Assembly (NCBI RefSeq): GCF_024223415.1
Contig: NZ_CP100500.1
Length of the DNA stretch: 64,000 bases
Direction: 5' to 3' (one strand)
From: Escherichia coli
Lineage (GTDB): Bacteria > Pseudomonadota > Gammaproteobacteria > Enterobacterales > Enterobacteriaceae
Part shown: positions 1 to 64,000 of the stretch, piece after piece
Numbering within the stretch: position 1 is the stretch's first letter
How the letters are laid out: each line of letters starts with the position of its first letter
Program-made: the position numbers and the translations under genes
Notes under the pieces: model-generated
Told to the model about the DNA's origin: nothing
Databases searched by the model: none
What the model saw: only the letters and a program-made list of their open reading frames with translations

Positions 1-497
1 CGGGTAGAGGCCAACAACGATACACCACAGCGTTAAGCGCACGACCACTTCTGGATAGTCGAGCATGGCGGGGAAGGTTTGCCCGTAAATAGCGACAATG
101 GCGACGGCGAAAAAGACCAGCCCCAACCGATGGGTGCGCATCAAAAACATGCAGCCCATCAGGATCGGTCCGGCGATGATCAATCGGATCAACGGTTCGC
201 CGTATGACCATTTGTAGATCAAAAACAGGCTGCCGATCTCCAGCACCGTGGCAACCACAAACAAGATCGCGACAAATTTGGTGTAAAACGCGTTCGACTG
301 AATACCGTAAAATAGCACTGCCAGCGATAACGCCACAAAAGGGATCTCAAAAGTCATCGAGATCAGAATCACCAGCAGGCAGCCTACCCAGAGTTGCACG
401 GTCTGCGGCACGCGACCTGGTCGCCGCTCGCTTAACTCTTCATGAAAGAACGCCAGCAGCCTGACCACCGGTAATGGCAGGGAGTTGAGCGCGCTCA
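1..497 (-). CDS. mdtO: Multidrug efflux pump inner-membrane component MdtO, N-terminal part (runs off window edge)
   Basis: Reverse strand from ATG at 495-497 reads MSALNSLPLPVVRLLAFF, matching recalled MdtO N-terminus; overlaps mdtN stop as in the mdtNOP operon. Not in ORF track because no stop in window. Confidence 0.8.
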
Positions 498-1529
498 TTA
501 TTGCGGCTCAAGATTAGCGACTGCCGAAGCGCCGATGCGGAACATTTCCGGGTCAGGTTTATCGACCATGATTTTGACCGGAAAACGCTGGGCAACGCGG
601 ACCCAGTTAATAGACCGTGACACTTTCGGCAGGCCGCCCAGCACCAGGCCGCCGTCATCCGGTAGCACGCCGTAGCCAATCGAATCCACTTTACCCTCGA
701 AGGTTTTGCCGCTGTCACTCATCAGGCGAATCGTTGCGGGTGTACCTGAGCGAATATTTTTCAGATCGGTTTCGCGGAAGTTGGCGATCACATACCAGTG
801 ACGAGTGTCGATTAGGGTAAAAATAGGGCGCATGGCAGAAGCAAATTGCCCGACGGAGGTTTTGAGGGAAATGACCCGGCCATCAAACGGTGCGCGAACG
901 GTCGCCATTTCCAGATGCAGTTTGGTCAGGGCAATATCCGCTTCGACCGCCGCACGTTGCGCCACCAGCGCATCGACGCCGCTGACGGCGCTGGCGGCTG
1001 ACTGCGCCTGTAACAATACGGCATTAAGATCCGCTTCTGCGGCGCGCTGCGCGGTCCTCGCACGGTCAACGTCTTCCGCTGAGACAAAACCCTCTTTCAG
1101 TAATGGCTCGGTGCGGCGTAATGTATCTGTGGCCTGTTTAGCGGCGGCACGGGCTTTTTCTACCGTGGCGTTAACCGAGTCGGCACCAAACTGTTGCGCG
1201 TCAACGCTACGCTGGGTGAGCATAATTTGCTTATCCAGTGCCGCGAGGGAGGCTTCAGCTTTCGCCAGATTGGCTTCGTACGGGCGCGGGTCAATGCGGA
1301 ACAGCAAATCGCCCTGTTTCACCGCCTGGTTGTCGGTGACCGCCAGTTCTACAATGCGGCCGCTGACTTCCGGCACCACATCAATGGTATCTGCTGACGC
1401 GTAAGCGTCATTAGTTGATGGCGCACTGTCTACGCGCCAGATAACGAAAACAAGGGCAACCAGCGCCAACGCAACCACTAACAGAGCAGGGAATTTACTG
1501 CGAGGAGCTTTTTTCGGCGTACTTTCCAT
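498..1529 (-). CDS. mdtN: Multidrug resistance membrane fusion protein MdtN (343 aa)
   Basis: 343-aa ORF; N-terminal TM helix then coiled-coil-rich HlyD-like body; matches recalled MdtN. Confidence 0.9.
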   Translation of the reverse strand: MESTPKKAPRSKFPALLVVALALVALVFVIWRVDSAPSTNDAYASADTIDVVPEVSGRIVELAVTDNQAVKQGDLLFRIDPRPYEANLAKAEASLAALDKQIMLTQRSVDAQQFGADSVNATVEKARAAAKQATDTLRRTEPLLKEGFVSAEDVDRARTAQRAAEADLNAVLLQAQSAASAVSGVDALVAQRAAVEADIALTKLHLEMATVRAPFDGRVISLKTSVGQFASAMRPIFTLIDTRHWYVIANFRETDLKNIRSGTPATIRLMSDSGKTFEGKVDSIGYGVLPDDGGLVLGGLPKVSRSINWVRVAQRFPVKIMVDKPDPEMFRIGASAVANLEPQ

Positions 1530-1547
1530 GAGCGCGTCTCAAATAGA

Positions 1548-1823
1548 TTAGAAAAATGCCAGCCAGAACAGCATGGCGTAGAGAGCAAAAAGGGCGGTAT
1601 AAATAATTCCGACAAATGCCAGATTGATATTTGCCCGCTGAATAATTCGCCTCGTGATGAGCGTCAAAATAAGGCTGGCAATGGCGCAGAAAAACCAGCT
1701 GGGATAATAAGCGCCGATCACCGGGATTGCCGGAGATAATGAGCATCCCGAAACCATGAAGACGGGAATTATCCAGGCTGTTTTTTTGAGTTGCATCGCC
1801 ATGCGAGAGAGAACTGTTGGCAT
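1548..1823 (-). CDS. ytcA: Small lipoprotein YtcA (91 aa from internal Met)
   Basis: ORF 1548..1871; recalled YtcA begins MPTVLSRMAMQLKK, with lipobox-like SGCS. Confidence 0.75.
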   Translation of the reverse strand: MPTVLSRMAMQLKKTAWIIPVFMVSGCSLSPAIPVIGAYYPSWFFCAIASLILTLITRRIIQRANINLAFVGIIYTALFALYAMLFWLAFF

Positions 1824-1994
1824 ATTAAATACATCCTGTCTGCTGCGAACAATATCTGTAGTGAATATCAATATCCATTGAAGGCGTCAGTATGGCTATT
1901 TTCTCGATGAATAAAAATAGCTTTATTCAGCCACCGCATTCATAACTTATATATTTTATTTATTAATTGGCTGTATATATTTTTAAAATAAATG

Positions 1995-2022
1995 CTTTTG
2001 GGGGCTTCAGGGCCCCCAAAAG
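1995..2022 (-). terminator. Rho-independent terminator downstream of yjcS
   Basis: Perfect inverted repeat cttttgggggc / gcccccaaaag with 6-nt loop, followed on the minus strand by a T-rich run. Confidence 0.55.
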
Positions 2023-2031
2023 CGAGTGACA

Positions 2032-4017
2032 TTAATTTGGGGTTACGATATTCACCCACAAATCGAAATTATCCAGACAGGCGATAATTTCTTCCAGTTT
2101 CGCGCCATTGCCAATAATTTTGGCTTTCTTCGCTTTTACCAGATCTGCCATTTTGGCTTGTCCGGTCAGCACGGCGTGCAGATCTTCACGGCTGATGTAG
2201 AAAGAGGCGTCGGCTTGCGGTTGCAGTGTTTTACGGTAGTTAAGCACGCTATCGTTCAGCGTCAGGTTGAGGTTATCGCCGTTGCTCATATTGAAGTTCA
2301 GGCTGATATTTTTACCCGCGGCTTTTTCGCTATCGAGGCGAACGGCCATAAAGTCGAACAGCATTTCGACCGACATTCCGCGAATGGTGTCCGGGGAACC
2401 GGTGGTGCCGTGGCTGAACTTATGCACCCCTTCGCGCAGCTCTTTCGCGCCGGTCAGGTAGAAACCGCGCCATGTGGCGGACTCGGCCTGATAGCCCAGC
2501 TGTTCAAAGTTATTCGCTTGCAGATTCTTCGCGACCTGGTCACCCGGGTTGGCGGCAATCACCTGTTTCAGTAGTTCTGCCGACCAGCGGTAATCACCTT
2601 GCTTGTTCGCTTCTTGCGCCAGGTTGATGACACGGGCAGAACCGCCCAGCGCCTGCACGTAACGTTTACCCATCTCCACCTGACCATACGGATGTAGGTT
2701 AGCCGGGTTACCGTCGTAATAGCCAAGATAGAAGTTATACACCGCGCGGGCGTTGTGGCTGACAGAACCGTAATAGCCGCGGCTGGCCCAGTTATTGGCA
2801 AGCGCAGGCGGCAGCTTAATCATGTCGCCGATTTCATTCATGGTGTAGCCCTGGTTCGCCAGGTGCAGGGTCTGGTCGTGAATGTACTTGATAGTATCGC
2901 GATATTTACCAATATAATCATTGATATGCTTATTGCCCCAGACCGGCCAGGTGTGCGGCATAAACAGTACTTCCGCGTCGTTACCCCACATATCCAGCGT
3001 TTCGTTCAGATACTCGGTCCACTTGCTGGTGTCACGGGTTTTCGCGCCGCGCAGAGTGTAGAAGTTGTGCAGGGTATGCGTGGCGTTTTCGGCGGTACAC
3101 AGGGCTTTCAGGGCCGGAATATAGAAGTGCATTTCGGCTGGTGCTTCGCTACCTGGGGTCATCAGGAAGTCAAACTCCAGGCCGTCGATAATCATCTTCT
3201 CGCCAGTTCTGACGATAGTTTTAGTCGGTGCAATAATGCTCGGGTCGCCCGTTGCCAGCGTCACGCCAAGGCCATTACCCACGTTGCCTTGCGCGTTGTG
3301 TGGCAGTAACAGACCGTAAGAGTAGAGCGCACGGCGGCTCATGATGTTACCCGCCAGCACGTTTTCGCTGATGGCTTCGTCCATAAAGCCAGCAGGGGCA
3401 ATCACCTGAACTTTGCCGGATTTAACATCGGCTTCAGAGATAATACCTTTCACGCCACCATAGTGGTCGGTGTGGCTGTGAGTGTAGATAACGGCAACAA
3501 TCGGTTTTTGCGGACGATGCTGGAAGTAAAGGTCAAGTGCGGCTTTTGCGGCAGGTGGCGTCACCAGCGGGTCGATAACAATAATGCCTTTCTCGCCCTC
3601 AACGAACGTAATGTTAGAGATATCCTGGCCGCGCACCTGATACATTTTATCGGTGACTTTGAACAGGCCAGAAATGCCGTTGATCTGCGACTGACGCCAC
3701 AGGCTGGGGTTTACGGTTTCCGGCGCTGCGGCATTAATATCAAATTTGTAATCGTCCGCGCGGTAGTAAACTTTACCGTTCGCATCACGCAGAATACCTT
3801 CATCCAGCAGCGGGGCGATAAATCCACGCTGGGCATCGTCAAAATCCTGACGATCGCTAAACGGTAATGATTTGGCGTAATTCTGATTAACCTGTTGGGT
3901 ATATTGAGTGGCGGCTTTCGCTTCCTCTTTCGCGTTAGCGGTATTTACCATCATGCCGCTGGCGGCAGTTAACGCAATAACAATCCTGCTCAAACGGAAT
4001 AACCGAGAGTTATTCAT
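2032..4017 (-). CDS. yjcS: Periplasmic alkyl/aryl-sulfatase, metallo-beta-lactamase fold (YjcS)
   Basis: ORF 2032..4029 (665 aa); signal peptide; HSHTDHYGG metal-binding motif; matches recalled YjcS. Alternative start at 4029. Confidence 0.88.
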
Positions 4018-4307
4018 ATAAATCTCCATTTATCATTTATGTCGTAAATATGTAATCCATGCAAAATACGTCATTTAAAGCTGGCGTTATCATAATTGGG
4101 AAATTGCGACTTTAATAAGTGGAAGTGTGAGCGGAACGAACCATTTTATTAGGCATTTGTGCTGAAGATGGAAAAGTACGGCATATTTATTACTATCATC
4201 AATAATGTGACCTGACTTATATTTTTATTATTTATATTACTTTCAGCTTTCACTTCGACAAGAAGTACGCACAATGATTAATCAGATGAATGATGCGGAG
4301 TGTAACC

Positions 4308-5015
4308 ATGAAACCCGTCGTGCTGGTGGTGGATGATGACACGGCTATCTGCGCACTGTTGCAGGACGTGTTAAGTGAACATGTCTTTACGGTTTCAGTC
4401 TGCCATACCGGACAGGAGGCCATATTGCGTATTGAGGGCGATCCTGACATTGCGCTGGTGGTGCTGGATATGATGCTACCCGATACCAACGGCCTGAGGG
4501 TATTGCAGCAAATCCAGAAACTGCGTCCGACATTGCCGGTGGTGATGTTGACCGGCATGGGCAGTGAGTCTGATGTGGTGGTCGGGCTGGAAATGGGCGC
4601 GGATGATTACATCTGCAAACCGTTCACCCCGCGGGTGGTGGTCGCACGACTGAAAGCGGTGTTGCGACGGGTTGGTGCGCTGGCGGTTAATGACGAGAAA
4701 AGCGCCGGGCTGTCATTCAATGGCTGGTATCTCGATACCATGCGCTGCCAGTTGCACAATCCGCTTCAGCAACATGTCGAGTTAACTCAGGGCGAATATG
4801 GCTTGTTACTGGCTCTGGCGCAAAACGCGCGTCGGGTATTGAGCCGCGAGCAGTTGCTGGCGTTCACCCACAGCGACAGCGTGGAGGTGTTTGATCGCAC
4901 CATCGACGTATTAATCATGCGCTTACGACGCAAAATCGAACTCAACCCGCATCAGCCGATGTTGATTAAAACTCTGCGCGGTCTGGGGTATGTCTTCGCT
5001 GCCGACGTGCATTAA
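4308..5015 (+). CDS. OmpR/PhoB-family response regulator (receiver + winged-helix)
   Basis: ORF 4290..5015; GGAG 5-8 nt upstream of ATG 4308; receiver residues VVDDD, VLDMMLPD, CKPF; C-terminal winged helix (RTIDVLIMRLRRKIE, LRGLGYVF). Not a K-12 gene at this position. Confidence 0.85.
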   Translation: MKPVVLVVDDDTAICALLQDVLSEHVFTVSVCHTGQEAILRIEGDPDIALVVLDMMLPDTNGLRVLQQIQKLRPTLPVVMLTGMGSESDVVVGLEMGADDYICKPFTPRVVVARLKAVLRRVGALAVNDEKSAGLSFNGWYLDTMRCQLHNPLQQHVELTQGEYGLLLALAQNARRVLSREQLLAFTHSDSVEVFDRTIDVLIMRLRRKIELNPHQPMLIKTLRGLGYVFAADVH

Positions 5016-6013
5016 TCCGACATTTCTGTTTGCAGCTCTTCCAGCGTTTTCGCCCCGTCGATGGCATTGGCGCATAACAGGCTTGCCCGCGCGCAGGCGT
5101 GTGCCAGTTTGATGCTCTCGGTAAGCGTCCAGCGTTCATGGCAGCCATATAAAAATCCGGCACAAAATGCATCGCCCGCGCCGACGCTGCCGATAATTTC
5201 CCGTTGTTCTAACTTTTGCGAAGGGATCCACACGCCGCCCTGTTCTGGGGTCTCTCCCCACGCCCCTTCCGGGCAGTGGATCACCACCCGCTGGCGCACG
5301 CCCGCATCTAACAGTTCACGCGCGGCGGCAGCAATATGCGCGATATGCGGTTCGCCGTTGGGTAACCGAATTTCCAGCCCGCTAAACTCCCCGGCCTCCA
5401 GTTCGTTAATTACCAGATAATCCAGATGGCGCAACGCGGGCAGCACCAGTGGCTGATAACGCGGATCGCCCTTACGGGAGACCAGGTCGAGTGAGGTTTC
5501 AAAGCCAGTATCACGCATTTGCGCCAGCAGGCGTGCGCTACGGGTGCCGTAAACATCGTCCGGCATATCCAGGCTGTCGAGCAACAGTAAATAGCCGAGA
5601 TGGAAAATCTTCATGGTGTTATCGAGCTGATCGAACGCCGGAAGATCCAAAAGTCTGTTTGCACCCGGCGAATGGAAAAACGTCCGCTGCCCGCTTGGGT
5701 CTGTCATCACCTGCGACATCGACGTCGGGGCAAAGGTAGTGCGCTGCACATGCTGACGATTGACGTGATATTGCTCAAGCATCGCCATGATGTAATCGCC
5801 GTCGCTGTCCTGACCGATTAGCCCAACCGCCTGTAACGGCAGCCCGGTGCGCATTTTCGCCAGCGTCAGCAGGACGTTAAGCGGCGCACCGCCGGTGGAG
5901 CGTTCGCTGTGGGTGATCTCCGCCAGCCAGCCGCGCTCTGGCCACTGGATAATCTGATGGACGTGGTCAACCAACATATTGCCTGCGGCGATAATCCCTT
6001 TACGCTCCATCAT
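5012..6013 (-). CDS. PfkB/ribokinase-family sugar kinase
   Basis: 333-aa ORF; N-terminal glycine-rich GIIAAGNMLVDH and C-terminal GAGDAF anion-hole motif typical of the PfkB family; 4-bp overlap with upstream aldolase gene. Confidence 0.85.
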   Translation of the reverse strand: MMERKGIIAAGNMLVDHVHQIIQWPERGWLAEITHSERSTGGAPLNVLLTLAKMRTGLPLQAVGLIGQDSDGDYIMAMLEQYHVNRQHVQRTTFAPTSMSQVMTDPSGQRTFFHSPGANRLLDLPAFDQLDNTMKIFHLGYLLLLDSLDMPDDVYGTRSARLLAQMRDTGFETSLDLVSRKGDPRYQPLVLPALRHLDYLVINELEAGEFSGLEIRLPNGEPHIAHIAAAARELLDAGVRQRVVIHCPEGAWGETPEQGGVWIPSQKLEQREIIGSVGAGDAFCAGFLYGCHERWTLTESIKLAHACARASLLCANAIDGAKTLEELQTEMSD

Positions 6014-6870
6014 GCCTGCCCCGCACTGCCAAAAATACGCATCTGTTGTGCAACCGTATCGCTGATGGCGGCTTCCACTGCCAGCAGTAACTCGGCAAAC
6101 TCGTCATACATCGGCTGACGGTGCGCCATTCGGGCCTCAACGGCAGCCAGCGCCGCTTGCGACATGCCAGTGTAGAAATTGATTTTGTGGATACCCAGTT
6201 CGATGGCGCGGCGGAAATCGGCATCGCTAATCCCTGAGCCGCCGTGTAATACCAGCGGGATAGCAGCCTGCTGGCGGATAGCGTCGAGGCGCGGGAAATC
6301 GAGTTTCGGTTCGCCGCGATATTTGCCGTGTGCATTGCCAATCGCCACGGCCAACGCGTCAATGCCGGTACGGTCGACAAAATCACGCGCCAGTTGCGGA
6401 TCGGTAAACAGGGATTCATCGGCATGACCATAGAGTGCACCGCCTTCGTCGCCACCCACCGCGCCCAGTTCAGCTTCTACCGATACGCCAACGGCATGGC
6501 ACATTTTCACCACTTCCCGCGTCTGGCGGACATTTTCTTCATACCCCAGCGTGGAGCCATCAAACATTACCGAGCTGAATCCCAGCCGCAACGCTTGCAC
6601 CACCGATTCAAAATGCAGTCCGTGATCGAGATTTAACACCACCGGAATGGCATGACGCGCCGCTTCAAATTTCACTGTCTCGACCAGGGAATCCAGCGAG
6701 ATATATTTAAAATGTACTTCGGCAATGTTGATAATAAAGGGCGAACGTTCTTGTCTGGCAGCAGCAAACAAGGCGCGTAAAAAGTGCGAGTCCAGCACAT
6801 TAAACGCACCTAACGAATAGTGATGTTCGCGGGCATGTGCCAGCCCTTCAGCGAGATAAATCAATGGCAT
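6010..6870 (-). CDS. Class II ketose-bisphosphate aldolase family (GatY/KbaY/FbaA-like)
   Basis: 286-aa ORF; N-terminal region and metal-binding His pattern resemble class II tagatose/fructose-bisphosphate aldolases. Confidence 0.8.
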   Translation of the reverse strand: MPLIYLAEGLAHAREHHYSLGAFNVLDSHFLRALFAAARQERSPFIINIAEVHFKYISLDSLVETVKFEAARHAIPVVLNLDHGLHFESVVQALRLGFSSVMFDGSTLGYEENVRQTREVVKMCHAVGVSVEAELGAVGGDEGGALYGHADESLFTDPQLARDFVDRTGIDALAVAIGNAHGKYRGEPKLDFPRLDAIRQQAAIPLVLHGGSGISDADFRRAIELGIHKINFYTGMSQAALAAVEARMAHRQPMYDEFAELLLAVEAAISDTVAQQMRIFGSAGQA

Positions 6871-6884
6871 AACGTTATCCTTAT

Positions 6885-7568
6885 TCAGCGGAACTGGCGG
6901 TATTCGTTACACAATACCAACTGTGCAGGTTCGTCTTCGTCAATCAGGTTGTAGCGGTCCAGTGGCTGTAAAAAGTGGTTATCGTGGTCGTCGTCATTGA
7001 CAGAAGAGACTTCGCCAACCAGAACATCGCCAAAGCCGGTTTCCGCCCAAAAGCTGTGATACAGGCCGGGCGGCAGGCAGATACTTTCGCCGGGAGACAG
7101 GCGCAACTGAGTGCCTGCAGTATGTTTCTGGCGGCAGCCGTCTATCACCACCGTAACGTCACTATCAGCCGTTTGCTCGTTACTATCGGCATTCCACAGT
7201 TCAACAATTAAATTACCGCCGCCGCGATTGATAATGTCCTCACGCTTACGCCAGTGAAAATGCATTGGCGTGACCTGCGCATCGCGCACATGCATGATCT
7301 TCTCGGCGTAACATTTCACATACGGCATTCCTTTTGCTGAGCCGTTACGTAGGGTAAACAGCGTCAGCCCGTGTGCTGCAAAGTTGTTGCGACCAAAAGC
7401 GGTAACATCCCAGCCGAGTTTAAGATCAAAAACCTCCTCCCACGCGGCGGTGTCGAGCTGCTGCCATTGAGCAGGCGAGAAACTGGCAAAGGGCGGCAGA
7501 TGTACGTCATGTTGCGAAAAGAATTGCCGTGTATGGCCGAGAATGTCGTTTATAGCGGAGCGTTTCAT
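6885..7568 (-). CDS. Cupin-fold sugar isomerase, D-lyxose/D-mannose isomerase-like
   Basis: 227-aa ORF; resembles the structurally characterised D-lyxose isomerase of E. coli O157:H7 (Z5688), recalled from memory. Confidence 0.65.
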   Translation of the reverse strand: MKRSAINDILGHTRQFFSQHDVHLPPFASFSPAQWQQLDTAAWEEVFDLKLGWDVTAFGRNNFAAHGLTLFTLRNGSAKGMPYVKCYAEKIMHVRDAQVTPMHFHWRKREDIINRGGGNLIVELWNADSNEQTADSDVTVVIDGCRQKHTAGTQLRLSPGESICLPPGLYHSFWAETGFGDVLVGEVSSVNDDDHDNHFLQPLDRYNLIDEDEPAQLVLCNEYRQFR

Positions 7569-7622
7569 CGAAAGCGTTCTCCTTAGCGGTGACCGGGCAG
7601 CTGCGCCGCCCGGCGTGTGGAC

Positions 7623-8564
7623 TTATTTCACCGTCCAGCCTTTGTAATTGCCGACGTTGTTTTTATCGATCATCGTCACCGGGATCAGCACCGGCTCTTT
7701 CGGCGCAGGTTTGCCCTGCAAAATGTCGTAGCCAATTTCCACCGCTTTCGCTGCCATCACCTGGGGATCTTGCGCCGGAGTAGCGACAAACAACGAGTTC
7801 TCACGCTTGAGCGCCTCTTCGGCGTCCGGGCTTCCGTCCACACCGACAATAAAGAACTCGTTACGTTGCGCCTGTTTTGCTGCCAGATCGGCACCGATTG
7901 CGGTGGGATCGTTAATCGCAAATACGCCGTCGATCTTCGGATTTGCCGCCAGCAGTCCCGTCATTACCTCCAGCCCGCCTTCACGACTGCCTTTCGCGTT
8001 CTGGTTGTCAGAGAGCACTTTGATGTCAGGATGGCGTTTAAATTCAGTCTGGCATCCTTCGACGCGGTTTTGCACGGCGGATACCGGCGGGCCGTTGATG
8101 ATCACCACATTGCCTTTGCCTTTCAGGCGATCGGTGATGTATTTACAGGCCATTTCGCCCGCCTGGGTATTATCGGAGGTGATGGTGGCATCAGCACCTT
8201 CTGCCGCTACGTCAACCGCGACGACTACGATCCCGGCATCTTTCGCCCGTTTCACCGCCGGGCCGATCCCTTTTGAATCGGCAGCGTTGAGGATAATCAT
8301 ATCGACGTTAGCGGCGATAAAGTTGTCTATCTGCGACACCTGCTGACCCAGATCGTAGCCGCTGGAAACCAGCGTCACTTTGACGTTATCGCCTGCCAGT
8401 TTGCGTGCTTCCAGCTCCGCGCCTTTGGTGATCTGCACGAAGAACGGGTTCGCCAGATCGCCCACCGTTACGCCTATTGATTTCAGTTCTTTCGCTTGGG
8501 CGAACGGTGCTGCGGCCAGCAGTGCGCCTGCACAGAGCGCGGTCACTAAGGGCTTCAATCTCAT
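7623..8564 (-). CDS. Periplasmic sugar-binding protein of ABC transporter (RbsB-like)
   Basis: 313-aa ORF; cleavable signal peptide (…AAAPFAQA|KE); type I periplasmic binding protein fold signatures. Confidence 0.85.
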   Translation of the reverse strand: MRLKPLVTALCAGALLAAAPFAQAKELKSIGVTVGDLANPFFVQITKGAELEARKLAGDNVKVTLVSSGYDLGQQVSQIDNFIAANVDMIILNAADSKGIGPAVKRAKDAGIVVVAVDVAAEGADATITSDNTQAGEMACKYITDRLKGKGNVVIINGPPVSAVQNRVEGCQTEFKRHPDIKVLSDNQNAKGSREGGLEVMTGLLAANPKIDGVFAINDPTAIGADLAAKQAQRNEFFIVGVDGSPDAEEALKRENSLFVATPAQDPQVMAAKAVEIGYDILQGKPAPKEPVLIPVTMIDKNNVGNYKGWTVK

Positions 8565-8582
8565 GCTGTATTCCTCATGTGT

Positions 8583-9557
8583 TTATGCACTTTGATGGTG
8601 TCGGGTACGGTATTTGTCGATCAGCACCGCAATGATGATCACCGCCCCTTTGATCACCAGTTGCCAGAAGTAAGAGACGCCCATTAAGGTCATGCCATTG
8701 TTGAGCGTGGCGATAATTAGCGCGCCGACCAGCGTGCCGGTGATGGTGCCGATGCCGCCGACAAAACTGGTGCCGCCGAGGATCACCGCTGCAATGGCAT
8801 CCAGTTCGTAACCCATGCCTAAGTTGCCGTTGGCGCTGTACAGCCGTGAGGCGCTCATAATCCCGCCAAGCCCAGAAAGCAGGCCGCTCATGCCATAAAC
8901 AAACAGCAGCACCAGCCAGACCTTAATGCCGGTAAGACGCGCCGCCTGCATATTGCCGCCGACGGCGTAGATATGAACGCCAAGCGTGGTGCGGCGCAGA
9001 ATAAACCAGCACACCACGATCACCGCCAGCGCAATCACCACCAGCCATGGGACCGGCCCGAGATAGTTGTTGCCTATCCACTCGAAATTAATGTTGGAGT
9101 TGATAACCGTGGTGCCGTCCGCCAGCAGATACGCCGCCCCGCGCAGCGCCGTATAGGTGCCAAGCGTAACGATAAACGGTGGCAATCCGGCAAAGGCCAC
9201 CAGCGCGCCGTTGAACAGCCCCAGCAGCAGGCCGAGCATCAGCGCTGCCGGGATCGACAGCATGGCGAACTCAGGGCTAAGGGAGACGACCATCGCCGCC
9301 ACCGCTGTGGTGCCGAGGATCGAACCCACGGAAAGATCGATCCCGCCGGTCAAAATGATGAAGGTCATCCCCGCCGCCAGAACAATGTTGATCGATGCCT
9401 GGCGGGTAATATTCAGCAGGTTGCTTTCGGTAAAAAAGTTTGGCGCGATAAAGCCAAATACCGCCACGATCAGAATCAAAATGGGCAAGATGCCGACCGT
9501 TTGCATCAGATCGCTCATCAGCATTTTTTTGGCAGAGGTTTTTGCAGAGGTCGTCAT
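8583..9557 (-). CDS. ABC sugar transporter permease (RbsC-like)
   Basis: 324-aa highly hydrophobic ORF with multiple predicted TM helices; position between SBP and ATPase genes. Confidence 0.85.
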
Positions 9558-11074
9558 GAGGTTACCGCCTGGGAATGGGCGTCGTTGACGCCAGTCGCTA
9601 AGGTCATAATGTTTTCCTGGGTGATGTTTTTGCCGTTTAACTCACCGGCAATGCTGCCTTCGCGCATCACATAGACGCGATCGCTCATTCCCACTATCTC
9701 CGGCAGTTCGCTGGAGATCATCAGGATCGCCACGCCCTTGCGCGCCATCTCGTTCATGATCCGGTAGATCTCACTTTTGGCGCCAACGTCCACGCCGCGG
9801 GTGGGTTCATCGAGCAGTAAAATGCGCGGGCCAATCGCCACCCAGCGGGAGATCAACAGTTTTTGCTGATTGCCGCCGGAAAGCCCGCCCGCGCGTACCT
9901 GGGCATGAGGCACGCGAATGTTGAGCAACTTAATGGCGTCATCGGAAATGGTTTGCGCTTTTTTGCGATTGAGCATTCCCCAGCGGGCATCGCGCTCCAG
10001 GGTTGCCATGGTGATGTTTTCGGCTGCTGCCATTTCAAGGAATAAGCCTTGTTCTTTGCGGTTTTCGGTGAGAAAACCAATGCCAAGATCGATGGCTTCG
10101 CGCGGGGAGTGGATCACCACCGGTTCACCATCGACTTCAATCATTCCGCCTGTCGCTTTCCGCACGCCGAAGATCAACTGCGCCAGTTCGGAACGTCCGG
10201 CACCTACCAGTCCGGCGAGGCCAACAATTTCGCCGGAACGCACCAGCAGGCTACTCGGCTGGACTTTGCCGCCGTCGGTCAGGTGGTGAACATTCAGGCG
10301 GGCTTTACCGAGCGGGATATCGCGCTCTTTATTGAACAGATCGCTCAGTGGCCTGCCGACCATCATCCGCACCAGCTCCCCGGCATTGAGGTTATCGCGG
10401 GTCAGGCTGCCAACGTATTGCCCGTCGCGCAGCACGCTGACGCGATCGGAAAGCTCATACACTTCCGCCATACGGTGGCTGATGTAGATAATCGCCATCC
10501 CTTCATCGCGCAGCCGCATAATCAGTTCAAACAGACGGTGAGTTTCACGGGAGGAGAGGGCAGCGGTGGGTTCGTCCATCACCAGAATGCGGCTGTTGCG
10601 ATGTAGTGCGCGGGCGATTTCGACCTGCTGTTGCTCGGCAATGGTCAGCGTCATGACCTTATCGCTGGCGTTAAACTGCGCGCCGAGGCGGTCGATCACT
10701 TTTTGCGCCTGCACTAGCATCTCTTTACGCTGCACCAGCCCGCCGTGGGAAAGCTCGCTGCCGAGAAAAATATTTTCTGCCACCGACAGATTCGGTGCCA
10801 GCTGCATCTCCTGATAAATCAGCGTAATACCGGCGCTTAAGGCATCTTTTGGCGTGCGAATGTGAAAGGGCTTGCCGTCTATGAGGATCTCGCCGCTGGT
10901 GGCGGTATACGCCCCCGCCAGCACCTTCATCAGCGTGCTTTTTCCCGCGCCGTTTTCCCCCATCAGGGCATGGATCTCGCCAGGGTAGACCGTCAAATCC
11001 ACCCCTTTGAGCGCATAAAATTTGCCGAAGGCTTTGGCAATATTGCGCATCTCCAGAACTGGCGTGCTGTTCAT
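9554..11074 (-). CDS. ABC sugar transporter ATPase with duplicated nucleotide-binding domains (RbsA-like)
   Basis: ORF 9554..11131; likely start [14 protein letters not shown] at 11074; two Walker A motifs ([18 protein letters not shown]) and two LSGG signature motifs. Confidence 0.85.
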
Positions 11075-11187
11075 GGTGGACTCCTGCGAGGTTGTCGATA
11101 TCAGCACTCCATCACAGGAAAGTAAATGCAAAATGTCAGAAGCCGTTCATATTTGTCATATTGCGATTTTTCTTCACGGAGCGTGAT

Positions 11188-13449
11188 ATGGCGCACCCCG
11201 GACGTCATTTTTTTGCCAGCGCGCGCGGGCGATTGCTGCTTTTGAATTTGCTGGTGGTGGCGGTGACGTTGATGGTCAGCGGCGTGGCGGTAATGGGCTT
11301 TCGTCATGCCAGCCAGATGCAGGAGCTGGTGCAGCAGCAAACGGTGGATGATATGACCGGCAGCCTGAATCTGGCGCGCGACACGGCAAACGTGGCAACG
11401 GCGGCGGTGCGATTGTCGCAGGTGGTGGGAGCGCTGGAATATAAAGGCGAAGCCGAGCGGTTGCAGGAGACACAGCGGGCATTAAAAAGCTCGCTTGCAC
11501 AACTGGCGAACGCGCCTTTAGCGCAGCAGGAAGCCGGGCTGGTGACGCGCATCATCACGCGTAGCAACGAACTGCAAACCAGCGTCGGTGGAATGCTGGA
11601 GCGCGGGCAAAGGCGGCATCTGGAGCGCAACGCGCTGTTAAGTTCGCTGTATCAAAACTTAAGTTATCTGCGGCATCTGCAAAAAGTCACTCACGCGCAA
11701 GATGATATTTTGCTTAACGAGATGAACCGACTGATTGTTGCCGCTATTGCCACCCCCGCGCCGCAGGCGATTATTCATCAACTGGTCGGGGTAATGTCTG
11801 CGTTGCCGACCCACAGCGATACGCCGTTGGTTAACACGCTACTCAATGATTTTAATCGTGAACTGCGTAAACTCGCGCCGCTTTCAGCCGCTCTGGAGCA
11901 AAGCGATCTGGCAATCAGCTGGTATATGTTTCACATCAAAGCGCTGGTGGCGATCCTCAATGGCGACATCAACCGTTACGCCGAACAGGTGGCGACGCTC
12001 TCCGGTCAGCGCGTGGCGCAAAGTTACCAGGATTTGCGCTCCGGCGAGAGGCTGATCATGATTTTCGCCCTGTTAGCGGTGGTGATCACCGCGTTTGCAG
12101 GTTGGTATATCTATCGCAATCTCGGCTCTAACCTGACGGCGATTTCCAGCGCCATGAGCCGCCTGGCGCACGGTGAAGCGGATGTCAGCTTTCCGGCGTT
12201 ACAGCGGCGTGATGAGTTGGGTGAACTGGCGCGCGCCTTTAACGTTTTTGCCCGCAATACCGCGTCACTCGAACGAACGTCACGGCTGTTGAAAGAGAAA
12301 ACCATGCAGATGGAGATTGCCCAAACCGAGCGGCAGGGGCTGGAAGAGGCGCTATTGCACAGCCAGAAGCTGAAAGCGGTTGGGCAACTGACGGGCGGGC
12401 TGGCCCATGATTTTAATAATCTGCTGGCGGTGATTATTGGCAGCCTGGAGCTGGTGAATCCGGACTCGCCAGACGCGCCGCGAATACAGCGGGCGCTGCA
12501 AGCTGCCGAACGTGGGGCGCTACTGACACAACGACTGCTGGCGTTTTCCCGCAAGCAGTCCTTACATCCGCAAGCCGTTGAACTGAAAACATTGCTGGAA
12601 GAGTTAAGCGAATTAATGCGCCACTCCTTACCGGCAACGCTGGCGCTGGAGATTGAAGCGCAGTCTCCGGCGTGGCCCGCGTGGATTGACATCAGCCAAC
12701 TGGAAAATGCCATCATCAACCTGGTGATGAACGCCCGTGACGCGATGGAAGGGCAGACGGGAATCATCAAAATTCGTACCTGGAATCAGCGCGTTACTCG
12801 CAGCAGTGGGCAGCGTCAGGACATGGTGGCACTGGAGGTCATCGATCATGGCAGCGGTATGTCGCAGGCGGTGAAAAGCCAGGTATTTGAGCCATTCTTT
12901 ACCACCAAACAGACGGGCAGCGGCAGCGGGCTGGGTTTGTCGATGGTCTATGGTTTTGTGCGCCAGTCCGGTGGGCGCGTTGAAATTGAAAGCGCGCCGG
13001 GGCAGGGGACAACGGTCAGATTACAGCTTCCCCGCGCGCTGACGGCGGCGAAAAACCTATCGCCAGCGGCAGTAGAACAGGCTTCTGTCAGCGGCGATAA
13101 ACTGGTGTTAGTGCTGGAAGATGAAGCCGCGGTGCGCCAGACCATCTGCGAACAGTTGCACCTGCTGGGCTATTTGACGCTGGAAGCAAGCAGCGGCGAA
13201 CAGGCGCTGGATCTGCTGGCGGCATCAGCAGAAATCGATATTTTTATCAGCGATTTAATGCTCCCCGGCGGCATGAGCGGCGCAGAAGTGGTCAATGCGG
13301 CCCGCAAACTTTACCCGCACCTGACGCTGCTACTCATCAGCGGTCAGGATTTACGCCCCAGCCATAACCCCGCGCTGCCAGACGTGGCGCTGCTGCGCAA
13401 ACCTTTTACCCGCGCGCAGTTGGCGCAGGCGCTGGGGCAAGAGAATTGA
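11188..13449 (+). CDS. Hybrid sensor histidine kinase (2 TM + ~260-aa extracytoplasmic sensor, HAMP, HisKA, HATPase_c, C-terminal receiver; no Hpt)
   Basis: ORF 11092..13449; start MAHPGRHFF at 11188; H-box GLAHDFNNLL; receiver residues LVLEDE, ISDLMLPGG, LRKPF; divergent from the ABC operon with ~113 bp spacer. Confidence 0.85.
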   Translation: MAHPGRHFFASARGRLLLLNLLVVAVTLMVSGVAVMGFRHASQMQELVQQQTVDDMTGSLNLARDTANVATAAVRLSQVVGALEYKGEAERLQETQRALKSSLAQLANAPLAQQEAGLVTRIITRSNELQTSVGGMLERGQRRHLERNALLSSLYQNLSYLRHLQKVTHAQDDILLNEMNRLIVAAIATPAPQAIIHQLVGVMSALPTHSDTPLVNTLLNDFNRELRKLAPLSAALEQSDLAISWYMFHIKALVAILNGDINRYAEQVATLSGQRVAQSYQDLRSGERLIMIFALLAVVITAFAGWYIYRNLGSNLTAISSAMSRLAHGEADVSFPALQRRDELGELARAFNVFARNTASLERTSRLLKEKTMQMEIAQTERQGLEEALLHSQKLKAVGQLTGGLAHDFNNLLAVIIGSLELVNPDSPDAPRIQRALQAAERGALLTQRLLAFSRKQSLHPQAVELKTLLEELSELMRHSLPATLALEIEAQSPAWPAWIDISQLENAIINLVMNARDAMEGQTGIIKIRTWNQRVTRSSGQRQDMVALEVIDHGSGMSQAVKSQVFEPFFTTKQTGSGSGLGLSMVYGFVRQSGGRVEIESAPGQGTTVRLQLPRALTAAKNLSPAAVEQASVSGDKLVLVLEDEAAVRQTICEQLHLLGYLTLEASSGEQALDLLAASAEIDIFISDLMLPGGMSGAEVVNAARKLYPHLTLLLISGQDLRPSHNPALPDVALLRKPFTRAQLAQALGQEN

Positions 13450-13517
13450 GAATCCTCCTCTACTCGTAACAGGCACCTTTGCCTACCTTGTATTAACTTT
13501 GTTGCGAGGCCGAGTTT

Positions 13518-13847
13518 ATGAAACGCCACTCCACGCTCTTTTTTTTCACCCTGCTCACGCTGACCACCGTACCGGCCCAGGCCGATATTATCGACGACAC
13601 CATTGGCAATATTCAGCAGGCGATTAACGATGCTTATAACCCTGACCGTGGGCGAGATTATGAAGATTCGCGTGACGACGGCTGGCAGCGTGAAGTGAGC
13701 GACGATCGGCGCAGACAATATGACGACCGCCGTCGCCAGTTTGAAGATCGTCGCAGGCAACTGGACGATCGCCAGCACCAGCTTGATCAGGAGCGTCGGC
13801 AGCTAGAAGATGAAGAGCGGAGAATGGAAGATGAGTATGGGCAATGA
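13518..13847 (+). CDS. yjdP: Small secreted charged-repeat protein YjdP (109 aa)
   Basis: Signal peptide then RRQ/DDR-rich repeats; matches recalled YjdP, located beside phnP as in K-12. Confidence 0.8.
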   Translation: MKRHSTLFFFTLLTLTTVPAQADIIDDTIGNIQQAINDAYNPDRGRDYEDSRDDGWQREVSDDRRRQYDDRRRQFEDRRRQLDDRQHQLDQERRQLEDEERRMEDEYGQ

Positions 13848-13868
13848 TGTTGGGTATGGAGCAGGCAT

Positions 13869-13903
13869 CGCCCCTCTGGGGAGAGGGGTAGGGTGAGGGG
13901 GCC
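13869..13903. repeat. GC-rich interspersed repeat (cccctctggggagaggggtagggtgaggggg)
   Basis: Near-identical to the motif inside the 22835..22925 palindromic element; intergenic yjdP/phnP. Confidence 0.6.
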
Positions 13904-13923
13904 AGCACGCACATTCCCTCTCA

Positions 13924-14682
13924 TCACGCCACCCCAATCTCCATCCCATCAAACCCCGCCTCAAACCCCGACGGCAGTGTGTTTTCCATCAGCCATGCAT
14001 CAAACTGATGGCTGATGTGCGTCAGAATCACGCGCGGCGAGCGGATAACCTGATTCAGCGCAAGCACGGTATTTAAATCACAGTGATTACGCGGTGCATC
14101 CTCGCACGGCGGGTGGCTGCAATCAATCACCATTACCTGCGGCTGATTATTGCGTAATAATTTCAGCGTTTTTTCCGGCAAGCCAGCGGTGTCAGACAGC
14201 CACGCCACCCGGCTGTGCGCCGTTTCCAGCAGATAACCGAAGGTCAGTTTTGAGTGGTTGAGCGGCAGGGGCGTGACCTGTAACCCCTGCAAATCAAACA
14301 CCACAAACGGTTCCACCGTGTGGCTGAAATCAAGCAGGCCCGGATGTTTAAACAGATCGTCGCAGCCCTGTTCATCCGGCGGGCCGTAAACCGGGATCGG
14401 ATCGCCCACACCCCAGCGCAGCGGAAACAGCCCCTGGACGTGATCCATATGGTAGTGCGTCAGCAAAAACTGCTGGAACGATCCTGGCGACCAGCGATCG
14501 GTGAGATCGTGCAGCCCGGCGTCGATCAGGGTGATCGCCTCGTTAAACTTCACTACGCCGCTGCACGGTTGGCGGCGATACTGCGGTGAGCGCCGCGCTC
14601 TGGCGCAGGCCGCACACTCGCAGCCCCATGCCGGAACGCCCTGTGCGCCGCCGGTGCCGGTGAGCGTGAGGGTCAGGCTCAT
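13924..14682 (-). CDS. phnP: Phosphoribosyl 1,2-cyclic phosphate phosphodiesterase PhnP
   Basis: 252-aa ORF; metallo-beta-lactamase HxHxDH motif ([10 protein letters not shown]); last gene of phn operon. Confidence 0.9.
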
Positions 14683-14683
14683 G

Positions 14684-15118
14684 TTACAGCGCCTTCGTGA
14701 AGCGGAAGTGGCTCTGCTCGTAGCCTTCGCGCAGATAGAAACGGTGTGCGTCGTGGCGCTTCACGTTGGTCGAAAGCTCGGTCATTTCGGCCCCGGCCTG
14801 GCGGGCTTCTTCTTCTGCCCACGCCAGTAACTTGCTACCGACGTTCAGGCCGCGCGCCTGCGGCATCACCACCAGTTCCTGAATTTCACCGATCCAGTTG
14901 ACATGATGCAGATGAAACTGCAAATGCAGGCCGATCATGCCGACAACTTCGCCATCCAGCAGCGCCAAATGGTAGCGCATGTTCGGGTCGCGTAGGTTAG
15001 CGTTAAAGCCCACGCGAAACGCGTGATGGTCAAACTCCGCCTGTTTTAGCTCACAAATCAGCGCGTAAACCGCGTCGGTGTCGTACTGCGTGGCCGGGCG
15101 AAGCTCACAAGCAGGCAT
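14684..15118 (-). CDS. phnO: Aminoalkylphosphonate N-acetyltransferase PhnO
   Basis: 144-aa GNAT-fold ORF; operon position. Confidence 0.9.
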
Positions 15119-15662
15119 GGTGTTTCTCCTTCTGATGGATCAGCGTCAGCAGCGTGTCGACCGACTGGCGCAGGCTGCCGTCATTATTGAGCGTATGGCA
15201 ATCCTGTGGAGTATAGCGGGCGGCGCGCACCAGCCGGGCGTTAATTTCACTGGCGTTTTCGCGGCCACGGTTTTCCAGGCGCTGGCGCAGGATCTCCGGC
15301 GAAACCTGCAAGCAAATGGGCAGCAGCGCCGATTGATAGCGCGCCCGCGCCTGCGGCAAATGGGCGCGTGAGCCGTTGACCAGCACGTCGAATCCGGCGT
15401 GCAGCCAGAGGTCGATCTCGACGCCGACGCCATAATACAGACCGTTGGCGTGCCAGCTTAAGGCCAGCAGATTTTGCCCCGCGCGGGTAAAAAACTCCTG
15501 CTCACTCAGGGCGATATGGTTTTCGCTTCCAGCGCTGGCATCGCGCGTGATGTAGCGATGCGCCACCAGTAACTGAGTTTGTTCCCGCAGGCGGAGTTCC
15601 GCCAGCAGGCTATCTTTCCCGGAGCCGGACGGCCCCATTAACCAAATCAGTTTTCCCGTCAT
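15105..15662 (-). CDS. phnN: Ribose 1,5-bisphosphate phosphokinase PhnN
   Basis: 185-aa ORF with P-loop GPSGSGKDS. Confidence 0.9.
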
Positions 15663-16798
15663 CAGAACACCCTTTTACCCTGACGCCAGACGTGGTCGAT
15701 ATGAATGTGGTTGCCCTTGCGATGCGCCAGCACCAGGTCGGCGCGTTTGCCCTCGCCAATCACCCCGCGATCCTGGAGATTGAGCGCCTGCGCCGGATTT
15801 TTAGTCACCAGCTTCACCGCCTGCGGCAGCGTAAAGCGGTTGCTCTGGTCATCGGCCACGCGGAACGCCGCATCCAGCAGGCTGGCGGGGTAGTAGTCGG
15901 AAGAGAGGATATCCAGCAGGCCAAGCTGCGCCAGTTCACTGGCCGCCACGTTGCCGGAGTGCGAACCGCCACGCACGATATTTGGCGCGCCCATCAGCAC
16001 GTTCATATCATGCTTGCGCGAGGCTTCTGCCGCTTCGAACGTGGTGGGAAATTCGGCGATCACGCTGCCAAGCTGATGGGATTCGGCAACGTGGGCGTGG
16101 GTGGCGTCATCGTGGCTGGCAAGCGCAATTTTTCGCGCGCGGCACAGGGCGGCGATGGATTCGCGATTCGGCTGCGACCAGCGTGCGGCGAGCGCCAGTT
16201 GCTCTTCTTCGTACTGCTGCATCTGCGCATCAGTGAGCGAGTATTTGCCCTGATAATATTCACGGTACTTCTCGCGGTTGGCGAACTGGCGCTGGCCCGG
16301 CGAGTGGTCCATCAGCGACACCAGCGTCACCGGCTCGCGCTGCACCAGTTTTTCAAACAGCGGCAGCGTGGTGTGATGCGGCAGCTCGCAGCGCAGGTGC
16401 AGACGGTGCTCGGCGCGGTTGACGCCGCGCTTCTGCGTCTCTTCGATGGCGTTGATCATCTTCTCCAGATTCTCCAGCCGATCGCCGCCGTCGCGTACGT
16501 CGCCAATCGCCACGGCGTCCAGTACGGTGGTGATGCCGCTCGCCACCATCAGCGCGTCGTGGCTGCTCATCGCCGAGTGGGCAGGCCAGTCAACTTTCGG
16601 GCGCGGGGTGAAGAATTTATCCAGATTATCGGTATGCAGCTCAATCAGCCCCGGCAGCAGCCAGCCGCCTTCGCCGTCCATCGCCTCCGGCAGGCGGCTC
16701 TGGCTTTCGGCAAAGGCGCGGATTTCGCCGTCCTGCACCTCCAGTGAACCGTGTACCACTTCGTTTTCCAGCACCAATTTGACGTTATTGATAATCAT
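15662..16798 (-). CDS. phnM: RPnTP diphosphatase PhnM (amidohydrolase fold)
   Basis: 378-aa ORF matching recalled PhnM; operon position. Confidence 0.9.
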
Positions 16799-17475
16799 AA
16801 AGAGGCTCCCATTGGGTGCAGGCGGTCGGCAACGTCATTACGTACGGCTTCGTCATGGAAGATGCCGACAATGGCTGCGCCACGAGCTTTGGCTTCGCGG
16901 ATCAGTTCCACCACCGCGGCGCTGTTTTTGGCGTCCAGCGAGGCGGTAGGTTCGTCGAGCAGCAGAATGGGGTAGTCGACGATAAAGCCGCGGGCGATGT
17001 TGACGCGCTGCTGTTCGCCGCCGGAGAAGGTTGATGGCGCCAGGTGCCACAGGCGTTCCGGCACGTTCAGGCGGGTGAGCAGACGCGCGGCTTTAGCGGC
17101 GCAGGCTTCACGCGGTACGCCGGTATCGAGCAGCGGCTGCATCACCACTTCCAGTGCTGAAATACGCGGGATGACGCGCAGAAACTGGCTCACCCAGCCG
17201 ACGGTGGTTTTGCGGATCTCCACCACTTTGCGCGCTGGCGCGGTGACCAGATCGACCCATTCGTCACCGTGTTTGATCTGGATTTGCCCTTCGTCGGGCA
17301 GATAGTTGGCGTACAGCGAGCGTAGCAGGGTTGATTTTCCGCTGCCGGAATGGCCGTGGAGCACCACGCATTCGCCCGCGTTGACGGTGAGCGAGGCGCG
17401 GTTGAGGACGGGCAGGCGCACGCCGTTTTGCTGGTGCAGGATGAAGGTTTTACTGACGTTTTGTACGTTAATCAT
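16795..17475 (-). CDS. phnL: C-P lyase system ATPase PhnL
   Basis: ORF 16795..17589; recalled PhnL starts [11 protein letters not shown] (226 aa); Walker [10 protein letters not shown]. Confidence 0.88.
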
Positions 17476-17496
17476 TTTTCGCCTCGTGGTTCGGGT

Positions 17497-17580
<84 letters not shown>

Positions 17581-17585
17581 CCGGC

Positions 17586-18344
17586 TCAATTCTGCAAAAC
17601 CGATGACACCAGCAGTTGTGTATACGGATGGTGCGGGTCGTCGAGCACGCGGTCGGTTAACCCACTCTCCACCACTTGCCCCTGCTTCATCACCAGCAAA
17701 CGGTCCGCCAGCAGGCGGGCGACGCCTAAATCGTGGGTGACAATCACTACCGCGAGGTTCAGCTCCACCACCAGGCCGCGCAGCAGGTCGAGCAGGCGCG
17801 CCTGCACCGACACATCCAGCCCGCCGGTCGGTTCATCCATAAACACCAGCTTCGGATGCGTCACCAGGTTGCGGGCAATCTGCAAACGCTGCTGCATACC
17901 GCCGGAAAAGGTGGTCGGCAGGTCGTCGATCCGGTTGGCGGGAATTTCCACCTCTTCCAGCCACTTCTGCGCGGTGGCGCGAATATCGCCGTAATGACGC
18001 GCCCCGGTCGCCATCAGCCGCTCGCCGATATTGCCGCCTGCCGAGACCTGGCGGCGCAGGCCGTCGAGCGGATGCTGATGCACCACGCCCCATTCGGTGC
18101 GCAGCAGGCGACGGCGGTCGGCCTCGCTCATTGCATACAGCGAACGGTTCTCGTAGTGAATTTCCCCCTGCTGCGGCGTCAGGCGCGCGGAGATTGATTT
18201 CAGCAGCGTGGTCTTCCCGGAGCCGGATTCCCCGACGATGCCCAGCACTTCTCCCGACCATAAATCAAAAGAGACATCGCTAAAGCCTTTGCCCGGCGCG
18301 TAAAGGTGGGTCAGGTTATTGACCGAAAGTAACGGTTGATTCAT
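17586..18344 (-). CDS. phnK: C-P lyase system ATPase PhnK
   Basis: ORF 17586..18374; recalled start [11 protein letters not shown]; Walker [10 protein letters not shown]. Confidence 0.9.
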
Positions 18345-19186
18345 TGGCTTTTTGCCTCGCTCTGTTGGCGGCAATAATCGGTATCGGAGCAGACAAACAT
18401 GCGGTTTCCGGCGTCATCCAGCACCACTTCGTCGAGATAGCTGTGGGTCGATCCGCAGATGGCGCATGGCTCATCCCACTGCTGAACGGTGAACGGGTGA
18501 TCGTCGAAATCGAGGTTTTCCACGCGGGTAAACGGCGGCACCGCATAAATACGCTTCTCGCGCCCCGCGCCGAACAGCTGCAGGGCGGGCATCATGTCCA
18601 TTTTCGGGTTATCGAATTTCGGGATCGGCGACGGGTCCATCACGTAGCGCCCATTTACCTTCACCGGATAGGCGTAGGTGGTGGCGATATGACCGAAGCG
18701 GGCGATATCTTCATACAGTTTCACCTGCATCACGCCGTACTCCTCCAGCGCGTGCATGGTGCGGGTTTCCGTTTCGCGCGGCTCGATAAAGCGCAGCGGC
18801 TCGGGGATTGGCACCTGGAAGATAATGATCTGATCTTCGGTCAGCGGCGTTTCGGGGATGCGGTGACGCGTCTGGATAACCGTCGCATTGTCCGTACGTT
18901 CCGTGGTGTTTACCCCGGTCACGCGCTTGAAGAAGTTGCGAATCGACACGGCGTTGGTGGTGTCATCCGCGCCCTGGTCAATCACCTTCAGCACGTCGCT
19001 TTCGCCAATCACGCTGGCGGTAAGCTGTATGCCGCCGGTTCCCCAGCCGTACGGCATCGGCATCTCGCGCCCGCCAAACGGCACCTGATAGCCGGGGATC
19101 GCCACCGCTTTTAAGATGGCGCGGCGGATCATGCGTTTGGTCTGCTCGTCGAGGTAGGCAAAGTTGTAGCCGCTCAGATTAGCCAT
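18341..19186 (-). CDS. phnJ: Alpha-D-ribose 1-methylphosphonate 5-phosphate C-P lyase PhnJ
   Basis: ORF 18341..19375; recalled PhnJ (281 aa) begins MANLSGYNFAYLDEQTKRMIRRA; four conserved Cys near C-terminus. Confidence 0.9.
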   Translation of the reverse strand: MANLSGYNFAYLDEQTKRMIRRAILKAVAIPGYQVPFGGREMPMPYGWGTGGIQLTASVIGESDVLKVIDQGADDTTNAVSIRNFFKRVTGVNTTERTDNATVIQTRHRIPETPLTEDQIIIFQVPIPEPLRFIEPRETETRTMHALEEYGVMQVKLYEDIARFGHIATTYAYPVKVNGRYVMDPSPIPKFDNPKMDMMPALQLFGAGREKRIYAVPPFTRVENLDFDDHPFTVQQWDEPCAICGSTHSYLDEVVLDDAGNRMFVCSDTDYCRQQSEAKSQ

Positions 19187-20243
19187 GGTTCTGCTCCTGT
19201 TGCAGACGTTTGAGTAGCTCCAGTTCGGCCTGGAAATCGACGTAGTGCGGGAGTTTGAGGTGTGAGACAAAGCCTGCGGCTTCGACGTTGTCGGCATGTG
19301 CCAGCACGAACTCTTCATCCTGCGCCGGGCCTGTCGCGTGCTCGCCGTACTCCGGAGCCTGCAACGCACGGTCAACCAGCGCCATTGCCATTGCTTTGCG
19401 CTCGCTCATACCGAACACCAGCCCGTAGCCGCGCGTGAAGTGCGGCGGTTCATCTGGCGGGTCGATAAAACCGTTGACCATTTCACACTCAGTCATCAGC
19501 AATTCGCCGACGTTCACCGCAAATCCCAGCTCTTCCGGCACAATCGACACGTCGATGTAACCACTGCGGATTTCACCCGCGAACGGGTGATTGCGCCCGT
19601 AACCGCGTTGGGTGGAGTAGGCGAGCGCCAGCAAATAGCCTTCGTCGCCGCGCATCAACTGCTGCAAACGGGAAGAACGTGAGCAGGGGTAAACCGGCGG
19701 CGTGCGGGTGATATCATCCGGCTGTGCGCCGCTATCCTCTTCAAACTTCGCCAGCCCCTGACGCGCCAGCAGGCTGAAAACGTGCGGCGACGGCTGCTGT
19801 TCGCTGTCGGCGGTGGTCAGCGTCGGCGCTTCGCCGTTTGCCAGCAGAGTGAAATCGAGCAGGCGATGGGTGTAGTCGTAGGTTGGGCCAAGCAACTGGC
19901 CGCCGGGAATATCTTTATAAACCGCTGAAATACGCCGTTCGAGGCGCATCTCCGTGGTGTCGAGCGGCTCGCTTACCGCGAGCTTCGCCAGCGTGGTGCG
20001 GTAGGCGCGCAGCAGGAAAATTGCTTCGACGTTATCGCCGCTGGCCTGTTTCAGCGCCAGCGCCGCCAGTTCGCGGTCGGCAATGCCGCCTTCGGTCATC
20101 ACGCGATCCACCGCAAGATTAAGCTGCTGTTCAATCTGGGCGACGCTCAGTTCAGGCAAATCGGTATCGCCCCGGCGTCGGCTCTCTTGCAGGGCGTGGG
20201 CGGCGTCGATCGCCTTCTCGCCCCCTTTCACGGCAACGTACAT
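19179..20243 (-). CDS. phnI: C-P lyase core complex subunit PhnI
   Basis: ORF 19179..20363; recalled PhnI (354 aa) begins [12 protein letters not shown]; start/stop ATGA overlap with phnH. Confidence 0.9.
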   Translation of the reverse strand: MYVAVKGGEKAIDAAHALQESRRRGDTDLPELSVAQIEQQLNLAVDRVMTEGGIADRELAALALKQASGDNVEAIFLLRAYRTTLAKLAVSEPLDTTEMRLERRISAVYKDIPGGQLLGPTYDYTHRLLDFTLLANGEAPTLTTADSEQQPSPHVFSLLARQGLAKFEEDSGAQPDDITRTPPVYPCSRSSRLQQLMRGDEGYLLALAYSTQRGYGRNHPFAGEIRSGYIDVSIVPEELGFAVNVGELLMTECEMVNGFIDPPDEPPHFTRGYGLVFGMSERKAMAMALVDRALQAPEYGEHATGPAQDEEFVLAHADNVEAAGFVSHLKLPHYVDFQAELELLKRLQQEQNHG

Positions 20244-20827
20244 CAGCACACCTCCACATGAGTGGTTCGCGGAACAGCCAGCAGGCGCTCGCCGCAGGTC
20301 AGGATCAGGTCGATGCCGAGCGGGAACGGGTGCGGGCGCTCGGTGAGTTCGTGCAGAATGCACTCCGGCAGCTGCGGGGCGATCATTCGTTCTTCGGCAA
20401 TGCCCGCACCGGTGAGGCGCAGCATGCGCCCGCCGCTCAGGCTGGCGACTTGTAAAATCAGCGTCGCGCCCGCTTCCGGCGCAACGGCGGTGCCGGTGGA
20501 AAGGGCGTTGAGCTGTTCGCTGGAAATCGCCTCATCCGCTACCGCGAAGGTCGCCTGTTCCGGCTGGCTGACCAGCGGCGCGTTGGTATGAAAACGCAGG
20601 CTCTGGCTGACGATATCGTTGCTCAATGGCGCGGCAAGCCACACCGGCGTGTCGTTATCAGCCAGCGTCAGCAGCACGCTGGTGGTGGCGATATTCAGCG
20701 GCTGCCAGCCGCGCTTGAGCTGATGCAGGGCGACAATCACGCCCGGCTCGCTCATGGCCTTTAACAGGCGACGAAAACTGTGCTGGGCATCCTGCACGGG
20801 AAGCATAAAAGCGGTTTCCAGGGTCAT
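20243..20827 (-). CDS. phnH: C-P lyase core complex subunit PhnH
   Basis: 194-aa ORF matching recalled PhnH. Confidence 0.9.
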
Positions 20828-21276
20828 GCGTTGTCTCCGCGAACCATCGTAAAGAAGTCGACCCGGCTGGCGTTCACTTCGGCCTGGCGTGCGGCAATGC
20901 GTGCCATACGGTCAGCGTCCAGCGGGGCAATAAGCGTTTCTGATAAGTTTTGAAAGTGGCGAGATTGCTGCATCAGCGCGTCAATCAGCGCGCAGCGTTC
21001 GGCGTGCTGTTTGTCGCGCCCCAGCACCCAGCTGTAGCCGAGGGTGCCGTCAGTCAGGCGTACGGCGGCGCGGGTGAGCGTGGCGTCGCCGGCAAAAAAG
21101 CGTTCGCCGGTGCCGCCCATCCGCGCCTGAATCTGCACCAGACCAGTTTCGGCAGTGCGGATCACTTCATAGTCGGCGGTGATGTTCAGCGCGTTCAGGC
21201 GGGCTGCCAGTTCAGCCGGTTGGCTGTGCGCCAGTACGGACATCCAGTGCTGGCGGGTCGCGGTATCTGCGTGCAT
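20824..21276 (-). CDS. phnG: C-P lyase core complex subunit PhnG
   Basis: 150-aa ORF matching recalled PhnG. Confidence 0.9.
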
Positions 21277-22002
21277 TCAGTGCTCCATAGTGAATTCAAT
21301 CATGTCGGCGCGCGTCAGGCTGACGGAGTACTCCGCCGGGCTGCTTTCACCGTCACGGTGGTTAAGGGTGCGCACGCACAGCAGCGGCGACATATTCGGA
21401 ATTTCAAGACGCTGGCACTCTTTGGCCTGGGCGCGGCGGGCGCTGATCCGCGTCTGGCTGCGGCGCAGTGCAATCCCCGTTTGCTCGCGCAGAAAATCGT
21501 GCAGCGAGCCGCTGTCGAAGCGTTGCAGCGTCGGCCAGAGGGTGAGGTCCGCGAAGTAGTGGTCGATTAAACAGAGCGCGATGCCGTTGACCCGGCGCAG
21601 GGTGCGCAGGTGGATAACGTTCTCGCCCTCCTTGATCCCCAGCGCGTCTGCCACGTGACCAGACGCCGGGCGCAGCACCGACAGCAGTTTTTCGCTGGTG
21701 GGGTGGCTGCCCTGATCCAGCAGATTCTGGCTAAAACGCGCCTGGGCGTTAAGCGGGTAATCGAACGGGCGCATCAGCACCAGCACGCCGACGCCCTGAC
21801 GGCGCTGTACCCAGCCTTTTTCCACCAGTTGGTCGATAGCGCGGCGCAGGGTGTGGCGATTCACCTCAAAACGCGCCGCCAGTTGCTGCTCGGCGGGAAG
21901 ATAGTCGCCGCAGCGGTAGTGTTGACGAAGCTCCTGCTCAAGTTTTGCGGCTATCTCCTGATAGCGTGTTGGGTAGCTGGTCGGATGTGTAGACAAGTGC
22001 AT
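21277..22002 (-). CDS. phnF: GntR-family repressor PhnF
   Basis: ORF 21277..22011; winged-helix N-terminus and UTRA-type C-terminus; recalled start MHLSTHPTSYPTRYQEIA. Confidence 0.9.
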   Translation of the reverse strand: MHLSTHPTSYPTRYQEIAAKLEQELRQHYRCGDYLPAEQQLAARFEVNRHTLRRAIDQLVEKGWVQRRQGVGVLVLMRPFDYPLNAQARFSQNLLDQGSHPTSEKLLSVLRPASGHVADALGIKEGENVIHLRTLRRVNGIALCLIDHYFADLTLWPTLQRFDSGSLHDFLREQTGIALRRSQTRISARRAQAKECQRLEIPNMSPLLCVRTLNHRDGESSPAEYSVSLTRADMIEFTMEH

Positions 22003-22022
22003 AGCTATCAATGCCTCGCTAA

Positions 22023-22802
22023 TCAGATAAAGTGCTTACGCAACCGTTGAGAGAGGAAATCCAGCAGGCTGACCGTGACGATGATAAGCACCATCAGGGC
22101 GCAGGTTTGCTGGAACTGGAAACCGCGAATCGCTTCCCACAGCGTGACGCCGATCCCGCCCGCGCCGACCATGCCGACGACGGTCGCCGAGCGGACGTTG
22201 GATTCGAAGCGATAGAGGGAGTAGGAGATAAGCAGCGGCATCACCTGCGGCAGCACGCCGTAGAGGATCTCTTCGAGCTTGTTGGCGCCGGTGGCGCGAA
22301 TGCCTTCCACCGGGCCGGGTTCAATCGCTTCCACCGCTTCGGAAAGCAGCTTGGAGAGCACGCCGGTGGTGTGGATAAACAGCGCCAGCACGCCAGCGAA
22401 TGGGCCGAGGCCGACGGCGACCACGAACAGCATGGCGAAGACCATTTCGTTAATGGCGCGGCAGGCGTCCATCAGGCGGCGAACGGGCTGGTAAACCCAC
22501 CACGGCACCAGGTTTTCGGCGCTCATCAGGCCGAAGGGGATGGAGAGAACCACCGCCAGCGCGGTGCCCCAGACGGCGATTTGCAGCGTGACGAGCATTT
22601 CGGTGAGGTAATCCTGCCACTGGCTGAAATCAGGCGGGAAGAAGTCGGCGGCGAAAGTCGCCATGTTGCCGCCGTCTTTAATCAGCGTGAGCGGGGCCAT
22701 TTCCGCGCCCTGCCACGAGACGACCAGCACGGCGAGTACAACGGCCCAGCTCAGAAGCGAGAACCAGCTGCGCTTGGGTGGGGCGATGGTGATGGTTTGC
22801 AT
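22023..22802 (-). CDS. phnE: Phosphonate ABC transporter permease PhnE (intact reading frame)
   Basis: ORF 22023..22826 uninterrupted; polytopic membrane protein; K-12 phnE is recalled as frameshifted. Confidence 0.88.
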
Positions 22803-22834
22803 GTTTGGCTCCGTGATAGTGTGCACGATCGGTT

Positions 22835-22925
22835 CCCTCGCCCCTTCGGGGAGAGGGTTAGGGTGAGGGGCAACGTGCGCGCCGATCCCCTCACCCCGGC
22901 CCTCTCCCCAAAGGGGAGAGGGAGA
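22835..22925. repeat. GC-rich palindromic interspersed element (~90 bp)
   Basis: Two arms cccttcggggagagggttagggtgagggg / cccctcaccccggccctctccccaaagggg are inverted copies; motif shared with 13869..13903. Confidence 0.65.
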
Positions 22926-22931
22926 AAACCA

Positions 22932-23948
22932 TTACTGCACCGCTTTACTCACCGAACTCATCGCGCTTAACGCGTTGTTCAGGCGGTCCAGGTCATCCAG
23001 CTGCGCCTGAATGGCGGTGGTTTTCGCCAGCTTGTCCTGCTCATTCAGCCCTTTATTGCCTTTCACGCCCTGCATCTCTTTAAACAGCGCGAGCTGGCGA
23101 ATCGGCACCAGTTGCAGGTCGCTGGAGGCGCGGAACGGCGCCCAGCCCAGGCGTTCCAGCACCGCTTTCTCTTCCGGCGTTTTTCCGTAGTTCATAAAGA
23201 AGTCGTAGATCTTGTCTTTGGTGGTTTCGGACAGATTCTTGCGCCAGACGATCGGATCGCCTGGGATCAGCGGCGATTTCCAGATCACTTTCAGTTCTTT
23301 CAACTTCTCCGGCGCGGAGGTTTTCAGCTTGTCGAGGTTCTCGGTGTTGTTAGTGGCAACATCCACCTGCTTGTTGGCGACGGCCAGCGCGTTGGTTTCA
23401 TGCCCGGCGTTGACGGTGCGCTTGAAGTCGCTGGCGGAGATATTGTTTTTGGCGAAGACGTAGTAGCCGGGGACGAGGAAGCCAGAGGTGGAGTTAGGAT
23501 CGCCATTGCCGAAGGTGAGATCTTTCCGCTTCGCCAGCAGATCGCTCAGGTTGTTGATCGGGCTGTCTTTGTTGACGATTAACACGCTCCAGTAACCCGG
23601 CGATCCGTCCGCCGCGACGGTCTGAGCGAAGACCTGGCCGTTGGCGCGATCCACCGCTTCCATCGCCGACAGGTTGCCGTACCAGGCGATATCCACTTTG
23701 TTGAAGCGCATTCCCTGGATAATGCCCGCGTAGTCCGGGGCAAAGAAGGCGTTGACCTTCACGCCAAGCTTCTTCTCCATATCCTGTAAAAACGGCGTCC
23801 ATTGTGGTTTCAGGTTTTGCTGTGATTCCGTTGAAATAATGCCGAAATTCAGCGCCTTTTCCTGTTCTTCGGCGTGTGCCGGGCTTAACAGGGTGCTGAG
23901 GCTGAACATGCTGGTGAAGGCCAGCGAGGCAATTATCTTAGCGTTCAT
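22932..23948 (-). CDS. phnD: Phosphonate ABC transporter periplasmic binding protein PhnD
   Basis: 338-aa ORF with signal peptide; matches recalled PhnD. Confidence 0.92.
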   Translation of the reverse strand: MNAKIIASLAFTSMFSLSTLLSPAHAEEQEKALNFGIISTESQQNLKPQWTPFLQDMEKKLGVKVNAFFAPDYAGIIQGMRFNKVDIAWYGNLSAMEAVDRANGQVFAQTVAADGSPGYWSVLIVNKDSPINNLSDLLAKRKDLTFGNGDPNSTSGFLVPGYYVFAKNNISASDFKRTVNAGHETNALAVANKQVDVATNNTENLDKLKTSAPEKLKELKVIWKSPLIPGDPIVWRKNLSETTKDKIYDFFMNYGKTPEEKAVLERLGWAPFRASSDLQLVPIRQLALFKEMQGVKGNKGLNEQDKLAKTTAIQAQLDDLDRLNNALSAMSSVSKAVQ

Positions 23949-23972
23949 TCGTTTTCCTCAATGATGGGGATG

Positions 23973-24761
23973 TCAGGCAGCTTTCGCGTTCTCTTCGACG
24001 CGGTTGATGCTGCGGTAGAGATGGTCAAAACGTTCGTTATCAAACTGTTGGCTGCTGCCGTCGTAGAAGACGTGCCCCTGACGCAGGGCGACGATGCGCT
24101 CGCAGTAGCGCAGGGCGTAATCCACCTGATGTAGCGTGACGACCACGGTGATGCCGTCGTTCTGGTTGATGTCGCGCAGGATGTCCATCACGATGCGCGC
24201 CGATTCCGGGTCCAGCGAGGCGATCGGTTCGTCGGCGAGAATCACCTTCGCCTGCTGCATCAGCGCGCGGGCAATCGCTACACGCTGCTGCTGTCCGCCG
24301 GAGAGGGTGGAAATGCGCTGATGGGCAAAATGCACCATGCCAACACGGGTCAGCGCCTGTAACGCGCGCTGTTTCTGCTCGCGGGTGAACCAGCTAAAAC
24401 AGGTGCGCCAGAACGGCGTGCTGCCGAGCGCGCCAATCAGCACGTTCTCCAGTACGCTCAGGCGATTCACCAGGTTGAATTGTTGGAAGATGTAGCCGGT
24501 GTTGGCGCGGCTTTTGCGGATATCGCGGGCCAGACGGCCATTTTGCTGGACGGTACGGCCCAGCAGTTCGACGCGGCATTCTGGCTTTTTATCGCCGACA
24601 ATCAGGCCGCTTAAGTGACGTAAAAGGGTGGATTTGCCGGAACCCGACGGCCCAAGCAGAGCCACCATTTCACCGTGATGAATGTTCAGATCAACCGCAT
24701 GCAGCGCCTGATGCTGATTGAAGGTTTTGGCGAGCTTCTCGACACGGATAATCGTTTGCAT
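23973..24761 (-). CDS. phnC: Phosphonate ABC transporter ATPase PhnC
   Basis: 262-aa ORF; Walker [10 protein letters not shown], signature LSGGQQQR. Confidence 0.92.
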
Positions 24762-24827
24762 GATGCAGCCTCCCTAAAAAAGTGGCTCCATCGTGGCGGA
24801 TTATTGTGACGATTTGGTTAATTAAAA

Positions 24828-24867
24828 GTGACTAACAGATGAAGAGTTAACGGGAATTCGATGACAG
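24828..24867 (-). promoter_or_regulatory. Pho box (PhoB binding site) of the phnC promoter
   Basis: On the phnC coding strand: CTGTCAT-cgaa-TTCCCGT-taac-TCTTCAT-ctgt-TAGTCAC, i.e. 7-bp repeats with 4-bp spacers about 60-100 bp upstream of phnC. Confidence 0.7.
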
Positions 24868-24893
24868 TGCGGGAGGGCGGGCCTCCCGGCGGA

Positions 24894-25337
24894 TTATTGC
24901 GTTGGTTGTTGTTTGACGACATTAATCATCCACGGTACGCCAAATTTATCGGTGACTTTGCCGAAGCCATGCGCCCAGAAAGTTTCCTGCCAAGCCATTT
25001 CGATTTTTCCGTTGGCGGCAAGATTGTCAAACCAGCGTTTTCCTTCTTCGACCTGTTGCGAATCGAGCACCAGCGTAAAGCCGGAGTAGCTGGCTTTTCC
25101 TGACGGCATGGCATCGCTCATCATGATGTCGCTTCCGGCAATGCGCACGTTGGCATGAGCGATGGCGGTATCGGGAAATTGCATTCCGGAAGGGCAGTTC
25201 TCGGCGCTGTCCTGCGCTGATTTTGGCATTTCGCCGAAGCTGATTTTATAGAGCAGTTCCGCGCCCAATGTGCGTTGATAATAAGCAATCGCGTCGGCAC
25301 AGTTACCGGCAAAAGAGAGGTAGGGACTTAACGGCAT
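24894..25337 (-). CDS. phnB: PhnB-like glyoxalase/bleomycin-resistance fold protein (YjdN)
   Basis: 147-aa ORF matching recalled YjdN/PhnB. Confidence 0.85.
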   Translation of the reverse strand: MPLSPYLSFAGNCADAIAYYQRTLGAELLYKISFGEMPKSAQDSAENCPSGMQFPDTAIAHANVRIAGSDIMMSDAMPSGKASYSGFTLVLDSQQVEEGKRWFDNLAANGKIEMAWQETFWAHGFGKVTDKFGVPWMINVVKQQPTQ

Positions 25338-25400
25338 GATGGTGACCTCAGTTAAGAGAAGCCAGTTAAGTGTAGTTCGAAATTTATACAGATGAGAGGC

Positions 25401-25519
<119 letters not shown>

Positions 25520-26049
25520 TGAACTGCACCCCAAATGTTGGACATAATCTGACATCTGAAGGTGCAGTTTATGAAACATTCATTTGAAGTAAAACTTGCC
25601 GCTGTAAATCATTACCTGGCCGGTCATGCAGGCATCATTTCTACGGCAAAACTCTTTCAACTTTCTCACACCAGCCTCTCACACTGGATTAATCTTTTTC
25701 TTCTTCACGGTCCTCAGGCACTGGATTGCAGACACAAGCGTAGCTATTCTCCTGAAGATAAACTTTGCGTGGTTCTTTATGCTCTCGGGCATTCTGAGTC
25801 TCTACCCCGGGTAGCTGCCCGGTTTAACATTCCCAGCCACAACATGGTTAAAAACTGGATAAAAGGCTACCGCAAATCTGGTAATGAGGCCTTTATCAGG
25901 CGCAGGAAGGAGAAAAGCATGACCCGTTCTGATGATACCCATGAAAACGAGGCAAACATGACGCCGGAAGAGATGAAGAATGAGCTGCGTTATCTTCGCG
26001 CAGAAAATGCATATCTGAAAGCCATGCAGGAGCATCTCCTGGAAAAAAA

Positions 26050-26951
<902 letters not shown>

Positions 26952-26970
26952 CCAGCGTCGCATCAGGCAT
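26952..26970. repeat. Distal half of the REP unit split by the IS
   Basis: ccagcgtcgcatcaggc directly abuts the IS right end; pairs with gcctgataagacgcg left of the IS. Confidence 0.7.
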
Positions 26971-26977
26971 TCACACA

Positions 26978-27001
26978 TTGCCGGGTGGATATCCCCGGCA
27001 A
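26978..27001 (-). terminator. Hairpin downstream of gltP (putative terminator)
   Basis: Inverted repeat ttgccgggtggatatccccggcaa immediately 3' of the gltP stop. Confidence 0.45.
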
Positions 27002-27008
27002 TCTTCAA

Positions 27009-28322
27009 TTATTGATCCGCAGTTTTATCAAATTTGCCCAGCACTTCACGCTCATAAGCCAGCGCTTTCTTACGGTCAAATTTGTGTTCCCACTTGGCAA
27101 TCACCAGCACCGCCAGTGCATTACCCACCACGTTCAGCGCAGTACGCGCCATATCGAGGATACGGTCAACACCGGCAATAAACGCCAGACCTTCCAGCGG
27201 AATACCTACGCTACCCAGCGTTGCCAGCAACACCACAAACGACACGCCCGGCACGCCAGCAATCCCTTTCGAGGTCACCATCAGCGTCAGCACCAGAATG
27301 ATTTCCTGCCAGATGGACAGGTCAATGCCATACAGCTGAGCGATGAAAATAGCGGCAATACTTTGGTACAGCGTCGAACCATCAAGGTTAAAAGAGTAAC
27401 CGGTCGGCACCACGAAACTGGTGATCGACGCCGGTGCTCCGTAGGCTTCCATCTTCTCAATAATTCGCGGCAGTACGCTTTCAGAGCTGGCAGTGGAGTA
27501 CGCCAGAATCAGCTCATCTTTCAGAATACGAATCAGGATCCAGACGCTTAACCCGCACAGGCGCGCCACAATTCCCAGCACTACCAGCGCGAAGAACAGA
27601 ATGGCGAAATGCACCAGCAGCACCAGTTTCGCCAGTGGCCACAGAGAAGAGAAACCAAAGTTAGCCACCGTCACCGCAATCAGCGCAAACACACCCACCG
27701 GCGCATAACGCATCACCATGTGAGTCACTTTAAACATGGTTTCAGAGATGGAGCGGAACACGGTCACCAGCGGTTCACGATGCGTCGCGGGCAGGGAGGA
27801 AAGCCCCAAACCAAACAGCACCGAGAAGAAGATGATCGGCAGCATTTCGCCTTTCGCCATCGACGCCACAATGTTCGTCGGCACCAGCGACAAAATCGTG
27901 CCCATAATGCCGTGGGAACTGCTTTGTACCGCTTCCGTAGTGCTCTGATATTTCGAGATATCGACGGTCGCCAACTGCGACATATCCACCCCGGCACCGG
28001 GCTGGAAGACGTTCGCCAGAGTGATCCCCAAAATGATGGCAACGGTGGTGATCACCTCGAAGTAGATAATGGTTTTCGCGCCAATACGCCCGAGCTGTTT
28101 GGCATCACCAACACCCGCGATACCCACCACCAGCGTGGAGATCACAATCGGCACAACAATCATTTTGATCAGATGGATGAAGATATCACCCGCCGGAGAG
28201 AGCAAATTGACGACCAGCCAGTCGCGGCTGTCGCTATGGTAGTGCAGGTAGCTTCCCAGGAGAATGCCCAGCACCATAGCAAACAGAATCTGCCAGGCCA
28301 GGCTGAATTTTATATTTTTCAT
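27009..28322 (-). CDS. gltP: Glutamate/aspartate:proton symporter GltP
   Basis: 437-aa ORF matching recalled GltP (MKNIKFSLAWQILFAMVLGILLG…). Confidence 0.93.
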   Translation of the reverse strand: MKNIKFSLAWQILFAMVLGILLGSYLHYHSDSRDWLVVNLLSPAGDIFIHLIKMIVVPIVISTLVVGIAGVGDAKQLGRIGAKTIIYFEVITTVAIILGITLANVFQPGAGVDMSQLATVDISKYQSTTEAVQSSSHGIMGTILSLVPTNIVASMAKGEMLPIIFFSVLFGLGLSSLPATHREPLVTVFRSISETMFKVTHMVMRYAPVGVFALIAVTVANFGFSSLWPLAKLVLLVHFAILFFALVVLGIVARLCGLSVWILIRILKDELILAYSTASSESVLPRIIEKMEAYGAPASITSFVVPTGYSFNLDGSTLYQSIAAIFIAQLYGIDLSIWQEIILVLTLMVTSKGIAGVPGVSFVVLLATLGSVGIPLEGLAFIAGVDRILDMARTALNVVGNALAVLVIAKWEHKFDRKKALAYEREVLGKFDKTADQ

Positions 28323-28663
28323 CAGAATAACTTCCTCAATGGAGCGCCGTTCCCCGTTCAGAAACGCGAGAACGTGACATACTGCCAGGGCATGAATTGT
28401 GTTGCGTTGGTTTGTAGATTTTTTTAACGCTTATGATCAGTATCATTTGCGCGGTATGTTGCGCAACCCTTTAACAACAGAGCTTTTCGCTGCATTAATG
28501 CATAATAACGCGAGTTTATGGCAGGATTAATGAATAACCATTTGTTATGGAAAGATTTTTATTTGTTTAATCTGCAATAATACTGATTAGTGATTATTTT
28601 TGGCATATGTTCATTCGATTATTTTTTATGCAGCTCAATAACATAATCTTCATCACCAGATGA

Positions 28664-29260
28664 TTAATCCGATCTCCGCTGCAACAATTTCGCCATATTA
28701 ATCGACTCGACCAGCTGTGTCCGGTTGATCCGGGGTGAGTTGAGATCCATCACTTTTTGCCATAGTTCTATGGCTTGCGCGTAATTCGCCTGCATAAACG
28801 CATCGGAAGCCAGCAGCATCAGAGCGGTGATTTCGTTAGAGTCCAGCGCGAGGGCTTTGTCGATCATTGCGCGAGTCTGGGCGGTCATATGCTGGCTGGC
28901 CTGGTAATAAAGCACCGTCGCCAGCGCCGCATACAGTTCAGCGTTCTCACCACGTAGTTGCAACGCCTGACGGTACGCCAGCAGCGAATTGCTGTAATCG
29001 TTTTGCCACAGATAGTACTCGCCCAGTAACGCCCACTGTTCGCTGTTTTGTGGATTAGCGCGGATTTTATCCTGCAATGCCTGAAGCTGCGCTTCCGGGG
29101 TTTGCTGGCTGGCAAACTGATGTAGCGGATCGCGCTGACGCTGATACTCCGCACGTACCGCCTGCCATTTTGGGCTTAACAGATAACTGCCGACACAGAG
29201 GAATACCATCAATATCGTGAGTGTTGTCAGCATTTTCACCGGTATTTGAGGCTGTTTCAT
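28664..29260 (-). CDS. nrfG: Formate-dependent nitrite reductase complex TPR protein NrfG
   Basis: ORF 28664..29326; recalled start [16 protein letters not shown] repeats. Confidence 0.88.
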
Positions 29261-29640
29261 CGCTTCGCCCTCACTCGCCAGAGGATCAGTGCCATCAGCA
29301 GTAACAACACCACTGGCAGCGCCCACAACACCAGCGTCTGACCCGTTAACGGTGGGTTATAGCGAACAAAATCTCCGTAGCGTTCGGTCATCCAGCCAAT
29401 GATTTCGACTTCACTTTTCCCCTCCGCCACCATGCTGTAAACCTGATGGCGCATACTGACTGCCACCGGCGCGTTGGATTCCAGTAAGTTTTGATTCTGG
29501 CACTGCGGACAACGTAACTGGCTGGCAATATTTAACGCCTGTTGCTGTTGTTGCGGATTGGCGAATTGCCAGGTGTCTACAACCTGAGCGCGCGCAAAAC
29601 AGGTAAATAACAGCAGTAGCGTGAGAAGCCCTTTATACAT
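29257..29640 (-). CDS. nrfF: Cytochrome c-type biogenesis protein NrfF
   Basis: 127-aa ORF; CcmH-like with CPQCQNQ motif. Confidence 0.9.
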
Positions 29641-31312
29641 CGCGCTTCTTCCCCCGCCATCCGCTTAACAATGCGCCCGCAATCATCAACAATCCTCCCC
29701 CCCAGATCCAGCGCACACCGCTTTGTACATACAAACGAAAAGCGTAACGATCCGCTCCGGTTTTTTCACCCATGACCGCATACCAGTCATGGATGCCGTT
29801 CCAGCGAATTGACGGTTCCATCATTTGCTGACGACGTGCTTCGTAAAAACGCCGCTCCGGCGTTAATTCACCAATGCGTTGCTGATGGTCAAACAGCGCC
29901 ACTATCGCTTTTTCGCTGGTGTAATTGCCTTTGGCTTGTAGATCGAGGCGCTCAAAACGGAAGGTGTATCCTGCCAGCATCACCTGCTGGCCCGGCTGTA
30001 AATTCAGGCTGATTTCCTGACGGCTGACGCTGGAAACCACGACCCCAGCGGCAAATAACAGCACGCCCGCATGAGCTACCAGCGCCGGAAGCTGCACGCG
30101 TTTGCCAGAGACAAACTTCGCCAGCACAATCACCACCAACATCAACAGACCAAACGGTAACGTCGCGCGGTTAAAATACGGTGCGCCAACGGAGAGGCGT
30201 CCCCAGCCCAGCAGGTCGTAAATCATCGGATAAAGCGTTCCCACCAGCACGATCAGTAGCACTGCGCAAAACAGCAACAGCGTAGCGAGGATTAACATTT
30301 CCCGCGATAACCCCGAAAAACGCACCGCCGGGCCACCGTCCCGCGCTCGCCAGCCATACAGAGCCAGAGACGCAAGGCTAATCAGTACAAACAGACTGAA
30401 CAACGGCACGGCGCGGACGTTATCCAGCGCGAACGCATGAACCGAAACCAGAATGCCAGAACGGACAATTAAGGTGCCCAGCAGCGACAGCATCAGAGTA
30501 ACTATCGCCAGTAACAGCGACCAGTGGCGAAAAATCCCCCGCTGGCGTGTCAGGGATAAACTGTGCAGCAACGCAGTGGCAGAAAGCCAGGGTAGTAAAG
30601 AGGCGTTTTCCACCGGATCCCAGAACCACCAGCCGCCCCAGCCCAGTTCGCAATAGGCCCACCAGGAACCGAGGATGATCCCCGCAGTTAATGCACTCCA
30701 GCCAGGTAACGCCCAGCGCCAGCAAATTCGGGCGCAGGCACCATCAAACTCGCCGCGCAGTAGACTCGCCAGCGCCACGCTCGCCGCTACCATCAAACCG
30801 CCATAGCCAAGGTAAAGCAGCGGTGGATGAAAGATAAGACCGGGATGTTGCAGCATCGGATTGAGATCGCGGCCTTCGATTGCTGGTGGAAATATCCGCA
30901 CGAAGGGATCGGACCACAGCACTACAAACAGTAGCAGTGCGGCGAGCATGAGAGATAAAACGGCTAACGTCAGCGGAAATAGCGGATCGGTTTGCTGCCG
31001 ATAATGCCAGGCAAACAGCGCGCTCCAGGCGGAAAGCAGCAGAACCCAAAGCAGCAGCGAACCTTCATGACCACCCCATACCGCCGCCAGTTTGAGTTCC
31101 CACGACAGCAGGCTGTAGCTATGTTGGGCGACATAAATGACCGAGAAATCGCTGATGAGAAAACAATACGTCAGTACGCCAAAGGCGAGCAGCAGGAGCG
31201 CGAACTGTGCCAGAATGCCGATGCAAGTGAGTCGCATCATGGCAGGCCAGCGCAACCGCACTCCCGCAAAGGCCGTCAACGGGGTCAACACGTTGACCCC
31301 GAGACTTAACAA
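29633..31312 (-). CDS. nrfE: Heme lyase NrfE (CcmF-like); exact start uncertain
   Basis: 559-aa polytopic ORF with CcmF-like tryptophan-rich motif; start may be slightly downstream of 31312. Confidence 0.88.
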   Translation of the reverse strand: MLSLGVNVLTPLTAFAGVRLRWPAMMRLTCIGILAQFALLLLAFGVLTYCFLISDFSVIYVAQHSYSLLSWELKLAAVWGGHEGSLLLWVLLLSAWSALFAWHYRQQTDPLFPLTLAVLSLMLAALLLFVVLWSDPFVRIFPPAIEGRDLNPMLQHPGLIFHPPLLYLGYGGLMVAASVALASLLRGEFDGACARICWRWALPGWSALTAGIILGSWWAYCELGWGGWWFWDPVENASLLPWLSATALLHSLSLTRQRGIFRHWSLLLAIVTLMLSLLGTLIVRSGILVSVHAFALDNVRAVPLFSLFVLISLASLALYGWRARDGGPAVRFSGLSREMLILATLLLFCAVLLIVLVGTLYPMIYDLLGWGRLSVGAPYFNRATLPFGLLMLVVIVLAKFVSGKRVQLPALVAHAGVLLFAAGVVVSSVSRQEISLNLQPGQQVMLAGYTFRFERLDLQAKGNYTSEKAIVALFDHQQRIGELTPERRFYEARRQQMMEPSIRWNGIHDWYAVMGEKTGADRYAFRLYVQSGVRWIWGGGLLMIAGALLSGWRGKKRDV

Positions 31313-31370
31313 CAGCGCCAGAAAACCGACTTCAGGAAGGAATACGTCCAGAAACCACCTCTGTTCTGGC

Positions 31371-32327
31371 TTACGCCACCGTTAACTGCCCGGCGTAGAG
31401 AATGAAAAATCGCAACATCAACACGCCGACCAGACTGGCCCCACACGCCGCCAGCACGGCAGGAATGCCGGAACTGCGATTGACCCACGGTTTGAGCAAC
31501 ATTGGCACAATCAGCCCCAGCCCGGCGACACCAAGCCAGAACCACCACGTCCAGAAACCGCCGCCCAATGCCGCCACCAGCGCACGCACTTTACCGTCAT
31601 CGCCCAGCGCCAGACCGACAAAAAACGCCACCAGCAGGAAGATTTCACCCCATACCACGGGGATTTCCATACGGTGTACAAACTGCGCTTCCGTGGAATG
31701 CGGGTTACTGCGTTGGCGTATCGCCATGGCGATCAGTGCCACCGCCGCACCGGACGAGATGCCGGAGAAGAGGAACAGCACCGGCAGGATCGGGTTATTA
31801 AGGAACGGATACGATTTCAGCGCCGACAGCAGAAAACCGGTATAAGCCCCCAACAACACCGCCAGCACCAGCATCAATGTTTCCAGTCCGCGATGAACGG
31901 GCGTCAGCAGGCTCAGAACCTTTTGCACGATCCCCAGCTTCGGCAACCAGCGTTGTTGCAGGGCAAGCAAATCATGTTCAAAGATTTTCGCCAGCCACAG
32001 CACCAGCACCACCATGTAAAGCTGAAACAGCATCACCCCCATCGACATCACCGAGGTAAAACTGTAGTGGAACATCAGCTTCCAGAAGGTCCACGGTCTT
32101 GTCAGGTGGAAGACGAGGATCAACAGACCGAGGATCACCGCGCCAGGTCCGACAATCAGCGTGGTGCGCAGCAACGTGCTGTCTGCACCGCCCGCCTGCG
32201 GGTAGAAGCGACGTAACAGCACGGCCAGCGTCACCAAACCAGCAGAAATACCAATCAAAAACAGGTAGATGGCAATCGGCCAGTCCCACACCAGCGATTC
32301 AAAATGAAATGCGGAAGTCTGCGTCAT
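31371..32327 (-). CDS. nrfD: Nitrite reductase membrane subunit NrfD (quinol dehydrogenase)
   Basis: 318-aa polytopic membrane ORF; operon position. Confidence 0.9.
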   Translation of the reverse strand: MTQTSAFHFESLVWDWPIAIYLFLIGISAGLVTLAVLLRRFYPQAGGADSTLLRTTLIVGPGAVILGLLILVFHLTRPWTFWKLMFHYSFTSVMSMGVMLFQLYMVVLVLWLAKIFEHDLLALQQRWLPKLGIVQKVLSLLTPVHRGLETLMLVLAVLLGAYTGFLLSALKSYPFLNNPILPVLFLFSGISSGAAVALIAMAIRQRSNPHSTEAQFVHRMEIPVVWGEIFLLVAFFVGLALGDDGKVRALVAALGGGFWTWWFWLGVAGLGLIVPMLLKPWVNRSSGIPAVLAACGASLVGVLMLRFFILYAGQLTVA

Positions 32328-32995
32328 TGGCTCACCTCCCCGTATTTAAACGGTACGCGGTACAGCTTCGGTTTGGTTCCCAGCGCCAGCTTGTAGCGGT
32401 AAGTAGGCTTCTGGCGCAGCAGTTGCGAAATCTCACTGTTAGGATCGTCCAGATTGCCAAACGTCAGCGCCTTCGTCGGGCAAGCCTCAACGCACGCGGG
32501 CAGCTTACCGGCCTGCAAATTGGTCTTACGGCAGAAATCGCATTTGTCCGCCGTCTTCGTGACCGGATGGATAAAGCGCACGCGGTACGGACAGGCGGCG
32601 ATGCAGTACTGACAACCGACGCAGAGATCAGGATTAACATCGACAATCCCGCTAGCGGCATCACGAAAAGACGCACCGGTCGGGCAGACGTCAACGCACG
32701 GCGCATGATCGCAGTGCTGGCAAGACTTACGGAAGAAGCGATATTTCACATCAGGAAATTCGCCCTGCGGCTCGCTACGAATAATCGTCAGGCGTGAGAC
32801 GCCTTCCGGCACCTTGTTCACTTCCCGACAAGCATCCATACAGGCGGTACAGCCGATGCATAACGACTCGTCATGCACCATGCCGTAACGCACCCCATTG
32901 ATATTCAACGTTTTCGCCACCACGCGCCCTGCGGTGCCGCTGACGGCTGCCAGCACGCCGACGCCGGTGAGAAACTGGCGACGAGACCAGGTCAT
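32324..32995 (-). CDS. nrfC: Nitrite reductase 4Fe-4S ferredoxin subunit NrfC
   Basis: 223-aa ORF with Tat-like signal (SRRQFLTG) and four CxxCxxCxxxCP clusters. Confidence 0.92.
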
Positions 32996-48990: not shown

Positions 48991-49527
48991 TTAGAACGGA
49001 ATATCGTCATCAAAGTCCATCGGCGGCTCGTTAGACGGCGCTGCCGGAGCGGACTGCTGCGGGCGAGACTGCGCGCCGCCGCTGAACTGATTGCCACCCT
49101 GCGGCTGCTGAGGCTGACCCCAACCGCCCTGCGGCTGACCACCACCGATATTGCCACCTGCAGGAGCGCCACCACCCTGACGACCACCCAGCATCTGCAT
49201 AGTGCCGCCAACGTTCACCACAACTTCTGTGGTGTAGCGATCCTGACCAGATTGATCGGTCCATTTACGGGTACGCAGCTGACCTTCGATATAAACCTGA
49301 GAACCTTTACGCAGATATTCGCTGGCCACTTCTGCCAGTTTGCCGAACAGCACAACGCGGTGCCATTCAGTCTGCTCTTTCATCTCGCCGGTCGCTTTAT
49401 CACGCCAGGATTCGGAAGTAGCCAGCGTAATGTTGGCAACTGCGCCACCATTTGGCATGTAGCGTACTTCCGGGTCCTGACCCAGATTACCAACGAGAAT
49501 AACCTTGTTTACGCCTCTGCTGGCCAT
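48991..49527 (-). CDS. ssb: Single-stranded DNA-binding protein SSB
   Basis: 178-aa ORF; OB-fold N-terminus, Gly/Gln-rich linker, acidic tail DFDDDIPF. Confidence 0.97.
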
Positions 49528-49781
49528 GTTCGTGTCTCCTGAAAAAAAATCGTTCTGAATAAGTGTAAACGCGCGATTGTACCATTACCAATAGCGCTTT
49601 TACTATGTTGTGACCTCGGTTCCGGGAAACAAACCTGGCCAGACATTGTTACACAACACTCCGGGTAATGCATTCCAATACTGTATATTCATTCAGGTCA
49701 ATTTGTGTCATAATTAACCGTTTGTGATCGCCGGTAGCACCATGCCACCGGGCAAAAAAGCGTTTAATCCGGGAAAGGTGA

Positions 49782-52604
49782 ATGGATAAGATCGAAGTTC
49801 GGGGCGCCCGCACCCATAATCTCAAAAACATCAACCTCGTTATCCCCCGCGACAAGCTCATTGTCGTGACCGGGCTTTCGGGTTCTGGCAAATCCTCGCT
49901 CGCTTTCGACACCTTATATGCCGAAGGGCAGCGCCGTTACGTTGAATCCCTTTCCGCCTACGCGCGGCAGTTTCTGTCACTGATGGAAAAGCCGGACGTC
50001 GATCATATTGAGGGGCTTTCTCCTGCCATCTCAATTGAGCAGAAATCGACGTCTCATAACCCGCGTTCTACGGTGGGGACAATCACCGAAATCCACGACT
50101 ATTTGCGTTTGTTGTTCGCCCGCGTCGGCGAACCGCGCTGTCCGGACCACGACGTCCCGCTGGCGGCGCAAACCGTCAGCCAGATGGTGGATAACGTGCT
50201 GTCGCAGCCGGAAGGCAAGCGTCTGATGCTGCTCGCGCCAATCATTAAAGAGCGCAAAGGCGAACACACCAAAACGCTGGAGAACCTGGCAAGCCAGGGT
50301 TACATCCGTGCTCGTATTGATGGCGAAGTCTGCGATCTTTCCGATCCGCCGAAACTGGAACTGCAAAAGAAACACACTATTGAAGTGGTGGTTGATCGCT
50401 TCAAGGTGCGTGACGATCTTACCCAACGTCTGGCCGAGTCGTTTGAAACCGCGCTGGAGCTTTCCGGTGGTACCGCGGTAGTGGCGGATATGGACGACCC
50501 GAAAGCGGAAGAGCTGCTGTTTTCCGCCAACTTCGCCTGCCCAATTTGCGGCTACAGTATGCGTGAACTGGAGCCGCGACTGTTTTCGTTTAACAACCCG
50601 GCAGGGGCCTGCCCGACCTGTGACGGCCTCGGCGTACAGCAATATTTCGATCCTGACCGCGTGATCCAAAACCCGGAACTGTCGCTGGCAGGTGGTGCGA
50701 TCCGTGGCTGGGATCGCCGCAACTTCTATTATTTCCAGATGCTGAAATCGCTGGCAGATCACTATAAGTTCGACGTCGAAGCGCCGTGGGGCAGCTTGAG
50801 CGCGAACGTGCATAAAGTGGTGTTGTACGGTTCTGGCAAAGAAAACATTGAATTCAAATACATGAACGATCGTGGCGATACCTCCATCCGTCGTCATCCG
50901 TTCGAAGGCGTGCTGCACAATATGGAGCGCCGTTATAAAGAGACAGAATCCAGTGCGGTACGTGAAGAATTAGCCAAGTTTATCAGCAATCGCCCGTGCG
51001 CCAGCTGCGAAGGAACGCGTCTGCGTCGGGAAGCGCGCCACGTGTATGTCGAGAATACGCCGCTGCCCGCTATCTCCGACATGAGCATCGGTCATGCGAT
51101 GGAATTCTTCAACAATCTCAAACTCGCAGGTCAGCGGGCGAAGATTGCGGAAAAAATTCTTAAAGAGATCGGCGATCGTTTGAAATTCCTCGTTAACGTC
51201 GGCCTGAATTACCTGACACTTTCCCGCTCGGCAGAAACGCTTTCCGGCGGTGAAGCCCAGCGTATCCGTCTGGCGAGCCAGATTGGTGCGGGCCTGGTTG
51301 GCGTTATGTATGTACTGGACGAGCCGTCTATCGGCCTGCACCAGCGCGATAACGAGCGCCTGTTGGGTACGCTTATCCATCTGCGCGATCTCGGTAATAC
51401 CGTGATTGTGGTGGAGCACGACGAAGACGCGATTCGCGCCGCAGACCATGTGATCGACATTGGCCCGGGCGCAGGTGTTCACGGCGGTGAAGTGGTCGCA
51501 GAAGGTCCGCTGGAAGCGATTATGGCGGTGCCGGAGTCGTTGACCGGGCAGTACATGAGCGGTAAACGCAAGATTGAAGTGCCGAAGAAACGCGTTCCGG
51601 CGAATCCGGAAAAAGTGCTGAAGCTGACAGGCGCACGCGGTAATAACCTGAAAGACGTGACGCTGACGCTGCCAGTCGGTCTGTTTACCTGCATCACAGG
51701 GGTTTCAGGTTCCGGTAAATCGACGCTGATTAACGACACACTGTTCCCGATTGCCCAACGCCAGTTGAATGGGGCGACCATCGCCGAACCAGCACCGTAT
51801 CGCGATATTCAGGGGCTGGAGCATTTCGATAAAGTGATCGATATCGACCAAAGCCCAATTGGTCGTACTCCGCGTTCTAACCCGGCGACCTATACCGGCG
51901 TGTTTACACCTGTGCGCGAACTGTTTGCGGGCGTACCGGAATCCCGTGCTCGTGGTTATACGCCAGGACGTTTCAGCTTTAACGTCCGTGGCGGACGCTG
52001 CGAGGCCTGTCAGGGCGATGGCGTGATCAAAGTGGAGATGCACTTCCTGCCGGACATTTACGTGCCGTGCGACCAGTGCAAAGGTAAACGCTATAACCGT
52101 GAAACGCTGGAGATTAAGTACAAAGGCAAAACCATCCACGAAGTGCTGGATATGACCATCGAAGAGGCGCGTGAGTTCTTTGATGCGGTGCCAGCTCTGG
52201 CGCGTAAGCTGCAAACGTTGATGGACGTTGGCCTGACGTACATTCGCCTGGGGCAGTCCGCAACCACACTTTCTGGTGGTGAAGCCCAGCGCGTGAAGCT
52301 GGCGCGTGAGCTGTCAAAACGCGGCACCGGGCAGACACTGTATATTCTCGACGAGCCGACCACCGGTCTGCACTTCGCCGATATTCAGCAACTGCTCGAC
52401 GTACTGCATAAACTGCGCGATCAGGGCAACACCATTGTGGTGATTGAGCACAATCTCGACGTGATCAAAACCGCTGACTGGATTGTCGACCTGGGACCAG
52501 AAGGCGGCAGTGGCGGCGGCGAAATCCTCGTCTCCGGTACGCCAGAAACCGTCGCGGAGTGCGAAGCTTCGCATACGGCACGCTTCCTCAAGCCGATGCT
52601 GTAA
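49782..52604 (+). CDS. uvrA: Excinuclease ABC subunit A UvrA
   Basis: 940-aa ORF with two ABC ATPase modules and zinc-finger CxxC pairs; divergent from ssb. Confidence 0.97.
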
Positions 52605-52618
52605 TCGTTAAGGCCGCT

Positions 52619-52650
52619 TTCCGAGCGGCCTTTTCCTTTCAGAGTTGCAC
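52619..52650. terminator. Rho-independent terminator between convergent uvrA and yjbR
   Basis: aaggccgctttccgagcggcctt stem-loop followed by a T-run. Confidence 0.65.
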
Positions 52651-52995
52651 CAGCAATTTACGTTTTTCTTCCGGCAGTAAATTCTCCGCCTGCTGATAAG
52701 ACGCATCCACCAGATAATAGATTTGCGAATCCGGCAGCGAACCATCGAGATACACGGTGCTCCAGTGCGCTTTATTCAGATGGCGGCTTGGACGCACATC
52801 GCTGTGCTGCTGACGTAGCAGCTCCGCCAGCTCCGGGCTGGTTTTCAGCGAAACAGCTGGGCGATTTTCTACTTCTTTCACCATCGCAAACAGTACATCT
52901 TCCACTTTGATCTGCGTCGCTTTCCAGTCGTTATGCACGCTCTGTTCTGCGCCTGGTTTTGCCATGCAATATTGTAGCAACTCCGAAATGGTCAT
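52639..52995 (-). CDS. yjbR: Uncharacterised protein YjbR
   Basis: 118-aa ORF matching recalled YjbR. Confidence 0.85.
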   Translation of the reverse strand: MTISELLQYCMAKPGAEQSVHNDWKATQIKVEDVLFAMVKEVENRPAVSLKTSPELAELLRQQHSDVRPSRHLNKAHWSTVYLDGSLPDSQIYYLVDASYQQAENLLPEEKRKLLVQL

Positions 52996-52998
52996 TTT

Positions 52999-53415
52999 TT
53001 ACTCCCCTTGTAGTGTCGCGATGATGCGACGCGATCCGCCGTGGATGCGATGTTCCCCCAGCCAAATGCCTTGCCAGGTGCCGGTCTGAATACGCCCTTT
53101 ATGCACCGGCAATACAAGCGATGTTCCCAGCATTGAGGATTTGATATGAGAAGGCATATCGTCTGCTCCCTCATAGTCATGCTCATAGTTTCCATTATCG
53201 GGAACGGTGCGGAGGAAAAAACGCTCCATGTCGTGGCGTACGGTGGGATCGCAGTTCTCATTAAGTGTCAGAGAGGCGGAGGTATGTTGCAGCAACAGAT
53301 GCAGTAAGCCGATGTTAACGCGCGGCATATCAGCCAGCTGATTCAGAATTTCATCCGTTACCAGATGAAACCCACGAGATTTGGCGCTAAGCGTGAGCGT
53401 CTTTTGATACCACAT
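52999..53415 (-). CDS. yjbQ: UPF0047 family protein YjbQ
   Basis: 138-aa ORF matching recalled YjbQ. Confidence 0.85.
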
Positions 53416-53525
53416 GTGCTGCTCCTTGATAAAACTCTCTTAATCAGTTTGCAGCAAGACAGCGAAAGGATAAAGGTGTGATTAAAAAAACAGCATTCGG
53501 GAGAGTGTCACGCTCTCCCGCTCTG

Positions 53526-54443
<918 letters not shown>

Positions 54444-54655
54444 TTAATTTTACGTTTATTATGATGAATCCTCTGCAAATGAGCGAAATTTGATAGAACA
54501 TTTATCTGCTGTACGATTTAATGAACTTAATGATACAGCATTACAAAAACAATCGAAGTTTATAAAATAACATTTTTATAAAGATGATTTCTGATTGACC
54601 AGAACCCTACCATACAATGGTGACTAATTTTATTACTCTCGAAGGAGATGATGAC

Positions 54656-55141
54656 ATGAATATATCATATGTGAATAGCAACAAAACGACATCTTTACCT
54701 GTAGAGCTAGATACACTAAATAACAAAGATATCTCTTATGCCAAAGATTTCTTTTTATATATAGAAATACAGTTAAAAATTGCAAAAGATTTTTGTAGAC
54801 CTGGAGAAGAAGTATCAAGTTCTATTGCAAGTACAGTTTTTCACGCTTTTATTGATTTAGTTAACAAAATCAGGGGAAAGAAAGATTGTATGTATATTTG
54901 TACGCTTTGCTGTTTTGCCGAGGAGGTTAAAGGTGATTATTCTCATTACAGGACCTTTTCATTTGATATCGGTAATCAATATAAGGTTAAACTTACACAA
55001 AGCGGAAAAGATGAGTTCTCTTTAACTTTAGAATTTAACGATACTATAATTGAATCTCAGAAAGTCACAGGCAATAAGGCAAAGCATATTCTTAAGGATA
55101 TAGCAGAATACTATCGTAACAAACCCGGCACTTATTATTAA
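54656..55141 (+). CDS. Hypothetical Cys-rich AT-rich protein at the K-12 yjbS position
   Basis: ORF 54617..55141 (174 aa; 161 aa from MNISYVNSN); AT-rich; K-12 yjbS is recalled as much shorter, so this may be a longer or intact allele. Confidence 0.45.
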   Translation: MNISYVNSNKTTSLPVELDTLNNKDISYAKDFFLYIEIQLKIAKDFCRPGEEVSSSIASTVFHAFIDLVNKIRGKKDCMYICTLCCFAEEVKGDYSHYRTFSFDIGNQYKVKLTQSGKDEFSLTLEFNDTIIESQKVTGNKAKHILKDIAEYYRNKPGTYY

Positions 55142-55361
55142 GTTTAATAATGATTAGAAATGCAGAAATTATTACCCCACACAAAAAACAGGGTAAGGAA
55201 TTCCAGATAATTAGGATAATCTTAACAATAAAATAACTAACAACGTTTATTATCTCTCACGTAGAACGATGGTATCAAAAAAATCATCTATAAAGAAAGT
55301 GTGAAAGCGACGACAGTTTAATTTCACTGCAGGCTGGGTAATTCCAGCCTGCTTTACTGCA

Positions 55362-56555
55362 TTACATCACCGCAGCAAACGCCTTTGCCACACGTTGTAC
55401 ATTTGCCGTATTTAACCCGGCGACACACATGCGACCGCTGGCGATGAGATAGACACCAAATTCTTCACGTAGTCGGTCAACCTGAGCGGCACTTAAACCG
55501 GTATAACTGAACATGCCGCGCTGATTAAGCAGATAATCGAAATTGCGTTCTGGCATCTCTGTGCTCAATACCTTCACCAGTTCCTGACGCATTGCCAGAA
55601 TGCGAGTACGCATCTCTTCTACTTCCGCCAGCCAGCTGGCTTTCAATGCCTCGTCATTCAGCACCGCAGCCACCACCTGCGCACCAAAATTCGGCGGGCT
55701 GGAGTAGTTGCGGCGAACTGTTGCTTTCAATTGCCCCAGTACGCGGCCTGCAGCTTCGGCATCTTCACACAGAACAGAAAGTCCGCCAACGCGCTCGCCG
55801 TAAAGGGAGAAAATTTTTGAGAACGAATTGCTCACCAGAGCGGGTAATCCAGCGCTGGCAATGGCGCGAATGGCGTAGGCATCCTCTTCCATACCGGCAC
55901 CAAATCCTTGATAGGCAATATCAAGGAATGGGATAAGCTCGCGGGCTTTGAGAATTTCAATCACCGCATCCCACTGGTCATTAGTGAGATCGGCACCCGT
56001 TGGGTTGTGGCAACATGGATGCAGCAACACAATACTGCGGGCAGGTAATGTTTTCAGCATCGCCAACAGGTCATTAAAGCGCACGCCGTTAGTCGCTTCG
56101 TCATACCAGGGGTAAGTACTTACTTCGAATCCAGCCCCGGCGAATATTGCTACGTGGTTTTCCCAGGTAGGATCGCTGACCCAGACGCCTGATTCCGGAA
56201 AGTAGCGTTTCAGGAAATCCGCGCCCACTTTCAATGCCCCTGAGCCGCCAAGGGTTTGAATGGTTGCTACGCGCTGTTGTTGCAGTACCGGATGGTCGGC
56301 ACCAAACAGCAGCGGCGCAATGGCATGGCGATAGCTGTTAAGCCCTTCCATCGGTAAATAAAGCGAAGCGCCATGAGGCACCGCATTCAGGCGCGCTTCT
56401 GCATCAGCCACGGCTTTCAATTGTGGAATAATTCCATCTTCGTTGTAGTACAGACCGATACTTAAATTCACTTTGTCGCTGCGAGGGTCTTCTTTAAAAC
56501 GCTCCATAAGCGTAAGAATCGGGTCGCCAGCGTAGGCGTCAACTTTTTGAAACAC
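55362..56555 (-). CDS. tyrB: Aromatic-amino-acid aminotransferase TyrB
   Basis: ORF 55362..56597; TyrB N-terminus (M)[13 protein letters not shown] begins at a GTG at 56555; PLP-lysine motif [16 protein letters not shown]. Confidence 0.93.
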
Positions 56556-56749
56556 GCGATGGTTCTCCAGGTTTACGGGCAGGTGGTTAAAACACAATAA
56601 ACCGGAAGAAGGCGAAGATCGAGTGGATGTTCAGGGGCGAACGGCAATTAGCAACAGAGTGAGACTCATGACAAACGTACATCCGCCAGAGGCACGACCT
56701 TTATAAGAGCATTAAAGAATATCAACTTATTGAATTGGTAGGATTTTAT

Positions 56750-56795
56750 TGGCCGGATAAGGCATTCACGCCGCATCCGGCACAGACAATCAAAT
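56750..56795. repeat. REP element between tyrB and alr
   Basis: ggccggataaggcattcacgccgcatccggcac. Confidence 0.7.
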
Positions 56796-56807
56796 ATTAC
56801 AGAACGA

Positions 56808-57887
56808 TTAATCCACGTATTTCATCGCGACCCTTGAAGTCAGGCGCGTGATAAGTTCGTAAGCGCTCACTTTTGTCATTTCAGCGATACGTTCTACGGG
56901 CAAACCTTCGCCCCATAAAATGACCGGATCCCCGGCTTTGTCCTGCGCCTGTGGACCTAAGTCTACGCAAATCATATCCATCGCCACGCGCCCGACAATC
57001 GGCACTTCGCGACCGTTCACCAGCACTGGCGTACCGGACGGCGCGGCGCGCGGATAACCATCGCCATAGCCCATCGCGACTACGCCAAGGCGGGTATCAC
57101 GTTCGCTTACCCAGGTTCCACCATAACCGACAGGCTCTCCGGCTTTATGCTCACGCACGGCAATCAGGCTGGAGGTTAGTGACATCACTGGCTGACAGCC
57201 AAAATCGGCACCGGTGGAGCGATCTTCCAGCGGAGATACGCCGTAAAGAATGATGCCCGGGCGCACCCAGTCAAAATGCGACTGTGGCCACAGCAGAATG
57301 CCACCCGACGCGGCAATGGAACGTTGACCTGGTTTGCCTTCGCAAAAGGTATTAAAGATAGCGAGTTGTTTCTCGGTTGAGCCACATTTTGGTTCATCCG
57401 CGCGCGCAAAATGGCTGACGATATTCACCGGCTGACGAACGTTTTTGCACTGGGTCAGGCGATGATAAAACGCCTCAGCCTGTTCCGGCCTTACGCCCAG
57501 ACGGTGCATACCGGTATCGAGTTTCATCCAGACGGTAACCGGCTCGTCCAGGCTAGCCTCTTCCAGCGCAGCCAGCTGTTCTTCGTTATGCACGGCGGTA
57601 TGAAAATGTTGCGCAGAAATCGTCGGCAGATCTCTGGCATCAAAAAAGCCTTCGAGTAACAGTACAGGTTTGGTGATTCCCCCCGCACGCAGTCGCAGAG
57701 CTTCTTCGAGACGGGCTACGCCAAAGGCGTCAGCATCGGGGAGCGTTCGCGCGGTCTCAAGAAGACCGTGACCATAAGCGTTCGCTTTCACCACCGCAAC
57801 CATTTTACTGGCAGGTGCCAGTTCACGAAGACGTTGCAGGTTGTGTCGCAGAGCGCGGCGGTTAATCACAACAGTTGCCGCTTGCAT
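56808..57887 (-). CDS. alr: Alanine racemase (biosynthetic)
   Basis: 359-aa ORF; PLP-lysine motif [11 protein letters not shown]. Confidence 0.95.
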
Positions 57888-57939
57888 TTGTGTTCCTTGA
57901 TAAGTGTTTGCTTTAATTACCTAATTCATAAAATAATTA

Positions 57940-59355
57940 TTATTCGTCGTCGTACTGCGGCCCCGCATAGTTGTCGAAGCGCGACCATTGACCATTAAAG
58001 GTCAGGCGTACCGTCCCGATTGGGCCGTTACGTTGTTTACCGATAATAATTTCCGCGATGCCTTTTAAATCACTGTTTTCGTGATACACCTCATCACGAT
58101 AGATAAACATGATCAAGTCCGCATCCTGCTCGATAGAGCCAGATTCACGCAGGTCGGAGTTGACCGGGCGTTTGTCGGCACGTTGTTCCAGAGAACGGTT
58201 CAACTGGGACAGCGCCACCACCGGCACGTTCAGTTCTTTCGCCAGTGCTTTCAGCGAGCGGGAGATTTCTGCAATTTCCAGCGTACGGTTATCGGAAAGC
58301 GCCGGTACGCGCATCAGTTGCAGGTAGTCGATCATGATAAGCCCGATGCCGCCGTGTTCACGGGCAATACGGCGTGCGCGGGAACGCACTTCCGTTGGCG
58401 TCAAGCCGGAGGAGTCATCGATATAGATATTGCGTTTTTCGAGCAAAATACCCATGGTGCCGGAAATGCGCGCCCAGTCTTCATCATCGAGCTGCCCGGT
58501 ACGGATTTTAGTCTGGTCAACGCGCGACAGCGACGCCAGAGAACGCATCATAATCTGTTCTGATGGCATCTCCAGCGAGAAGATAAGTACCGGTTTATCC
58601 TGCAACATCGCCGCGTTTTCGACGAGGTTCATCGCAAATGTTGTTTTACCCATCGACGGACGCGCGGCGACGATGATCAAATCCGACGGCTGCAAGCCAG
58701 CGGTTTTTTTGTTGAGATCGTCATAACCGGTGTTTACCCCGGTAACGCCATCGTGTGGCTGCTGAAACAACTGCTCAATACGCGCCACGGTTGCGTCGAG
58801 CACATCGGCGATGTTCTTCGGCCCTTCGTCTTTGTTTGCACGACTTTCGGCAATTTTAAAGACGCGGGATTCAGCCAGGTCCAGCAGATCTTCGCTGGTA
58901 CGCCCCTGCGGATCAAAACCGGCTTCGGCAATCTCATTCGCAACCGAGATCATCTCACGGACAACGGCACGTTCACGCACGATGTCCGCATAGGCACTGA
59001 TGTTCGCCGCACTTGGCGTATTTTTTGACAGCTCTGCCAGATAAGCAAAACCACCGACGCTATCGAGTTGCCCCTGGCGTTCCAGCGATTCCGCAAGGGT
59101 AATCAGATCGATAGGACTACCGCTTTCCTGCAAACGCGCCATTTCAGTAAAGATATGACGGTGTGGGCGGGTGTAAAAATCGTCTGCTACCACACGCTCG
59201 GCTACATCATCCCAGCGTTCGTTATCCAGCATTAAACCGCCCAACACCGACTGCTCCGCTTCGATCGAGTGCGGAGGCACTTTCAGCCCGGCAACTTGTG
59301 GATCGCGTTCGCGGGGTTCAGCCTGCTGTTTGTTGAAGGGTTTATTTCCTGCCAT
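57940..59355 (-). CDS. dnaB: Replicative DNA helicase DnaB
   Basis: 471-aa ORF; Walker A GARPSMGKTT; matches recalled DnaB. Confidence 0.97.
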   Translation of the reverse strand: MAGNKPFNKQQAEPRERDPQVAGLKVPPHSIEAEQSVLGGLMLDNERWDDVAERVVADDFYTRPHRHIFTEMARLQESGSPIDLITLAESLERQGQLDSVGGFAYLAELSKNTPSAANISAYADIVRERAVVREMISVANEIAEAGFDPQGRTSEDLLDLAESRVFKIAESRANKDEGPKNIADVLDATVARIEQLFQQPHDGVTGVNTGYDDLNKKTAGLQPSDLIIVAARPSMGKTTFAMNLVENAAMLQDKPVLIFSLEMPSEQIMMRSLASLSRVDQTKIRTGQLDDEDWARISGTMGILLEKRNIYIDDSSGLTPTEVRSRARRIAREHGGIGLIMIDYLQLMRVPALSDNRTLEIAEISRSLKALAKELNVPVVALSQLNRSLEQRADKRPVNSDLRESGSIEQDADLIMFIYRDEVYHENSDLKGIAEIIIGKQRNGPIGTVRLTFNGQWSRFDNYAGPQYDDE

Positions 59356-59437
59356 AGTGAATGGAGTTACCGAGATAAAGAATGGGTCGAAACTTTACCA
59401 TATGAAGCAGACCCTGACGATACGTTCTGGAGGACAC

Positions 59438-60421
59438 ATGGCAACACGAATTGAATTTCACAAGCACGGTGGCCCGGAAGTACTTCAAGCCGTAGAGTTC
59501 ACTCCTGCCGATCCAGCGGAGAATGAAATCCAGGTCGAAAATAAAGCCATCGGCATCAATTTTATCGACACATATATCCGCAGCGGCCTTTACCCGCCGC
59601 CATCGCTACCCAGCGGATTAGGCACCGAAGCAGCAGGCATCGTGAGTAAAGTCGGCAGTGGTGTAAAGCATATTAAGGCAGGCGATCGTGTAGTCTATGC
59701 GCAGTCGGCGTTAGGCGCTTACAGCTCTGTGCATAACATTATTGCGGATAAAGCGGCGATTCTGCCTGCGGCAATTTCTTTTGAGCAAGCTGCGGCATCC
59801 TTCCTGAAAGGCTTAACGGTTTATTATCTGCTGCGCAAAACCTATGAAATTAAACCCGATGAGCAGTTCCTGTTCCACGCAGCAGCTGGCGGCGTTGGCT
59901 TGATTGCCTGCCAGTGGGCAAAAGCCCTGGGCGCGAAACTTATCGGCACCGTAGGAACCGCGCAAAAAGCGCAGAGCGCGCTAAAAGCGGGCGCGTGGCA
60001 GGTTATTAACTATCGTGAAGAGAATCTGGTCGAGCGGTTAAAAGAGATCACCGGTGGTAAAAAAGTGCGCGTGGTGTACGATTCCGTGGGCAGAGACACC
60101 TGGGAACGGTCGCTGGATTGCCTGCAACGCCGCGGCTTAATGGTGAGTTTTGGCAACTCATCAGGTGCGGTTACCGGTGTGAACTTAGGCATTCTCAATC
60201 AGAAAGGCTCGTTGTATGTGACACGCCCTTCCCTGCAAGGCTATATCACCACGCGGGAGGAATTAACCGAGGCCAGTAATGAACTGTTCTCTTTGATTGC
60301 CAGCGGTGTGATTAAGGTCGATGTCGCCGAGCAGCAGAAATATCCGCTGAAGGATGCGCAGCGTGCGCATGAGATTCTGGAAAGCCGGGCGACGCAAGGT
60401 TCCAGCCTGTTGATTCCATAA
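59438..60421 (+). CDS. qor: NADPH:quinone oxidoreductase (zeta-crystallin homolog) Qor
   Basis: ORF 59330..60421; recalled start MATRIEFHKHGGPEVL at 59438; Rossmann motif AAAGGVG. Confidence 0.92.
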   Translation: MATRIEFHKHGGPEVLQAVEFTPADPAENEIQVENKAIGINFIDTYIRSGLYPPPSLPSGLGTEAAGIVSKVGSGVKHIKAGDRVVYAQSALGAYSSVHNIIADKAAILPAAISFEQAAASFLKGLTVYYLLRKTYEIKPDEQFLFHAAAGGVGLIACQWAKALGAKLIGTVGTAQKAQSALKAGAWQVINYREENLVERLKEITGGKKVRVVYDSVGRDTWERSLDCLQRRGLMVSFGNSSGAVTGVNLGILNQKGSLYVTRPSLQGYITTREELTEASNELFSLIASGVIKVDVAEQQKYPLKDAQRAHEILESRATQGSSLLIP

Positions 60422-60428
60422 AAGAAAT

Positions 60429-60460
60429 AGGGCTTCCACCTGGGAAGCCCTTTCTTTTTA
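60429..60460 (+). terminator. Rho-independent terminator of qor
   Basis: agggcttccacctgggaagccct stem-loop followed by tttcttttta. Confidence 0.7.
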
Positions 60461-60586
60461 TAGTTCGGCTGTATGTAGGGTACAGCACGATGAATCTGTT
60501 AGAGGCGCAATAGTGACAGATTTGATTATCAATTCCTATTTTGTTCTAAGGATAAAACCTTAGGTTGTGATCATCCGCACAATCCC

Positions 60587-60829
60587 TTAGTAACGCCAGC
60601 GGTCATAACGCTGATATTTCGGCACTTTTGGTGCTTTAATCGCCTTAATAACCCACACCACCGCAATCGCCAGGAGTAACCACGGCAGCAACTTAATCAT
60701 CAATGCCAGCATACCGCCGAGGAACATAATGGCCGTCGCCACAACCAGCGCGGCGATAATGCCCAGCAACGAAACGCCGGTGACCATCAGCATGACAAAA
60801 AAGCCAATCACAAAAAGTAGTTCCAGCAT
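60587..60829 (-). CDS. pspG: Phage shock protein G
   Basis: 80-aa hydrophobic protein starting MLELLFVIGFFVM within ORF 60587..61039. Confidence 0.85.
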   Translation of the reverse strand: MLELLFVIGFFVMLMVTGVSLLGIIAALVVATAIMFLGGMLALMIKLLPWLLLAIAVVWVIKAIKAPKVPKYQRYDRWRY

Positions 60830-60863
60830 GATGCTCTCCCAAATATGAAATCTCTTGCTGGCA

Positions 60864-60881
60864 TTACAAGAATCATGCCAA
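60864..60881 (-). promoter_or_regulatory. Putative sigma-54 (-24/-12) promoter of pspG
   Basis: Minus strand reads TGGCATgattcTTGTAA (consensus TGGCAC-N5-TTGCA) about 40 bp upstream of the pspG start. Confidence 0.55.
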
Positions 60882-60962
60882 AAATAATCTATTGATTTAA
60901 CAGCAAAACGCCCCGCGAATTTGCGCAGGGCGTGGTGAATTTGACTACTTTTTGGTGAAAAG

Positions 60963-62006
60963 TTAACGCTTATCCGCCACCAGTTTGAGCGCGTGTTCCA
61001 GCACGTTAATGTCAGCACCCGCTTTATGGGCATTTTCACTTAAATAACGCCGCCACTGCCGCGCGCCAGGAATACCCTGGAACAAGCCCAGCATATGCCG
61101 GGTAATATGACCGAGATACGTCCCCTGGCTGAGTTCACACTCAATGTACGGATACATGGCGCGCACTACCGCCACCGGATCGGCATCGGTATCCGAGGAA
61201 CCAAAGATCTCTCGGTCTACCGCCGCCAGAATACCCGGATTCTGATACGCCTCGCGCCCGACCATCACGCCATCCATATGTTGCAAATGCGCTTTAGCCT
61301 CTTCCAGCGACTTGATACCACCGTTAATCGACATTGTCAGATGCGGAAAGTCACGCTTCAGTTGATACACACGCGGATAATCGAGCGCCGGGATTTCACG
61401 GTTTTCTTTCGGGCTTAACCCAGAAAGCCAGGCTTTACGTGCATGGATGATGAACATCTCACACTCGCCTTTGCCGGAAACGGTGTTGATGAAATCGCAG
61501 AGAAATTCATAGCTGTCCTGGTCATCGATGCCAATACGCGTTTTCACCGTCACCGGAATCGACACCACATCGCGCATCGCTTTCACGCAGTCGGCAACCA
61601 GCTGCGCATTACCCATCAGACACGCACCAAACATGCCGTTCTGCACCCGGTCAGACGGGCAGCCGACATTCAGGTTGATCTCATCATATCCACGCGCTTC
61701 TGCCAGCTTCGCACACTGCGCCAGCGCCGCCGGATCGCTACCGCCGAGTTGCAACGCTACCGGATGTTCTTCTTCACTGCACGCCAGATAATCACCTTTA
61801 CCGTGAATAATCGCCCCTGTAGTCACCATTTCGGTATACAGCAACGTATTGCGGGAAAGCAGACGCAAGAAATAGCGGCAATGTCTGTCCGTCCAGTCGA
61901 GCATTGGTGCAACGCTAAACCGACCACTCCAGTGAACGTCAGTTTTTTCAGGCATTGCGCTGGTTTGGTTGATTTTTTGCATTTCAGAATTACCGTGCAT
62001 TTTCAA
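60963..62006 (-). CDS. dusA: tRNA-dihydrouridine(20/20a) synthase DusA
   Basis: 347-aa ORF with TIM-barrel Dus family features (catalytic Cys region, FMN-binding); start may be internal. Confidence 0.9.
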
Positions 62007-62294
62007 ATGTAGAGATTATTTTATCGATATATCATTGAGTTATGTTATTCAGCATCACTGTTCAGGAGGCTCAATAGCGGGGTACTATACCATAACAACA
62101 GGAAGCGCCTGTCTCATTGCAAAAGAAAATTGAGATCCTCTCAAGGCATGAAGCTCTCACGAAGTGATGGAAATAATCTTATTAGCCGTTAGCTTTGTTA
62201 AGGCCAATGATAAACAATCCAGGTTCGACGATAAATAAAAATCACACATTAAACTCCGGTGATATCTCTCCCTGCTAATAGCACTGATAGAGAA

Positions 62295-62325
62295 AAAAGG
62301 ACCCAATAAGCATTGGGTCCTTTTA
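62295..62325. terminator. Rho-independent terminator downstream of yjbM
   Basis: aaaaaggacccaataagcattgggtcctttt stem-loop with flanking A and T runs. Confidence 0.65.
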
Positions 62326-62361
62326 TATAATGCCTTCCATACTATCGAAGAACTTCACATA

Positions 62362-64000: not shown

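Follow-up and report, generated by a model that had tools for sequence, protein, structure and literature searches.

The locus analysed here is that of genomic island OI-167, described in E. coli EDL933 (O157:H7), whose gene cluster was named and assigned to lyxose and mannose use in 2023 (Yang et al., mBio, PMC10128022). Its six-gene operon is co-transcribed, as determined by RT-PCR, and is induced by mannose and lyxose through binding of LmvR to an ATATGA-N3-ATATGA box (PMC10128022). The LmuI isomerase converts D-lyxose to D-xylulose and D-mannose to D-fructose, with a preference for D-lyxose and a Km for mannose of 19.8 mM, and the LmuXYZ transporter shares ~60% identity with an ABC importer of mannose (PMC10128022). 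LmuXYZ and LmuI are required for growth on D-lyxose in EDL933; this growth was impaired by deletion of lmuI or lmuZYX but unimpaired by deletion of lmuK or lmuA (PMC10128022). In a manA mutant overexpressing LmvR the operon allowed slow growth on mannose, and in EHEC its contribution to growth on mannose and to colonisation of mice was small (PMC10128022). Purified LmuK showed fructose kinase activity in an assay that reads out ADP formation only, and the working model in the legend of Fig. 3A proceeds from aldose to ketose to ketose phosphate to aldolase cleavage (PMC10128022). The main message drawn from OI-167 in that work concerns signalling by LmvK/LmvR to virulence genes, not the supply of carbon (PMC10128022). 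Literature searches with Z5688 returned mostly unrelated papers and one transcriptome table, and further searches, on gene clusters with a lyxose isomerase, on routes through fructose-1-phosphate and on the transporter tags of Herbaspirillum, added nothing.

The window analysed here is a 64,000-nt stretch of E. coli DNA (GCF_024223415.1, NZ_CP100500.1). A 9.3-kb region within it matches several E. coli chromosomes (NCTC9112, KV7 and an O78 strain) at 100% identity and is inserted with yjcS on one flank and yjdP/phn (phnP) on the other, where it replaces the allose locus. Insertion site, gene order and LmvR box are all shared with OI-167, and the layout matches the EDL933 annotation; EDL933 is O157:H7, whereas the window locus lies in a non-O157 background. 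The lmuI-lmuA-lmuK trio is 99.5% identical to EDL933 at the nucleotide level, with one amino-acid difference in LmuK (C247Y), two in LmuA and three, conservative, in LmuI. LmvR and LmuZ are 100% identical, and LmvK is 98.5% identical and three residues shorter. A locus other than E. coli OI-167 was excluded by sequence identity. The trio is the distal half of the six-gene lmuXYZIAK operon, and we hold its identity as lmuI, lmuA and lmuK, together with the general isomerase-kinase-aldolase scheme and leaving regiochemistry aside, with high confidence. The novelty that the sequence-only reading had attached to the cluster did not survive comparison with the operon named in 2023, while the scheme that it proposed, from aldose through ketose and ketose phosphate to cleavage, is the same as the published working model (PMC10128022).

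All six operon genes lie on the minus strand. The importer is encoded by lmuX (ABC ATPase, 506 aa; 9554–11074; RefSeq CDS of 1521 nt), lmuY (ABC permease; 8583–9557; RbsC-like matches and RefSeq annotation) and lmuZ (periplasmic sugar-binding protein; 7623–8564; RbsB-like matches). The start of lmuX is the ATG at 11074, with an AGGAG ribosome-binding site 5' of it; a longer TTG ORF extending to 11131 is a mechanical call. The trio follows in the order isomerase (lmuI, 7568 to 6885), aldolase (lmuA, 6870 to 6010) and kinase (lmuK, 6013 to 5012). The lmuI stop and lmuA start are separated by 14 nt containing an AAGGA ribosome-binding site. At the next junction the lmuA TGA stop (6012–6010) overlaps the lmuK ATG (6013–6011) in a 4-nt ATGA (6010–6013), an arrangement that reads as translational coupling. 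The three ORFs, their families and this overlap were as the sequence-only reading had described them, and its claim of co-transcription is borne out by RT-PCR in EDL933 (PMC10128022). Consensus scanning of the gene junctions found no terminator-like site, and promoter and terminator scans gave counts at or below shuffle expectation. A GC-rich 10-bp hairpin lacking a U-tract lies in the lmuZ-lmuI gap (7592–7614, minus strand), with a fold not significant against shuffles (z -1.1). Because RT-PCR reads through this gap in EDL933 (PMC10128022), the hairpin was not taken as a terminator, and it is possibly an mRNA stabiliser instead.

The operon is flanked, and controlled (PMC10128022), by an island-encoded two-component system. 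On the plus strand, lmvR (4308–5015; RefSeq CDS WP_000805929.1) encodes an OmpR/PhoB-family response regulator, as indicated by NCBIfam OmpR-like matches, which is the operon activator (PMC10128022), and lmvK (11188–13449; RefSeq CDS) encodes a divergently transcribed hybrid sensor histidine kinase (function from PMC10128022). The LmvR binding box ATATGACAAATATGA, which carries the ATATGA-N3-ATATGA motif of the published DNase I footprint (PMC10128022), is located in the lmuX promoter at 11147–11161 (minus strand), 73 nt upstream of the lmuX ATG, and is the sole exact match in the 64-kb window.

LmuI (6885–7568, 227 aa) is a cupin D-lyxose/D-mannose isomerase (Z5688/EcSI; PDB 3KMH/3MPB). It matches the NCBIfam D-lyxose/D-mannose isomerase model NF051472 with 439 bits (cutoff 350; E 3e-132) and the crystallised and assayed Z5688 protein, PDB 3KMH, over its full length (residues 1–227; E 5.6e-160), which places it in the Lyx_isomer family (Pfam PF07385 / NF051472).

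LmuA (6010–6870, 286 aa) is a predicted class II (zinc-dependent) DHAP-type aldolase, with a match of 575 bits (cutoff 406; E 2e-173) to NCBIfam NF005284, a model named ketose 1,6-bisphosphate aldolase. Its identity with class IIb FBP aldolases, with GatY and with YdjI is 37–41%, the S. aureus FBP aldolase standing at 41%. LmuA retains N24, D82, H83, D104, E132, E134, E142, H181, H209, N231 and T234; among these and neighbouring positions, H83, H181, H209, D82, E142, G210 and T234 correspond to H. pylori FBA H83, H180, H210, D82, E142, G211 and T256. The zinc His, the Asp, the loop Glu and the 1-phosphate (DHAP) site of the class II FBP/TBP superfamily (PF01116) are all present, and LmuA is therefore predicted to be a catalytically intact, DHAP-forming enzyme. 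In H. pylori numbering, three residues hold the distal 6-phosphate of FBP: Ser49, Arg259 and, from the partner subunit, Arg280 in the DPR motif (PMC10665668). None of these distal ligands could be aligned in LmuA, where Ala50, Ser237 and the segment YDEFAELL appear to replace Ser/Thr49, Arg259 and Arg280, and the distal pocket seems remodelled by Tyr233 and Phe257. Alanine occupies the Ser49 position in all 26 of 26 kinase-adjacent aldolases. LmuA Arg251, kept in enteric orthologues, sits four residues upstream in the sequence. Clostridial and Bacteroidales relatives retain a basic residue close to where Arg280 would lie, in a stretch of ambiguous alignment: the Clostridial Arg falls at different places in the two alignments made. 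By its distal-phosphate ligands, judged at the sequence level, LmuA would not be a ketose 1,6-bisphosphate aldolase in the strict sense, and the absence of these canonical ligands suggests a monophosphate substrate.

LmuK (5012–6013, 333 aa) is a PfkB-family carbohydrate kinase (Pfam PF00294, precomputed for identical proteins). Its GG and GAGD motifs are intact, with G41, G42, G278, G280 and D281 invariant among 30 subfamily members, and its own subfamily comprises 321 representative clusters at E<1e-30. LmuK fell below the cutoff of every curated NCBIfam kinase equivalog compared (ribokinase, fructokinase, 1-PFK, Pfk-2, IolC, tagatose kinase, KdgK, heptose and nucleoside kinases), the best being 73 bits to the IolC N-domain (cutoff 300), and all PDB matches were at or below 43.5 bits, led by YihV. 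These curated-model and structure matches are weak and mixed, with C1-, C5- and C6-kinases scoring alike, and they point to no single specificity. A nucleoside or ADP-heptose kinase was rejected, as those models score only ~22–25 bits and the purified enzyme phosphorylates fructose (PMC10128022); the sequence-only reading of a sugar kinase thus holds.

We surveyed 75 non-enteric genome loci encoding an LmuK-like kinase. In distant phyla these kinases adjoin LmuA-like aldolases and/or Lyx_isomer cupins: 19 of the 75 have the aldolase no more than 3 kb from the kinase, ~19 have a cupin nearby, and at least seven have the complete trio, in differing gene orders. Many loci hold kinase and isomerase with no aldolase nearby, which fits a product that enters glycolysis directly, e.g., fructose-6-phosphate. 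In Bacteroidetes the kinase and cupin adjoin GH92 alpha-mannosidases; elsewhere LmuK-like kinases adjoin genes resembling mannitol dehydrogenase, an enzyme that likewise yields free fructose. Both neighbourhoods favour a hexose over a pentose role for the kinase-aldolase pair. In Clostridia they are grouped with PIG-L-type deacetylase and NagB-like genes, and at one Clostridial locus (L058) a FruK-like 1-phosphofructokinase directly upstream of the kinase-isomerase-aldolase genes indicates a bisphosphate substrate there. In a relative of the island, at 50% identity, a XylB gene (576.7 bits, cutoff 380) stands between the binding protein and isomerase genes, besides lmuA and lmuK homologues. 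No glyceraldehyde-handling gene was found in the lmuXYZIAK operon.

The linkage of kinase with aldolase and cupin, the residues of LmuA and the XylB-bearing island led us to place pentose flux through XylB and the kinase-aldolase pair in a hexose branch. Xylulose would thus enter the pentose phosphate pathway via XylB, while fructose would be phosphorylated by LmuK, and a 1-phosphorylated ketose formed from this fructose would be cleaved by LmuA to DHAP and a C3 aldehyde. We lean slightly, and tentatively, toward phosphorylation by LmuK at C1 and direct cleavage of fructose-1-phosphate by LmuA. It is possible, though we hold this with more doubt, that the two represent a widespread bacterial pair, a PfkB ketohexokinase making fructose-1-phosphate and a clade of class II aldolases cleaving it to DHAP and glyceraldehyde; the proposed mark of the clade would be Ala-Glu-Val in place of Ser-Glu-Gly, with the DPR arginine also lost in enterics. 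Its fructose would be supplied by a mannose isomerase, mannitol dehydrogenase or amino-sugar deaminase. The same chemistry could instead serve a pentose as its main purpose, with D-lyxose converted to D-xylulose, then by LmuK to xylulose-1-phosphate and by LmuA to DHAP and glycolaldehyde. Ketohexokinase-type enzymes accept xylulose, as in the synthetic X1P pathway, and xylulose and fructose share the C3/C4 configuration. LmuI prefers D-lyxose, and lyxose induces the operon (PMC10128022). The deletion phenotypes nonetheless argue against this route, as lyxose growth depends on lmuI and lmuZYX and not on lmuK or lmuA (PMC10128022), and the related island has added a dedicated XylB. Since the genetics of lyxose use favour entry through XylB into the pentose phosphate pathway, we consider a main role in xylulose-1-phosphate metabolism quite improbable. 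The same evidence upholds the sequence-only expectation that xylulose from lyxose needs neither dedicated enzyme and goes against its view that the trio replaces pentose-phosphate entry.

A more conventional route, to which we assign a substantial probability somewhat short of even, has LmuK making fructose-6-phosphate or fructose-1-phosphate, host PfkA/PfkB or FruK converting this to FBP, and LmuA serving as an auxiliary FBP aldolase. The family name of LmuA, its similarity to the S. aureus enzyme, the frequency of kinase-isomerase pairs without an aldolase, the FruK-like neighbour in L058 and the basic residue kept near the Arg280 position by some relatives are consistent with this route. 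LmuA, however, appears to lack equivalents of all three residues that bind the 6-phosphate, and a redundant housekeeping aldolase would not be expected to remain linked and translationally coupled to a kinase across phyla. The true substrate might also be a different sugar that shares the C2/C3 configuration of mannose, such as D-talose via tagatose phosphate, 6-deoxy-D-mannose or an amino-sugar-derived ketose, with lyxose and mannose as side activities. Lyxose isomerases are promiscuous, the LmuA distal pocket appears altered and the deacetylase and NagB-like neighbours in Clostridia would suit such a sugar. The minor role in mannose growth and mouse colonisation and the high mannose Km of LmuI (PMC10128022) likewise suggest that the physiological substrate may differ. 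Mannose and lyxose are nevertheless the inducers, the transporter resembles a mannose importer and LmuK phosphorylates fructose (PMC10128022), and GH92 mannosidases adjoin the kinase-isomerase pair in Bacteroidetes, making another sugar unlikely. A final reading takes LmuA as a ketose-6-phosphate 4-epimerase in vivo rather than an aldolase. In Agrobacterium, a tagatose-6-phosphate epimerase of the class II aldolase family pairs with a PfkB tagatose kinase, a precedent for a PfkB kinase beside a PF01116 protein, and LmuK weakly matches the tagatose kinase model (E 8.9e-6). Such an epimerase is expected to keep the distal (6-phosphate) site and could dispense with the 1-phosphate site; the pattern in LmuA is the opposite, and this reading was rejected as highly improbable.

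As a finding, the trio is a re-discovery of a published operon and adds little; the residual question of LmuK and LmuA function is real but modest. If the direct fructose-1-phosphate route is true, the class II aldolases would gain a new specificity class, databases would have to correct the name ketose 1,6-bisphosphate aldolase, the reason for the island's own aldolase would be explained, and bacteria would have in this pair a metal-dependent equivalent of liver fructolysis. Gut Clostridia, Bacteroidales and Enterobacteriaceae all provide instances of the kinase-aldolase pair, beside mannose-releasing or fructose-producing enzymes. The main message of OI-167 would be unchanged.

Among known systems, the sulfoglycolytic EMP pathway (YihS, YihV and YihT or the class II SqiA) likewise combines an aldose-ketose isomerase, a C1-acting PfkB kinase and an aldolase yielding DHAP and a C3 aldehyde, while for lmu the C1 step is a proposal. 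SqiA is a PF01116 aldolase that, like LmuA, lacks the partner-subunit Arg280 (PMC10665668). YihV, though the best PDB match to LmuK, scores only 43.5 bits, YihS has a different fold from the cupin LmuI, and the lmu operon carries no sulfonate-handling gene and responds to mannose and lyxose. In the adjacent E. coli YdjH/YdjI pair, a PfkB ketose 1-kinase is joined to a PF01116 ketose-1-phosphate aldolase, proven for YdjI, whereas the monophosphate step of lmu is proposed. YdjI is 40% identical to LmuA and both are missing the Ser49 and DPR-Arg distal-phosphate ligands; YdjH is only 24% identical to LmuK, the pair prefers long acidic ketoses (RefSeq product names), and the ydj cluster has no isomerase. 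If LmuK acts at C1, the chemistry would be that of mammalian fructolysis (ketohexokinase and aldolase B) and of the synthetic xylulose-1-phosphate pathway; KHK is a weak PfkB-family match to LmuK (E about 3e-4), and aldolase B works by class I (Schiff-base) chemistry while LmuA is class II. The tagatose/galactitol and N-acetylgalactosamine pathways (GatY, KbaY) share the aldolase family of LmuA and, like lmu, encode it within a sugar operon. GatY, 37% identical to LmuA, keeps the Thr50 and DPR-Arg distal ligands that LmuA appears to lack and requires the partner GatZ, and the substrates of GatY and KbaY are phosphorylated on entry by the PTS, in contrast to the ABC importer of the lmu operon.

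The isomerase, aldolase and kinase genes lie together on the minus strand, where an isomerase ORF (LmuI, 227 aa, 7568 to 6885) is followed by an aldolase ORF (LmuA, 286 aa, 6870 to 6010) and a kinase ORF (LmuK, 333 aa, 6013 to 5012). The aldolase and kinase ORFs overlap at an ATGA (6010-6013), as read from the sequence, and the 14 nt between the isomerase and aldolase ORFs contain a ribosome-binding site. LmuI matches the NCBIfam D-lyxose/D-mannose isomerase model NF051472 (439 bits, cutoff 350) and LmuA matches NF005284, "ketose 1,6-bisphosphate aldolase" (575 bits, cutoff 406). Many NCBIfam PfkB kinase models matched LmuK weakly, every score falling far under its cutoff, and Pfam PF00294 is assigned to proteins identical to LmuK. 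Given these ORFs, family scores and the Pfam assignment, the isomerase, kinase and aldolase trio described in the sequence-only reading is correct and is not a chance pattern.

Upstream of the trio on the same strand are genes for a sugar-binding protein (LmuZ, 7623-8564), a permease (LmuY, 8583-9557) and an ABC ATPase (LmuX, 9554-11074). Between lmuZ and lmuI, a gap of 54 nt holds a 10-bp GC-rich hairpin (7592-7614, minus strand) whose loop is 3 nt long and which lacks a U-tract; the hairpin is not significant against shuffled sequences (z -1.1) and may modulate how strongly the transporter is expressed relative to the enzymes. Two plus-strand genes flank the operon, encoding an OmpR-type response regulator (LmvR, 4308-5015) convergent with lmuK and a hybrid histidine kinase (LmvK, 11188-13449) divergent from lmuX. 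The stop codons of lmuK and lmvR overlap in a TTAA (5012-5015) with no terminator space between the genes, so transcription of each continues antisense into the other. Mechanical ORF calls place the lmuX and lmvK starts at upstream TTG codons, giving an apparent overlap (11092-11131). With the RefSeq starts (ATG at 11074 for lmuX and at 11188 for lmvK), a 113-bp divergent promoter region separates the two genes and contains the LmvR box, ATATGA-N3-ATATGA, at 11147-11161, its single occurrence in the whole window, 73 nt upstream of the lmuX start.

Exactly this locus has been described as genomic island OI-167 by Yang et al., mBio 2023 (PMC10128022). That study showed by RT-PCR that the six genes form a single operon, mapped its transcription start, obtained an LmvR DNase I footprint covering the ATATGA-N3-ATATGA repeat, and identified mannose and lyxose as inducers (PMC10128022). 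Purified LmuK had fructose kinase activity in an ADP-coupled assay, the LmuI Km for mannose was 19.8 mM, and a manA mutant grew on mannose via lmuKAIZYX when LmvR was overexpressed, with the operon of little weight for mannose growth or mouse colonisation (PMC10128022). The trio is thus the already known lmuIAK, and the pathway that the sequence-only reading had put forward is the working model of the published figure (PMC10128022); its interpretation is partly supported.

Several E. coli chromosomes match the 9.3-kb region at 100% identity. It occurs in 421 of 5,426 complete genomes, every time on the chromosome, flanked in annotated records by yjcS on one side and yjdP/phnP on the other. OI-167 is said to be almost exclusive to EHEC (PMC10128022). 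The carriers among complete RefSeq genomes, 410-421 of 5,426, include O78, O145:H28, O55:H7 and O169:H41 backgrounds as well as isolates from pig, poultry, mink, goat and freshwater, and the window is 100% identical to non-O157 strains. The trio is 99.5% identical to that of E. coli O157:H7 EDL933, with one residue difference in the kinase, two in the aldolase and three in the isomerase; LmuI matches PDB 3KMH/3MPB (Z5688, "EcSI") at E 5.6e-160. LmvR and LmuZ do not differ from EDL933, while LmvK is 753 aa here and 756 aa there (98.5% identity, a single 3-residue gap).

Which sugar the kinase and aldolase serve can be approached from genetics and from a relative of the island. Growth on lyxose is abolished by deletion of lmuI or lmuZYX and unaffected by deletion of lmuK or lmuA (PMC10128022). 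Since both genes are dispensable on lyxose, the genetics agree with the earlier statement that XylB normally takes xylulose. The same layout is seen in a metagenomic relative of the island, which has a kinase 50% identical to LmuK and carries an extra gene, for a bona fide xylulokinase, between the binding-protein and isomerase genes (TIGR01312, 576.7 bits, cutoff 380). This variant (4994-6439 in metagenome contigs L002/L003) lies beside malT-malPQ on an apparently enterobacterial contig. An island with its own pentose branch thus uses XylB yet retains the PfkB kinase and aldolase, so the LmuK/LmuA pair most likely serves the hexose branch, in which mannose would be isomerised to fructose before the pair acts. 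A xylulose-1-phosphate route, as had been suggested, is unlikely to be the pair's main role given the lyxose phenotypes and the XylB of the relative.

The PfkB subfamily of LmuK is distinct and comprises 321 representative clusters at E<1e-30. Its profile, run on one genome per species, yielded 80 loci; each was searched for relatives of the island proteins, all neighbouring ORFs were clustered, and linkage was counted over the 75 non-enteric loci. In 19 of these an LmuA-like aldolase is encoded no more than 3 kb from the kinase, a Lyx_isomer-type cupin lies near it in about 19 (confirmed by Pfam in one Clostridial and one Pedobacter example), and the complete trio is present in at least 7. 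Gene order varies, being kinase-isomerase-aldolase (K-I-A) in Clostridia, aldolase-kinase-isomerase in a Bacteroidales MAG and isomerase-aldolase-kinase in enterics. GH92 alpha-mannosidases adjoin the kinase-isomerase pair in Bacteroidetes, which supports mannose as its natural substrate in that group. The kinase also repeatedly neighbours mannitol-dehydrogenase-like genes and, among Clostridia, a NagB-like gene together with a PIG-L-type deacetylase; free fructose could be the common denominator.

Seven Clostridia MAGs (L031, L059, L063, L072, L080, L082 and L085) carry a recurrent cassette around position 10000, ordered AraC regulator, PIG-L/BshB1-like deacetylase, NagB-like protein, LmuK-like kinase and, at the end, an LmuA-like aldolase or else a mannitol-1-phosphate-dehydrogenase-like gene. 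The cassette has the appearance of an undescribed route for amino sugars or polyols that has the kinase/aldolase module in common. At L060 and L066 (Pedobacter) and L084 (Rhizobiaceae), about 7300-11000, a weakly levoglucosan-dehydrogenase-like Gfo/Idh/MocA oxidoreductase and a ~275-aa conserved protein of no known family precede a Lyx_isomer cupin and LmuK-like kinase; here other upstream chemistry supplies the same kinase.

LmuA was aligned with H. pylori FBP aldolase (FBA; sequence checked against PDB 3C4U), four Bacillus/Staphylococcus-type FBAs from PDB alignments, E. coli GatY and YdjI, and all kinase-adjacent aldolases. The zinc histidines (H83, H181 and H209), Asp82, the catalytic-loop Glu142 and the 1-phosphate site (G210, N231 and T234) are retained, so LmuA is expected to be an active aldolase that forms DHAP. 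From class II sulfofructose-phosphate aldolase structures, the residues binding the FBP 6-phosphate are Ser49, Arg259 and a partner-subunit Arg280 (H. pylori numbering; PMC10665668). At these positions LmuA has Ala50, Ser237 and "YDEFAELL", where the FBAs and GatY have "(Y/F)DPRK(Y/F)L", and the Ser49 position is Ala within an Ala-Glu-Val/Ile motif in all 26 kinase-adjacent aldolases. This distal-ligand pattern, shared with YdjI, argues that LmuA is probably not a canonical bisphosphate aldolase and favours a substrate whose distal end is neutral, fructose-1-phosphate for example.

We tentatively put direct cleavage of a ketose 1-phosphate only slightly ahead of a route through FBP, giving neither even odds, and leave the remainder to another physiological substrate. 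This weighting reflects several observations. Enteric LmuA orthologues have an Arg251 four residues upstream of the Arg280 position, and whether a conserved Arg/Lys of the Clostridial and Bacteroidales relatives matches Arg280 differs between two alignment methods. Many kinase-isomerase loci have no neighbouring aldolase, most easily accounted for by a kinase product of fructose-6-phosphate, and the operon contains no glyceraldehyde-disposal gene. The FBP route is also favoured by Clostridia MAG L058, where the gene for a FruK-like 1-phosphofructokinase/hexose-phosphate kinase (8694-9611; TIGR03168, 251 bits, cutoff 216) immediately precedes a K-I-A trio, which suggests that the intermediate there is a bisphosphate. 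This FruK-like enzyme is the sole second PfkB kinase among the 80 loci. The comparative evidence on regiochemistry and aldolase substrate is new and indirect.

Direct ketose-1-phosphate cleavage would have parallels in known systems. The sulfoglycolytic EMP pathway follows the same logic of isomerase, C1 kinase and aldolase; LmuK has its top PDB match, a weak one, in the pathway's kinase YihV, and SqiA, like YdjI and LmuA, has lost the distal Arg. The YdjH/YdjI pair of PfkB kinase and aldolase also resembles the trio in its logic. YdjI, a proven ketose-1-phosphate aldolase working with YdjH, is 40% identical to LmuA, and the same distal ligands are absent from both.

Follow-up and report, generated by a model that had tools for sequence, protein, structure and literature searches.

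The window analysed here, a 64,000-nucleotide stretch of Escherichia coli DNA, carries a complete phnCDEFGHIJKLMNOP operon on the minus strand (positions 13924–24761), with all 14 genes at full length. The features considered below are, in the direction of transcription:

24762–24893, minus strand: upstream regulatory region of phnC (from the sequence and its alignment to K-12)
23973–24761, minus strand: phnC, ATP-binding subunit, 262 amino acids (NF007438, 593.6 bits, residues 1–262 of 262)
22932–23948, minus strand: phnD, periplasmic phosphonate-binding protein, 338 amino acids (TIGR03431, full-length match of 375.4 bits, cut-off 261.1)
22834–22923, no strand assigned: GC-rich palindrome with 37-nt arms in the phnD-phnE intergenic region (inverted repeat, RNA fold, alignment with K-12 and S51)
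22824–22826, minus strand: in-frame GTG of a 267-codon reading, probably not the start (from the list of open reading frames; inside the strain-specific intergenic element)
22809–22812, minus strand: GGAG ribosome-binding site, 6 nt 5' of the ATG at 22802 (read from the sequence; conserved in four alleles)
22023–22802, minus strand: phnE coding sequence, 259 amino acids plus stop (open frame; TIGR01097; PF00528; 100% identical to S51 phnE)
22382–22397, minus strand: 8-bp repeat tract within phnE, two units, GCTGGCGT GCTGGCGC on the coding strand, gene nt 406–421, codons 136–141 (alignment; regular-expression and coordinate check)
21277–22002, minus strand: phnF, GntR-family phosphonate regulator, 241 amino acids (NF007486, 517.7 bits, residues 1–241 of 241)
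13924–21276, minus strand: phnG to phnP, C-P lyase pathway genes, open and full length (NCBIfam equivalogs and Pfam)

Within the C-P lyase set, NCBIfam equivalog matches were obtained for PhnG, H, K, L, M, N, O and P. PhnI and PhnJ matched no NCBIfam family at E <= 1e-30, and were identified instead by Pfam matches of 515 and 500 bits, respectively.

Reading frame and surroundings of phnE

The phnE gene is an uninterrupted open frame of 780 nt, consisting of 259 codons and a stop codon when read from the ATG at 22802. The frame can be extended upstream to a GTG at 22826, which would give a product of 267 amino acids; the initial annotation had described an uninterrupted frame of 260–267 codons, in agreement with these two readings. 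The predicted protein matched the NCBIfam equivalog TIGR01097 with 312.6 bits (cut-off 216.7), with residues 16–258 aligned to positions 8–251 of the 252-position profile, and it matched Pfam PF00528 (BPD_transp_1) with 91.8 bits (cut-off 26.4) over residues 88–258. These two matches indicate that the frame is not a chance open reading frame, and the score, the permease domain and the phn-operon neighbourhood together place the protein in the TIGR01097 family, supporting the earlier identification of the gene as that of the phosphonate permease. The 90%-identity protein cluster that holds the window PhnE also includes several 241-amino-acid members named PhnF, apparently an artefact of how entries are clustered or labelled in the protein collection rather than a property of the window.

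We rejected the GTG of the 267-codon reading as the start; this codon lies inside a strain-specific insertion without counterpart in K-12 or B, and RefSeq annotation starts at the ATG. In strain S51, which has the identical sequence, RefSeq annotates a 780-nt phnE (WP_001302225.1) from the ATG. Alignment of the window with K-12, S51 and the pig isolate P13-6 showed that the GGAG and the ATG are conserved in all four despite unrelated upstream spacers. Because of this conservation, and because the GTG sits in an element absent from K-12 and B, we conclude that the ATG at 22802 is the real start and that the product has 259 amino acids.

The spacer between phnD and phnE (22803–22931) is 129 bp long and contains one copy of the palindromic element, with arms at 22834–22870 and 22887–22923 and a predicted RNA fold of -87 kcal/mol (z = -8.5). 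At this position, K-12 and B instead carry a REP-type spacer of 105 bp that is unrelated to the palindromic element. The annotations of S51 and KV7 put the spacer at 256 bp; in S51 it reads as two tandem copies of ~127 bp, and the other top matches span ~130 bp more than the window at phnD-phnE. The single copy in the window could be due to recombinational deletion or to assembly collapse. The element matched no Rfam family at the gathering threshold; it may belong to one of the named E. coli intergenic repeat families, possibly 'BoxC'. The motif GGGGAGAGGGGTAGGGTGAGGGG recurs immediately 3' of phnP, at 13878–13900, where it departs from the core of the spacer element by one mismatch; zero occurrences are expected by chance. 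This second copy 3' of phnP suggests that the element is a dispersed intergenic repeat that both flanks and interrupts the phn operon.

Beyond the promoter-proximal end of the operon lies a copy of the IS3-family element IS1397, with its transposase at ~25571–26919 on the plus strand and the end of the IS at ~26970. It adjoins a match to the REP325-derived naRNA4 (CssrE) at 25401–25477 on the minus strand, downstream of yjdN. IS1397 prefers palindromic-unit/REP targets, and an insertion beside naRNA4 fits this preference. Past IS1397 the window runs into gltP (27009–28322, minus strand) and then nrfG/F/E/D. In KV7 and S51, gltP/nrf lie ~33 kb from yjdN, as in the K-12 gene order, and gltP is flanked by another IS1397 copy of opposite orientation. 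The arrangement in the window implies either a ~33–35 kb inversion between two inverted IS1397 copies, flipping the phn operon, or an assembly mis-join through the IS. The window holds one junction of the putative inversion, and the other junction lies outside it.

The 8-bp repeat tract of phnE in the window, K-12 and B

We aligned the window phnE with the genes of an MG1655 derivative (MGY), S51 and P13-6. The alignment located the repeat at 22382–22397 and showed that the K-12 tract reads TTC-GCTGGCGT-GCTGGCGT-GCTGGCGC-TG, with three units of the consensus GCTGGCGY, whereas the window tract reads TTC-GCTGGCGT-GCTGGCGC-TG, with two units and in frame. The additional 8-bp unit of K-12 is the sole length difference between the two genes within phnE. 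The third unit of K-12 throws the gene out of frame from codon 140 onward, so that the product ends after 189 residues; this frameshift was not seen in the window. When the number of units was varied in silico, tracts of one, three and four units led to premature stops at codons 158, 190 and 166, respectively. By contrast, the window gene has two GCTGGCGY units from nt 406 onward and, like the B allele, terminates at codon 260. K-12 phnE is flagged as "frameshifted" by PGAP and is the pseudogene phnE1/b4583 in NC_000913.3, and the statement in the initial annotation that the K-12 gene is inactivated by a short duplication is thus correct. That annotation had also described K-12 phnE as phase-variable, and reversion of the K-12 defect by slippage, with loss of 8 bp, is indeed described in the literature (PMC6469041; PMC4759930).

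The window allele closely resembles alleles for which function has been established by experiment. The phn operon of E. coli B, phn(EcoB), supports growth on phosphonates (PMC3463581), as do the operons of K-12 Phn+ revertants, phn(EcoK+) (PMC6469041). Like the window gene, these alleles encode 259 amino acids, have the tract GCTGGCGTGCTGGCGC at nt 406–421 and lie in the same operon context. They differ from it by A70 in place of L70, by 17–19 synonymous or silent nucleotide differences, and by a different palindromic element in the phnD-phnE spacer. Removal of one unit from K-12 phnE in silico gave a protein that differs from that of the window at one residue, A70 versus L70 in the window, and PhnE of the B-lineage strain NEBExpress shows the same single difference, with 258 of 259 residues identical. 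The cryptic K-12 phnE1 (b4583) shares with the window gene the orthologous locus, the promoter and the neighbouring genes, and outside the tract 17 of 764 nt differ (~98% identity); unlike the window gene, it has the one additional GCTGGCGT unit. Based on the 258 of 259 residues shared with the functional B and repaired K-12 proteins, we infer that the PhnCDE system of the window would transport phosphonate, phosphite or phosphate.

An intact frame could still encode a transporter that is inactive or poorly expressed, either through the A70L difference or because the palindrome between phnD and phnE acts as a terminator or barrier. The window protein is one residue away from the B and repaired K-12 proteins of proven function, and the hairpin predicted for the intergenic RNA is strong. 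However, the exact window protein, L70 included, is found on at least 1,000 public contigs under the name MULTISPECIES PhnE, which would be unexpected for a dead allele, and the change from A to L is conservative and falls within a hydrophobic segment. As for the palindrome, K-12 and B also have a palindromic spacer at this position, of REP type, suggesting that a hairpin there is normal for the operon; moreover, no T run follows the hairpin, and the ribosome-binding site is preserved. We therefore consider an inactive or poorly expressed PhnE very unlikely, and favour a functional protein.

Tract alleles and haplotypes across E. coli

We surveyed 5,426 complete RefSeq E. coli genomes with a 104-base K-12 stretch containing three units and the matching 96-base two-unit stretch, calling three units at >=95% identity to the three-unit query. 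Among ~4,945 matching records, ~3,935 had two units, ~1,009 had three, and one, YZ22PE244, had four, as confirmed by reading its sequence. In ~450 further genomes phnE was too divergent for the short queries, and those sampled (e.g. UTI89) had a gene of two-unit length. Hence, the two-unit, in-frame phnE is the majority state, found in roughly 80% of complete E. coli genomes, and the unusualness that the initial annotation had implied for an intact phnE is not borne out. The literature already states that phnE is functional in most E. coli, and the intact gene in the window is the ordinary, already documented wild-type condition. The three-unit OFF allele extends beyond laboratory K-12, to NCTC86 and to isolates from pigs, dogs, cattle, humans and water, including seawater; a literature search for phnE frameshifts in natural isolates found no relevant report.

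A separate set of genomes showed other changes at the locus. No megablast match to phnE was obtained in 32 of the 5,426 complete genomes, and a few further genomes matched phnE only partially, such as W409, in which a hypothetical protein abuts phnF. These absent or partial matches suggest that the phnE locus is occasionally deleted or disrupted otherwise than through the 8-bp tract.

We also compared the rest of phnE, leaving out the tract. Among the alleles fetched, those with three or four units (K-12, P13-6, NCTC86 and YZ22PE244) are 0–1 nt apart and represent one haplotype. By contrast, sampled two-unit alleles differ from the three-unit haplotype, and among themselves, at 12–33 positions. 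A search with the three-unit haplotype minus one unit returned five records at >=99.9% identity, with the next-best match at 99.2%. These five two-unit records comprise two pig ETEC, two hospital isolates and one MG1655 derivative, so that revertants make up ~0.5% of the records of the three-unit haplotype (5 versus ~1,009). The genome survey revealed no variation in unit number on the window's own haplotype and no OFF variants on non-K-12 haplotypes. Lineages of the window type appear never to have been OFF.

These comparisons bear on whether the window phnE descends from a three-unit OFF allele that was switched ON only recently. Slippage revertants that have lost 8 bp are well documented in K-12 (PMC6469041; PMC4759930), and five two-unit records, the MG1655 derivative among them, do lie on the exact three-unit haplotype. 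However, the window phnE is 16–17 nt from the three-unit haplotype outside the tract and identical there to S51; all sampled three- and four-unit alleles lie on one haplotype that is not that of the window; and the closest relatives of the window share the annotated intact protein. Recent reversion is thus so improbable that we give it next to no weight. Given the haplotype distance, we conclude instead that the window allele is no recent revertant and that its lineage is in the ancestral two-unit state.

The phnE tract shares several properties with slipped-strand contingency loci. It is a short tandem repeat within a coding region, its 8-bp unit is not divisible by three, and variants with two, three and four units occur in the species, with ~1,009 three-unit, one four-unit and five two-unit records on the K-12-type haplotype. 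Unlike such loci, the window tract has only two units, the OFF state is found on one haplotype, and mixing of ON and OFF on that haplotype is rare. Because of these last two properties, the tract in nature seems closer to an inherited polymorphism than to a rapid switch. The two-unit tract of the window is not structurally locked, and is best regarded as an ON state from which slippage may still occur. We lean slightly towards the view that the phnE tract of natural E. coli is not a fast ON/OFF switch, and that the OFF allele is a single, stably inherited haplotype present in about one in five complete genomes. Iqbal et al. reportedly described in 2004 the inactivation of phnE as peculiar to K-12, and are also said to have found that the lost unit returns at appreciable frequency in K-12 revertants of Phn+ phenotype. 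A single, stably inherited OFF haplotype, if real, would qualify the idea that phnE inactivation is peculiar to K-12, and the persistence of a broken phosphonate importer in the three-unit lineage would then call for an explanation.

Regulation and expected use of phosphonates

The initial annotation had predicted from the intact phnE that the PhnCDE phosphonate/phosphite uptake system is constitutively functional. As part of the PHO regulon, the phn operon is induced by phosphate shortage, and phnF has been described as a putative negative regulator (PMC6469041). Upstream of phnC in the window we found Pho-box-like CTGTCAT / CTGTTAG repeats at ~24817–24867, by our own comparison with the published consensus. 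Across 161 alignment columns covering the phnC start and upstream sequence, the window and K-12 differ by one distal mismatch, and the proximal 153 bases are identical. We observed neither loss nor alteration of the Pho-control elements or of PhnF. Since the phnC upstream region is identical to the Pho-regulon promoter of K-12 over these proximal bases and phnF is intact, expression is expected to depend on phosphate starvation still.

Constitutive function of PhnCDE is therefore highly unlikely. An intact phnE does remove the only genetic block known in K-12; however, an open reading frame is uninformative about constitutive transcription, and the promoter region, the PHO-regulon membership of the operon and the intact phnF all argue against it, leaving the prediction of constitutive function unsupported. 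Taken without the word 'constitutively', the functional prediction of the initial annotation is reasonable. The phnE allele should be genetically ON, yet conditionally rather than constitutively expressed, if the sequence identity to K-12 is a guide to Pho regulation in the window strain. With respect to substrates, PMC6469041 reports phosphate uptake by PhnCDE, and summarises growth experiments that suggested uptake of phosphite and phosphate esters (Metcalf and Wanner, 1991).

Overall, the window almost certainly contains a standard functional phnE allele whose two-unit tract is in frame, with phosphonates used only under phosphate starvation and with residual slippage possible in principle. 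The source is a wild-type member of the S51/KV7/NCTC10444 clade of E. coli, and its phnE encodes the membrane permease of the PhnCDE phosphonate ABC importer. The gene is in frame because the internal GCTGGCGY tract has two units, the third unit of K-12 and its relatives being what breaks the frame. As phnC, phnD and all of the C-P lyase genes are intact as well, the strain should be able to import and use phosphonates, with import probably limited to phosphate starvation by a PhoB-dependent phnC promoter. Gain or loss of one of the two remaining units by replication slippage could turn the gene off. A strain with an intact phnE should thus resemble most wild E. coli and strain B in drawing phosphorus from phosphonates under phosphate starvation, with K-12 and its lineage the exception at phnE. 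Annotation transfer or metabolic models based on K-12 will mistakenly class strains such as that of the window as Phn-negative.

Follow-up and report, generated by a model that had tools for sequence, protein, structure and literature searches.

An inverted pair of BoxC/TM-ECO repeats at the phnD-phnE junction of Escherichia coli and its possible REP-like role as an intercistronic mRNA hairpin

The junction between phnD and phnE in the 64,000-nucleotide stretch of Escherichia coli DNA analyzed here (the window) is filled by a GC-rich palindrome, which raises the question of what this element is, how it relates to other palindromic repeats, and whether it serves a purpose in the mRNA that would carry it. 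An earlier note had placed it at 22835-22925, in the phnE-phnD spacer, with a partial copy in the yjdP-phnP spacer. The palindrome measured here (22834-22923) agrees with that span, and the gene context proved correct by open reading frame coordinates, the names being confirmed by the RefSeq annotation of matching E. coli genomes:

22023..22802, minus strand: phnE
22932..23948, minus strand: phnD
23973..24761, minus strand: phnC
13518..13847, plus strand: yjdP
13924..14682, minus strand: phnP

The features of the two spacers are as follows:

22834..22923, no strand: whole palindrome, an inverted (convergent) pair of BoxC/TM-ECO units by arm complementarity and RNA MFE
22835..22870, plus strand: TM-ECO unit of type A (TTA second loop) with one C/G-stem mismatch ('A mm'), CCCTCGCCC-CTTCG-GGGAGAGGG-TTA-GGGTGAGGG-G, exact pattern match
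22871..22886, no strand: central spacer of 16 nt (CAACGTGCGCGCCGAT), a short-loop subtype in common with the K-12 hrpB-mrcB pair by alignment of pairs
22887..22922, minus strand: TM-ECO unit of type B (CCG second loop) with a perfect stem, CCCTCTCCC-CTTTG-GGGAGAGGG-CCG-GGGTGAGGG-G, exact pattern match
22820..22833, plus strand: conserved left flank TGTGCACGATCGGT, found in other pairs too (alignment with K-12 pairs L008-L011 and the L002 allele)
22923..22929, plus strand: conserved right flank AGAAAAC of the composite repeat, same alignment of pairs
22932..22934, minus strand: phnD stop codon (TAA), the strong helix starting 8 nt downstream on the mRNA
22800..22813, minus strand: phnE start codon (22802-22800) and Shine-Dalgarno GGAG (~22812-22809), 21 nt past the helix
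13868..13901, plus strand: degenerate single TM-ECO unit in the yjdP-phnP spacer, orthologue of K-12 TM-ECO no. 22 by published list and flanking genes

The palindrome consists of two 37-nt arms (22834-22870 and 22887-22923) that are 86% complementary around a 16-nt centre. Each arm holds a small hairpin of its own (left, CCCTCGCCCC-TTC-GGGGAGAGGG; right, CCCTCTCCCC-AAA-GGGGAGAGGG), and on the side facing the centre a 3-nt linker and a GGGTGAGGGG block come next. The 23-mer given as a motif in the earlier note (GGGGAGAGGGTTAGGGTGAGGGG) matched three places in the window at ≤3 mismatches (22848; 22887 on the minus strand; 13878), with 0.00 expected. Folded as RNA, the minus strand, which is the sense of the phn mRNA, reached -83.0 kcal/mol (z -9.55) and the plus strand -75.2 kcal/mol (z -7.39), values equalled by none of 200 shuffles on either strand; the minus-strand fold bears out the proposal that the palindrome would form a very stable hairpin in mRNA.

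Both arms match exactly the published TM-ECO pattern, 5'-CCCTCNCCC-N3-6-GGGNGAGGG-N3-GGGNGAGGG-3' (Holder et al. 2015, NAR 43:10126, PMC4666352), at 22835-22869 on the plus strand and 22888-22922 on the minus strand (0.00 expected in shuffles), and the palindrome is therefore almost certainly an inverted pair of BoxC repeat units, one of type A and one of type B. The type is defined by the second loop (A = TTA, B = CCG), and all five inverted pairs of MG1655 combine A with B (PMC4666352), a rule that the window pair follows with TTA on the plus and CCG on the minus strand. The repeat was first called BoxC, then PIT (potential intrastrand triplex) by Maher's group, and was renamed TM-ECO (PMC4666352), where the earlier literature is cited as Bergler 1992, Bachellier in the 1990s and Hoyne...Maher 2000; the same source lists 63 pan-E. 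coli loci. The family is thus long known in E. coli, and the element itself is ordinary and already described.

Searching with a 111-nt query, we detected the family in 5,408 of 5,426 complete E. coli genomes at a median of 21 places per genome, so that the motif, far from being absent elsewhere, is abundant, and the view of a GC-rich palindromic repeat interspersed at both spacers stands. What the earlier reading recognized was the repeat nature, the distinctness from REP and the hairpin; what it missed was membership of the described BoxC/PIT/TM-ECO family. Both window copies (phnD-phnE and yjdP-phnP) are intergenic. No Rfam family reached its gathering threshold in a scan of the element: miRNA precursors scored ≤37 bits against 58-168, and the dauA ncRNA motif RF04311 remained sub-threshold at 22820-22920 on the minus strand (24 bits against a gathering score of 45). 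Compared with the listed K-12 TM-ECO units, the pair in the window differs by one base in the first loop (TTC, as against TTT/TCT/TCC). K-12 itself has a REP pair instead of BoxC at phnD-phnE, and the locus is thus missing from the K-12 list.

The repeat also exceeds the published motif. When the pair in the window was aligned with four K-12 pairs and with a further phn allele, conserved flanks appeared on both sides, TGTGCWCGATCGGT on the left and AGAAAAC on the right, giving a composite of ~110 bp (22820-22929). Spurious open reading frames cross the palindrome, 22751..22894 on the minus strand being an example of the spurious peptides that had been expected from it; for annotation, the element is a dispersed repeat to be masked as a source of such frames. 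Separately, the G blocks GGGG-AGA-GGG-TTA-GGG-TGA-GGGG (22848-22870 on the plus and 22887-22909 on the minus strand) fit a four-tract G-quadruplex consensus; a quadruplex was excluded by NMR for a TM-ECO DNA oligonucleotide (Holder et al., PMC4666352).

The second copy had been reported as partial at 13869..13903 and was recovered at 13868-13901, with the 23-mer match at 13878-13900. Both G blocks are retained and the C block in part, the pattern matching at the two G blocks only. TM-ECO no. 22 of K-12 (Table 1, 4,314,285-4,314,320) has yjdP and phnP as its neighbors in Table S2 (PMC4666352) and is therefore the orthologue of this copy. Relative to K-12, the loop of the copy reads GTA for TTA and its C block lacks the 5' CCC; in the terms of PMC4666352 it is a 'mutated TM-ECO'. 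The spacer as a whole (13848-13923) is 70 bp shorter than in K-12 (L007:299-444), through a deletion that took the CCC with it and is bounded by a 9-bp direct repeat, TCGCCCCTC. In K-12, the remnant of a collapsed BoxC is joined to TM-ECO no. 22 by an AT-rich linker of ~30 nt, and the linker architecture is the same between the two copies in the tandem phnD-phnE allele of strain S51.

Could the pair nevertheless be assigned to one of the better-known classes of palindromic repeat? The REP consensus (GCC[G/T]GATGCG[G/A]CG...-type) had no match in 22800-22935 and ten matches elsewhere in the window (e.g. 17497-17579, 25421-25459 and 37448-37480), which vindicates the separation from REP units drawn earlier. 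Likeness to the REP/BIME elements that follow binding-protein genes (hisJ-hisQ, malE-malF) lies in the GC-rich inverted pair, in the strong mRNA hairpin a few nucleotides past a stop codon and in the dispersed intergenic distribution, and a REP pair occupies this very phnD-phnE site in ~70% of E. coli genomes. By contrast, the window pair is unrelated in sequence and lacks a GCCGGATGCG-type consensus. No RAYT-type transposase is known to accompany BoxC. Stabilization of mRNA or stalling of ribosomes has been demonstrated for REP, whereas for BoxC it is argued by analogy; on that analogy, the pair would work like a REP/BIME element without being one, a reading that we regard as somewhat favored as far as an RNA role is concerned.

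Miniature inverted-repeat elements (MITEs) offer a second comparison, since the BoxC composite is likewise small (~110 bp), non-coding, palindromic and multi-copy, and occurs in both orientations at the same site. Its conserved flanks, unlike those of MITEs, are asymmetric. Terminal inverted repeats are present, but trivially so in an element that is itself a palindrome, and no target-site duplication was visible when forward, inverted, short and REP alleles were compared, with no empty-site allele in E. coli. TM-ECO elements showed no association with transposons, phages or plasmids (Holder et al., PMC4666352).

The phnE-phnD spacers of six E. coli genomes represented six alleles with the same limits in each (phnD stop on one side, phnE Shine-Dalgarno/start on the other), the phnE start and Shine-Dalgarno being identical across all E. 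coli spacer alleles compared:

REP pair, 104-105 bp: K-12 and C7
long forward BoxC pair, 129 bp: the window
long BoxC pair in the opposite orientation, 125 bp
short form, 64 bp
short form in the opposite orientation, 60 bp
tandem duplication, 256 bp: strain S51

Allele-specific megablast searches (≥80% query coverage) of the 5,426 complete E. coli genomes gave the following census:

REP type: 3,744-3,878 genomes
long, inverted orientation: 349 genomes
short-inverted query: 1,331 genomes including the 349 long ones, hence ~982 short
short-forward query: up to 186 genomes
tandem forward: 7 genomes

Overall, ~70% of the genomes carry the REP pair there and ~28% a BoxC-derived sequence, long or collapsed and in either orientation, with collapsed forms about three times commoner than long ones. 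The exact allele of the window (22790-22945; a single long forward pair of 129 bp) was found in none of the 5,426 complete genomes, and the seven closest (S51, SCU-316, O78 strain 3, GPEC1446, NCTC10444, NCTC9112 and KV7) all carry the 256-bp tandem duplication. The short form equals the long form minus 65 nt, the distance at which the direct repeat CCCTC.CCCC...GGGGAGAGGG recurs within the long form, and the loss follows the same pattern as the 'palindrome effect' described for TM-ECO pairs (Holder et al., PMC4666352). The long palindrome collapses by deletion between internal direct repeats of 10-23 nt, leaving a stub hairpin of 20-odd nucleotides, and the locus is unstable in three ways, through collapse, tandem duplication and replacement by a REP pair in most E. 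coli. Comparison of the alleles shows the palindrome to be a dispersed repeat without protein-coding capacity at an unstable locus. As in the described BoxC/TM-ECO elements, exact arms, A+B pairing, intergenic position and multiple copies go together with hypervariability of the locus and collapse to a stub hairpin. A mere flip of the element from one strain to another was considered and rejected as the source of the inverted allele (L002), whose units have 9-bp stems and are nearly identical to the K-12 hrpB-mrcB pair, whereas those of the window have 10-bp stems. Every E. coli allele retains a hairpin on the mRNA strand (MFE -23.5 to -180 kcal/mol).

Whether the same holds beyond E. coli was examined in species-representative genomes, where a PhnD-based scan returned 80 loci (L013-L092); none was from Escherichia, so that E. 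albertii and E. fergusonii are not among them. Spacers from the phnD stop to the phnE start were extracted for 79 loci of enterobacterial and Vibrio species, of which 77 were measurable; in the two left out, an in-frame scan had met an early stop, leaving >300 nt of phnD-like sequence. At least one full TM-ECO unit was present in 27 of the 79 spacers, 21 of them with at least two units, in Enterobacter, Leclercia, Lelliottia, Kluyvera, Huaxiibacter, Silvania, Pseudenterobacter, Pseudocitrobacter and Buttiauxella, and the units were arranged convergently, divergently or even overlapping. Eleven spacers had a BoxC-type stub hairpin only, 27 contained REP-like units (Citrobacter, Salmonella arizonae and diarizonae, Cedecea, Dryocola and others), and ten had other hairpins, including plainly unrelated private ones in Atlantibacter, Enterobacillus and Vibrio. 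A bare spacer of 22-23 nt was seen at two of the 79 loci. Strain LSJC7 has a bare spacer of 23 nt. The MFE was ≤ -19 kcal/mol in 74 of 77 spacers, which are not 74 independent events as the sampled species are related, and z was ≤ -3 in 69 of 77; the first paired base lay at a median of 3 nt past the phnD stop. At the same loci, the neighboring junctions were short (median 24 nt for phnC-phnD and 20 nt for phnE-phnF). The loops kept in the short forms differ, ACA in an E. coli genome (L004) and TTGA in Pseudocitrobacter vendiensis (L014), and collapse therefore occurred more than once.

Three observations on these loci stand apart. Pseudocitrobacter faecalis (L013) and P. vendiensis (L014) encode PhnD proteins 99% identical to that of the window, and their spacers equal the inverted-orientation alleles of E. 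coli, tandem and short respectively, a likeness that suggests recent horizontal transfer or else mislabelled or contaminated assemblies. In Citrobacter and some further taxa (L017, L020, L022-L025, L027, L029, L036, L059, L088 and L092), the phnC-phnD junction, normally 24 nt, has grown to 49-155 nt through another repeat, AAAGACCAGGC...GCCTGGAAC, some copies of which hold a nested insert of ~85 nt. The 279-nt spacer of Pseudenterobacter timonensis (L032) has four tandem repeats of ~37 nt (…CACGAGTAAACGAAGGCACGGCGCCCTT…) between two divergent TM-ECO units.

What, then, might the pair do? REP is reported to have been discovered downstream of the binding-protein genes hisJ and malE, as an 'intercistronic regulatory element', by Higgins et al. 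in 1982 and Newbury et al. in 1987. We hypothesize that the BoxC pair is a REP-like intercistronic mRNA hairpin that sets the expression of phnCD relative to the genes downstream, a role that we consider moderately probable from the arrangement of the sequence and by analogy with REP, because the type of position is the same, a REP pair sits there in most E. coli and a hairpin is found there in nearly all species. The pair would be transcribed inside the polycistronic phnC-P mRNA, where its -83 kcal/mol stem-loop, beginning 8 nt past the phnD stop, would act as a barrier to 3'->5' exonucleases and preserve the upstream phnCD segment as REP does; stalling of ribosomes at the stop codon, or attenuation, may contribute. 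In either case the hairpin is predicted to determine how strongly PhnC/PhnD are expressed relative to PhnE and the C-P lyase genes. REP hairpins are summarized as exonuclease barriers, attenuators and ribosome-stalling elements near stop codons in the overview given in PMC12306157. Support comes also from the fact that the occupants of the phnD-phnE junction are unrelated (TM-ECO pairs, stubs, REP-like units and private hairpins), yet a hairpin is kept. The earlier suggestion of a stabilizing or processing element uncoupling phnCD thus gains comparative backing, from the K-12 REP pair at the same site and the hairpins of 74 of 77 other species.

Several points count against an RNA role. The positions of TM-ECO elements showed no relation to ORFs or operons (Holder et al., PMC4666352), and palindromic repeats may prefer to insert at pre-existing hairpins. 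The hairpins of the E. coli alleles span -24 to -180 kcal/mol in strength, which argues against tight tuning. A convergent REP pair (BIME) at 17497-17579 fills the gap from the phnK stop (17586) to the phnL start (~17478), a second expanded junction within the operon; no binding-protein logic applies there, and repeats therefore also settle wherever they are tolerated. Covariation across species would not help to decide the matter, since compensatory changes in a palindromic DNA repeat fail to tell selection on the RNA from homogenization of the repeat at the DNA level.

A rival reading is that of a neutral or selfish BoxC pair lodged in one of the few permissive gaps of the phn operon, its mRNA hairpin being an unselected by-product, an explanation to which we assign a smaller but still substantial probability. 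It accords with published surveys in which the family had neither positional or functional bias nor promoter or terminator activity (PMC4666352), with the rapid turnover and very different hairpin strengths at phnD-phnE, with the REP pair likewise present in the phnK-phnL gap, with the other repeat in phnC-phnD of some Citrobacter, and with the occurrence of the window's own allele in 0 of 5,426 genomes. A mere passenger, however, sits uneasily with the finding that 74 of 77 other, mutually related species, including lineages with private hairpins that are not repeats, carry a hairpin immediately past the phnD stop. Palindrome collapse, too, always leaves a stem-loop and never a clean deletion, and the flanking junctions stay at ~20-24 nt.

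An effect at the level of DNA seems unlikely as the main explanation, although it is compatible with an intercistronic hairpin rather than exclusive of it. Here the G-rich single strand would form an intrastrand purine-motif triplex, or the pair would extrude as a cruciform or hairpin, stalling replication and creating a hotspot of deletion, duplication and replacement; such instability may even be adaptive as a generator of variation. In vitro, oligonucleotides with identical stems fold into triplexes (Tm 70-82 C), and TM-ECO loci vary more than control intergenic regions (PMC4666352). Our fold of the G-rich strand, in which only Watson-Crick pairs were modelled, gave a small hairpin and a free third block. 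The phnD-phnE allele series adds slippage-type deletions and a tandem duplication, and the different loops of L004 and L014 imply recurrent independent collapses. Against this, DMS footprinting detected no triplex in vivo, nor was one detected with the complementary strand present (PMC4666352), and instability explains the polymorphism but not the retention of a hairpin at this junction across genera.

That the stem partly terminates or attenuates transcription between phnD and phnE, as the earlier note had also proposed, is very improbable and unsupported here: in its favor stand the high stability of the stem, the link drawn between BIME/REP elements and transcription attenuation (as cited in PMC12306157) and the short U-containing tails after some outgroup hairpins (Vibrio, Enterobacillus and Atlantibacter), but the mRNA strand has no T-run after the stem (…GGGAACCGAUCGUGCAC…), the 12 downstream genes for phosphonate use (phnE-phnP) depend on read-through, and PIT elements had neither promoter nor terminator activity in an earlier in vivo study as cited by Holder et al. 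(PMC4666352). An intrinsic terminator was ruled out, as AACCGAUCGUGC rather than a U-run follows the stem and a scan of 22600-23100 on both strands gave 0 terminator-like sites and no promoter.

To return to the intercistronic mRNA hairpin, a broader form of that reading is that phnD-phnE is under selection for any strong hairpin after the binding-protein gene, with BoxC pairs and stubs, REP pairs and private stem-loops being interchangeable; this we put forward tentatively, at somewhat less than even probability. If true, selection for any hairpin would explain why collapsed palindromes always leave a stem-loop, and a REP-like role in mRNA protection or in the control of translational coupling would be the first RNA-level function for the BoxC/TM-ECO family, an orphan since the 1990s. 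Our search of the available full-text papers from 2016 on found none giving TM-ECO a function. The phnD-phnE junction offers a clean natural allele series for asking if BoxC acts like the REP stabilizers of mRNA. Possibly new, if modest, are the interchange of REP and BoxC at one operon junction and the near-universal presence of a hairpin after phnD across genera. Downstream of the pair, phnE is intact in the window (259 aa), its K-12 orthologue being annotated 'frameshifted', and the strain should therefore possess a functional phosphonate permease.
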